Positions 1 through 64,000 are shown, counted from the stretch's first letter. The stretch is DNA of 64,000 nucleotides from Squalus acanthias (GCA_030390025.1 CM059426.1:99386001-99450000), one strand, 5' to 3'. The notes: a model not told the origin generated them from the letters alone. Program-made: numbers and translations.

Positions 1-480
1 GAGTGGGGAGAGTAATAGACTAGTTTATGGCATTGAAGGCCAAATGAACTGTTCCGGGAGATTCAGGGCCAATAATATGATGGAAATGCCCTGGTAATGG
101 GGCTGTGCTATCATATAGAGCGCTGCTGTGTAACCACAGTATAGAAAGTGTTCCTGTCTAAAGATTTACTTACCACAGTGCTTTCTAGGTAAATTTTCAG
201 CAGTTTTATGAATACTGAACTGTATGGCTTAGAATTGAACATTAAATGCATGTCAATATGTAAGTCCCATTAAGTTGTTCAAATGAATTTTGAAAATGTC
301 AATTGTTGTACCGAATAATAGGAATTATGTAATTTTTCAACGGGTTCTGCAATATGTGCAAATGTAATATAGGTACTTCTACCTTATCAAGCTCAGCACA
401 TATTTGAGTTTCACTCTCCACCTTTACACCTACCAGAACTTAGTCCAATTTTCTATCACCCCTCCCCCTTTCATTATCAA

Positions 481-620
481 AACATAGAAACATAGAAGAT
501 AGGAGCAGGAGTAGGTCCCCTCTAGCCTGCTCCACCATTCAATGCGATCATGGCTGATCATCCAAATTCAGAACCCTGTCCCTGCTTTCTCCCCATATCC
601 CTTGATCCCTTTAGCCTTAA
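481..620 (-). mobile_element. CR1 LINE 3' terminal fragment
   Basis: acatagaaacatagaa tail followed by the CR1 3' stem-loop (gcctgctccaccattcaat...atcatggctgatc), the same motif as the longer CR1s in this window. Confidence 0.8.
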
Positions 621-994
621 GAAAACTATTGATAAAGCAGATTGTCAAAACACTATAGGCATTTCACTTAATATGGAGAATGAGCAAGAATTATGCTGCC
701 AAACAGTCAGATACATCATACTGTGTTTATTTGTAACAAATCACATTCTTAGACCTGTTTCATCAAGTCCTACTCTGGCAAATGTGGTTTAACACATTGC
801 ACACAAATGCATCTATTTAGCAATTTGTTTATCATGAATCAAACCCATAATGAGCAATTTTTTTCAGATCCATTAACACACAGCTATATTTTTATATCTC
901 ATATTTGCGTGTGCTTTATTAATGAGAATAACTCCTCACTGAATGTGGTGCAAAGTATGACAGTACAAATAACTTTACTAGCTATTACATATGT

Positions 995-1560
995 TCGCAA
1001 AATAGATTTACATAAAGGGAGCCATTTGGCTCATCTTAGCTCATCCACACAGAACAGAAAACCTACATTCCTCCACATCATCACATCATCTAACTGACTA
1101 TGAGTTTCAGCTTTCACCTCATTATCTTACCTGGAAGGTCATTCTAAATGTTGACTACACTTTGCAAGAAGGAATTCTTCCCAGCATTTGTCTGAAACTT
1201 TGCTTTCACAGGTTTTAACCTATAACTCCTTGTTCTAGTGTCCTGGTCTACCTTGAAGTAATGCTCTGGATTAACCTTATCTATGCCATTTGACATGTTA
1301 TAAACTTTCATACGGTCCCCTTTCAGCCACCTTCTTTCGAAGACAAAGCATTTCAGTTTCTTTTGTCATAACTCAATCCTTTGACAATAGGATCAGCCTC
1401 ATGGCTCTTCTCTGTACCATCCCCATGGCTTGAATGTTCCCTGTATGTCTTGATGACCAGAATTGAATACAATACTCAAGATGTGGTCTTAATATGGAAC
1501 TGTACATCTTTAGCATATCTTCTGATTTATACTCAACAACTTATAATTATTTACACATTG
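995..1560 (-). mobile_element. Old degenerate CR1-type LINE 3' region
   Basis: Degenerate similarity to the CR1 ORF2 C-terminus (gaccagaattgaatacaatactcaagatgtggtct, matching the RPHLEYC region on the minus strand). Confidence 0.55.
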
Positions 1561-3331
1561 GCACATTCCCATATCTGATGCAATACATTCCAAATTAATA
1601 AATGAATGCATTGCTATTCCCTTAACACATCTCTTCAAATTCCTACTTATATATATCATACAAATATAAAATTATAGTTACCCATTTTATTTTGAGTTTG
1701 AATTTCAGTCACAAGAACTAAGCCAAAGGCTATAAAATCCTGAATTCTAATTCATTGAAAAAGAATAAAAAGAAAGAAATGGGATTTAAAATTATTCTTG
1801 CAGTTATATCTTAGTTCCTCTGAGAAGGCTTGGCCTTGGCACAGAGGTCATCTTTTTCCTGCCAAATCTGCCAATCAAACTTTTCTAGATCAGTCATATT
1901 AATAAATTACATTTATCCAGTGTTGGGTTTTCCAAAATCTATTGCCCTGGCTACCAAAAGGGATGGGAAGGAAGTGCTGTATGGATAAACAGATTGGTGT
2001 TCAGATTAGTACAACTGGCAATGTTAAAAGGAGGCTACTTCAATACAACCCCCACCTCTCTTTGCACCAACGATTATTTGTATAATTATATTTGTGATTT
2101 GTGTTAATTCTGGCTCTCCATTAGGCTAAATTTGTAAAGTGAAATCCTGGAAACTCTCAGGATATGCAGCAAGAATTTTTCAGTAGCAGGGCAAGGGATA
2201 ATTTGTCTGCTTCTCACACCTTAGCATTTATTTTCTATTCTCACCAGTATTCTCTGCCAATGTTCTCCCTTCCCCTCCTCTCCCCAAGTTATAGACTTCT
2301 TGCTGGATTACAGTTTCATGGGTGTCCGTCGCTCTCCAGTTTCTCACCCAAGTGACAAAACGGGTGAGTTTTGACAATTATTGTCAACAGGCAGGCTATT
2401 GGACCTCAGAGACATCTCAGCCATGCCCGATATTTTCCTCAGCCAATGTCTTCACACCCACTTCCAGGAAAGGTCACTAGATAGCAATCAGGAGGAAAAG
2501 CCTTTGCTGAGGCCTATTATAATACCTGCTCCTCAGACCAGACTGGAGATTTGAACTGGAATCTGAAGTCAGTGAAAAGGAAAATTGGGCAGGGTGTATA
2601 ACGGTCTGCTTTCTACAACTACCGAAAGTTCAAACCTACCCCACCGAGACGTACCCTTTCCTTTGTAAAATCTTGAGAATTGCAGTGCCAATAAATTAAA
2701 TGGCATTAACATCTTTACACTGTGGTGATGTCCAAATTCTGATACTACTGTCAAAATGAGGGGAAACTAAAGTCTGGATTCTCTCCATCAACATTGGTTT
2801 CTTTCCTGGGTTCTACAAGTGCTAAGGAGTGTCCAAATCTGGTTTGAGGAGTCGCTCATTCAGTGATGGTAAATGTACATCGATTTTGCAAACATTGGAG
2901 CAAAGGGTTTCAGTTATTAGGCGAGCATGTCCTGAGATCACTGCAATACTTTGGACAGTTGACATGGTAGAAAATATGATCAGAATGTTGGCCTGAAAGA
3001 TACAAAATAAAACTTCACAAGTCTCAAAAAGAATAATCCCTAGAGTATAGCCATCATAATTTTGGAAAATGGGTTGTCATAATAATCTTGCATCTATAAG
3101 ATTACGTGAAGGTTTTGAGGTGGGAATGTGGGGGGTTTGGGGGGGGGAGGCGGGGTGAGACAATCAGATTTCTGGAATGATTCCTGAAATTCCCATGCAT
3201 GCCTTCAACTGTTTCAGCTTAGAAGCTGAAGATATACTTCCATAATCAGTGCTTTGCCGATGACTGCAGTCAACAGAGAGAATGCTAAGGTAGAATGTAA
3301 TATATTTGGATTTTCAGAAGCTATTCAATAA

Positions 3332-3778
3332 GGAGTAGGCCATGCGGCCCCTCGAACCTGCTCCGCCATTCAATAAGATCATGGCTGATCTTTGACCTTA
3401 ACTCCACTTTCCTGCCCTATCCTCATATCCCTTGATTCCTCTAGAGTCCAAAAATCTATCGATCTCAGCCTTGAATATACTCAATGACTGAGCATCCACA
3501 GCCCTTTGGGGCAGAGAATTCCAAAGATTCACAACCCTCTGAGTGAAGAAATTTCTCCTCATCTCAGTCTTAAAAGGATGACCCCCTTATCTTGAGACTA
3601 AACATCCTAGTTCTAGACACTCCAGCCAGGGAAACAATCTCTCAGCATCTATCCAGTCAATCCCCCTCAGAATCTTACATGTTTCAATGAGATCACCTCT
3701 CATTCTTTTAAACTCCAGAGAGTATAGGCCCAACCTGCTCAATCTCTCCTCATAGGACAACCCTCTCATCTCAGGATC
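3332..3778 (-). mobile_element. CR1 LINE 3' fragment
   Basis: ORF 3587-4078 ends in GLSYEERLSRLGLYSLEFKRMRGDLIET (CR1 ORF2 C-terminus); 3' stem-loop present. Confidence 0.9.
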
Positions 3779-3794
3779 AATCATCTGCATATAT

Positions 3795-4414
3795 GGCCCA
3801 GAAATTGCAGCCTTGGTGCTTGCCAAGAAGGTGGTGAGGGGTGTGGGGGAAGGGGTGTGGGGGAAGGGGTGTGGGGGGGAGGGGTGTGGGGAAGGTGTTG
3901 AGCACTCCTGAAAACATTCAGCTGCTGCTCCTGTAGCCCCCTTTGTAAGAAGGCTGCTGTAAAACCATTTATTTATTATATTTTGGTTCTCTTTGGGGAT
4001 ACAGGCCTTAGTCCCAGCTGGATCACCAGGTAGGCCATACCTAGCACACCTCTTTCTTCTCGGTGTATCAGCTGCCAAAGAACTGCTGAGCCCTAAGTGG
4101 CTGAGGGAGCAGGACCTGGCTTATTCAGGTCCTGGCCTAATTTCTGGCCTTTCAGCTCACAGCAGCCAAAGTGCACTTTCCCTTTAAGAGGTGCAGGCTG
4201 TCTTTAAATTGCATCATTGATAAACGATTTCCCACCTCCCCCATTGCCAAGCTGACAATCAGCTGCACGAGGAGTGCAGGCAGCTTGCCATGCATAATAA
4301 AAAGAGTCACGCTCTCCAATTTTCCCAGTGCCTCTCGCCGATGTCATTGGGTGTGCATTCTCAACACGCCGTTGATTTTTCACCGGTTCCCCATGATAAC
4401 TGAATTTCTTGGCT
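3795..4414. mobile_element. Harbinger-type non-autonomous element (degenerate)
   Basis: Ends ggcccagaaattg...gaatttcttggct resemble the TIRs of the other MITEs; internal ctttaagaggtgcaggctg shared with Harbinger relics (e.g. 37710). Confidence 0.5.
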
Positions 4415-4524
4415 AATATTTCCAACATTTTTACTGATTTTTTGAACACTGGGCAGTTTTGTTGGTTGAGCACTGTACTAGAACAAGGGGTCATGAGTTC
4501 AAAACCTGCCAAGGCTAACATAGT

Positions 4525-5560
4525 AGTAATTTCCAACAGGAATAGACCATTGTCCATCTACCCTGTCCATCCAACTTCTCATAAGATTATCTTGATGCAT
4601 TTCTCAGTCCAATAACCCTAAATCCTCTTTACTGACAGGAAGTTGTTTGGTCCCTTTGTGAGTTCCATCATAGTTTCTTGTTTCACCAACCTTGCTGGTA
4701 GTTTGTTCCACATGTTGATCACCCTTTTACTAAAAATATTTTGTCTAACTTTCCATTATGACCCTTAATTTGAAACTATGACCCCTTGTTATTTAATTCT
4801 GCACGTGGTGGAAAAATGTATTTGACTCCGCATTTATCAGACTTTCATATTCTCTTTTAAAGAGAGAAAAGTTCTAGGACAACTAATCTCTCCTCATAAC
4901 TTCTGTCCTATTAGTTCTGGAAATAATCCAGTAGCCCTCTTTTGCACTCCCTCCAATAACACAATATCCTTTCTAATACAGGGAGACCAAAACTGTATGT
5001 AGTCTTACTAAAGGCCAAATACACTATCAGAATCACCTCTCTGAACCGATAAGTTACACCCCTATACTTACATCTCAACATTCTGTTCACTTGTATACCC
5101 GCTTGTGATGATTTTGATGAACTGTTGTGGCAACTCAAAGCACATTTCCATTTACAACAACAACTTGTCTTTATATAGCACATTTAACAGAGAAAAACAT
5201 CTGAAGATGCTTCACAGGAGCATAATCAGACAAAAATTGATGCTGAGCTAAAAAGGTCATGTGGTCAAAGAGGTAGATTTTAAGGCACATCTTAAAGGAG
5301 AGAGGTGAAGAGGTGGAGAGGTTTAGATGGGGAATTCCAGAGCTTAGTACATAATTCACACAATTCTTTCATCTGTTGAGTCGCATAACTTCACACTCTT
5401 CGTATTAACTTACATCAGCGATTTCTCTGCCCACAGTCCTGGTTTCTCTACATCCTTTGGATTTGTGCACATTGATAATTATCATTTGCAATGACTTCCA
5501 GTTTGGTATCATCTGTAAATTTGGATGTCATGATTCCATCTTCTCAATCATTTATAAAAA
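4525..5560 (-). mobile_element. Old CR1 RT/3' fragment interrupted by a SINE/L2-type tail (about 5160-5345)
   Basis: ttccagtttggtatcatctgtaaattt encodes a KFTDDTKL-like RT motif on minus; further ORF2 C-terminal remnants. Confidence 0.6.
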
Positions 5561-5959
5561 ATAATTGCCAGGAATTTCCTTGGATGACCTTGGATTTTGA
5601 TCTAGCAAAATAGTAAAAAAAAACTTTGCCACTCTTACTTGGCCAGGACCTGACTGCTGGACAAGCACTTATTCCCTTGTAAAGGTGGATATGCCTCTGC
5701 TCACTCGGAATACCAGCCTTCACTGATACACTAGTCCAGAGTAAGCCTGAGGAGCTCGGGCACCTGGCTTAGTGAGCCCCTGTCCCTGGCCTCAACCCTT
5801 GGCCATCTTTTGTGTTGTAATCGGAAAACAAAGGTTCTACCTCTTACAAGGCATCCAGAAAACTGCAAACAATGGAGACCTGGCACAACTGGGTCGCTAC
5901 TATTTTCCTGTAGGTTCCGTTGGTCTCCTGCCGGAGTTATGGCAGCAGATCAGCGGAAT

Positions 5960-7175
5960 ATCCAAGGAATTTCAGGGTTTTAATGTATTTTTGCTCCCCA
6001 TTCTTGCTGCCCAAGTGGTGGTAAGGACATGCAGCAGACAACCTCAAATCTGGATACCTGCTCAGGACTGTAGTGCAGGGCTCCTCCCAGATGGTCCAGG
6101 CAGCAGAAGCATTGCTTGAGCAAGCCAACTGTCTGCCAATGATGTTTCTGGTGGCAGCATGGCTCTCGTTGTAGGCCACTCACATTCTGAGCACCAGAAA
6201 TATAAGAGAGGGACAAGGCTTAGCTTTTACTGTGAAGGGGAGCAGAGAGAGAAGTCGCTGGGAAAAGCAGCTCCTCCAGCATTGCCAGTCGCCACGGCCA
6301 TGACTCTACCTCTGATTGTGATGGCCATCACAATTTCTTCCACAGAGAAGGTGTGCAGGCAGGCTCAGCTTTCTATGCTGGCAGCCTCCTGGCACCTAGT
6401 ATGCACAACATTCTCTTGCAAGAAAGAAGGGAATGTGTTAGTGACAGTCTTGTGAGGTGTTTGGAGAATGTCCCTGTCATGCTGGAATAGTTGGTATGCA
6501 GTGCGTAAGATGTGAGGTGTGGGGAAGTGTGGGTTGCAATAGTGGTGAGTAAGAGGAGAAGGAGGTGAAGTGAAGTGTATTGTAAGAGTGAAGGGAAGTG
6601 TAAGCCGCAACTATTGTGAGTAGTGAGGCTAGAGGTGCTGGAGGTGTGAGCAGAGAGTAAGAGAGCAGTATTGTTACCTTGACAACTCTGATGAGGGTAT
6701 TGAACTGTGGCATTACACCCATATCCTGGGAGCTAAGCTCTTGGCATTGACATCCTCTGCAACCTCTGCCAATTGGCAGCGGAGGTTTTGTCTGGCGAGG
6801 AGCTATCTGCCCCTTGGGGGGAATGGGATCCCCCTCCTCCTGTCAATACAATGGACCAGGGCTTCCAAAGCTGCATTGTAGAGGCTGGGTGCCATCTCTG
6901 TACTTTTTCCACCCGTTTCTGTGTTCAGAAGTGTTTCCCTGTTGTCTGCAGCCAGTGTGGACCTCCCTTTTAAGAGTTGCTGGCTGCCTTTAAGTGGCGT
7001 CAGTGTAGCCCGATTGCCTGCCCATCCCTTCCCCCGAAACAAGCATGCAGCCAATGAATAGCCCAGATTGCATACCTGATACATAATAATGAGGCTCCAG
7101 CACCAATTTCATGTGGTCCCTGGGCCACGTAAACAGGTGCGTGCACCACACGAACGTTCCCTGCATACCCGTTTT
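5960..7175 (-). mobile_element. PIF/Harbinger relic, Myb/SANT gene remnant
   Basis: MAPSLYNAALEALVHCIDRRRGIPFP and SFLQENVVH resemble the Myb/SANT exons of the element at 51992-56253. Confidence 0.7.
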
Positions 7176-8381
7176 CAGATGCGATCATATTTCCAAGCCA
7201 TGATTTCTTCTGAAATACTGGATATATATATATAGTTCAGAAAATACATTGTACAGTTTTTCATCTTCAGCAGACACGTCCGTGAGACAGCCATAAATAC
7301 AAACCAACAGGTAATAAATCTTAAAATCTGCACCCAAGCAAAATGCACAACTTCTGCAACACAAGCAGATTTCATTTTTGTTTTACAGAAAAGTTTGATA
7401 AAGTATGGAGCCTTATTCACAGTACTATGCTGCCAGTCGTTGCTACAAATTGAAAAACCACTTTGACCTCTTGCCAGAACTGCCACCTGGGCATAGAACA
7501 CCATTACTGTTCTCTGCTGTTTGTATATCTTGTAAGGTGGCTTTGTCAGAATATTCCAGTGTGGTAATTGTTGGTATAAGCCCCAATAATAACTGTCCTC
7601 ACTGAGACATCCATGTGTGGCTATTGTAACAGGAGTCACTGAAAATCATGGCTACTTTTCTCATCCCGAACCAGGAGCCAATGGGCCATTGGTAGAACCC
7701 CCAGTGCCCCTCTCCCTTGGCTGAATCAGTACACATCAAGGATTGAGTCTGGGGCTCTCCTGATCTGTAGAGCTCATCAACACACTGCCTTAACCAGCTG
7801 GGCTAGTGCAAAGTGTGTAAGAGGGTGACCTGCATGAGTGACAAAACATTATTTAATGTACCTTGCTGGTGCCTGCCATGTTAGCATAAAGAAGGCATAA
7901 GAGAAAATTAGACTGCGAGGAGAAACACACTGTAAGCTGAATTTTCTGTGTGGGTGCAATCCCCACCTGACGTGTGGCAAAGCAGGAAGACTGCACGCCT
8001 GATGGGACGAGCGTTGACCTTGCTGTAGTTTCTGCGGTCAGTGTTATTATAATGATTTGGCCATGCTCCAGGCGTAGAAAGTGGCCGTCATTGGCAGCTT
8101 GTCTATTTGGGGGGTAGAAAATGGTGCAAGAATTAAAGGGACAACTGCACCAAACTTCATTTTGCATAACAGAATTTTCTTCCAGTTCAAGTGTCAGGAA
8201 GCACTGAAGCACAGTACAGAGTCCCCTGCTTTGTGGATGCTGATGTTGAACTGCTGCTTCATGACATTGGGCTCAGGAGGGAAGGCCTCTTTGGAAGAAG
8301 CAGAAGGAATGCTCCAAGGAGTCAGGGCAGTCAGTGCCAATTTCACCATCTGGTGCACAGCCATTCAATGCAAAAGTAAAT

Positions 8382-9121
8382 GGGGAAAAAATTCGGTGTC
8401 GCCCCTTTTGGGGCGCTAACGTCGCTGTGGTGCTAATTTTAGCTCCCCGAAAAAATTAGCGCCCCTCCGCCTGAAATTCAGTTGTAGCGCCCCAAGCAGG
8501 AGGCGCTACTGGAAGCGCTCCGCCTCCTTCTTGGGTCACTACAACTGAATATTGCAGCGCTACGTGCAACAGCGCCATGCGCGTCGGCACATAACGCCGT
8601 GGTATAGCAGGCCTCCCTCCCCTGATTAAAGGGGAGGGGCCTAGCACTGCACGCACTGGGGCCCTGCTGGACCACCGGGGAGCGGGGTGCCGGGAAAACA
8701 GCCCGGCACTCAAGAGGAGTGCCGGGCTGAGTGATCGCGGCCGGCACCCCGAAGAAAAAAGGGGATGGGGGCAGGTGCTGGCAGTCGGCCAAAAAAAAAT
8801 GCCCGCCCGACACACTTTAAGTAGCGCCGCTGCGGTGCAAAAACGCCACCCTGACCCTGTCAGACATATCGTCCAGCGATAGGTCAGGGGGTGCAACCGA
8901 AGTTTGCGACTGGGGCGCGAGCGGGTCGCTGCGCACGGCGATGATGTCATCGCCAGTGGCACAGCGCCGTGGGGCGCTACCGGCTACCACCGCTGCTAAC
9001 CTCCCGCTGAATTTCGCAGGAGGCGTTAGCGGTGCCGCGCCCAGGCGCTAGGGGATTTGTGCCCCGTTAGCGCCCCCCGGGGGTGCTAACATGAGCCGCA
9101 AATCAACCCAATTTTACCCCC
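8382..9121. mobile_element. GC-rich Harbinger-type MITE
   Basis: 16-bp imperfect TIRs (ggggaaaaaattcggt / acccaattttaccccc), AAT on both flanks (8379-8381, 9122-9124), many AGCGCC/GGCGCT subterminal repeats. Confidence 0.8.
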
Positions 9122-11214
9122 AATGACTTTACCAAGTTGGAGCTCTTAAATTCATAATCCTACTATGGCAAGTTGGCTAATGTGGGACTCAAGTCCCACA
9201 CTACATATTTAATGCCTTCGGACAACTAAGGATGGGCAAAAGATGTTCTGTTGCCAGTGTTGGCCATTTCCCAAGAACAAATATAAAAAAGAGGAGCCAG
9301 CCACACCTTCTAATCCTTGCCAATGTAATCAACTCCTCTTGCTGTGTTAAAGTGGTGGATTAATTCACCATCAATGCCCATGAGCTAATGCAGTGCCTTT
9401 TACATCTTCAGTGTTCACCTGCAAGTGTTTATTCACTTATATCATTCTGTGCATTCACCCCACAAATGCTTGCTTGGAACGTAATTACTTGTTGCAACTG
9501 TCATCACACTCATTATGATCTGCATGCTAACACTTGGGCATTACTGCATGTCACAGGGAGAAAAAGCCATTCTTATTTTTTACATTCTTTCTTCAAAGAC
9601 AAGACAGCCAGTAACCAAATGGACGGTAACGGATTGGCCGCTCATTATACACCCTACCCCATTTTCCTTTCCAAATGTTTCTTTCTAATTTCTTCCTATT
9701 GTAACCTGCATTAATTGTCTACTGGAAATGACCCTGGAAAATGGAATGGGCATAAACTTGTCAGGAATCCAGCACAACTGATCCCCGTCCCCAATTCTTG
9801 GCCCTTCTCTGCACATGAAATCCTCTAATTTTTGACAGGCTAACTTACAAATTGCTCACATTTTACTCAATTTGCACATTTGCTAATCCATTTGAACTTT
9901 CCTAATTTAGATTTGAATTTTGGTTAGTCTCGTATCTTTATTTACTGCAGCAGTATGGAATGTGAAGCAGAGGTTTTACAGTGCAATACAAAGACAAAGC
10001 CCACATGAAGGACAACCATGGTTTTGCCCGAACCAATCGGTCAAAATGACCTATTAATCAGAGTCGAAGCAATGTTATACGATGTACAGCCTTAAAGTAG
10101 AGAAAGCTTACAAGCCTTCCTGTCTGAAAATGCTTTCATGCAAAATTAAATCATAGCACTGCACCATCAGACCAAATTACATAAGTGCCTGGACACAGAA
10201 ATGTCATGAATGTTAATAGACACAGCAAAATTAATCATCAGCAACAGAAAGAAATTTCACATTCTTAGTAGCACTGAAAGCCTTAAACATTTCACTAGAA
10301 AAGTAACACCACAAAATGATGACAGGGAAAAAAAGATATATAGAAGCTGGCATTACAATCTCCAGTGAACTGCATTTTACAGAAGTAGTAAATATCTATC
10401 AATCATCATCACCCACAATCACACAGAAAGAAGCAAAAAGACAACTTTTTAGATGACTTCTCCAAACTAAATAAATAAATGCAGCAGTTTTTATGATGAC
10501 CATCACCTCAAACAGTAACACAATACATATTACAGGAGTCCATCAAAAAATCAGAGTTCTAAAAGAGTCACTACTTACAATAATGAAAACTTCATGTAGT
10601 GATCTCTTTCCTCCCCCGAGAGAAGATTTTATTATGAATTTTATTAAACAAAAATATCATTCTAGTTCAATATTGCCTTTTTTTAGTTCCGGAGAAAGGT
10701 AAAATGTTTTCTAGTGTGCGCTGAGTGTAACAATATGGCAAGTGTGTTCTTTATAAATAGGGTTATGTACAACAATGTTCATATCCCCACAGCACAAGTG
10801 TAGCAGCCATTACTAGTTGTTACTTAGCGCAGCAGGAGCTTGAGAGAGGGCGACCTGGGAATGCAGGTGGCATAAGGTGTACACTGCTTAAAGATCAAAC
10901 TACTCAAGGCACCGGATACTGCACAATGGAAATAGTTACCTGGACCTCATGATGGAACAGTTCATGTGGAGGCTGAAGCTCTACAGGGAGACTATGCCTT
11001 AGATCTGCCATTTGATCCACAAAGTACTGCAGGGACAGTCAACCATCAACTGCACTACCAGATGGAAGTAAAGTTTACCATTCCCCTTCATTTGTATGCA
11101 ACAGGAATCTTTCAGCACTTTCAATCAGTAGCTATGCTATCTCCAGCTGCAGTAGGAAATAACTTATGCTTGTTTTGCTACACACGCATGTCATAAACTT
11201 CACCAAGGAGCACT

Positions 11215-11451
11215 AGAAGCTGCAGAAAGGTCCTCCTCATGTGGTGGCTTGTGCCCAAATTGGGAGAACTGTGCCACAGACCAGTCAAGCAACAGGCTGA
11301 CATAGTTGCACTTACAGAATCATATCCTGTCACCCAACATCCAAGAGTCCACCATCATCACCCCTGGTATTTTCTGTCACAGTGACAGGATAGCCCAACC
11401 AGAGGTGAGAGGAGAGTGGTATACAGCCAGGTGGGAGAGGCCCTGGGAGTC
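11215..11451 (+). mobile_element. Old LINE endonuclease fragment (part 1 of an interrupted element)
   Basis: Ends ...gccctgggagtc and reads on into cctcaaacattaactctggacccc at about 19402; continuity inferred from my recall of this repeat family. Confidence 0.6.
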
Positions 11452-11630
11452 ATAGAAACATAGGAACAGGAGTCAGCCATTTAGTCCCTCGAACCTGTTC
11501 CGCTATTCAATTAGATCATGGCTGATCTGTATCTTAACTCCATCTACCCACCTTGGTTCTATAACCCTTAATACTCTTGCCTAACAAAAATCTATCAAGC
11601 TTATTTTTGAAATTTTCAATTGACCTAGCC
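11452..11630 (-). mobile_element. CR1 3' terminal fragment
   Basis: atagaaacataggaacagg tail plus 3' stem-loop. Confidence 0.85.
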
Positions 11631-12145
11631 TGTGGATGCATTGGTTGTGATCTTCCAAAACTCCCTAGATTTTAGAATGGTCCCAGCAGATTGGAAGGTA
11701 GCAAATGTAACCCAGCTATTCAAGAAAGGAAGGAGAGAGAAAACAGGGAACTACAGGCCAGTTAGCCTGACATCAGTCGTCGGGTAAATGCTGGAATCCA
11801 TTATTAAGGAAGTGGTAACGAGGCAATTAGAAAATCATAATATGATTAGGCAGAGTCGACATGGTTTTATGAAAGGAAAATCGTGTTTAACAAATGTTAG
11901 AGTTTTTTGAGGATGTAGCAGAGTAGATAAAGTGGAACCAGTGGATGTAGTATATTTGGATTTCCAAAAAACATTCGATAACGTGTCACATAAAAGTTTG
12001 CAACGCAAGATAAGGGCTCATGGGGTTGGGGGTAATATATTAGCATGGATATATTTAAGGAAGGATATACTTGCCTTTGAGGCAGTGCAACGAAGATTCA
12101 CTAGATTGATCCCTGGGATGAGAAGGTTGTCCTATGAGGAGAGAT

Positions 12146-14662
12146 AGAAACATAGAAACATAGAAAATAGGTACAGGAGTAGACCATTCGGTCCTTCGAG
12201 CCTGCACCGCCATTCAATGCGTTCATGGCTGAACATGCTACCTCAGTACCCCATTCCTGCTTTCTCGCCATACCCCTTGATCCCCTTAGTTGTGAGTGTT
12301 ATATCTAACTCCCTTTTGAATATATTTAGCGAACTGGCCTCAACAACCTTCTGTGGAAGAGAATTCCATAGATTCACCACTCTCTGGGTGAAGAAGTTCC
12401 TCCTCAGCTCAGTCCTAAATGGCTTCCCCTTAATCCTTAGACTGTGACCCCTGGTTCTAGTTTTCCCTACCATTGGGAACATTCTGCCCGCATCTAATTT
12501 GTCTAAACCAGTCAGGATTTTAAATGTCTCTATAAGATCCCCCCTCATTCTTCTGAACTCCAGAGGATACAAGTTCAGTTGACCCAATCTTTCTTGATAT
12601 GTCAGTCCGGCCATCCCAGGAATCAATCTAGTGAACCTTCGCTGCACTCCCTCAATAGCAAGAATGTCCTTCCTTAAGTTAGGAGACCAAAACTGTGCAC
12701 AATACTCCAGGTGTGGCCTCACCAAGGCCCTGTACAACTGTAGCATCACCTCCCTACTCCTGTACTCAAATCCCCTTGCTATGAAGGCCATCATTCCGTT
12801 TGCTTTCTTGACTGCCTGCTGCACTTGCATTCCCACCTTCAGTGACTGATGTACCATGACGCCCAGGTCTCGTTGCACGTCCCCTTTCCCTAATCTGCCA
12901 CCATTCAGGTAATAGTCCGCCTCTCTATTTTTACCACCAAAGTGGATAACCTCACATTTATCCACATTGTACTTCATCTGCCATACATTTGCCCATTCAC
13001 CCAACCTGTCCAAGTCACTCTGTAGCCTCCTAGCATCCTCCTCATTGTTCACACTGCCTCCCAATTTAGTGTCATCCGCAAATTTGGAGATATTACATTT
13101 AATCCCTTCGTCCAAATCATTAATATATAATGTAAACAGCTGGGGTCCCAGCACCGAACCCTGCGGTACCCCGCTGGTCACTGCCTGCCATTCTGAAAAG
13201 TACCCATTTACTCCTACTCTTTGTTTCCTGTGTGCCAACCAGTTCTCAATCCACGTCAACACATTACCCCCAATCCCATGTGCTTTAACTTTGCTCACCA
13301 ATCTCTTGTGTGGGACCTTGTCGAAGGCCTTCTGAAAGTCCAAATACACCACATCTACTGGTTCCCCCCTGTCCACCCTATTGGAAACATCCTCAAAAAA
13401 TTCCAGAAGATTTGTCAAGCATGATTTCCCTTTCACAAATCCATGCTGACTTGGACCTATCATGTCGCCACTTTCCAAATGGTCTGTTATGACATCTTTA
13501 ATAATTGCTTCCATCATTTTACCCACGACCGATGTCAGGCTGACCGGTCTATAATTCCCTGCTTTCTCCCTCCCTCCTTTTTTAAAAAGAGGGGTTACAT
13601 TGGCCACCCTCCACTCCATCGGAACTGATCCAGAGTCTAAGGAATGTTGGAAAATGATCGTCAATGCATCCACTATTTCCAAGGCCACCTCCTTAAGTAC
13701 TCTGGAATGCAGACCATCAGGCCCCGGGGATTTTTCAGCCTTCAGTCCCATCAATTTCCCCAATACCTTTTCCCGACTAATAAGGATTTCCCTCAGCTCC
13801 TGCCTCTTACCAGATCCTCTGACCCCTTTTATTTCCGGCAGGTTGTGTGTGTCCTCCACAGTAAACACCGAACCAAAGTACTTGTTCAATTGATCTGCCA
13901 TTTCCTTGTTCCCCATTACGACTTCCCCTGTTTCCGACTGCAGGGGACCTACGTTTGTTTTTACTAACCTCTTTCTTTTTACATATTTATAGAAGCTTTT
14001 GCAGTCCATTTTAATGTTCTCTGCAAGCTTCCTTTCATATTTTATTTTCCCTGCCCTAATCAAACCCTTCGTCCTCCTCTGCTGAGTTTTGAAGTTCTCC
14101 CAGTCCCCGGGTTTGCTGCTACTTCTGGCCAATTTGTATGCAACTTCCTTGGTTTTAATACTATCCCTGATTTCCCTTGTTAGCCATGGTTGAGCCACCT
14201 TCCCTTTTTTATTTTTATGCCAGACCGGGATGTACAATTGTTGTAGTTCATCCATGCGATCTCTAAATGTCTGCCATTGCCCTTCCACTGATAGCCCCTT
14301 AAATATCGCTTGCCAATTTAACCTCGCCAATTCACGCCTCATACCCTCAAAGTTGCCCTTATTTAAGTTCTGGACCATGGTCTCTGACTTAACTGTTTCC
14401 TTCTCCATCCTAATGTAGAACTCCACCATACTATGGTCACTCTTCCCCAGGGGGCCTCGTACCACAAGATTGCTGATTAGTCCCTCCTCATTACACAACA
14501 CCCAGTCCAGGATGGCCTCCCCTCGAGTTGGTTCCTCAACATATTGGTTTAGGAAACCATCCCTTAAACACTCCAGGAAATCCTCCTCCACCGTATTGCT
14601 TTCAGTTTGAGTAGCCCAATCTATATGCATATTAAAGTCACCCATGATAACTGCCGTGCCTT
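12146..14662 (-). mobile_element. Young 5'-truncated CR1 LINE
   Basis: Uninterrupted ORF2 from mid-endonuclease to stop, short 3'UTR, (TTTCTATG)n tail. Confidence 0.95.
12243..14645 (-). CDS. CR1 ORF2 (C-terminal endonuclease plus reverse transcriptase), 5'-truncated
   Basis: GDFN, SDH, KSPGPDG, NYRPVSL, GVPQGSVLGP and FADD motifs in an 800 aa ORF. Confidence 0.95.
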   Translation of the reverse strand: MGDFNMHIDWATQTESNTVEEDFLECLRDGFLNQYVEEPTRGEAILDWVLCNEEGLISNLVVRGPLGKSDHSMVEFYIRMEKETVKSETMVQNLNKGNFEGMRRELARLNWQAIFKGLSVEGQWQTFRDRMDELQQLYIPVWHKNKKGKVAQPWLTREIRDSIKTKEVAYKLARSSSKPGDWENFKTQQRRTKGLIRAGKIKYERKLAENIKMDCKSFYKYVKRKRLVKTNVGPLQSETGEVVMGNKEMADQLNKYFGSVFTVEDTHNLPEIKGVRGSGKRQELREILISREKVLGKLMGLKAEKSPGPDGLHSRVLKEVALEIVDALTIIFQHSLDSGSVPMEWRVANVTPLFKKGGREKAGNYRPVSLTSVVGKMMEAIIKDVITDHLESGDMIGPSQHGFVKGKSCLTNLLEFFEDVSNRVDRGEPVDVVYLDFQKAFDKVPHKRLVSKVKAHGIGGNVLTWIENWLAHRKQRVGVNGYFSEWQAVTSGVPQGSVLGPQLFTLYINDLDEGIKCNISKFADDTKLGGSVNNEEDARRLQSDLDRLGEWANVWQMKYNVDKCEVIHFGGKNREADYYLNGGRLGKGDVQRDLGVMVHQSLKVGMQVQQAVKKANGMMAFIARGFEYRSREVMLQLYRALVRPHLEYCAQFWSPNLRKDILAIEGVQRRFTRLIPGMAGLTYQERLGQLNLYPLEFRRMRGDLIETFKILTGLDKLDAGRMFPMVGKTRTRGHSLRIKGKPFRTELRRNFFTQRVVNLWNSLPQKVVEASSLNIFKRELDITLTTKGIKGYGEKAGMGY

Positions 14663-15086
14663 TGAGTAGATTGGGCCTATACTCTCTGGAGTTTATAAGA
14701 ATAGAGGTGATCTCATTGAAACATATAAGATTCTGAGGGGGATTGACAGGCTAAATGCTGAGAGGTTATTTTCCCTGATTGGAGAGTCTAGAAATAGGGG
14801 GCATAGTCTCAGGATAAGGGGGTGGCCATTTAAGACCGAGATGAGGAGGAATTTCTTCACTCAGAGGGTTGTGAATCTTTGGAATTCTCTGCCCCAGAGG
14901 GCTGTGGAGGTTCAGTCGTTGAGTATATTCAAGGCTGAGATAGATAGATTTTTGGACTCTAGGGGAATCAAGGGATATGGAGATTGGGCAGGAAAGTGGA
15001 GTTGAGGTTGAAGATCTTATTGAATGGTGGAGCAGACTCGAAGGGCCGTATGGCCGACTCCTGCTCCTATTTCTTATGTTCTTATG

Positions 15087-16920
15087 TGGAGGTGGAGGGC
15101 TCTTCCAACATGGAGGTCTCCCTCCCTCTGCAACCCTCCAAGAGGAAGAGACAAAAGTGTCGCTCCTTGGAAGCGGAGGAGGACCCATGTCCCTCCGTGG
15201 AAGAGGAGACGGCGCCTGGACCCCCCCACCACCACCACCCACAGTCAGCGGGAGTCGCCCATCCCTCAGGAGGATGAGACAGATCTCTCTGTCCAGTCTG
15301 TGCCTCCCGGGGGTGGGAAGGAAGCCCAAAATAAAACTGTCACTCCTTGCTGGGTTGGGCATCCTGGAGGCTGATAAGGCTAAGTTCACCCAGCCACAAC
15401 CTGACATCTCCCGGGAGTTGCTCAACCTGGTCAATGATTTTAATAGAAACCCCTGCCTGCTGGATCGGTGGGTGGCAGCAGGGAAGAGGAGCCCCCCTTC
15501 TCCGTCTCTCACTTTTGTGCCGGGTGTGTTGGAGGAACGTTGGATGATTTTTTTCCCCGGTTTCGCCTTATAGTCTGAGGCGGAGCGAGGGCTTCAACTG
15601 CTGCCGCCCTCTGACCCAAGCTCCCCAGAGGAGCCCAGGGTGGACTCCACTGCCATCGATCCTGGGGGTGGGTTTGTGACATAGGTGGGAACGGCTGGTG
15701 TGGCTGAGCCATTCACTGCACCCTGTGCGGTGCGCGAGTTGCCTGCTGGTGACGACCTCCTGGAGGAGGACGGTGACATGGTGGAGGGCATTGGGGACGA
15801 TTTGGAGTCCACTACCAGTGAGGCAGTGGAGGCCCTCGTGCCCCCTACCGAGTCTCCCCTCATCCCTTTTGAGGAGCTCCAGGAATTTCTGGTTGGTTGC
15901 CTAGGTCGTTGCAATAAAGATCCTCGACAGATGGTCAGAGCTGGCGCAGCTCATCAGGTCTGTCTGCTCCGCTGCTAAGACACTGAGCGTGGGCAAGGGC
16001 ATGAACCACTGTGAGCTGTGCCAGCTCAAGATGTTCCTCACTGGGCTGCTAAAGGAGTGGAGGGTAACACGCGACTCACATCCCTCTCCACAGTAGGTTG
16101 CACTATGCTCTTGCCATGACGATAACCATAGCCAGCCTCAACATTAACGGCAGCAGAGAGTCGCGCTGCAGATTTATTAACTTCTTGCTGCTTAAGGAAG
16201 GGGAGTATGTGGTGTGCTTCCTGCAGGAAATGCACACCGTTTCAGGAGACGAGGCTATGTGGTGCCTGGAATGGCAAAGAGAGGTCTACATGAGCCACGT
16301 CGCTACCACTTTTTGCGGTGGCTATTTTGCTGGCCCCACATTTTTGGCCAGAGATCTTAAGAGTCAAGAAGCCTGTGCCAAGTGTGTCGAGGAGGCTCAA
16401 GGGTGTGGAGTGATCCCATCCGAGACCTCCCTCGGGAGCCAGCGCCTCACAGCTTGAGCCGTCTCTCAGAGATCCCTTCCGTGCCTTTCCACTCTGCACG
16501 GAGAGATTTTGTCTACGGACTGCTCTTGCACACTCTCCAAACTGTCTTCCTTGTCTGCCATCCAGACACAGCTTGGTGTGCCATCTTGCTATCTGGAGGA
16601 GGCAGGGGTCCCTCTCTCTACGCGGGAGTCCTCCCCTTTTCTATTGGGGATTTGGCATGGAGGGTGTTGCATGGAGCAGTCCCGTGAAAATCTTTTTTAA
16701 GTAGGTTCACGGACTCCCAGGCCGCCTGCAATTTCTACGGTTTGGAGATGTCCGTGTTCTATGAATATACAGAGTGTGAGAGGTTGTAGCCCCTCTTCCA
16801 ATTTTTGAAGGGGCTGCTCCTCAATTTTTGGTCGCACTTCAGTCCCTGATCCTTGGGCACCCGATGTCCCTGGAGATGGAGCATGCGGTGTCCACTAGTA
16901 AGCTTGAGGCCTTCCGCGAC
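15087..16920 (+). mobile_element. Internally deleted Tx1/L1-clade LINE relic
   Basis: MTITIASLNINGSR...CFLQE (APE N-terminus, about 16116) and GDLAWRVLHGAVP plus a degenerate Cys motif (ORF2 C-terminus); RT core absent. Confidence 0.7.
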
Positions 16921-18159
16921 TGAAATCAACATAAAAGGTGCAAGCAACTGAAGACTGGGCTCTAGTGTTCTATCCTTCACCACCTGGCTATCCCACTTTT
17001 ACAGCAAGAACTGCTGGACAGAACAGCTAAGTGCCTTTTCACGAGTGTTTATGGGTGAGAAGGAGCAGGAGTGCTTCCCCCCAGCCTTTCTAACTTCCCC
17101 AGTGATCGGACCCCCAACCCTCCCCACACTCCCCACCACCGCCCCCCCCCCCCATCCCAGCGATACGATGCTCTCCCAATGTCCTCCCTGGCTAACAATC
17201 TTCTCCACGGCCTGCCTGCAATCTCCTCCGCGCACCCTCCCTGATTCCCTCCACCTCCAATCTTTCTGGGCTTCCACAATCTTCTCCCCTCCTCCCCCGA
17301 TCTCTCCAGGCACCCCCATCACTGTCCCTCCAACGCACGATCTTCCTCCCTCCTCTACGTACCCCGGCTGCGGCCTGGTGCCGCAGGCCTAGTCGTCCGA
17401 CAGCCAGGCAACCGCTCAATCTGGCTGGCTATGGCAGGGAAACGGATTCCAAAAATGGTAACCAGGTTCTGGCAGGAAATTTAGGAAATAAATGAGGGAA
17501 ACCCATACTTACAGGTTTCATGACTGCTAAACTGCCCCCCACTCCCTTCCAGCCTCTCCGTAAATATCAGGGCCAATGTCTGGAAGCAGTAGACATACAG
17601 AGAACTAAACACAATTACGCCATTCTTCCTCTGGGTAGAGATGTAACCTTCAGCGATCCTTTCGATCCTGACTCTCTCTACAAGTTGTGAAGGAAAGCTC
17701 AAGATCTTTATAGGCCTCTAGTTACGCACACTGTCCTAGAAGAACCCCAGAAATCAGGTAGTTCCTACAAAACACCAGATGCTAACTTGTTTACCATCTA
17801 GACATGTAACTAATCATCTTGGCCCTGTTATCCCACTTCCTATCCCTATCATGGGCCAATTGTATTGACAAAAAGAAGTCAACAGGCCCGAATCACAAAT
17901 CATGCACTTTCAGCAGAAGCTAAACTGCACAGTCAGCTAAATTGTACCCTGACACATTAAACCCGAAAGCATCCAGGAAATGAACAACTTTAACCATTTC
18001 ATTATTTCTAGCTACAGTATAAATCCACAAGTCATTTATAAGTAAAAAGAACGCAAAAATCTTAATTATATGAGATTAAACTAAATCCTAATCCTACGTA
18101 TATATGTATACACAACCAGAGTATTTTACAAAAATCATATAAATAACATCCATAGACAT

Positions 18160-19400
18160 TCCCTTATCTTCCACGTTAGTTACTTCCACAAAAAATTCAA
18201 CTGGGTTTGTTAGACATGACTTACCGTTTACAAATCTCTCTGATCAATTCATATTTGTCCAAGTGCTCAGTCACTCTGCCTCTAATAACAGATTGCAGTA
18301 ACTTCCCCACAACTGACATTAGACTAATAGGCCTATAATTTCCATGGTTAGCTCTCTTACCCTTCTTAAATAGTGGAGTGACATTGGCAATGTTCCAATC
18401 TAAGGGGACAATTCCTGAATCAAGAGAGTTTTGGAAGATCATGTCTAATATATCAACAATTTCCTCACCTACTTCTTTTAATACCCTGAGGTAGAAACCA
18501 TTAGGTCCTGAAGATTTCTCTATCTTTAATCTCATCAGTTTCTCCATCACCTTTTTTTTTTACTTATGTTGAATCTAGTTGGTTCCTCCCCTTGATTTAC
18601 TTTTAGTTTTCCTTGTATCTCTGGTACTTTATCCTCATCCTCTACTGTGAAGATTGATACAAAGTAACTATTTAGTAAGTCTGCCATTTCCTGATTTCCA
18701 ATTACAATATCACCTGTGTCTGTCATTAAGAGGCCCACATTACTCTTAGCCACTCTCTTTCTCTTGTACATGTAAAAACCTTTAGTGTTGTCCTTGATGT
18801 GCTTTACAAGCTTTTAGTTGTATTCCCTTTTTGCATTTCTTACCACTTTCTTTGTATCCCCTCACTGTTCTTTATATCTCTCCCAGTCCGCGGGATCTCT
18901 GATGTTTATTGCCTTTGTATAAGCCCTTTTTGTTCGATACTATCTCTCACTTCCCTTGTTGACCAAGGTTGTTTAATTACACGAGTAGAGCTCTTGACCT
19001 TTAGGGGTATGTACAGGCTTTGTATTCTACCAGATACTTTTTTTCTCCTCCCATTGTTCATCTGTAGTTTCATCATTATTGTGGTTAATTCCTGCCTGAC
19101 ACCGCCAAAGTCAGACTTATCTAAATTTAAAACCTTGGATTGTGTCTCACCCTTCTCCCTCTCAAACCTAATATCAAATTCTATCATATTATGGTCCCTG
19201 TTAGCTAGGTGTTCCCTTACTGTTAGATTTTTGACTAATTCGGGCTCATTACTCATTATTAAATCTAAGATGGCCCATTCTCTTGTTGGTTCAAGAATAT
19301 AGCATTCCAGAAAACTAGAGGTCTATAAACAACTCCCACCAAAGTCTTGCATCCTTTTCTATTCCTCAATTCTACCCATAGCGTTTCTACTGCCTGCTTA
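18160..19400 (-). mobile_element. Degenerate CR1 ORF2 fragment
   Basis: Frameshifted pieces DHNMIEF, KRVAKSNVG, NVTPLFKKG...NYRPISL. Confidence 0.9.
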
Positions 19401-19401
19401 C

Positions 19402-22120
19402 CCTCAAACATTAACTCTGGACCCCATAAAATCTTATGGCTTCAGGTCAAACATGGTCAAGGAAACTTCTTGTTGATCATCACTAACTGGGCCCCCTCAA
19501 ATGATGAATCAATATTCTTCCATGTTGAACACCACTTTCAGGAATCTCTGAGGGTAGCAAGGGCACATATGTTCCGTTAGCCTAGCAGTTCCAGTACAGC
19601 TATGACACTGGCATCTATCCCACAAAGTGAACAATTGTCCAGATATGTCCTATCCAAGTTAAATCTAACCCATCCAATTACCATCCTATCAGTCTCCTCC
19701 AAATCATCAGCAAAATGATTGAAGGAGTCATCAATAGTGCCATCAAGCGACACCTACTCATCAATAACCTGAGTCACTCAGCTCTTGACTTCATCGCAGA
19801 CCTGTAGAGTTTCGCAATTATCGCGATTCAAAATAACGAAAAAGAAGCAGATTCGTTTGATCAGTTTATTTAAACGAAATGCTGTCATAATTAAAAAGGA
19901 CACAGAAGCCTGTAAAATGGCCACCGCGCATCGTGGCAGAAGCTTCCAGAAATACAGTGGGAAGACAAGATGGCGTTCGAATAAACATTTCAGTATAAGA
20001 TTGGATAATACTCGGCAAACATTGATAAAGACAGGATGCAACCTGTTTGCATTCGAAACAATAGCAAAAGATATAAGTGCTGGAATCGTTTTCCATGTAC
20101 AAGTAAGGACCATTGTACTGGGCAATCGAAGGCCCATCCAGACATAGCAATCCACATATACCCCCACGGCTCTACAATGAGAGAGCCATTCACGGGTGAT
20201 TAAGCAAGTATTCGGGGGCCCCCAAAACCCAGCCAGGGAGGCTCCTAGCCGGTTCAACAATGGGGAAAACATTAACGGATAGTTGGCCAGTTTCAGGTGC
20301 TACCGAAACCCGTTAAAGGAAAGAATCGCCCCATGCTGGGAGTTTTGAGCGCCAATATTATACAAAGGACAAACATTAAGATTTGAGCGGGAGATAAGGG
20401 GACACAGCACTATAACTATAGAGAACAAATGTCCATCGGTCTCTTATTCGCCTGAATCGACTCTTGACTCTCTTATCTCTCGGCGGACCCTTGCTGAAGC
20501 TTTTTCCTTGGGGCTGGACATTTGTTGACTCTTGACTTTTAGCCGTACTGGTCCGTTATTCGAATGTTGGGTGGAGCTCAAACGGAACGAGCCGCCTCGA
20601 CAAGGGCAAGTGACCGGGTGCACCATCCCGAGGGTCGGTAAACGGTGTCTGGACCCGAAGGCCCGAAGAGACAAGACGAAACGAGACGAGAAGAAGAAGA
20701 ATCCACGTGCCGCCGCGGTCAGTAAACCCCGACCGCGCCCGAAAATACGATAAAAGACTCTTCATTGACTTCTACCGACAACCGGTGTCGGTACAGGAAG
20801 ACTTTTCTTTGAGTTCTACAACCGTGCCCGAGTTCTGTCGAGTTCTTCATGACAACGGGGAGCCTGGCCTGCTTGTCGCAGCAGCGAAGATAAACAAGTG
20901 GGGTACAGAGACCCCTCCAAACACGTGACAGTCAGGCGCTGCAGCAAAAGAGCCGAGTGCCTCACTTTAAAATTCTCCGAAGTATCACGAGTGGTGAGCA
21001 TGTTTCCCGATCCTACAAATCTGAATGTAGTGTAGGTATTGATAAGGGAGGGTGGTTTTATTAAGGATAAAGTATAATGTGTTCCCCTTTTTACGATGTG
21101 CCGTGCGTTCTTCATTCCCATAGACCAAGCTTTATGAATGTATGTATACTTGTACTATCGTTAATTTGTGCCTATGACATGTACTTCATGATTTTAGACG
21201 CTATGCAATAAAGATTTCCATTTCGTACTATTCAACCGGGTCTATTTGAGTTTTTCTCTGCATTACTGCTCTCGCACCTAAGTCCAGTGTTAGAACCGTA
21301 AGGGCGAGTGGGTCGAACCACTCACAGGTGCTTATTGCAACAAGGCTGGCTGGAGACCAGAGCAAGCAATAGTATTAGGCAACGAAGGCCTAACCCCGTA
21401 CCAGCACCGTCTGTGATACAAGCACGACACAAAACCCCTTACAGCCCTGATCCAGACATGGGCACAAGAGCTGAATGGCAGAGGAGAGGTGGCTGCCCTT
21501 AATATCAAGGAAGCATTTGCCTAAGTATGACACCAAGAAGCCCTAGCAAAACTGAGGTCAATGTGAGTCAAAGGGAAAATTCTCCTGTGGCTGGAGTCAT
21601 ACCTGACACAAAGAAAGAGGTAACAGTTGTTAGAGGCCAGTCACTGCAGCCTCAGGACATCACTGCAGAAGTTCCTTAGGGAAGGATCCTCCACCCAATC
21701 ATTTTCAGCCTCTTTACTAATGACCCTCTATCCATCGTAAGGTCAGAAGTGATCCTGTTTACTGACAAGTCCACAGTATACAGTTCCTCCCACAGCTCCT
21801 ACAATACTGAAGCAACCCATGACAGCCTATAGCAGGACTTGGACAACATCTAGACTTGAGTTGACAAGTAATAGGTAACTTTCATGCCAAGTATGTGCCA
21901 GGTAAGAGAAGAAAGAACTTGCATTCATATAGCATCCTTTACATCCTCAGAACATCTGAAAGCACTTCACAACCAATTAATTCCTTTTAGAAGTGTAGCC
22001 AATTTGCACTGGTACTGGCCATCTTGAACAAGAGAAGGGCCAGGAATCTCCCCTGACCTTCAATGGCACCACCACTACCGAGGCCCCCACCATCAACATC
22101 TTGGGGGTCACTATTAACAG
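19402..22120 (+). mobile_element. Old LINE RT remnants (19402-19802 and 21444-22120), interrupted by a solo LTR
   Basis: Degenerate RT-like segments (ccatcctatcagtctcctc; gttccttagggaaggatcct; tttactgacaag) on both sides of the LTR. Confidence 0.6.
19803..21443 (+). mobile_element. Solo LTR (about 1.64 kb)
   Basis: TGTA...TACA termini, 4-bp flanks GACC/GCCC (1 mismatch), AATAAA at 21207, CpG-rich relative to the flanks, no recognisable ORF. Confidence 0.7.
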
Positions 22121-22124
22121 GAGA

Positions 22125-23010
22125 CTAATGGAGAAGATTAAGGGTTATGGAATTAGGGGAAGAGTAACAAATTGGATTAAAAACTGGCTAGAAATGAGGA
22201 TATAGTTAATAGAAGTTAAGGACACTTTCTGAGTGGTTGGAAGTAGGTAGCAGTGTCCCACAGGGCTCTGTTCTGGGACCACTTCTGTTTATTGTATACA
22301 TCAATGATTTAGATGTAAGGTGCAGTGGTATCCAGATTCACAGATGATACTAAAATAGGAGGCGTAGTAAATAATTCTGAAGACCAAAGCAAGTTGCAAT
22401 AGGATATTGAGAAGATTGTGGAGATCAAAAAAGTAGCGGATGAAATTTAATGTCAGTTAATGTGAGCTGGTACATTTTGGTAAAAAAAATAAAAGTAATA
22501 ATTATACTTTGACTGGGGAAAGCTGGGTGATGTAGAAGAGTAGAGGGATTTGGGGATTCAGGTTCACAAGACAGTAAAAGCAGCAACTCAAATGAATAAG
22601 GTCATAGAAAAGCTAATGGAACACTGGGCATTATGGCAAGAGGTATAGAATATAAACATTGTGATCTAATGGTGAATCTATATCAAATCTTAGCAAGACC
22701 ACAGTTGGAATACTGTGTGGCGTTTTGGAATGCATACTATATGCTGAGACAATGTAGAGGACATAGCAGAGATTCACTAGGATGCTACCTGGTATGAGAA
22801 ATACAAATATGAAAAAAACTTGAAAAATGAGGGCTGTTTTTGTTAGAACAGAGGGAATTGAGGTGATTTGATAGAGGTGTTTACAATTATGAAGGGATGG
22901 GATGGGACAGAGTAGATAGAAACAGACTGTTTCACTGTGTTGATGGAACCAAAATGAAGGAATGTGAATATAAGATTAAATGTAACAGGAGAAACATTTT
23001 TAGACAGAGA
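22125..23010 (+). mobile_element. Old CR1 RT fragment
   Basis: gtcccacagggctctgttctgggacca (VPQGSVLGP), ttcacagatgatactaaa (FTDDTK), RPQLEYC. Confidence 0.85.
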
Positions 23011-23788
23011 ATCTTCAAGGGACAGAGAATCCTGCAGGCAAAACGGAAAATTTATTTTTAGGCCTTGCCAAAACCAAGGTCTAAACAGTTAAGGCTTTGG
23101 GGCAGAGGGAGAAGAGGACATTTTCCTCCATTCAAAGAATTTTCCCATCGCTACCCCAGGCTTCCCGCCATCTTCTAGCTGATTGTCCTGGGGAGTGGCA
23201 GAAACTGGGGCAGGCAGGAGGGTAATGGGCTGGAAGGCCGGGCCTGCCCCCACACTGGCATTTACATGCAGTAGCCAGGAAAGCAGCAGCCAGCAGCAGT
23301 CCCAGCGAGGCTGGGGGGAGGGAAATTGAGGTCAGAGCAGTGATGCAGTGGTAGCCCTAACCTCCCAATGTTTCCATCATGCTCCCGTGGGATTTCAGGC
23401 ATGATTGCAAGGTAATTCAAGCTCCGAGCATCTGAAGCATACAGGCAAAAATTTAAGAAGGTGCAGAAAGCTTTATATTTCCTGCAGAGAGTTAAACGTA
23501 GAAATTTGGTAATTGTGGCTCGGTGGGGAGAATAGAACAGATTATAAAGGTCTGTATCAACTGATGTTAATGGATTGATTTCTCGAATGCATGGAAGCTT
23601 TTGCAGTAAATCACACACATCTATTGTCTTGAATAACATTTGTTATTTTGCATAAATTAAGAACAATTAATCCTTTACTCCAGAAGAAAGGAAAATATAT
23701 CCCTTAATTGTTGAAAATCTAAGGAAAATTTCAGCATATCTCTGAAAACTTCCATAAACTGCCCTTTTCCCTTGTGCAGCCAGGCCAG

Positions 23789-23920
23789 ACATAGGAACAG
23801 GAATAGGCCATTCAGCCTCTCGAGCCTGTTTCGCCATTCAATTCGATCATGGCTGATCTGTATCTGAACTCCATCTATCCCCTTTGGTTCCATAACCCTT
23901 AATACCCTTGCCCGATAAAA
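23789..23920 (-). mobile_element. CR1 3' terminal fragment
   Basis: acataggaacaggaataggcc...atggctgatctgtatc, same subfamily as 11452-11630. Confidence 0.8.
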
Positions 23921-25439
23921 AAAAATACCTATGGCTTTGGTAGGGGATAGATAACTTGCCCTAAAGTACTCACTGGTTTAATACTAAATTGTCCATTGAG
24001 ACACATGACACAGCAGCTTGATAATGATTTTCCCTCCGTCCAGTGGGAAAGCACCTGGTCTATGCTGGGCAGCTATGATTAGGGCCTTAACCTTGTAGGG
24101 TGTCCACAGGTGTAGCAGAGACCCAGGTCTTGTAACTCCATGGAGCCATCCAAGGGTGCATAAGGGAGCTGCACAACTGTGCCATCAAACTGTTTTAAAT
24201 TAAAGCCAATGGGGGTGAAATCGATAATGCAGAAAAACAGGTGAGGGCACTGCAATGCGCGATATGCCCACACCCATTGAAAGGAGCTCAGACAGCAGGT
24301 CACATTCATGCAGCCTGCTAATTATAATGATTGTAGCGCACAGCCCAGCGCTGAACGCATTGCTGACAGGCTGTGTGCTCAGCATGGGGCCGAAGTTCTC
24401 AATGTTCGCACAAGGCTAGCTTTACTTAAAGTTAGCCTGCGCATCTTAAAGGCAGTCTGCACCTCTTAAAGGTGAGCGGCCTTCTGCAGATGAAAACTTT
24501 GAAAAATGCTTCAGCACTACCACAAATTGCTCAACAGGCCAGGGAAAGGGCACCCAGGGTCTCGGACACAGCACTCAAGGCCTTTTTGCAGGTGATGAAT
24601 ACTGGAAGAGAGGTTGTCTACCCACAGGAAGCCCTCCAGAAAGAAGGATGTGGGACCAGATTACCGAGGCGGTCACAGCAGTGTTGCCCCCACCACCTGG
24701 CTCCAGTGCCCAAAGAAGCTTCATGACCTCAGACCACTGGTCAAGGTCAGTGAATGTATCTTCAAGAGTCATTTCCTACCAACTGCAACACTAGCCTCAC
24801 ACACTGGTCAATGCACGAACTCCCCACCCCCATCACTCACCTACCAACAATCGCTACCAAACACGAGGCACACCTCACATTCCTAGTTTCACCTCACCCC
24901 CTTGGAGAAGACAGTGCTGGCCATTCTCAGCAGGGGCAGGCTGAGCCCTTGGCCAGTGGCAGGGCTGAAAGAATACAAGATGCTGGTATCCTCATAGGTT
25001 ATCCTGCTTCTCACATCCCACTTCCCCCTTGTAATGTATTATCACATAACCACCCAAAACTCCACTACAACCCTGGTCATGGCCAAGTAAACCTTTTCAG
25101 AGAGTACATGTAGACTTCTGTGAGAAAGCAAATGATTATTTCCTGGTACTTGTAGATAGTCACTCAAAGTGGATTGAAGTGAAACACATGGGTTCAAATA
25201 CTACAACTGAACGTACCATAGATGAGTTAAGGTCCATCTTTGCATGTCATGGCTTACCTGAAGAGGTCATTTCTGACAATGGCCTACAGTTCCATTCTGC
25301 TCTATTCCAAGAATTCATGAAATGGAACGGTATCAAATACACTATCATTCCACCATATCATCCAGCTTTAAATGGAGCAGCCGATAGGTCAGTCAGAATA
25401 GTGAAAGAAGCTCTCAAAAAGCAAATGTTGCAGGACTGT

Positions 25440-27998
25440 TAGGGATGGGTTTCTTGAGCAGTATGTAACTGAACCGACCAGGGGGCAAGCAACCTTAGAT
25501 CTGGTCCTGTGTAACGAGACAGGATTAATTAAAAATGTCCTAGTAAAGGATCCCCTTGGAATGAGTGACCATAACATGGTTGAATTCCATATTCAATTAG
25601 AGGGTGAGAAGGTTGGATCTCAAACAAGCGTGCTAAGCTTGAATAAAGGAGACTATGAAGGTATGCGAGCGGAATTGAGTAGAGTGGATTGGGAAAATAG
25701 ATTAAAGGGTAAGACGACACATGATCAGTGGTGTACATTCAAGGAGTTATTTTACAACTTCCAAAAAAAATATATTCCACTGAAAAGAAAAGGGTGTAAA
25801 AGAAAGGACAGTCAACCGTGGCTAAGTAAAGAAATTAAGGATAGTATTCGACTAAAAACAAGGGCATATAAGGTAGCGAAATCTAGTGGGAGGACAGAGG
25901 ATTGGGAAAACTTTAAAAGGCAGCAAAAAATAACAAAAAGATTGATTAAGAAAGGGAAGATAGATTATGAAAGTAAATTAGCAAAAAATATAAAAACAGA
26001 TAGTAAGAGTTTTTATAGTTATATAAAAAGAAAAAGGGTGGCTAAAGTAAATGTTGGTCCCTTAGAGGATGAGACCGGGAAATTAATGGTGGGAAATATG
26101 GAGATGGCAAAAACACTGAATGAATATTTTGTATCAGTCTTTACAGTAGAGGACACTAAGAATATCCCAACACTGGACAAACAGGGGGCTATAGGGGGAG
26201 AGGAGCTAAACACGATCAAAATCACTAAGGAAGTGGTACTCGGTAAAATAATGGGACTCAAGGCGGATAAATCACCTGGACCTGATGGCTTACATCCTAG
26301 AGTCTTGAAGGAAGTGGCGGTAGGGATTGTAGATGCATTGGTAATAATTTTTCAAAACTCCCTGGATTCCGCTAAGGTCCCGGCAGACTGGAAAACTGCT
26401 AATGTAACACCCTTATTTAAAAAGGGCAGTAGACAGAAGGCTGGTAACTATAGACCGGTTAGCCTAACATCTGTGGTAGGTAAAATTTTGGAGTCCATTA
26501 TTAAGGAAACAGTAACAGGACATTTGGATAATCATAATTTAATAGGACAAAGTCAGCATGGTTTTACGAAGGGGAAGTCATGTTTGACAAATTTGCTGGA
26601 GTTCTTTGAGGAAGTAACATATAGAGTGGATAAGGGGGAACCAGTGGACGTAGTGTATTTAGACTTCCAAAAGGCATTTGACAAGGTGCCACACAAAAGA
26701 TTATTGCTTAAGGTAAAAAATCACGGGATTGGGGGTAATATTCTGGCATGGATAGAGGAGTGGCTATCTAACAGAAAGCAAAGAGTTGGGATAAATGGTT
26801 CATTCTCAGACTGGCAATCAGTAACTAGTGGTGTTCCACAGGGGTCAGTGCTGGGTCCCCAACTCTTCACAATCTATATTAACGATTTGGAGGAAGGGAC
26901 CAAGTGTAACATATCAAAATTTGCAGATGATACAAAGATGGGAGGGAAAGTAGTGAGTGAGGAGGACATAAAAAACCTGCAAGGGGACATAGACAGGCTA
27001 AGTAAGTGGGCAGAGATTTGGCAGATGGAATACAACACTGGAAAGTGTGAGGTGATGCACTTTGGCAGGAAAAATCCTAGAGCAATTTATTATCTTAATG
27101 GCAAGAAACTGGAGAGTACTGAAGTGCAAAGGGATCTGGGGGTCCTGGTGCACGAAACTCAAAAGGTTAGTATGCAGGTGCAGCAAGTGATTAAGAAGGC
27201 AAATGGAATGTTGGCTTTCATTGCTAGGGGGATAGAATATAAAAATAGGGAGGTATTGCTTCAGTTGTACAAGGTATTGGTGAGACCGCACCTGGAATAC
27301 TGCATACAGTTTTGGTGTCCTTACTTAAGGAAAGACATCCTTGCTCTCGAAGCAGTGCAAAAAAGGTTCACTCGGTTAATCCCGGGGATGAGGGGGTGGT
27401 CATATGAGGAGAGGTTGGGTAGATTGGGACTCTACTCATTGGAGTTCAGAAGAATGAGAGGCGATCTTATTGAAACATATAAGATTGTGAAGGGGTTGGA
27501 TCGGGTGGATGCGGGGAGGATGTTCCCGATGACGGGTGAGACGAGAACTAGGGGACATAGTCTTAGAATAAGGGGCTGCTCTTTCAAAACTGAGATGAGG
27601 AGGAACTACTTCACTCAGAGGGTGGTAGGTCCATGGAATATGCTGCCACAAAAAGCTGTAGAAGCTACAACATTAATTAAATTTAAAACAGAAATAGACA
27701 GTTTCCTAGAAGTAAAGGGCATTAAGGGTTACGGGGAGCGGGCAGGAATTTGGACATGAGTCTAGGTTCGGATCGGTCATGGCCCTGTGGGTAGTGGAGC
27801 GGGCCCAGGGACTGTGTAGCCTGATTCTGCTCCTATTTCGTGTGTGCAATTCTGTTAGATGCAGGAGATGGTTCTGTGATAGATAGTAGATTGGCGGTTA
27901 GGATCAGATCAGCCATGATCTTATTGAATGGCGGAGCAGGCTCGAGGGGCCGATTGGCCTACTCCTGCTCCTATTTCTTATGTTCTTATGTTCTTATG
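25440..27998 (+). mobile_element. Young 5'-truncated CR1 LINE, same subfamily as 57482-62110
   Basis: Open ORF2 remnant, extended 3'UTR, (TTCTTATG)3 tail. Confidence 0.95.
25561..27759 (+). CDS. CR1 ORF2 reverse transcriptase, 5'-truncated
   Basis: 732 aa ORF with KSPGPDG, YLDFQKAFD, GVPQGSVLGP, FADD. Confidence 0.95.
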   Translation: MSDHNMVEFHIQLEGEKVGSQTSVLSLNKGDYEGMRAELSRVDWENRLKGKTTHDQWCTFKELFYNFQKKYIPLKRKGCKRKDSQPWLSKEIKDSIRLKTRAYKVAKSSGRTEDWENFKRQQKITKRLIKKGKIDYESKLAKNIKTDSKSFYSYIKRKRVAKVNVGPLEDETGKLMVGNMEMAKTLNEYFVSVFTVEDTKNIPTLDKQGAIGGEELNTIKITKEVVLGKIMGLKADKSPGPDGLHPRVLKEVAVGIVDALVIIFQNSLDSAKVPADWKTANVTPLFKKGSRQKAGNYRPVSLTSVVGKILESIIKETVTGHLDNHNLIGQSQHGFTKGKSCLTNLLEFFEEVTYRVDKGEPVDVVYLDFQKAFDKVPHKRLLLKVKNHGIGGNILAWIEEWLSNRKQRVGINGSFSDWQSVTSGVPQGSVLGPQLFTIYINDLEEGTKCNISKFADDTKMGGKVVSEEDIKNLQGDIDRLSKWAEIWQMEYNTGKCEVMHFGRKNPRAIYYLNGKKLESTEVQRDLGVLVHETQKVSMQVQQVIKKANGMLAFIARGIEYKNREVLLQLYKVLVRPHLEYCIQFWCPYLRKDILALEAVQKRFTRLIPGMRGWSYEERLGRLGLYSLEFRRMRGDLIETYKIVKGLDRVDAGRMFPMTGETRTRGHSLRIRGCSFKTEMRRNYFTQRVVGPWNMLPQKAVEATTLIKFKTEIDSFLEVKGIKGYGERAGIWT

Positions 27999-28047
27999 AC
28001 TCAGCATGAAGCAACATTTGGCAAATTTCTTGCTGAAGTACAGAACT

Positions 28048-29774
28048 TCTTCTTCTTAGGCAGTCCCTCGGAACCGAGGATGACTTGCTTCCACATTAAA
28101 AATGAGTTCTCAGGTGACTGATGAGTCCAATGCGGGACCTACAGTCTCTGTCACAGGTGGGGCAGACAGTGGTTGAAGGGGCGGGTGGGTGGGGTGTTTG
28201 AGTTGACGTGCGCTCCTTGCGCTGCCTGCGCTTGGCTTCCGCTTGCTCCCGCCGAAGAGACTCGAGGTGTTCGGCGCCTTCCCGAATGCTTCTCCTCCAC
28301 TTTGTGCGGTCTTGGGCCAGGGATTCCCAGGTGTCGGTGGGGATGTTACACTTTTTCAAGGAGGCTTTGTGGGTGTCCTTGAAGCATTTCCTCTGCCCAC
28401 CTGGGGCTCTCTTGCCGTGCCGGATCTCCGAGTAGAGCGCTTGTTTTGGGAGTCTCGTATCGGGCATGCGGACAATGTGACCCGTCCATCGGAGCTGATC
28501 GAGCGTGGTCAAAGCTTCGATGCTGGGGATGTTGGCCTGAGCGAGAACCCTGACGTTGGTGCGCCTATCCTGCCAATGGATTTGCAGGATCTTGCGGAGG
28601 TAGCGTTGGTGGTACCTCTGCAGTTCTTTGAGGTGCCTGCTGTACATGGTCCATGTCTCTGAGGCATCTAGCATGGCGGGTATCACTGCTGCTCTGTAGA
28701 CCATGAGCTTAGTGCCGGGTTTGAGGTCCTGGTCTTCAAACACTCTCTTCTTCAGGCGACCGAAGGCTGCACTGGCACACTGAAGGCGGTGTTGGACATC
28801 GTCATCGACGTCTGCCCTTGTTGACAGTAGGCTCCCGAGGTATGGAAAGTGGTCCACGTTGTCCAAGGCCTTGTCATGGATTTTGATAATCGGGGGGCAG
28901 TACTGTGTGGCTGGGGCAGGTTGGTAGAGGACCTTTGTCTTACAGATGTTTAGTGTAAGGCCCATGCTCTCGTAAGCTTCGGTAAAGGTGTTGACGATGG
29001 TTTGGAGTTCGACCTCCGAGTGAGCGCAGACGCAAGCGTCGTCTGCATACTGTAATTCGACGACAGAGGATGGGATGACCTTGGATCTGGACTGGAGGCG
29101 ATGGAGGTTGAACAGTTTCCCGTTTGTTCTGAAAATTAGCTCCACTCCAGTGGCGAGCTTACTGAGGGTGAGATGGAGCATTGCAGCAAGGAAGATCAAG
29201 AAGAGCGTTGGTGCGATAACACAGCCTTGCTTGACCCCGGTTAGTACATGAATTGGGTCTGTGGTGGAACTGTTGGTCAGGATCATGGCTTGCATGTCGT
29301 CGTGAAGCAGGCGGAGGATGGTGACAAACTTTTCAGGGCAGCCGAATTTGAGGAGGACACTCCATAATCCCTCACGGTTGACAGTGTCGAAGGCCTTTGT
29401 GAGATCAAAGAAGCCCATGTACAGCGGTTGGTGCTGTTCCCTGCATTCCTCTTGTAATTGACATGCGGTGAAGATCATGTCTATTGTGCCCTTAGTGGGC
29501 GGAATCCGCATTGCGACTCTGGGAGGAGCTCTTCGGCCACTGGGAGAAGGCGATTGAGTAGGATTCTTGTGATGACTTTCCCTGTGGCAGACAGCAGGGA
29601 AACTCCTCTGTAATTACCGCAATCGGACTTGTCACCTTTCTTGAAGGTTATCACAATTATGGCATCTCTGAGAGCCCCTGGCATGCTCTCCTCCTTCCAG
29701 ATAAGAGAAATGAGTTCATGAATTCGCGCCAGTAGTGCTTCTCCGCCATGCTTTAGTGCCTTGACGGGGATTCC
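28048..29774 (-). mobile_element. 5'-truncated RTE-clade LINE, one frameshift at about 29490
   Basis: PESQCGFRP, FDLTKAFD, GVKQGCV, QYADD, C-terminal CPTC...HLRTH, (GAA)n tail; AACT duplicated at 28044-28047 and 29775-29778. Confidence 0.92.
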
Positions 29775-30455
29775 AACTGCTCCACACACTACAACTGGAT
29801 ATACCCCAGCAGAACTCTTGATGAAGAGGAGATTGAGAACACGATTGAGTCTTGTTCAACCAAATTTGGATTCAAGAGTTGAACAGAAAGAGTTGAGTCA
29901 GAAACTTTATTGTGACACCAATCAGAAAGAACGCAGTTTCAAACAAAGCGAGCGTGTTCGTGTTCTCAGTCCCCCTGGCAAGTTGAGTTCACACAAGTGG
30001 GATGTAGGAACCATAGTAGAGGTTGGTGGAACCAAGAGATATTTGGTTGAAATTGGTGACAAAATCCAAAGTGTTCATGTAGATCAAATGATCTCTGCTA
30101 GAGATGAACCAAGACGTGATCTTAAACCACTTGATCATGAACACATACATGAGTTTGACTCAGTTCAGACTTCAGAAACTGAAGTACCAGGTTCAAACAA
30201 ATCTGAGATAGAAACAGGATCATCTTTGAGTTCAGAGCCAAAACAAAACAGCCCAAAAATTGGTTCAACACCAAAACCTTCTGTCAGGAGATCAGGAAAC
30301 TCTGCAAACTTGTTATTAAACTGGATTTGTAGATCATTTTAAAAAGAAAGCCAGGAGTTTTTGTTATGTGGTACATGTAATGCTGGGAAAGGTGGGATCA
30401 TAGTTTTGTTGTATTTGAGAGGGGAATACATACATTTTTTTTAAGGGGAAAGCAG

Positions 30456-30592
30456 TGTAATGTATTATCACATGGTTTGTCACATGGTTTGGTATGAGCA
30501 TGCTCAGTTCGCTCTGGCCTAATAAAGCAAGCACATGGACTACCAACTCATCGTGTCTCTGTCCTTCATTTGTCCTACCCACATATATTACA
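30456..30592 (+). repeat. Gypsy 3' LTR (137 bp)
   Basis: Preceded by the polypurine tract aaggggaaagcag; TGTAAT...ATTACA termini; internal AATAAA. Confidence 0.85.
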
Positions 30593-30599
30593 TATATGT

Positions 30600-30750
30600 C
30601 TGTGGGACCTTGCTGTGCGCAAATTGGCTGCCGCGTTTCCCACATTACAACAGTGACTCCACTTCAAAAGTACTTCATTGTCTGTAAAGCGCTTTGAGAT
30701 GTCCGGTGGTCGTGAAAGGCGCTATATAAATGCAAGTCTTTCTTTTTTCT
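30600..30750 (+). mobile_element. Deu-SINE (SacSINE1-like) 3' fragment
   Basis: Matches the 3' part of the full SINEs at 35748 and 41575 (ggcgctatataaatgcaagtcttt tail). Confidence 0.8.
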
Positions 30751-30929
30751 TTTATTTCAACATTGTGTCCAAGAGGACACTGTGATGGTCAGTAACAGAG
30801 GAAAGGTAAGGTGTGGGACAAATGTTGAAAGGGGAATTGGGGTTGTGGTCACTGGTACCGCAGGCGGATGATCCTGGATATCCCGGCTAGAATGGGGCTG
30901 TCTGGGTTGCTTCCTCCTCTTCTGCTTCC

Positions 30930-31258
30930 TCATTCATGGGATGTGGGCATCGCTGGCAAGGCCAGCATTTATTGCCCATCCCTAATTGCCCTTGAGAAGA
31001 GGGCAGTTAAGAGTCAACCACATTGCTGTGGGTCTGGAGTCACATGTAAGCCAGACCAGGTAAGGATGGCAGATTTCCTTCCCTAAAGGACATTAATGAA
31101 CCAGATGGGTTTTTACAACAATCTGGTAGATTCATGGTCACCATTTCTGATATTAGCTTTTTATTCCAGATTTATTTTATTAACAAGTTAATTCCCCAGT
31201 TGCCATGGTGGGATTTGAACTCATGTCTCTGGATCATTAGTCCAGGCCTCTAGATTAC
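30930..31258 (-). mobile_element. Short retroposon (SINE or LINE-end derivative)
   Basis: catgggatgtgggcatcgctggcaaggccagcatttattgcccatccctaattgccc end and B-box-like gagttcaaatccc on minus; related degenerate copy at about 9135-9290. Confidence 0.55.
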
Positions 31259-31261
31259 TAA

Positions 31262-31405
31262 TACAAAAGCAAAATACTGCAGATACTGGAAATCTGAAAT
31301 AAAAACAGAAAATGCTAGAAATACTCAGCAGGTCAGGCAGCATCTGTGGAGAGAGAAACAGAGTTAACGTTTCAGGTTGATGACCTTTTGTCAGTTCTCT
31401 CTCCA
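31262..31405 (-). repeat. Penelope-type terminal repeat with degenerate hammerhead core
   Basis: Minus strand CTGACAA-aaggtcatcaacct-GAAACGTTA; related copies at 43283, 45270 and 47874. Confidence 0.6.
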
Positions 31406-32706
31406 CAACTAGAGCCCCCAAGACTGGGAGCAAGTGATGTTCTCAGAGGCCTTCCTTTCAGAGCCAAAGCCTTGCAAATGTCCAGCAGCACTCCCTGCAC
31501 TCCCTTCACACTTTAACAACTTTGTAAATGTCTTACAGCAAGCCACTACTCAAATAAAATGTTAAGAAAGCAGTACAAAAGCAAAAATCTAAACTTACCT
31601 CAAAATTGCGTGTGTGCCTTTAAGAAGCGCTGGTGGGGGGTCCGTCGTACAGCTGAATGCACATTCAGCTGTGCGTGCTTTGGAGAGACTGTTGAAAGGA
31701 GCGGTGACATCCAAAATAGCAGGACTTGCGTCAATTCAGCATTGCACACTGATTGACGTCACGATCTGACTAATTACCATATATGCAGCGAGCGCAGGCA
31801 ATGGCAGCGCTGCCAACCTGCCCAAAACCATAAACTGGCCTTATCAGCCGGCATTAAGGTGCTGAATTTCACAGCCAATCTGTTAATTATTGTGACCGTC
31901 ACCAATCTGCCCTCCATCCCTTCACAATAACATGTTTGCTTCCACATAAATGAAGCTAACTATCCTCAACATTCACCACCAAATTGCGTGCCTGCCCTTA
32001 AAGAAACATTTCTACATGCAACAGCCTCCTACTATGCAATGGGATTTTGTGAAATCAAATTTTTTTTAAATATTACTTTCATCACATTTTATGGTATAAC
32101 TAAGATTCATGACTGTTTGTTATGAGGGAAAATAAGCCACCTTTTGAAGTTAGGCTAAATAGCTCCCTCGATGTTCAGGCTTGTGAATTATTCAGCCAAC
32201 CTTAACTTCGTGGTTTATTTTATCAGGATTAACTGTTGTGTGGTGAACACAGTTTAGAATATTTGGAATCCTGTAAACTAAGCAAATATATTGTAGTTTC
32301 ACATGTTCCCCAACTCTGCCTTGTAGCACTAAACATTTGTACTGACACTGCACAATACAATTATCTCCAATTGTAAGGTGATTGTAGCATGAAGCAATAC
32401 TGACAAAATCTGTGGGAAAATAAAATATGCTATAGTTAAACAGAAATGCAGAATTAGGCACCAAAGAGGAAAGGATGTGTGCTAAATGACACTGTGGTAA
32501 ACAAAAAGATCAGCAGCCTCTGCATTAGCATAAAGATAAATTATTCCTCCTACAACATCAAAGTGCAAATGGTTAGAAACCTTCAGTGAAAGCAATGGAG
32601 AGCAATGAGATAATAATCAGATAATTAAAAGAAATAGAGATGACAAGAGAGAGGTCCAAATTACAAATATGGCTTGCCCATAATATAGCAAATTTATTGA
32701 AGTAAT

Positions 32707-33486
32707 GGGCTAAAATTTGCGGTCGGAGGCCTACCTCAGGAGTAGGCCTCCGACCCGAAAAATAATCTGAACCTACCTGCTGGCTCCTGGGCTTCAGAGA
32801 CTTCGGGTCCTGGGCCTGCAGCCGTACGCCTGCATAAAGGCCCACGGATCCCAGGGACGCAGGCGGTTCGGAAGCATCCCTGGGATCATGTGGGCCAGGT
32901 CCTCCTATCAGAAAGGAGGATTCCTCATGCTTATGGGGATTCCATTTTCGAACGGAATCCCTATTAGCATATGAGGAATCCCCAAATAATTAAATAATTT
33001 ACACAATTAGAATAAAAATAAATATTCCCATTTTCATATTTAATCAAAAGTCCCTTTAATGAAGCATTAGCAATAATAATTTAATATTTTGAAAAATATT
33101 TTTAAATATTTTAACCTGGACCAAAATTTACATAAACTAATTTTATATGTTTGTGGATGATTTGTAATTTTTTAATTTTTAATTTAACATTTATATTAAC
33201 CCTTATGCTGGTGAAAACAGGCCCTTCATCTGCTTTTACCAGGTGTAAGGGTTTTGTGGGCATTTGCTGGGCAGTAGTTGAGCAAATAGCCCAACTCTAT
33301 GCCAGCGAAAGTGATTTTTCTTTCGGTTCAGAGGATCTGTCAAGACGAACCTTGACAGATCACAAGTTCTGGGTTTTTTGCGCATGCGCAGCGCATACGG
33401 AAACACGGAACTTGCGGGGCCTTTTACAAGGCTTACAACGGCGTACACTGTGCATACGCTGTCACCGGCCCTGCAAAATCCGGGCC
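32707..33486. mobile_element. Harbinger-type MITE
   Basis: Imperfect TIRs gggctaaaatttgc / gcaaaatccgggcc, AAT on both flanks, GC-rich arms around an AT-rich core. Confidence 0.75.
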
Positions 33487-34063
33487 AATATATCACATGA
33501 CTGATAGCTGTATTAGCAACATGATTGATATTAATAGATGCAGGCTTCACAGATGGATTTATAATACTACTTACTTATTGCTTTTCTACCTGGTTGTCAT
33601 GTTATGTTATGGTGCATTCTGGGCATTATAGCTTCACAGAAGGAGGCTGAAAACTCTTCTGATGCAACTCTCTCTCTCTCACAAAACACACAATTTATCC
33701 CCAATCCCAGCATTGACAACCAAATGAAAGTTATGGCAATGGGACAGAAACAGAACCAATTCCCAGCCTCCGCAGGGAACAGCAGCCCTCTGGAAAGAAA
33801 CAGCAGTGTAACAATGTAGAATAACATACAAGCTACTGTTTGAGGAACTTCAATTATTTAGAGGAAATTACATAATCCTTTTCATGTGTTAGGTTTCTTT
33901 TAAATATCATTTATATTTTGGCTTTATATTCAGCTGGGTCAGAAATCGAAATGTTGGCTGGAACTACTTTGAAAAATAAATTGAGGAATATGATTGACTG
34001 AAATTGACGCCTTTCAAATTGTTGCTTTCTGTGAAATCTTTGATTATCTTTCTTTTAGCGATT

Positions 34064-34797
34064 GGGGCAGAAATTCGGGTCTCCACGGGTGAGAAAGTGC
34101 TGTGTACTCACCTGTAGGGCCACCGGAAGTGCCGGTTTCGCGCATGCACTGCGCATGCATGGGAAACCGGAACTTCCGGTCTCGTGAAAGAAGGGGTTCG
34201 AGGGTCAACCGCGTACGCCGGAGAGGCAGCGCGCACGCAGCGAACTTCCGTTTTTTTTACAGGTTTTGGAGTGAGGGTAAGTACGGAGAAGTTTCGCGGG
34301 AAAAAAGGAGGCGCAAGGCCTGCTTTTAACAAGGTAAGTGGTGAATTAAGTACAATTTAAACATTTTTTCAACAGGTTTATCTTTTTTAGATACTTTAAA
34401 GAAAGGTAAGTTTATTTTTAGCACCGTTAAAAAGTGTAATTAATTTTTTCAAAAATTTACATTTTTGTTTAAAGTAGTTAATTTATGAAATTTATAGTTA
34501 TTTTTAAAATGTGATTTTTAAAAAAAATTATTTGAAGTTTTAAGTGAGGTTTTGGGGCCTGTCAAAATCTATGAATGGAGATTCCCTGCTCCGATTGGCT
34601 CTCCATGGCCCACGTGATCCCAGGGGAGGCTTCGAACTAACTGCGCTCCTGGGATACGCAAGCACTGCGCACCGGCAGCTGCAGGAGGCCCAGAAGCTGA
34701 AGTCCACGCAGGCCCGAAGCACAACGGCAGGTGCGGCAGGTAAGTACGCATGCGATTCTTATACCCGCGGGAAGCCGGAGAGCCGAATTTCTGGCCC
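34064..34797. mobile_element. Harbinger-type MITE related to 32707-33486, opposite orientation
   Basis: TIRs ggggcagaaattcgg / ccgaatttctggccc; flanks ATT/AAT. Confidence 0.8.
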
Positions 34798-35376
34798 AAT
34801 GTGATTTCCTATTTTATTTGAGCCAGAGAAAGCACGATACTTGATATTTCTCTGCTACAGATATACTTAATAGTGTATATTTTATGAATGATGATGCAGC
34901 TTTAAAATCCTCTTCCTTGTCTTGTTCCACTCAACCTCCACAATCTCCTGCAACCCTATATTCTTCATCACTGAACTCCCTGCTCTCTGACTCTGGTCTT
35001 TTGCACATCTTTCCCTTCCTCCCTTTGCATTTACAGTAGCAGAGGGATGCTCAACTGCCTGGGTCCTAATCACTGGGATTTCCTCTCTAAATCCTTTCAT
35101 CTCATCACCTCTCTCTATTCTCCTTTAAAAACCTCCTCAAAACCCATCTCTTTGATCAAGCCTTTGATCAGCCCTCCTAAACTCTTTTTTGGGTCGGCAT
35201 CCATTTTCCGTACTCTAATCTATGAATTGCCTTGGAAACTTTTTCACGTCAAAGACGCTATATAAATGGAAGTTATTCCTGTTGTTGAATTTGCAGAGCT
35301 GCCCCTTGAACTAAAAGCATATCCTAAATTTTCCCTCACCATTAATGGGAATTTGCTGGTCTAATGCATGGCATTA

Positions 35377-35729
35377 GAACACAGAACATAGAAAAATAGG
35401 AGCAGGAGCAGGAGTAGAGCCTGCTCCGCCATTCAATATGATCATGGCTGATCCTCTATCTCAATACCATATTCCCGCTATCTCCCCATACCCCTTGATG
35501 CCTTTTGTGTCTAGAAATTTATCTATCTCCTTCTTAAATATATTCAGTGACTTGGCCTCCACAGCCTTCTGTGGTAGAGAATTCCACAGGTTCACCACCC
35601 TCTGAGTGAAGAAATTTCTCCTCATCTCAGTCCTAAATGTCCTACCCCATATCCTGAGACTGTGACCCCTCGTTCTAGACCCCCCAGCCAGGGGAAACAT
35701 CCTCCCTGCATCCAGTCTGTCTAGCCCTG
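35377..35729 (-). mobile_element. CR1 3' fragment
   Basis: MFPLAGGSRTRGHSLRI...GIKGYGE and tail. Confidence 0.9.
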
Positions 35730-35747
35730 TGTGCCTTTGGAAAAAAA

Positions 35748-36205
35748 AGAAAGTCTTACATTTATATAGTGCCTTTCACGACCACCGGACGTCTCAAAGC
35801 GCTTTACAGCCAATGAAGTACTTTTTGAAGTGTAGTTACTGTTGTAATGTAGGAAACAGGGCAGCCAATTTGTGCACAGCAAGCTCCCACAAGCAGCAAT
35901 GTGATAATGACCAGCTAATCTGTTTTTTGTTATGTTGAGTGAGGGATAAATTTTGGCCAGGACACCGGGGATAACTCCCCTGCTCTTCTTCAAAATAGTT
36001 CCATGGGCTCTTTTGCGTCCACCTGAGACAGCAGATGGGGCCTTGGTTTAACGTCTCATCCGAAAGATGGCACCTCCGACAGTGCAGCACTCCCTCAGCA
36101 CTGCACAGGAGTGTCAGCCTAGCTTTATGTGCTATAAGTCCCTGGAGTGGGACTTGAACCCACAACCTTCTGACTCAGTGTGCTATCCACTGAGCCACAG
36201 CTGAC
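35748..36205 (-). mobile_element. tRNA-derived Deu-domain SINE (SacSINE1-like), near full length
   Basis: A box (tggctcagtgg) and B box (ggttcaagtcc) on minus, Deu-like core, gcactatataaatgtaagac tail; family name from recall. Confidence 0.8.
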
Positions 36206-36209
36206 ATGC

Positions 36210-37885
36210 TTAGTGTTTCTATGCGATGCTTCCCCAGTGGCTCCAACATGGCTGGTGGAAGGCTGCTGAATTTCAGTGGTGGAGACTGCAGATAGCCTTG
36301 GAGGATGACCTCGAGCAGCTCTGGGCCTAGAAGAGCTGGCTTCAGACTGCTGAATGGCCTCCTTCTGTGCTGTAAATTTCTATGATTCTAGGCACCATCT
36401 CAGCCTGGGCTGCAGCAGTCTGGACTGGCTGGCTGACAGGCAACAGCAAGGGGACCGGCAGACTGGCAGGGGTGGAAGCACGAATGCTTTCATCCTGAGA
36501 GAGGACAGCAGGTTTGTACTCCATGCAGCCATTGCCATTCTCCAGGGGCAGCACCTCAGCAATCCCAGTAATCTGTTGGAGAACCCTTTGAATACTGGTA
36601 TCCAGAACCATGATGGCAGCAGTCTGATCTAGCATGGCAGCAAGCTGAGATTGCATGGCAGCAGTCTGAGCTTTCACTGTAGCACTCAGGCCTTTGGTGG
36701 AAGCTGCTTGCACTGCAATGGAAGCTGAGACATCAACGATCAGACGCTGCACCATGGTGGGTTCCACAGGTGTGCTGATGGGGGTGACCACCCCCGTTCT
36801 ATGTTGGAAAGGATTGGCTCCAATCTCTGCGCAAAGCCCTGTGCCAAGCTGGCGCTGGACTCCTCCATGCTCCTTGACATTGAGCGCAGGCTTTCTGGCA
36901 GGGTTCCCAGTGCATCAAGCACTTTATTCTTCCTCTTCCTCCATTGCCTGGGCAGGTTCCTGTTCTTGAGTATCTGAAATGACAAGGGTTGGGTTGTGCT
37001 GAGGGGAGAGGAGAAATTAAGAAGTGCATGCTTACACCCTCTGCAGCTTCTCATTCGGAAGAGATTGAGTGATGAGGGAGATGTGGGATGAGAGAAGGAG
37101 GATTAGTTATGCTGATATCCTCAGCATCAATTGCTTCAGCCCCACCTGTGGCCATGGCCTCAGCGATGCCAATTCCCAGGATAGCCAGTGTGGTCTCTTC
37201 CATTGGGCTTAAAACATGCAGGCGCACTTCTCCTCCTCTAGTTTTTTTCCTGCTGCCTCCGTTATGTGCCACCTTCTCCTGCAAGAAAGAGGGAAGTGTG
37301 TAGAGAATTAAGTAGTGTGTTGATGGGATGTAGAGAATTAAGCAGTGGATGTGGCTAGTGGTGCAGTTGGTAGGATATGGCATTTGAAGATAAACTCAGT
37401 GCCCTTGACAACTTGTGTGAGATCATTAAACTTCTTCCCGCACTGCATCCAGGTCCTTGCAGCTACAGTTCTGGCATTGACCTCTGCCGCTATCTCTTCC
37501 CACTGCCTTCTGAGCATGTGTCGGAGACATTCCTGGCCCTCCTGACGATACAGGATATCTCTCCTTCATTCCACCTCTTCCACCAAGACCTCCAGTGCAG
37601 TGTATGAAAATCTTGGTGCACGCTCTCTACCATGGTCAGCCATTGTTGAATCTTCCACAATGCACATTTGAAATACTCTCAGCACCTCCTGCAGCCACAA
37701 GGCGCCTCCCCTTTAAGAGGTGCAGGCTGCCTTTAAGTAGCACTAGGCACTCGCGATATTGGACCCCCTGCTGATGCGTGCAGCCAATGAACAGCACGGG
37801 GAGTGGAAATAAGCAGGCAACATGAATTTGACATCCTGCCTGGATTGCAATCAACGGGCGTGGGTTAATTGCGCATCGCGATCAT
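36210..37885 (-). mobile_element. Harbinger relic, Myb/SANT gene with exon/intron remnants
   Basis: ctttcttgcag|EKVAHN...TRGGEVRLHVLSPMEETTLAILG exon 2 homologue. Confidence 0.75.
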
Positions 37886-37929
37886 CTGTAAGTATCTTGT
37901 GATCTTGTGAACAAAGCTGCAAGCCAATA

Positions 37930-39700
37930 CCAGATTTGTAGCGAGTTGCCACAATGTTTTCATTATCAGGAACTCCAGCCGACCAGTTCTATTCAGGGAG
38001 GACAGTGAGGTATTAGGCTGGCTTCTGAGAGATAAAGCTTATCCCTTGATTCGATGGTTCATGATCCCACTTTGATTGTCAAACTCACCAGCAAAACATT
38101 GCTACAATGAGGCCCATGCATCCACCAGCACAGTTATTGAGAGGACATATGGGATATGAAGGCAAGGTTTCACTGCCTAGATAGACCAGGAGGGGCCCTG
38201 CTCTATCTCCCTGAGCAGGTTTCTGGCAGTGTGGTTGCATGTCGTGTCTTTCACAGTTTCATGATGGAGAAAGGACTGGAAATGGAATCCATGGAGGAGA
38301 TGGATATTGAGGATGCCCAGATGTTGAGGATGCTGAGGAACCTGGAACTCAGCTTCAGGAGGATTTGTACACAAAAGACTCATCTGTGTTGGCTGTCAGG
38401 GACACGTAGGGAAGTCATTACTAATACATTCACCTCAGATTAATGTGATACCTTTAGCAACATTGCATCACAACATATCCTCAGCCTTCCTATGAACTTC
38501 AATCATTCCATACATAAACGTCTGTCTTTATGGCCCATTAACAAGAATAACTTTGTCACCTCAAACAGCCCTCAAACAGACTTCATAATATTATGGAGCT
38601 ACAAAGCCAAATCAAAGTGCAAAATCTTTATAATTTTACAATAAGTATTACAAATGTGTTCTTATCACCATGTTTCTCCTGGGTGCCTAGACAGGCTTTA
38701 CTAATATCTATCCTGCTGCTGCATCTAGGTGCCACTTGATGGTCAATGTCATGAGTGGTGCTTGGCTGCTGCTTGGGTACAAGAGGCTCTTGGGACTGAA
38801 GTTGCCTTCCTCACAGGATAGCTGTGGACTGTTCCTCTTGTGCCATTGGCTGAGCAGCCTGGCCGTGCCACCTACATGCTCTGTGACAAGGGCACTGAGG
38901 GACTGAACTAAAGTTCTGGCATGTGCTGCTTTCCTGCGAATCAGCAGCATCATGTTGGTCGAATCCTGGTACTGGGCACAGGTAGGCACTGATTAGTGGG
39001 TTAACAGTTCTAATGGATACAACCAGGCTCTAATATCGCTGAGCGAGCATATCCTGTAACCCAGCTCCAAATGTCTGAAGACCAGAATGCAGGTCTCTCT
39101 CAAGCCTGTCACCTAGTGCCTCTAGGCCTGCATCCTGATTCAATGTGAAGGAGGCACCAACTTGTCTCATTATGCTGCTGGGAGAGAGATGGTTGGTGTC
39201 TGCAGTGAAGCTGCCACACACTCCATAGATCTTTGCAATGAGGATAACGTCTTCCTGATATTGCTGCAAATGAGGCCAATGGACCAAATCAAGACTCCTG
39301 TCATATGCTTCACATCCTGGAAAAACAATCTCAGTGCCTGCATATAGTTATGTTCATCCTTCTTTTCATACCAGGAGACATGAGATCTGAGTCCACTGCC
39401 TCCTCAGCCAAGGTAAGACTGCTGAGAAGGAGCCAAGTCTTCATAATCCTCACTCCTCTGGTTCCCTTGTGCTCAGTGAGTCACATAGTGCAATATCCTC
39501 AACCCCACTACTTAGATCTCCCTGAGTGATAGTCTCTGATCTGGTCATTAAACGCCATGTGGCACTGGTCTGATGTCCTGGAGTGAGAGAGGTGGCACTC
39601 AGCGCTACAACCACCTCCTTTATCGTTGCTCTGCTGACTGCTTCAGTTGGTCTGTTTAGCTGCAAGCCCACCAGGCGGTCTGGCCGCTGACTGATCTAAT
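37930..39700. mobile_element. Older Harbinger relic: nuclease C-terminus (+, about 37930-38443) convergent with Myb gene remnants (-)
   Basis: WLLRDKAYPL-like segment, VIERT, MKARFHCLDRPGGALLY...VVAC..FH. Confidence 0.8.
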
Positions 39701-41574
39701 CGAGAAATAATGTTTACTCAAACGAATGTTAACTGATGTTATAATTCAAACAAAGATTTGGGTTGGAAACACTAGCAATTGGTAAATAAAGCAAAACTAT
39801 TCTAACTACTGCAACTTATTTTGTTTTACATGTTCAAAAGTTATCATAAGCTTATCAACATTTTGAGTGTATCACCAGTTTAACAGGAACATTATTGTTT
39901 TTGCAGAACTCTAAATACTGTTATAATATATACCACAGAGTGGATTCAGCTGTTACTAACATACACGAAGTCACATAAAGAGTGCCACATGGATCAAATA
40001 CTCTTCACAAACCTAACTGCACAGCACACAGGCGACAAAGTGTGGTCTTTTAGTTACATCAGCTAACTAATATGAAATTCTAATATTCAAAAAATGACTA
40101 TATGCAAAGAAAAATTAAATACATTGAGAATCTATTTGATATTTTCCATGAGAGAATACCTTAGTTACAGATTCTGTGGAGCAGTGTGGGCTTAGAGCTG
40201 CACATCCAGCTTTTTTCAACAGTTCTCATGTTGATGAGGGATCAGTTAGAAAATCATATGAGGGATTGATGCTCACAGATATATGTGGCACTAATAGTTA
40301 TAGGTACTGAGCTTAAATGTGACAGGTAAAAAAGGTTTTCATTTTCATCCATCTTTAATTTGTTCTAACATTTGCTGTAACATAGTTTAACCAAACTAAA
40401 TTGTTTGTGTTGGGGTAATTGCAACTTGTAGTTTTATTATACTGCTGTAAAGGCCACAGCTGTTGTACCAATTAATGTCATCACATTCCAGTGTAGTAAT
40501 AAAAAAGGATTGCACATGGTGCTTTCCCCTCTGTGATTGCTGTATTCAAGTACTTTACGGTGGCCTTACCTAAGTCATCGAATCAGCAAACACCATTAAA
40601 GTAGTAATACTTGGTGATGGTAATGGCTCCATGAGTTTAGTACTCTGCCCCAGCAAAAAAGAATTTTCAAGGTGGCATCAGGTCCACCTGGAGAGAAATG
40701 CAAATGTAACTCATATGATATCATGGGAAGTACTACACCACTTTCTAAGCTTGTATTAATTCTCACCAAAATGAAATAAAAAAATCAATGAAACTTAACT
40801 TAATTATTTAATTGCAAATAAAATCTGCCCCACAACTGAGTACAGGCAATCAAATTTTAGATGTGAGCTTTATAATACACTTTCAGTCACTTCTGTACTC
40901 CCCGAGCTAAAATTTCCTGCTGTTGCAATGGATGCAGTCAATATTTGAAGAATATGAATTAGGCTCATTAAACTGTAACAGAGCCAAACACCAAAAGAAC
41001 ATGAGGACTGAGACATGAACAAATACAAACTGTGAAGTAAAGAAAAAATACAAAACACCCCTCTTAAATCTCGACTATATTTTGACATTTCTGCAATTCT
41101 TGTGATTATTTTTCAATCTTTTCACTTTTAAAAGATTCAATTCTGAATCATTTCCATGGGAATTATTGAAGTATATTTTACTTTTATACTTTTTAGCTTG
41201 CTATTTGTTTATTTTTGTACACACATAATCCAAGCAGAATAAGTCAGAGGATGTGTTTTGTTAGAAAGGGAAGTGCATCATACCAAGTAATGTATTATTG
41301 TGCTGCCACGGTACAGATGTGTGTAATGTCATCAATTCCTTGAAGGCCACAGAGCCCAATCGCTGTAAATAGTAATTAGGTTCATATGAAGCCAATTCCT
41401 CCTGAAGTCAATTAGAGGCCAATTATTTCTATGTAGATTAGCAGTAAGAAATGACTGATGTCCTCTTTTTTATACCTTTTTAAAGATTGTTTTGATGTGT
41501 AACAATGTGTAACAGTTTAAAGTATAACAGTTGAAGTGTGATTATCTCAAAACTTAGATCGATTGATCAGTGCC

Positions 41575-41979
41575 AGCAATGGCTCAATGTTGTCCCTGAG
41601 TCAGAAGGTTGTAAATTCAAGTCCCACTCCAGAGACTTGAGGACATAATCTAGGCTGACACTGCAGTGCAGTACCGAAGGAGCGCTGCACTGTCGGCAAT
41701 ACTGCCTTTCAGATGGGATGTTGATCCAAGGTCCATGTGCCCTCTCATAAAAGATCCCATGGCACTATTTTGAAGAAGAGCTGGGGAGTTCTCTTGGTTT
41801 ATTTATCCCTCATAGATGATTTGGTCATTTATTTCATTGCTCTTTGTGGGACCTTGCTGCGTACAAATTAGCTGGCGTGTTTATTACATTACAACATTGA
41901 CTGCACTTCAAAAGTAAAGCACTTTAGGACATCCTGAGGTCGTGAAAGGCACTATATAAATCCAAGTCTTTTCTTTCTT
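41575..41979 (+). mobile_element. Deu-SINE (SacSINE1-like)
   Basis: Colinear with the reverse complement of 35748-36205. Confidence 0.8.
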
Positions 41980-43282
41980 AATATATATAGGCAATAGGAA
42001 TTCTTATAGCTAGTCTTGATTTAACTCAATGAATGTGCTGTGATCACATTACAATGAACACTCTTTCAGTTTTGATGTCCTTGTGTATGAATAAATGAAG
42101 TACTATGACCTGTGGCATGACACCATCTGAATTGCTACATTTATTGCTTAGTAATCAAAACGAAGTATCCATTATTTTCTCTTTATAAATCAGGATATGA
42201 CGTACGCTAAATTTTGTTATAGTTGTTGGACACCCCTAGCAGGTGGTTACCTCCAGGCTAGCTGAAGTGGCAGTCATGATAGTGAGCCTATTGTATCTCG
42301 CACCATAATATGTGCTACCTAGAAAATAGTGTCAAACTTGAGCTGGTTAGGAATATGCAGCACAATCTGCTTCAACCCAATACTGTATTTAAAAAATCAC
42401 TTGTCAGGCAGCGTATACATAGTTAACAAATATATATATAGATATTTTTTGAAAAGTTGTATGCTTTTAATCAGCAGATTTCTGCTGATTGAACTGCAGT
42501 ACTAGCAGCCTAATTATCAACACTGACATTTAGTCTATCCTTGCTTTTTCAGCACTTTGATCATTATTAATGATGAATATATCAAACTACATGTGAACAT
42601 TATTACAATAAAACTAAATCTGAATCAGAATAAAGATCCACAGAACTAATTGGTATTGTTAATGACTGGATTCCTGGATCAGGAGCAAAAGGAATTGCTG
42701 GTGCAATTCAGAATGCCAGTCCTCGTGATTTGTTTTAATAATGTAATGGCGTGCAGGTTAGAACCAGCAATTCTGTGTACTTTATCTTCTCAACTGTGAA
42801 ACATGGCTTTGAATCCATCCCAGACAGATGGGATAAACTCTCTATTTAAGAAATTTATCTGACAAAGGGTTTGATGGTGTTAGCTTAGTTCCTAGTGCAA
42901 TTCTTACACTTGAAAGAACTGCCACTAATTCCGCAGTCTCCAATTTGGGAAATGCAACTATTATACTGGTGCAGCATCAAATGGTCTATAGAAATTCAAA
43001 TCATGGTATAGAATTGTGTTTTCTATTCTCTCTGCCTTGTGCAATATCCGATTTAGGGGTCCTACATACTATTACTGAATGAAACGTCTTCGACTCCTCC
43101 CCTCAAAAAAATTAAAATATCAAAACGTCTTACTGCAACGATTCTTGAAGGAAACATGCAGTGACAGAATACCCTTTAACAGTTATATTACAGGAAATCA
43201 TTTGCTATATTTTGGATAAGAGGCACCTGTGTTTACGAAGAGCATTTTACAGTTATTTCATGCTTTATTAAGATCGCTAATA

Positions 43283-43460
43283 TAAAAACAGAAAATGCTG
43301 GGAATACTCAGCAGCTCAGGCAGCATCTATGGAGAGAGAAACAGAGTTAATGTTTCAGGCCGATGACCGTTCTGACAAAAGATCATCGACCTGAAACATT
43401 AACTCTGTTTCTCTCTCCACAGATTTCCATCATCCACAGTATTATTCTTTTGTTATTAAG
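43283..43460. repeat. Penelope-type inverted repeat (hairpin of about 45 bp)
   Basis: atctatggagagagaaacagagttaatgtttcagg pairs with cctgaaacattaactctgtttctctctccacagat. Confidence 0.75.
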
Positions 43461-43667
43461 AGCTCTATTTACTACTCCAACATAGAATCGTGGCAACTGT
43501 AGACTGGTGTTGCATCAGATTCTGATATTTATTTTGTTTGAGGAGAATTTTTAGTTGTTACACAAAGTCTAAGCCAGGTAGGTGAGGGAAGAGACCAAAC
43601 CTAACCTTTGTTTACTCAGTATCCCATATGTAATTTTTATCTAACATCCAAAAAAAAAGAAAAGTAA

Positions 43668-46015
43668 GCTGGAGAAATTCATTCTAGCCAGCAAAATTGC
43701 CGGTTTCACCGGCAACTGGAGTTAACGGCCGCTGAAAATGGCCACAATGCTAATGGAGCAAAATTGATCTGGGGGGATGGAGATAGTTGGCGCAGCGCTT
43801 ACCTTCCATGCAATTCTGTCCTGGGGACTTTGCTGGAGGCATCCGAGGTGAAGTTCGTGTGCAGGTGTGGCGTTGGAGCTTCGCACAGCCTCTGGAAGCA
43901 AGGCTGTGGAGCTCGCAAAGAATTGTGGGTAATGTAGAAGTCTGAGAATTAAAGGGGGCATGCACACTGAAGCAATACGAAATAAAATGAAGTGAAACAA
44001 TGCAGTTTTCAGTCCTTTCTGCCTTTTTATTTAACATTATAAAGAAGTCCCAAATGTGAATATTCCGCGCTTAAAGCTGAATTTTGTTCCTAACCTCAGA
44101 AAATGGGAATAATGCCTCAGCACTAACACAAATGACTGAGCAAGCCAGGCAAGAGGCACCTTGGGCCTCACACTCAGCACTCCAGCTTTGTGCAGGGTTC
44201 AACCTACAGGGGCCTGGAGGCCCTCCAGAAAGAACAATGTGGGAGTACATCACCGAGGTCATCACTGCCAGTAGTGTCGCCCCCACCACCTGGCTCCAGT
44301 GCCCAAAGAAGCTTCATGACCTCAGACCAGTGGTCAAGGTCAGTGAATGCATCTTCAAAAGTCGTCTCCGACCAACTGCACCACTAGCCTCACACACTGC
44401 TCGATGCACGACCCACAATCACTCACCTACCAACAATCTGTACCAATCACAAGGCACTTCTCCCATTCCTAGTCTTACCTCACCCCCTTGGAGGAGACGG
44501 TGCAGGAAATCCTTGGCAGGGCAAGGCTGAGCCCTTGGGCAGTGGCGGGCTGAAAGGATAAAAGATGCTTGTAACCTCATACATTATCCTCCTTTCTTTC
44601 CCGTCCTCCCATCACCACAACTCCACCCTGTGCCTTCCTCATTTCACACACCCAAGAAATGCAGCCTGCCCAGCCAATGGGTGATGAGAAGAGGAAGAGG
44701 AGAGTGAAGAAGTACAAGAATATTGATTTGACACTGCCAGCCAAAAGCTCCTCAAGGTCAACCTGCAAGGACATTTGAGTGACCCCCACTGAAAGTCAGC
44801 AGCCTTCCACCAGCCATGCTGCAACTACTGGGGTAGCACTGAGTGACATCAGTAGGATAGGCAAAGGCACACACAAGACACTCACTGAGAGAATGCATAT
44901 GGGTGATGAGTTGATTGCTTGATGTCACATTGGATGGATAGACGTATATAGGTGGATTGGAAAGTTTGCTTTGTGGTGGCTTTTATTTCAGCATTGTGGC
45001 CAAGAGGATGTTGTGATGGTCAGAAACAGATGGTAAGGTGTGGGACTAATGTTAAAAGAGGAATTGGGGTTGTGGTCACTGGGAGCACAGGCGGGTGATT
45101 CCATTTCGGATATCCTAGCCACAAAGGTGCTGTCAGAGATGCATCCTTCCATTTGATTCCTTCTCTTCTGCTTCCTCCTCTATGGTTTCCTCCTCTACGC
45201 TTCCTCCTCTTCTGTGTCTTCCTCTTCCCTCTGCAAGCAGCTGCTGTAAATGTGAAATGACAGCATAAAATGCTAGAAAAACTCAGCTGGTCAAGCAGCA
45301 TTTTGACCTGAGACGTGAAATCTGTTTTTCTCTTCACAGGCATTGCCTGACCTGCTGAGTTTTTGCAGCATGTTCTGTCTTCTCAAAGGCCTTCATTTAC
45401 CATCCGAGCCCTTGCAAGCGTCCAGCAGCACTTCTACACATTTAAAAACTTTTCACATCTATTGCAGCAAACCGCTAGTCCAATAAAACCAAAAAGCCCA
45501 GTACAAAACCTTAAATCCAAACTTACCTGAACAATGTGTCTGTTCCTTTAAGAGGTGCAGACATCGCCACTGTCAGCCTGCTTGCACACCAGGTTAACCT
45601 TGCTGGGGAAAATGGCAATGTCTTGATGTAAACCTAGTGCTGACGTGCTTAGAATCCGGCGCTGAATTCAGCGCGAGGGTTGAAGTTCGCTTGTGATGTA
45701 AAGTTGGCATTGCACGCCGATTTATGTCATAACGCCGCCATTTTCTCCAGAATTGTTAACCTGGCATGCAAGCATGCTGACAGACACATCATTCAGGTAA
45801 GTTTGGATTTAAGGTTTTGTACTGGGTTTTTTGGTTTCATTGGCTGGCGGCTTTTTCTCCAGCATGGCAAAGCTAGTTACCGGCAGCGCAAAGGTAAGCA
45901 TGAAAATGGCGGCCGCTGCGGGAACCTCCAGCTGCTAGCTAAAGAGCAGCGACCGCCATTTTAGCGCCATTTATTGGCTCTATGGAGTGGCGCTAAGGCC
46001 AGGAATTTCAAGCCC
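43668..46015 (+). mobile_element. Non-autonomous Harbinger derivative with Myb/SANT remnant
   Basis: MWEYITEVITASSVAPTTWLQCPKKLHDL; right end ggaatttcaagccc; homologous to 24082-31876. Confidence 0.75.
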
Positions 46016-46017
46016 AA

Positions 46018-46303
46018 AGACTTGCACTGCTATAGCGCCTTTCATGACCTCAGGGCATCCCATAGCGCTTTATAGCCAATGAAGTACTTTTGAAGTGTAG
46101 TCACTGTTGTAATGTAGGAAACACGGTGGCCAATTTGCACACAGCAAGCTCCCACAAACAGCAATGTGATAATCTGTTTTTTTAGTTGTGTTGATTGAGG
46201 GATAAATATTGGTCAGGACACCGGGGATAACTCCTGCTCTTCTTCAAAATAGTACCATGGGATCTTTTACATCCACCTGAGAGGGCACATGGGGCCTTAG
46301 TTT
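46018..46303 (-). mobile_element. Deu-SINE 3' half
   Basis: Matches 35748-36050. Confidence 0.8.
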
Positions 46304-47016
46304 AACTGATCAAACTGAACATTGAGTACTTGGTTTAGAAACATCACTTTTCAATAGGCTCAGGTTTTTTTCAAGTCTACTCCAAAATTAAATTGTTTTC
46401 CAGTGCAACAGACTCATCGATTCACCCAGCACGTGCTGTCCTTACCATATAGTACACTCAATAACTTTTCTTTTCAATCAATGTTTTTTTAACACTTCAA
46501 TCTCAGCAACATACACTTCAGTAGGCCTTGGTTTTCTCTGCTAAATTGTTATTTGGAGCACTTAAAGTATAACACCCCTATATTGCATGTGCACACTTAT
46601 TGTGAGATCAGAGCAACCAGGAAGTGGACAATATTTGTGATTTCAGTTAACAACATTACAAAGTTTCTCCAGGACATTGAAGTGCAATTGAGAGTAACAA
46701 TTCATTTAATTTAATTTTGTATTTCCTAGAGATGTTCCACTCAGAAACATTCTTAGCAGCCTGATATGTGCTTCTTTTGTGTATTTAATATGAAGCCCTG
46801 GTTTGCTCTGAATAATAACATGAAGCGTATGACTTTTCTGTTTTGAGTGTCATCACCTTGCTAGATATAGGGATGTCATTTATGTTTGTTTTCCCAGACT
46901 ATTTCCATTTTACTTCACTCAGGCTTAAGTATTAATTTACAAACCAATAGTTATTATCAATGATGAAAAGTCATAAATACAAGATGTTGTTGTTGATGTC
47001 ATTGACCGGAAACATT

Positions 47017-47873
47017 GGTTGGAATTTTGCCGGCGCTCTGGGGACAGGTTTGGAGGCGGGACATCCGGCAAAATCGCAAAGATTGACAGCGGGCAGGAAA
47101 CCCGCTTTCAACCCGCCTCCAATCAATCAATCAACCCGATTTGCGCATGGACCCGACACCTAGCGGCGGGAAGAGGATTATAGCCACTTAACTGCCTGTT
47201 AAAGGTTGTTAACAGGCAGTTAACAGGCTCTTTTGCAATTTTGACACTTCTACTTCAGGTTCCCCGACATCCAGACACCAGGTAAGTGTGGCGTGTTGTG
47301 AGTCTGCTGTAATGTTTCTGCATTGATGACAGCTGCAGAAGTGGTGTGAAGGATCCAATGGTGCACTGGTGAGTTTCAGAGGTAAGAAAATGTTGGGAAA
47401 TTCATTTTTAATGTATTTAGACTTTTCTGTAGGTAACAAGTTTTGAATTGTATGTGTAGTCCCACCTCATTGGGAGAACCTCTCTCATTAGTGACTGATC
47501 GCTTCTGTAACCTCACCTGCAGCTGCCATCTGTTCTAGCCTAAGGAGGGAGTCACTGGAGAGCCTGGGTGCAACTCACCTGTGAACAGTCATTGTCAGTG
47601 TTTGCAGCACCTCAATGCTGTCAAACACTGAGAAATAAGCTGTCAAAGAAAAATTGTGCGTGGTCCCTTTAAGAAAACCGGTAGATGACGTGTCATCAAA
47701 TGACGTCATCTGACCGGCTTCTTCTTAATTGGCCAGCAAGCCTGCAGGGTGGGTTTAACAAGGCCAATCAACATATAATCACTTCCGTTGACCGGATGAA
47801 GTTGGGGGCGGGACTGGAACCCGGAAACCAGCTGACCCGCTCCCAAGCCGCATCGATCGATAAAATCACGGCC
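47017..47873. mobile_element. Non-autonomous Harbinger with ends related to 51992-56253
   Basis: ATT on both flanks, right TIR aaaatcacggcc, shared subterminal ggtttggaggcggg...aacccgcctcc. Confidence 0.75.
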
Positions 47874-48234
47874 ATTAACTCTGTTTCTCGCTCCACAGAT
47901 GCTGCCTGACCTGCTGTGTGTCTCCAGCATTTTCTGTTTTTAGTTCAGATTTACAGCATCCGCAGTATTTTGCTTTTGAGTTATTATCTATATTATTTCG
48001 AAATGAGATAATGCCAAAGGCTAAACTATTTCAATGATTTTCTGGACTAGTTTGAATAAGTATGGAGTGAACATTTAATTAAATACTATAAAATGACAAC
48101 CCTCCACATAGCTAACAATAACTGGGGCAGGAGCATGTAACAGCAGCTGTTTGTGGACCTTTTCGATAAAATCCTATCAAGCGCACTAAGAGGTTGTCAT
48201 CATAAAGCCGTGGGCATTTAATTAGAAAAGGAAT

Positions 48235-48595
48235 CCTGGGTCCCCAGTGTACGAGTTGGTGAACCATGTTGTGGGGACATGAGCTACACTAATAGGAATA
48301 TTCCAGGTTCAATCCCTGCTCTATGCTGAGTTAGCTCTACTCAGTGGGGGTATTAGTGGAGGTACTGTCAGTGTCTTTGGGCTGGAGAAGGGATGAACCT
48401 GGTTTAATCGCTCGTCACTTTTGCTGGAAAGTAAAAAAGTGTGAAGATTAAGGAGGATAAGGTCAGGTTCAGCTGCGCTATCCCCACAGCTGAATAGCCC
48501 ACTGAAATTTACTGCTGTGCTCACATATGACTAAATGGGTGAGGTACTGGAGTGCTGCTGATACAAATGGAAATGTCCTACGGTATGAGAAGGAG
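48235..48595 (+). mobile_element. Old unclassified SINE-like repeat (related copy at about 2245-2560, minus)
   Basis: B-box-like ccaggttcaatccc; patchy similarity to the reverse complement of 2310-2490. Confidence 0.4.
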
Positions 48596-51500
48596 AAGAA
48601 AATGAAAGAAAAATTAGTGGAGAAAAGAAATCAGATCATTAGGACACCTTTAAAAATGAGCTACTTATTATAATTCACATCCTATCCTTTCATTATTTCT
48701 CTCAGTCTTTGATTATGATTTTTTATTTAAACAGAGCCTACTCATGACATCAATAAAGCAATTACTGAGGCTGAATGTAAAGGAGCTAGTTTAACTTCAG
48801 TAGAAATAGTGAAAAATCTAGGGATGTCTTAGTATTAACAGTATGTTGATTCTGTTCCCTCACACTGTCATGCCAGTAAACATCCAAGCTAAAGCCCCCA
48901 AGGATGTTGTTGACACTTGCTTAATAACATGGTGATGCAATCTTAAACCAGTCATGCCTGCTTCAAGAAATGTTAAACTTTAAGTCAAAATAATCAACTA
49001 TGCAAAGAATAATTTTTGCTAAAGTTTGTGCAGATTCAGGAATATGATACAGAAAGAACTTATAATGGCAAACAGGACGAGCTTTTAATTTTGAGTGGGC
49101 TGTTCTAGGAAGGTAGTGTGCCTGAAAAATCCTTAATTGACAAATACAGGCTTTCTAAATAAAAGTCTTGATACTCTAATTATAAAGTAGGAACACTGAG
49201 CATAGTTTCTATTTAAGAAACAAAAAGCAAGTGAGTGATATTGGTGATACTGTGTAGCTAAAACATAGCTCACAAAATGATAGCCAAATGTCGCATTATT
49301 TTTAAATGCTGGTGCCGGCCACAAAATCTAAATTGTCATAAACCTTGCTTGAGGCACTGATGACATCTCTTCAGTAGATAGGCTGGATAATCAGAATATT
49401 TCTTAAAGGTGAACTTCATGTATCCCCTAGATAAATGCTGGATATATTTTTAAAATAAAATTGAATTCTTATTTTAATAATCCCAGCTGCAGTTTTCTTC
49501 CATGTGCTCAGACTTACATTAGAATTGGGAAGTGTCTGACTTGAGATTTCTCTGAGGCTTTCTGCGCTTCCAGCAACCACATTGTTACTTACTATTGTTG
49601 CCTCCAGCTGCACTCCGCCGTTATACTACCAAATATATTAATGGAATCGGGCTATTTAAAGAGGACTGTGAGCTGCTTTCTCTGCTGTGTACTTATGAAA
49701 ATTGAGTTTTTTTGGTTTTTTTTTTGTGTATTTTCTCCATCCCTGTGTTTAGAATTATACATCTGCTGCTTAGCAGTATGGTGGGAATATTGCCTCATTA
49801 CATCTGTATTCATTGTGCTGGGGTCATTTAGTATGGTGACTATGATAGGGATTTGGTATCTGCACAGGGCTTTTTAAACATTCAGTACATCTGCATCACA
49901 ACTATAAGCATGCACTGAGTTATTTTAGGAAAGCTAATTGTTATATTAAAATAAATTCAGATTAATGTCAGCTTGCTTCAGTTGATAGCATTCCCATCTC
50001 AGAATCAAAAGCCCATTCAGGAACTTCAGCATATAACCTTTGTTAGCACTTCAATCTTACTAAATCTTGCTAAAATCGAACATACCAGATTGGATGCATA
50101 AAATCTTCGAACATAAGAAGATTGAGATCTAACCTAAGGGCTGGTGGCCTTTTCTCATACTTGACATTTTCTTATAACAGACTCTATTTGGTCATTCAGC
50201 TTGTTCCAAATATCCCTGCACTGGACCTTTTTCTCTCCAAGGTGCTCAGAGCTAAACCCATATCACTCCAGTCCCTGCTGAATCAAGATCTGCTCCATTC
50301 TTTTTTTTATGAATCACCGACTATGCTTTATTTTTTCTGCACTCGGAGGCAGATTTGCTTCACCCATCAATCACATGCCGATGCCTTTACCCCAACAGCC
50401 ATCCACGTTTCAACTATAGCAAAAGAAATTGAAACAGACATTTAAAAAAATGCTTGAATGGAAAGGCATTATGTTACTATAATGATTGAAGCCCTTGAAG
50501 CTCCAATACGTAATATTTTCCCGTGTAATTTGTGCAATAAAAGAAAGACCAGGTTAGAATATAGGGCACATAAAAACATTCACATGGTCTTATCAGAGCC
50601 CCTTAGTTATTTGACAGGTATTGCATGTTGGTGTATATATTATAGATATGTATAGAAAGAATGCTTCAGTTTTTATATATTAGATAATATTCAACATAAT
50701 GTATGTTTAATAGAGCAGAACGGTTTCAAAAAGTATAACTCAAGCTAGGATTAATCAGTGTTACACTGCATCACTCTAGGAGGTGCTAAAGTATCGCAAA
50801 TAAGTCAACCAACACTACACTATTGGAGCATTCCTGTAGGTATTGTGATTTGCTTGCCCTTGTAAAAGTATGCAGAACAGGCATGTTGTTGTCAGTCGCT
50901 GACAGACACTGACTAATGGTACTCTGGACAAATATTCTGAATTTCATACATCATAATGCAGGAAACTCATTGCAATTGATTTCTGAAAGCTTGTATCATG
51001 TACTAGCTATCTGGCTTGTGCTGGTGCTCATTCTTGGTTCCTAATACAGCCCCGATAGTGTGGCCTCTCATTATACTACATTTATTGAAGCAACATTCTT
51101 GCATCGAGGTATGACGGAATTCCTGAGCCCCAGAGAGATGATGCAGTTGTCAGTTCATTTATCAGAAACAAGCCCGAGTTTATTTACTCGCACCAGTTCC
51201 ACTGTGACGTGCAGATTAAATTGTGCTTCAGAGCGAAGAATGCTGCAGCTCAATGATAGCTTCATTGTGTATTGCAGACTATACACTAAGGGTGCAACAA
51301 TCCTGCAACTGTTGTCAATTGTTACCCATGAATAATCACTGAACATTAGTCTTTATTCTGTGAGCATAATTGGTCATTTCAACATTTCACATGTGCAAAA
51401 AGCTGAAATAATGTGTAACAATGAATTTAAGGAGGCACTTAATGTTTTACTCAGACATAGATTGTAGCTTCTTTTATCAGTTTAAAAGACTGTATTAACT

Positions 51501-52523
51501 CACTTACATCTATTGCATGATTGACTTAGAGGTCATTTACACTCATGATAGAACTGCTGTAAATTAGCATTGCCAGTGCTGTACTAACACCAATCCATAA
51601 TGACTCCTATTACCTCTGTGGGTCCCATTTACGTTTTCTTGCTTTTTTTCCCCTCACTATCTGTCAGTTAAGAGTCATTTTGTACAGTTTTAACTTGGAG
51701 GGTTGGGCATTTAAAAGAAATGCTATTTACATGTTTGAAATGGGCCCAAATGGCACATGCAAAATGATCTGCTCAAGCATTCGTTTATGTTTTTTTGTTA
51801 AATGCAGCAGTTTTAAGTCTGTCAGCTTCTCTATCTCAGCAATTTTTAACCCAATGTAACAAATCTTTCATTTTCTCTTTATTTCTCTAAGGCTGGCACT
51901 CTTTCCTATCTGTATTCTTCTTCTCATTCTAGATTAGGAGATGGTGATCTTAGGCCTTCGGTCAAGTCTGCAAAGCAGTGCAGCTCACTTAGGCCGCAAT
52001 TTTTATTCAGCTGAGGGGATGGGTTTGGAGGCGGGTCTGTTGCGAAAATCGGAGAAATTGGGGGCGGGCTGCAAACCCGCCTCCATCCCGCCTCCGCGCA
52101 ACTTTGGAAAGTGTCAGGTCAGCCGCTCCTGAACTGACCCGACACCAAACGGCGGAACAGGTTGTGAAGGCAGTTAACAGGTCGTTAACTGCCTGGATAA
52201 TCCTATTTTAAAGGGCTGATCAGATTTTCAAGGTTTTTCAACATGCCTTCATTAAAACACTCCAGGTGAATCAAGCCGGGTTGACCTAGGACCTGATTTG
52301 GTGCCATTTGCTCGAGCAGTTTAAAAGCGGTCCTGCAATCTCTCATTCTTTCACATGCCACAACTTAGTGGTTTGAGGTTTTGGAGACATTTAGCAGCTC
52401 TACCAATCTTGTGAGTGTTGAGGCTGAAATCCATCTGCTGTGTGACCTCCTTGGAATACCCTCTGGCCACTTTGTCTGAGCGCACACAACCTCCATTGCT
52501 CGACTGAGATATATAGCAGCGGT

Positions 52524-53777
52524 ATGGGAACCATTTATATCCTCTCATCCTGATTGTCAGATTCGGAGGAACAGCAGCCGCGGCATCAGCGCAACCAGGC
52601 ACAACAGCAGCACCAACAGCAGGAGCGCCAACCTTCTCCTCAGCCACTTGATGCTGCACAGGGCAGAGGGCGTCAGCACAGGGCTGCACATCGCCGCAGG
52701 AGAAACCACCAACACCGGGTTTATGGGCATAGGATGAGCTTCCACAACATGAGTGAGCAGCAGTGCCAAAGGAGGCTGAGACTTTTGCGAGAGGTAGTCG
52801 CTGACATCTGCACAATGCTGCACCAACACCTGGAGCCCAGAGGAGCGGGTGGACACTCCTTACCAATGGCTGTCAAAGTCACCACCGCCCTCAACTTCTT
52901 TGCTTCGGGCTCCTTCTAGGGATCATCTGCAGACATCAGCGGCATCTCCCAGTCAGATGCACATGCCTGCATCACGCAGGTTACCGATGCCCTCTTTGCA
53001 AAGTCGCACAATTACATCTAATTCTCCACGGATGAAGCAAGTGTAACCTCGCGTGCGGTTGGCTTTGCAAATATGGCAGGCTTCCCAAGGGTGCAGGGCA
53101 TCGTAGACTGCACACATGTGGCCTTAAGGGCACCCCATCACAACCCAGCTGTATTTGTCAACCGCAAGGGCTTCCACTCCCTTAACGTCCAGCTGGTGTG
53201 TAACCACAGGAAGAACAACATGCATGTTTGCGCAAAGTACCCTGGCAGTTGCCATGGCTCCTTCATCCTGCGGCAGTCTACTGTGCCTCAGCTCTTCAAT
53301 CCACCAACCCAACTTTCTGGATGGCTACTTGGCGACAAGGGCAATCCCCTGAAAAAGTGGCTCATGTCACCGATAAGGAGGCCATGAAACGAGGCTGAGG
53401 AGCGGTACAATGTGAGTCACATTTCCACCAGAAGCATCATAGAGCAAACCATCAACTTGCTCAAAATGCGATTCCGATGCCTCGACAGATCTGGTGGAGC
53501 CCTGCAGTATGCACCAGCCAGGGTCTCCAGAATCATTGTGGTCTGCTCTGCCCTGCACAACATCGCACAGCAGCGTGGCTTAGCGTTCCCTGAGGAACAA
53601 GTGGCAGAGCGCAGAGCATCCTCGGAAGAAGAGGGGGAGGAAAAGGAGGAGGAGGAGAACGAGGACGAGGATGAGGAGGCATGCCTTGGGGTTGGAGTTG
53701 TGGCCAATGCGGCAGCACTCGAGCACATTGCTGGCCGCCACGCAAGGTATGCACTCATCCATGCCAGATTCACGTAA
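52524..53777 (+). pseudogene. Harbinger DDE transposase (HARBI1-like), 4 in-frame stops
   Basis: Single frame with stops at 52551, 52917, 53019, 53385; motifs [53 protein letters not shown]. Confidence 0.93.
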
Positions 53778-54088
53778 GCTTACGCTTCAACCACAGGTGG
53801 CTAGCATATGGCTATGAATGTGTGGACGACATTCTTAAAATGCCATACATCATCTCTCCAATAAACGGTGCTTTCCTATCACTCTCAGCGTCATCATTAC
53901 AAATCGAAGTCGCCCTGAGGCCTCAATGTGTAACTTCCATTTCCCAGAACACATAGGCCAGACCTTCAACTGTTTGCCATAACTTTTGTTTACTACATTC
54001 ACAAAAGCATGACAATGCAAAATATTAAACACAACCAAACACAACAGAATAAAACATCCAAGTGACTCCCCTTGTGACTACTTGTGCT

Positions 54089-56018
54089 TTATCTTTCTCT
54101 TACGTGTGCTTCTACGTGGTGCTTCCCCTGTGACTTCAGCAGATGTAGAGGCACCTTGCTGACTTTGATGCTGCGCCTGCTTAGACACCTTTGGCGGGCA
54201 TCATCTGGGTTTGGGAGCCTGGGAGGGCTCTGCAACAGTCTGCTTTTCCTGCGGCTTGCAGGGGCTGAAACGGCCATCTCAGTTAGGTGTGCAATGTGGG
54301 TCTCTGAGCGAGGGCTCCGCAGTGACATGGTCGTGTGAGCGCTTGCAGAGGAGCCCACACTTCCTTGTTGCCTGCCACCAACATCCCACTCATGGGTCAG
54401 CCACACTTCAGGGCTAGCAAGTGGCTGGAGAGCACCTTGCTGCACATCAGGGGGGCCATGAGGACCCGTATCTGTACTGGCAGTCCTCATAACAAGGATG
54501 TCCATGAAGCTCTGGCGTCTCTCCTCAATAGATGCCCATCTCTCCTCCATAGCTCTATTGCAGACAATCTATTTTGAAGAGTCACCATGTTTTCGTGAGT
54601 CCGGCGACTTATGTCCTCCATTGCGGTTGCCACCCTCTCCATGGCAGAACGTTCATGCGCCATTACCTCCACAAAGGCAGTGCTCATGTTAGAGATGGAC
54701 TCCTCCATTCTCTGCACACTCGCAGTTACCCTGGATGCAAACTCTGTCAGAGACTCCTGCACTTGTTCCTGGGGTTCCTGGATGGCCCCAGAGGCACAGC
54801 GTCTGCATGCAGTTGAGCAGAGCTAGGAGAGTCCTGCGACCTCCGAAGAGGACTTTCCACTGCTTTCGCTGTCTCCACCATCTGCAGATGCTCACTTGTG
54901 AGCTGTGATACACCAGGTGACAACACTACTCTATGTCGCGAAGGCCCCGCTGAGGTGTGCGTTTCTGCGCTGGTGCTGGGTACGCTGAGTAATGCTGACG
55001 CTGCTCCCTCAGAGGCTGCAGTTTCCTCTGAGGAGTCATCCGGCTCTTCCTCCTGGACAGTGGAGAGGGCGGCTCTCAATGGTCCTGTGGGAGAGTAAAG
55101 GATTGAGTTAGACATTTGATTTTGAGGTAGCAGACACATCCTTTTGTGCAGATCATACAAAGCGAATCTCTATGAACATCATATGCCATTGCAGTCAATC
55201 ATTAAATTTAAATGAGAGGGATGAAACTGTATTCTGTCACCAGCTTCATCTAGTGCTCCCGTCTCTCCATCCCCCACTTCCAGCTCCTCGCCACCTCCAA
55301 CAATTTTGTGCGCAGCCTCCTCAGCACTTGTCAATGTCGCGAGGGATTGTGGGCCTCCTCCTGTCTGTGCTCTCCCTCTTATTGTGGGCTATCTTTTCCT
55401 TCAAGGAGCAACACAAGTGGAGTTTCAGCGAGATTGATGGAGTGACTGTGAAGAATCCATAACATAGAAGCTTAGAGGGAGACCAAGATGGAGTGAGGTG
55501 CCAAGAGGAAGCTAGCTCCCTGTGCGTTGTTAGTTGTTGTCAATGCATAACAGTGAGAGCGAGTCTGAGGGGTGCATAGGCAGGATGGTGAGGTGATTCA
55601 ATACAGAGAGAGAGATGGATAGGTGAGGGTGCAAGGGAAGTAAGGGTAAGGTGGGATGTGGAGGAGCAGGCTTACAAAGCAGAGTGTTGGTGATGAGAAG
55701 AGAAGGGAAGCAGATTGAAGGTAAGTGTGATGGGATACTCACTTTTGATGATCGCAGAAGATCATTAAAGCGTTTCCTGCGTTGGATCCAAGTGTGTGAA
55801 CAAACGGACCTTGCGCTGACCTCCTCAGCAATGTGCAGCCAGGCTGCCTTGGTTTGCTGAGGAGGCTTCCTCCGGCCATCGGGACGAAACAGAATCTCCC
55901 TGCGCCCTCTTACTCCCTCCACAAGAGCTTGGAGGGAGTTCTCATTGAAGTGTGGAGCTGCCTTCGATTTCGATGCACTTATTGTGGCCTTGCTACATTC
56001 ACACACCAGCAGAATCAA
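54089..56018 (-). pseudogene. Harbinger Myb/SANT (trihelix) DNA-binding protein, 3 exons
   Basis: Exon 1 APHFNENSLQALV...AWLHIAEEV...WIQRRKRFNDL ends 55743 (GTGAGT); exon 2 55398-55241 (EKIAHN); exon 3 from 55084 (cccacag acceptor); start codon uncertain; lesions present. Confidence 0.85.
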
Positions 56019-56256
56019 GAAATGAAAGGCTGAGGCTGCATGGGGCCTTTAAAAACATCTGCACTAATGACATCATCAGAGGCGACTAACAGACCCAATC
56101 CCAGTCATTGGACCGGCTAGCGCGCACCACTGCACTTAAGGGGCCAATTAAATTAAAATTTCAACTGGGGAGCGGATGCAGCCGGCAGCGGGTCCGGACC
56201 CCGCCCACCAGGCAACCCGACTCTAACCCGCCTCCTCAATTAAAATCACAGCCACA

Positions 56257-56740
56257 GGGCTAGAAATTTGGTATGTTAGTGCCTGCTGTTAGCGCTTGGC
56301 GGGAGCGCTAAGGGGTTAGCGCCTGGGCACGGCGAATGCAGCGATGCCCGTGAACTTCAATGGCCGTTTAGCGCTGGTGCTAACTCTTAGCACCTGGGCC
56401 TCTATCGCCTCGCAGATCATGACATCATAAAGTGTGCAGTGCCCCGTTATCGCCCCGGAATGAAAATTCACTCGCGCCCCCTGCTTTATCGCCTCACACC
56501 GACAACGCCAGCAAGAGGAGGCGTTGTGAACTCGGCTGGTCGCTTCGGGAGCAGTAATTAAAGGGAATGCTTTTCAGCTAGTGGGACCTTTATTATTTGC
56601 ACCAGTCTGGTGCCTGCGCAAAGTTTTTAATAATGTTTCATTGGTGCACAATGTCCAAGCCCTCCACTTTGTGAGAGTGTTTGGGGCTGTAATGGCAGTC
56701 GCCCAGGTCGCCTTGCAAAACAGAACTGACGACAACTAGC
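56257..56740. mobile_element. Partial GC-rich MITE related to 8382-9121
   Basis: gggctagaaatttgg end, tagcgc repeats, atgacatcat motif. Confidence 0.6.
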
Positions 56741-57216
56741 TTGTGCAGCATCATCAGCCAAACAACTGGTTAAGCTGAACCTTTCTGGTTAATGAGTTAG
56801 ACAGAACTGTGATTGCTATTGCAACATAGTCACTACAGAAAGAGCTAAATGCTTGTTGCAGGCTTTTTGGAGAATTAGCCTGACCTATAGATGACAAAAA
56901 CTGGCCTTAAAAGTATTGCAAGAGATGAGCAGCACTCATCAGTTAACAGTCTTTAACCTGCTACCACTCAAAATGTTGCAGTTATTCCTGATATTTCTTC
57001 CAGAACTCTTAGAATATTCATCAGCTGAGGGAACTTTAGGTTTTGGATATCAAGTCTGCTGCTTCTCTAATACTCTCAGTGGTAAGTTTCGCTTCATGGA
57101 ATCTGTAGTCAATTTAACATACAGAAGCAGTCAGTCCTTCTCCTTGGAATCATTTTGATGCAGCAGCTGGTGCTGTTGAAGACAGAGAAACCTGCCTCCA
57201 CTAGACCTTGACGTTT

Positions 57217-57256
57217 CCTTACCTGAGGGGAAGACAGAAACAAGCACTGGTCAGGC
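57217..57256 (-). promoter_or_regulatory. Candidate splice acceptor/donor junction (recursive-site-like)
   Basis: Minus strand cctgaccagtgcttgtttctgtcttcccctcag|gtaagg. Confidence 0.4.
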
Positions 57257-57723
57257 GCTTGTTGCGTTTGCTTGCCTCACATTTGAAAGTAAGTTGCCAA
57301 AGGCTGGAGATGGAGTGATAGGGTTCACTGAAGCAGTTCAGCTATCATTAAAATGTAGTTCAAGGACTAAAGAAACAAAATAGCAAGATCCGTACGTTTA
57401 CCATCTTATTACTGGTTAGTGACTGAAATTCTATGGGCCCAAAAACCTGTGGGTCTTTGATTCCATTGTAACTGCTGGGATCATAAGAACATAAGAACAT
57501 AAGAAATAGGAGCAGGAGTAGGCCAATCGGCCCCTCGAGCCTGCTCCGCCATTCAATAAGATCATGGCTGATCTGATCCTAACCGCCAATCTACTATCTA
57601 CTATCACAGAACCATCTCCTGCATCTAACAGAATTGCACACACGAAATAGGAGCAGAATCAGCCTACACGGTCCCTGGGCCCGCTCCACTACCCACAGGG
57701 CCATGACCGATCCGAACCTAGAC

Positions 57724-60675
57724 TCATGTCCAAATTCCTGCCCGCTCCCCGTAACCCTTAATGCCCTTTACTTCTAGGAAACTGTCTATTTCTGTTTTAA
57801 ATTTATTTAATGATGTAGCTTCTACAGCTTTTTGTGGCAGCATATTCCATGGACCTACCACCCTCTGAGTGAAGTAGTTCCTCCTCATCTCAGTTTTGAA
57901 AGAGCAGCCCCTTATTCTAAGACTATGTCCCCTAGTTCTAGTCTCACCCGTCATCGGGAACATCCTCCCCGCATCCACCCGATCCAACCCCTTCACAATC
58001 TTATATGTTTCAATAAGATCGCCTCTCATTCTTCTGAACTCCAATGAGTAGAGTCCCAATCTACACAACCTCTCCTCATATGACCACCCCCTCATCCCCG
58101 GGATTAACCGAGTGAACCTTTTTTGCACTGCCTCGAGAGCAAGGATGTCTTTCCTTAAGTAAGGACACCAAAACTGTATGCAGTATTCCAGGTGCGGTCT
58201 CACCAATACCTTGTACAACTGAAGCAATACCTCCCTATTTTTATATTCTATCCCCCTAGCAATGAAAGCCAACATTCCATTTGCCTTCTTAATCACTTGC
58301 TGCACCTGCATACTAACCTTTTGAGTTTCGTGCACCAGGACCCCCAGATCCCTTTGCACTTCAGTACTCTCCAGTTTCTTGCCATTAAGATAATAAATTG
58401 CTCTAGGATTTTTCCTGCCAAAGTGCATCACCTCACACTTTCCAGTGTTGTATTCCATCTGCCAAATCTCTGCCCACTTACTTAGCCTGTCTATGTCCCC
58501 TTGCAGGTTTTTTATGTCCTCCTCACTCACTACTTTCCCTCCCATCTTTGTATCATCTGCAAATTTTGATATGTTACACTTGGTCCCTTCCTCCAAATCG
58601 TTAATATAGATTGTAAAGAGTTGGGGACCCAGCACTGATCCCTGTGGAACACCACTAGTTACTGATTGCCAGTCTGAGAATGAACCATTTATCCCAACTC
58701 TTTGCTTTCTGTTAGATAGCCAATCCTCTATCCATGCCAGAATATTACCCCCAATCCCGTGATTTTTTACCTTAAGCAATAATCTTTTGTGTGGCACCTT
58801 GTCAAATGCCTTTTGGAAGTCTAAATACACTACGTCTACTGGTTCCCCTTTATCCACTCTATATGTTACTTCCTCAAAGAACTCCAGCAAATTTGTCAAA
58901 CATGACTTCCCCTTCGTAAAACCATGCTGACTTTGTCCTATTAAATTATGATTATCCAAATGTCCTGTTACTGTTTCCTTAATAATGGACTCCAAAATTT
59001 TACCTACCACAGATGTTAGGCTAACCGGTCTATAGTTACCAGCCTTCTGTCTACTGCCCTTTTTAAATAAGGGTGTTACATTAGCAGTTTTCCAGTCTGC
59101 CGGGACCTTAGCGGAATCCAGGGAGTTTTGAAAAATTATTACCAATGCATCTACAATCCCTACCGCCACTTCCTTCAAGACTCTAGGATGTAAGCCATCA
59201 GGTCCAGGTGATTTATCCGCCTTGAGTCCCATTATTTTACCGAGTACCACTTCCTTAGTGATTTTGATCGTGTTTAGCTCCTCTCCCCCTATAGCCCCCT
59301 ATTTGTCCAGTGTTGGGATATTCTTAGTGTCCTCTACTGTAAAGACTGATACAAAATATTCATTCAGTGTTTTTGCCATCTCCATATTTCCCACCATTAA
59401 TTTCCCGGTCTCATCCTCTAAGGGACCAACATTTACTTTAGCCACCCTTTTTCTTTTTATTTAACTATAAAAACTCTTACTATCTGTTTTTATATTTTTT
59501 GCTAATTTACTTTCATAATCTATCTTCCCTTTCTTAATCAATCTTTTTGTTATTTTTTGCTGCCTTTTAAAGTTTTCCCAATCCTCTGTCCTCCCACTAG
59601 ATTTTGCTACCTTATATGCCCTTGTTTTTAGTCGAATACTATCCTTAATTTCTTTACTTAGCCACGGATGACTGTCCTTTCTTTTACACCCTTTTCTTTT
59701 CAGTGGAATATATATTTTTTGGAAGTTGTAAAATAACTCCTTGAATGTACACCACTGATCATGTGTCGTCTTACCCTTTAATCTATTTTCCCAATCCACT
59801 CTACTCAATTCTGCTCGCATACCTTCATAGTCTCCTTTATTCAAGCTTAGCACGCTTGTTTGAGATCCAACCTTCTCACCCTCTAATTGAATATGGAATT
59901 CAACCATGTTATGGTCACTCATTCCAAGGGGATCCTTTACTAGGACATTTTTAATTAATCCTGTCTCGTTACACAGGACCAGATCTAAGGTTGCTTGCCC
60001 CCTGGTCGGTTCAGTTACATACTGCTCAAGAAACCCATCCCTAATACACTCAATGAACTCATCCTCAAGGCAGCCCTGCCCCATTTGATTTGTCCAATTA
60101 ATATGATAGTTAAAATCCCCCATAATTATAGATGTTCCCTTATTACATGCCTCAACTATTTCCTGATTGATACTCCGTCCAACAGAGTTGCAACTGTTCG
60201 GAGGCCTATAGACTACGCCCACTAGTGTTTTTTCCCCCTTATTATTCCTTATCTCCACCCAAACTGTTTCATTATCATGATTTTTTGACCCAATATCATT
60301 ACTCTGTATTACAGTGATTCCTTCCTTTATTAACATCGCCACCCCACCTCCCCTTCCTTCCTGCCTGTCCTTCCTGATCGTTAAATAACCTGGTATGTTT
60401 AATTCCCAGGCATTGTCACCCTGCAGCCATGTTTCTGTAATGGCCACAATATCATAACCATATGTAGTTATTTGTGCCATTAACTCGTCTATTTTGTTAC
60501 AAATGCTACGTGCATTCAGATAGAGAACTTTCAAATATGCTTTGTGGCACTTAGTTCCTGCTTTTTCACTTTTTACCACTTTACCTTTTACTCCACACAC
60601 TCTGTCCCTTCCTGCCACGCTCTGATTTGTGATTCCCCTACTGCTACCTATGTCTATGACCCTCTCTGTTGTCAT
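57724..60675 (-). pseudogene. CR1 ORF2 APE endonuclease-reverse transcriptase with one nonsense codon
   Basis: YLNARS, ITETW, GDFN, SDH, FADD; TAA at 59461-59463 where the sister copy has TAT. Confidence 0.95.
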
Positions 60676-60713
60676 TTTTATTTTTTGCTCTCTTGAAACC
60701 TCCCCCCCACTAA

Positions 60714-61669
60714 TTAGTTTAAAGCCCTCTCCACAGCCCTAGTTATTCGATTCGCCAGGACACTAGTCCCAGCACTGGCCAAGTGAAGTCCGTCCCAACG
60801 GAACAGCTCTCTCCTGCCCCAGTACTGGTGCCAGTGTCCCAAGAAGCAAAACCCATTTTTCCCACACCAGTCTTTGAGCCACGCATTCAACTCCCTGATT
60901 TTATTTACCCTAGCCAAATTTGCTCGTGGCTCAGGTAGTAATCCAGAGATTATTACCCTCGAGGTTCTGCTTTTTAATTTGGCCCCTAGCTGCTCAAACT
61001 CCCTCAGCAGAACCTCTTTCCTTGTCCTATCTATGTCATTGGTACCAACATGGACCACGACAACTGGATCCTCCCCCTCCCACTCCAAGTTTCTCTCCAG
61101 CCCAGAGGAGATGTCCTTAACCCTGGCACCGGGCAGGCAACACAGCCTTCGGGACTCTCGCTCTTGGCTGCAAAGAACCCTATCTATCCCCCTAATGATA
61201 CTATCCCCTACCACTACAACATTTCTTTTTACTCCCCCCACTTGAATGGCCCCCCTTACCACGGTGCTGTGGCCAGGTTGCTCATCCTCCCTGCAGTCCC
61301 CGCTCCTATCCACACAGGGAGTAAGAGCCTCGAACCTGTTGGACAAGAGCAAGGGCTGCGGCTCCTCCAACACTACCTCCTGGATCCCTGTACCTGCCTC
61401 ACTCGTAGTCACACCTTCCTGTCCCTGACCACGGGCTACTTCTGAATTAGTTACTCTAATTGGTGTGACTACCTCCTGAAACACGGAGTCCAGGTAACTC
61501 TCCCCCTCCCTGATGTGTCGCAGTGTTTGAAGCTCGGACTCCAGCTCATCAACACAGAGCCGGAGTTCCTCGAGCAGCCAACACTTACTGCAAATGTGTT
61601 CACCGTGAACATCAATGGTGTCCACCAGCTCCCACATTTGCAGCAGTAACACATCACCTGCTCTCCCAT
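60714..61669 (-). pseudogene. CR1 ORF1: zinc finger/coiled coil plus SGNH esterase, 1-nt frameshift at about 61638
   Basis: MGEQVMCYCC then, after the shift, MWELV...CSKC...LEEL; GDS, VHVGTND and DGLH esterase blocks. Confidence 0.92.
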
Positions 61670-61807
61670 TCTATGTAATTAATTAAACATTTATTATTTA
61701 CCCTTCAGTTAATTTATGCCAGCAGTCTCCGCTACACCACAGATACCCGAGAAACTATAAACTATGGAATTGAAGTTTTGTATAAAAAACAGAGAAATAC
61801 TCACCAA

Positions 61808-61839
61808 CCAATCACTTACCTGCTTCCTGGTGACGTCAC
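61808..61839. promoter_or_regulatory. CR1 5'UTR CRE palindrome and CCAAT box
   Basis: GTGACGTCAC at 61830-61839 and CCAATCA at 61808-61814. Confidence 0.5.
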
Positions 61840-61884
61840 ACTTCGATTTTATTTTACCTCTCTCCTGCTCTCGGCTTGGTGAAA

Positions 61885-62110
61885 GCCTACCTGGTCGCTG
61901 CCGCCTTTTACCGCCGCCGCCTCGCCGCTGTTGCTCCACCCAGGTCCGCCGCCTCTGTGGGCCTACCTGGTCGCTGCCGCCTTTTACCGCCGCCGCCTCG
62001 CCGCTGTTGCTCCACCCAGGTCCGCCGCCTCTGTGGGCCTACCTGGTCGCTGCCGCCTTTTACCGCCGCCGCCTCGCCGCTGTTGCTCCACCCAGGTCCG
62101 CCGCCTCTGT
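61885..62110 (-). repeat. Three 76-bp GC-rich tandem monomers at the CR1 5' end
   Basis: Units start at 61885, 61961 and 62037; they appear identical, with the last 2 bp short. Confidence 0.95.
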
Positions 62111-63559
62111 CCATGTACTATGACCTCTAATGGTGGCAACAACAGAGAAGGTGAAGGATCTGGCCAATTTTGTCTATCGGACACTCCCAATACACGGTGG
62201 GGTTGGGGGGGGCGGATTTTCCATCCACTGTAATTTCAGCAAAAGAGCCGCGGAAATGCCATTTATGCCATTTTTCTGGGGTTTCCACAGTTTTTCTGTG
62301 TGGGGCCAGGAGAAGCAGGAGAGCCAGATCATGAGGCCCTCTGATGCCCCCTCCCCATGACTTACCAGAGTTCCTTCAGCCCCCAGCAGCGGACTCCTGC
62401 CCCCTAGCTTTCCGCTCCCACCGACTGGCCAGCTGCAGCAGATCAACATTAAGGATGTCTTCAGGCTTATAACAAGATAAAATTTCAGGAATTTTATCAT
62501 GGCCCCAGTTGTTGATCCTTTCTGTAAAAACATAGCTTGTTTCCTTGTGTGGACCTGACCTTGATTGCATTCCAGTATTGGAAGCTGCTGATCCACAACG
62601 TAGAAACAGAATCAATTCCAAACTCTTCGGTGAATTCATTCACTTATTCCAGCAAGATGAGATCCGATATCTCGGGAAGGTTAGCTGCTCCAACCTGCTT
62701 GAATCAGCTCAGGATAGCTGAGATGTGCGTCCTCTTCCTTTGATGCAGAATTTTTTGGTGGTTATCAGCAATGGTTCTCTCCTTGTTTTTCTGGTAGGGG
62801 AAGAGAATAGTGGGATGGATGTTAACTTTCTGTGCCACAAATTTGTTCATTTCTCCAGGGTGCTTCTCCACATATGTGATGATCTTTTATTTTTCTTCAG
62901 CAATAAGGGTCTTGCACTACCCATGATGTCAAACTTCTCTCAAACTGCTGCTATCACTCAGGTGGGGGCAGGCTGCCAAATCCATGCATCGTATGTTGAT
63001 CACATAGTCAATTTGAATTGAACAGCAAATATCATTCCTTACAACCCATTTAAGGTGAACATTCAAGTTCAAATTAATCAATAATTCAAAGTAACAGGTT
63101 CGATTTAAGCAACAAATTTTCAATGTTTTTACAATAGGAAGTTTTTTTTGCATGATTTCTATTCAAATTAATAGAAAATTTGAATAAAGCAATTTTGAAT
63201 TAAGAGTTCACTGTAATAACCAATAACATTATTTTGAATAGAACCACAAATATAATCTCACAAGAGAAAATAGGATTTAATATCAGTCAATAAACCTGTG
63301 CATTCATCTGTTTCAAACTTCTCTTCAAACTTCTGACGTGTTGTCTCGCTTAACTGCACCTTTGATCTATTTGGATCTCCACTGATTGGATTATCAATTG
63401 TTAAAAAAATCCTACAGAACGCATTTTAATCGAATTGAATATATCTTATAAAATGGACTTTTAATATTGTAACAATTATGGCATACTGCAGGTTAAGAGC
63501 TCTTCAGATAAATACTTGTTAATTATTTCCTTACACAGCAGTATGTCTTATAATTATAG

Positions 63560-64000
63560 CATTAAAGAGGTCGCAGAGGATGTCAATGCCAGGAGCTATC
63601 TCCCAGGACAGGGCTACATTGTCGGAAAAAGTTCAATGGCCGCAACCAAATTGTCAAGGTAAGAATACTGCTCTCTGCTCACCTCCACTACCTCCAGCCT
63701 TACTATTCACGATACTACCCTCTTCTGCTTCCCTTCACTCTCCTACATTCATTGTACCACACTTCACTCTACCTCCACCTCCTTATGCTCACACACTCAT
63801 CACTATTGCAACCCTCATTTACTCACACATCACATCGTATAGACTGCATACCACCTATTCCACCATGACAAGCACATTCTCTAAACACCTCACAAGACCG
63901 TCACTAACACACTCCCTTCCTTCTTGCAGGAAAAGGTTGCACAGAGACTGCATCAGGTGCCTGCACCTGGAGAGGTTGAGCCCACTTGCACATCCTCTAC
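63560..64000 (+). mobile_element. Harbinger Myb/SANT relic (exon 1 end, intron, exon 2 start)
   Basis: tgtcggaaaaagttcaatg (CRKKFN), aag|gtaaga donor, cttcttgcag|gaaaaggttgcac (EKVA) acceptor. Confidence 0.75.

Follow-up and report, generated by a model that had tools for sequence, protein, structure and literature searches.

Introduction

At viral −1 ribosomal frameshift sites, a downstream pseudoknot or stem-loop acts as the stimulator. Pseudoknots are mentioned for viral −1 frameshifting in PMC5009743, a source that also places U_UUA_AAC among the most shift-prone heptamers on mammalian ribosomes (this and the other papers are cited throughout for the portions covered here). For LINEs, several routes to ORF2 have been put forward: +1 frameshifting or reinitiation has been suggested for Paramecium LINEs, a −1 frameshift is stated to be required for ORF2 translation in the APE-type elements TRE5-A and TRE3-A of Dictyostelium (review legend, PMC5911963), and ORF2 translation is described as unclear outside L1 and SART1 (PMC3708506).

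In most vertebrates, the dominant retrotransposons belong to the CR1 group (PMC13343379). In the literature that we searched, we found no description of CR1 frameshifting; older CR1 papers and Repbase/Dfam notes, which lay outside that search, may mention an overlap. Within the portions covered, the term “frameshift” is absent from PMC13343379, PMC3905857, PMC3708506, and PMC2881922, the term “CR1” is absent from the first 300,000 characters of PMC5009743, and CR1 frameshifting is not described in PMC5405496, PMC5911963, PMC5006619, PMC4255032, PMC11835228, or PMC4700185. Frameshifting in the −1 direction has therefore been asserted for a LINE before, i.e., for TRE5-A/TRE3-A, and was not found described for CR1. 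Here, we analyze the ORF1–ORF2 junction of a CR1 element from Squalus acanthias and its relatives. Judging from sequence comparisons, this junction is very probably a programmed −1 ribosomal frameshifting site of CR1 LINEs, from which an ORF1–ORF2 fusion protein would be expected.

A dead CR1 copy with an esterase-type ORF1

The window, i.e., the whole 64,000-nt stretch of DNA that was analyzed, carries on its minus strand a 4.9-kb LINE with an SGNH-esterase ORF1 and an endonuclease–reverse transcriptase (RT) ORF2 (Pfam). ORF1 (60714..61669, minus strand) combines a Cys-rich N-terminus with the SGNH esterase domain (PF13472, E=3.8e-10), and matches the ZfL2-1 ORF1 esterase 4C1B in a profile comparison (E=2e-50). 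On the same strand, the endonuclease part of ORF2 (59464..60738; PF03372, E=6.9e-14) is open up to an in-frame stop at 59463-59461, and the RT part (57724..59298; PF00078, E=2.6e-31) lies in the same frame past a second in-frame stop. With ORF2 interrupted by these two stops and ORF1 broken by a one-base deletion near 61637, as seen against sister copies, the window copy is dead and neither full protein is possible.

Canonical CR1 elements end in short tandem repeats, and the 3′ end of this one (57482..57570, minus strand) consists of (TTCTTATG)n repeats without poly(A). The APE endonuclease and RT of its ORF2 are likewise as in canonical CR1. An esterase-type ORF1, found here through the PF13472 and 4C1B matches, is a canonical CR1 feature as well, and poly(A) is confined to Zenon (PMC13343379). 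Placement in CR1 rather than L2 is indirect: among protein homologues, the best named ORF1 relatives of the window element come from rays, sharks, and chimaera, and cartilaginous-fish L2 elements are reported to be without ORF1 (PMC13343379), which together favor CR1. An L2-type outgroup was sought in the same genome, where only further CR1 copies were returned, and a scan of viral contigs yielded no relative.

Beyond its coding regions, the element has a 5′ UTR with three tandem copies of a 76-base GC-rich unit (61885-62110, minus strand), while its 3′ UTR (57482-57720, minus strand) apparently contains two successive terminal hairpin-like sequences, a diverged one and then one ending in the (TTCTTATG)n repeats. 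A second copy of the same family, 5′-truncated, 99.1% identical, and without the junction, lies at 25439-28006 (plus strand), and older CR1 fragments are scattered at about 11460-15090, 3331-3770, 18179-18765, and 35372-35714. The window also includes an open frame at 55530-56048 (minus strand), whose translation we take to resemble the Myb/SANT-like DNA-binding protein of Harbinger transposons.

A slippery heptamer directly before the ORF1 stop

ORF1 ends on the minus strand with GCT TTA AAC TAA, i.e., with last codons of the form x-Leu-Asn, and re-reading the sequence confirmed the starting point of the preliminary description: the heptamer U_UUA_AAC (TTTAAAC, 60723-60717) stands in X_XXY_YYZ phase and adjoins the TAA stop (60716-60714). 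TTTAAAC is present once in the whole element. At the junction ORF2 is the −1 frame, which had been described as stop-free and is indeed open from 60738 through FKLISGGEVSREQKIKM into the endonuclease domain. This frame starts five codons before the heptamer, with no AUG in those codons, and forms a stop-free spacer of 69 codons between the heptamer and the NARS motif of the endonuclease (60517..60723). The element does have an ORF2 AUG of its own, as also stated earlier, at 60675-60673; this in-frame AUG belongs to the window family and is not conserved across lineages.

In-phase X_XXY_YYZ words occur at 2 of 304 codon positions of ORF1 and 6 of 981 of ORF2 in the window copy. Since 8 of 1285 codon positions hold such words, a heptamer in a single copy is weak evidence and a comparative test is needed; the excess over chance comes from the comparison of lineages, not from the window copy alone.

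Conservation of the heptamer across copies and lineages

We collected copies from the same genome with seven protein queries lacking the last residues, plus the window's own, and obtained 215 loci, 214 of which could be anchored. TTTAAAC was found at the ORF1 end in 162 of 189 and 21 of 25 of these copies, with one-base variants in four old singleton copies (L180, L181, L200, and L228). Such within-family counts were rejected as evidence of selection, because a retention of 162/189 equals neutral decay (expected 0.85). The informative point is that TTTAAAC is the majority state in every multi-copy cluster.

A metagenome scan for other hosts returned 58 loci. Seventeen of them are CR1-type and reach the ORF1 end, including 15 with TTTAAAC, one with a decayed variant, and one without a junction; another 15 are other esterases without the heptamer, and 26 end earlier or are not anchorable. 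The CR1 loci from metagenomes were labeled presumptively, as “bird-like” or “fish-like”, from sequence resemblance. Seven esterase relatives (L127, L135, L138, L139, L142, L143, and L147) carry a Pro-rich C-terminal extension and no heptamer, and are possibly outgroup elements with another ORF junction.

To compare lineages, we took one natural copy per lineage among those holding the heptamer, from the same genome and from other hosts. All 24 representatives, selected as heptamer-bearing, read NNT TTA AAC stop. Across 22 such heptamer-bearing representatives, the wobble base before Leu was T in 22/22 over six codons (GCT, GGT, ACT, TGT, TCT, and CAT), and Leu and Asn were TTA and AAC in 22/22 each; the stop after the heptamer varied (TAA 11, TAG 10, TGA 1). 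Twenty codons upstream, the conserved Leu of DGLHL used six codons, with TTA in 1 of 21, and shared residues with four- and six-fold codon choice had the same codon in only 15–41% of cases between five host/lineage groups. Neighboring synonymous sites are thus largely scrambled while the heptamer is fixed, so the constraint acts on nucleotides. Synonymous conservation of TTTAAAC had been proposed as a check, and between lineages no variation was seen across the heptamer. From codon usage, the three junction choices together have a probability of 0.0044 per lineage, or ~4e-10 for four further groups if independent, although shared ancestry of the lineages makes this figure only a guide.

For an out-of-sample test, we searched genome contigs with P0046, a ~30%-identical ORF1 ending Y-L-N that is the most distant L-N protein. 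This search found nine loci in two sequence groups, evidently eukaryotic LINE DNA. All nine read TAT or TTT followed by TTA AAC TAG, with the heptamer in phase; GGGGG stands at +11..+15 after the heptamer in eight (see below), and seven have a Met-free −1 frame that stays open up to the CLNARS motif of the endonuclease. CR1-like LINE DNA (L334-L342) was noticed inside contigs of three bacterial metagenome-assembled genomes, where it is likely host contamination of the assemblies.

The same ending is seen at the protein level. The preliminary description had tentatively put forward that ORF1s of other vertebrate CR1 elements also end in LN-stop, and 30 of 57 homologous ORF1 proteins do have a C-terminal L-N, with L-N-Y in one more; the remaining 26 appear to be distant esterases, or gene models that are truncated or chimeric. 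The L-N set comprises proteins of named cartilaginous fish and one named bony fish (P0018), with identities down to ~30%. Ten different residues precede the terminal Leu among these proteins, and in 29 of 30 this residue is one for which a T-ending codon exists, the exception being a Glu (P0016). In the profile comparison, alignment to the crystallised ZfL2-1 esterase stops before the L-N positions, so the esterase fold appears not to need them.

Phase, spacer, and start codon of ORF2

The set of 24 representatives consists of the 22 and two of the distant loci. In 15 of the 24, the −1 frame is stop-free to the NARS motif through spacers of 35–89 codons, while decay or truncation hides the phase in the other nine. 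In 20 of the 24, this frame closes 1–6 codons ahead of the heptamer, and no upstream Met occurs in it in any of them. Of the checks proposed in the preliminary description, that on the −1 phase and stop-free spacer came out with a fixed phase across spacers of very different length, and that on the ORF2 AUG came out with no conservation: six of the 15 open spacers lack a Met ahead of the endonuclease, and in the nine that contain one, window family included, its position ranges from codon 4 to codon 57. In one natural copy (L328) with an intact ORF1 and a 975-codon −1 frame, the first Met is at codon 179, inside the endonuclease. Families differ in this respect, the spacer being open in 27 of 30 young sister copies of the window family, with an AUG in 27/27, whereas the AUG is absent from 10/10 and 5/8 open spacers of two other families.

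These data allow frameshifting to be weighed against its main rival, in which ORF2 is translated through termination-reinitiation at an AUG or else at a non-AUG codon, the heptamer, stop, and G-rich motif holding or recruiting the ribosome. Reviews present reinitiation as the model for L1 and SART1 (PMC2881922, PMC3708506). It would fit the AUG found throughout the window family (27 of 27 open spacers), the absence of a structural stimulator (see below), and an AUG 1–4 nt after the stop in L092, L093, L094, L110, L119, and L226; in L092-L094 the Met lies 4 nt after the stop, which suits reinitiation. Yet the SART1-type arrangement, with an AUG overlapping or next to the ORF1 stop, is not general here, an AUG within 4 nt being found in only 6 of 22 representatives. 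Reinitiation also provides no reason for an exact X_XXY_YYZ word in the phase of ORF1, gives no account of an ORF2 that is always −1, open back to the heptamer over 35–89 codons, and closed slightly upstream, and sits poorly with an AUG that moves from codon 4 to 57 or is missing altogether. Furthermore, 21 of 22 representatives have CTA as the −1 codon that overlaps the stop, and CTA is not a usual alternative start. A missing AUG is not decisive for frameshifting on its own, since PMC5009743 describes AUG-independent initiation of L1 ORF2. Overall, we consider reinitiation an unlikely explanation of the junction, and frameshifting the better one.

Individual copies can depart from the −1 phase. 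A G run that precedes the heptamer in one family often changes length, which has put 25 of 64 copies out of phase, 14 in one direction and 11 in the other. In-frame ORF1–ORF2 fused copies exist in the same genome (L274-L278, L280, and L294-L300), produced by a small deletion or by one extra base in the G run, and one of them, L274, is a single open frame of 1290 codons. The idea that fused copies form an active sub-lineage was rejected, as their diagnostic variants are common with unfused copies and fall into at least two sub-lineages (this relies on variant lists, the tree being distorted by flanking DNA). They are likely recurrent homopolymer slips or assembly errors and form no clade, and these natural fusions say nothing for or against frameshifting. 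In contigs of four runs guessed to be RNA, we found no shared joint across the junction; as contigs cannot show absence, this result carries no weight.

Some spacers also have a composite appearance. In L037, an ORF1 end and junction from one family lead into a spacer resembling that of the window family, so 5′ and 3′ modules may have been exchanged inside the spacer. The ORF2 spacers of L036, L037, L038, and L040 contain insertions that start with a similar G4-then-AAATT end, and that we presume to be a small DNA transposon.

A G5 element at a fixed distance from the heptamer

Counting from the heptamer, positions +11..+15 read exactly GGGGG in 19 of 23 representatives, and at least four of these five positions are G in 23/23. 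At other offsets from −3 to +5, GGGGG occurs in five or fewer representatives each, and its background is 29 of 12098 positions (0.0024 per position). In the window copy, this candidate frameshift stimulator (60702..60706, minus strand) sits inside a run of seven G's (60708-60702); the run had been mentioned before, and five of its G's turn out to be part of a conserved signal at a fixed distance. G5 spans three −1-frame codons with G at both edges, and the encoded residues vary (Q/K/R/L/G before, E/D/V/G after). Being kept while the residues of its three codons vary, it looks like a nucleotide signal.

This observation, together with codon choice at the heptamer, bears on an explanation by protein constraint, in which the ORF1 protein requires L-N, the ORF2 linker requires Gly, and inheritance or codon bias accounts for the nucleotide pattern. 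An invariant Gly (G7 of the −1 frame) in an alignment of seven spacers is consistent with such constraint, as is the status of GGG as the commonest Gly codon here (0.52). However, constraint on the proteins leaves TTA (0.06 of Leu codons), AAC (0.38), and the wobble T (0.19) unfixed, amid nearby synonymous sites that are scrambled, and it does not cover a G5 that extends over three codons with varying residues and has G at both edges. This explanation is largely refuted already, and we regard it as very improbable.

The preliminary description had seen no clear downstream pseudoknot, and this was borne out: a search of the following 90 nt for nested structures detected neither a stem-loop nor a pseudoknot that is conserved. 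Of 21 representatives, 19 had |z| < 2, and the significant folds of the other two differ from each other. Viral sites canonically carry a 3′ structural stimulator 5–9 nt downstream; here, the G5 motif stands there instead. Among 13 elements, we found no recurrent position for a long-range partner of the G-rich segment. A G-quadruplex was considered as a general stimulator and rejected, as only 8 of 21 representatives are predicted to form one and none is predicted for the window copy.

A G-run motif that is short and unstructured might be a splicing-factor site, and the junction could then represent an RNA- or DNA-level signal for another purpose (splicing or processing, packaging, transcriptional slippage), with ORF2 made from processed RNA. 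Against this, the stop triplet provides an AG acceptor in only 10 of 22 representatives, T3A3 falls short of the 9 consecutive A or T cited for transcriptional slippage in bacteria (PMC5009743), and splicing and slippage both leave the phase unexplained. A signal of this kind therefore strikes us as a most unlikely account of the junction.

A proposed mechanism of ORF2 expression

Several hallmarks of a −1 frameshift site coincide at the CR1 junction, i.e., a heptamer in the phase of the upstream ORF, a downstream ORF in the −1 frame that is open from the heptamer (15/24 representatives), and synonymous conservation of the heptamer across divergent lineages. Along with the non-conserved AUG, these comparisons lend support to the fusion protein that had been suggested for this LINE, and they point to a real, deeply conserved recoding-type signal.

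Under the frameshifting model, most ribosomes would release ORF1p upon reaching the stop. The minority that slip back by one base, from UUA (P site) and AAC (A site) to UUU/AAA, would continue at CUA/CUG (Leu) and produce …x-L-N-L-linker-EN-RT. The predicted outcome is an ORF1-linker-EN-RT fusion at a low ratio to ORF1p. In AUG-bearing families some free ORF2p may arise too, and reinitiation may contribute or act in parallel.

Whether the adjacent stop and G5 act as the stimulator in place of a pseudoknot is, in our estimation, evenly balanced. If so, G5 would most plausibly be a protein-bound sequence motif just outside the mRNA entry channel of the ribosome: its fixed distance and lack of structure suggest a protein-bound stimulator, as in arterivirus PCBP-dependent frameshifting. 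Extending this further, we tentatively propose, with doubt slightly outweighing confidence, that the canonical CR1 clade, from sharks to birds and probably invertebrates, makes its RT as a Gag-Pol-like ORF1–ORF2 fusion by −1 frameshifting, and that the structure-free signal (U_UUA_AAC, the adjacent stop, and GGGGG at +11..+15) represents a new stimulator type that a protein of the host or of the element recognizes and that has persisted for hundreds of millions of years.

With a conserved frameshift cassette of about 22 nt, the question is testable with one reporter. If frameshifting takes place, the real CR1 ORF2 protein would be a fusion that places a coiled coil and a lipid-binding esterase on the RT, annotations that start CR1 ORF2 at a downstream AUG would need correction, and a possible new kind of frameshift stimulator would be added to those described.

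Comparison with known systems

Overall, the mechanism is a known one, CR1 is a clade for which we found no description of it, and the candidate stimulator is unusual. Arteriviruses carry a C-rich motif about 10 nt after the shift site, a spacing that would match the 10 nt between heptamer and G5 in CR1. Their nsp2TF arises by protein-stimulated frameshifting, in trans by nsp1beta and PCBP (PMC5009743). It differs from the CR1 junction in its −2/−1 shift, in its site, and in a motif that is C-rich rather than G-rich, and for CR1 a binding protein is only hypothetical. Among LINEs, TRE5-A and TRE3-A belong to another clade and have another ORF1. L1 and SART1 resemble CR1 in having a bicistronic RNA with ORF2 downstream of ORF1 (PMC2881922, PMC3708506), yet their reinitiation or UAAUG coupling yields free ORF2p, whereas the CR1 junction is predicted to yield a fusion. 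The closest likeness is to the −1 sites of coronaviruses (IBV) and retroviruses, which share the same heptamer (named in PMC5009743), an X_XXY_YYZ word at the end of the upstream ORF, and a polymerase ORF in the −1 frame. Those sites use a downstream pseudoknot or stem-loop, while the CR1 junction, which has no conserved fold, is set apart by an immediate stop, a G5 at a fixed distance, and its location in a non-LTR retrotransposon.
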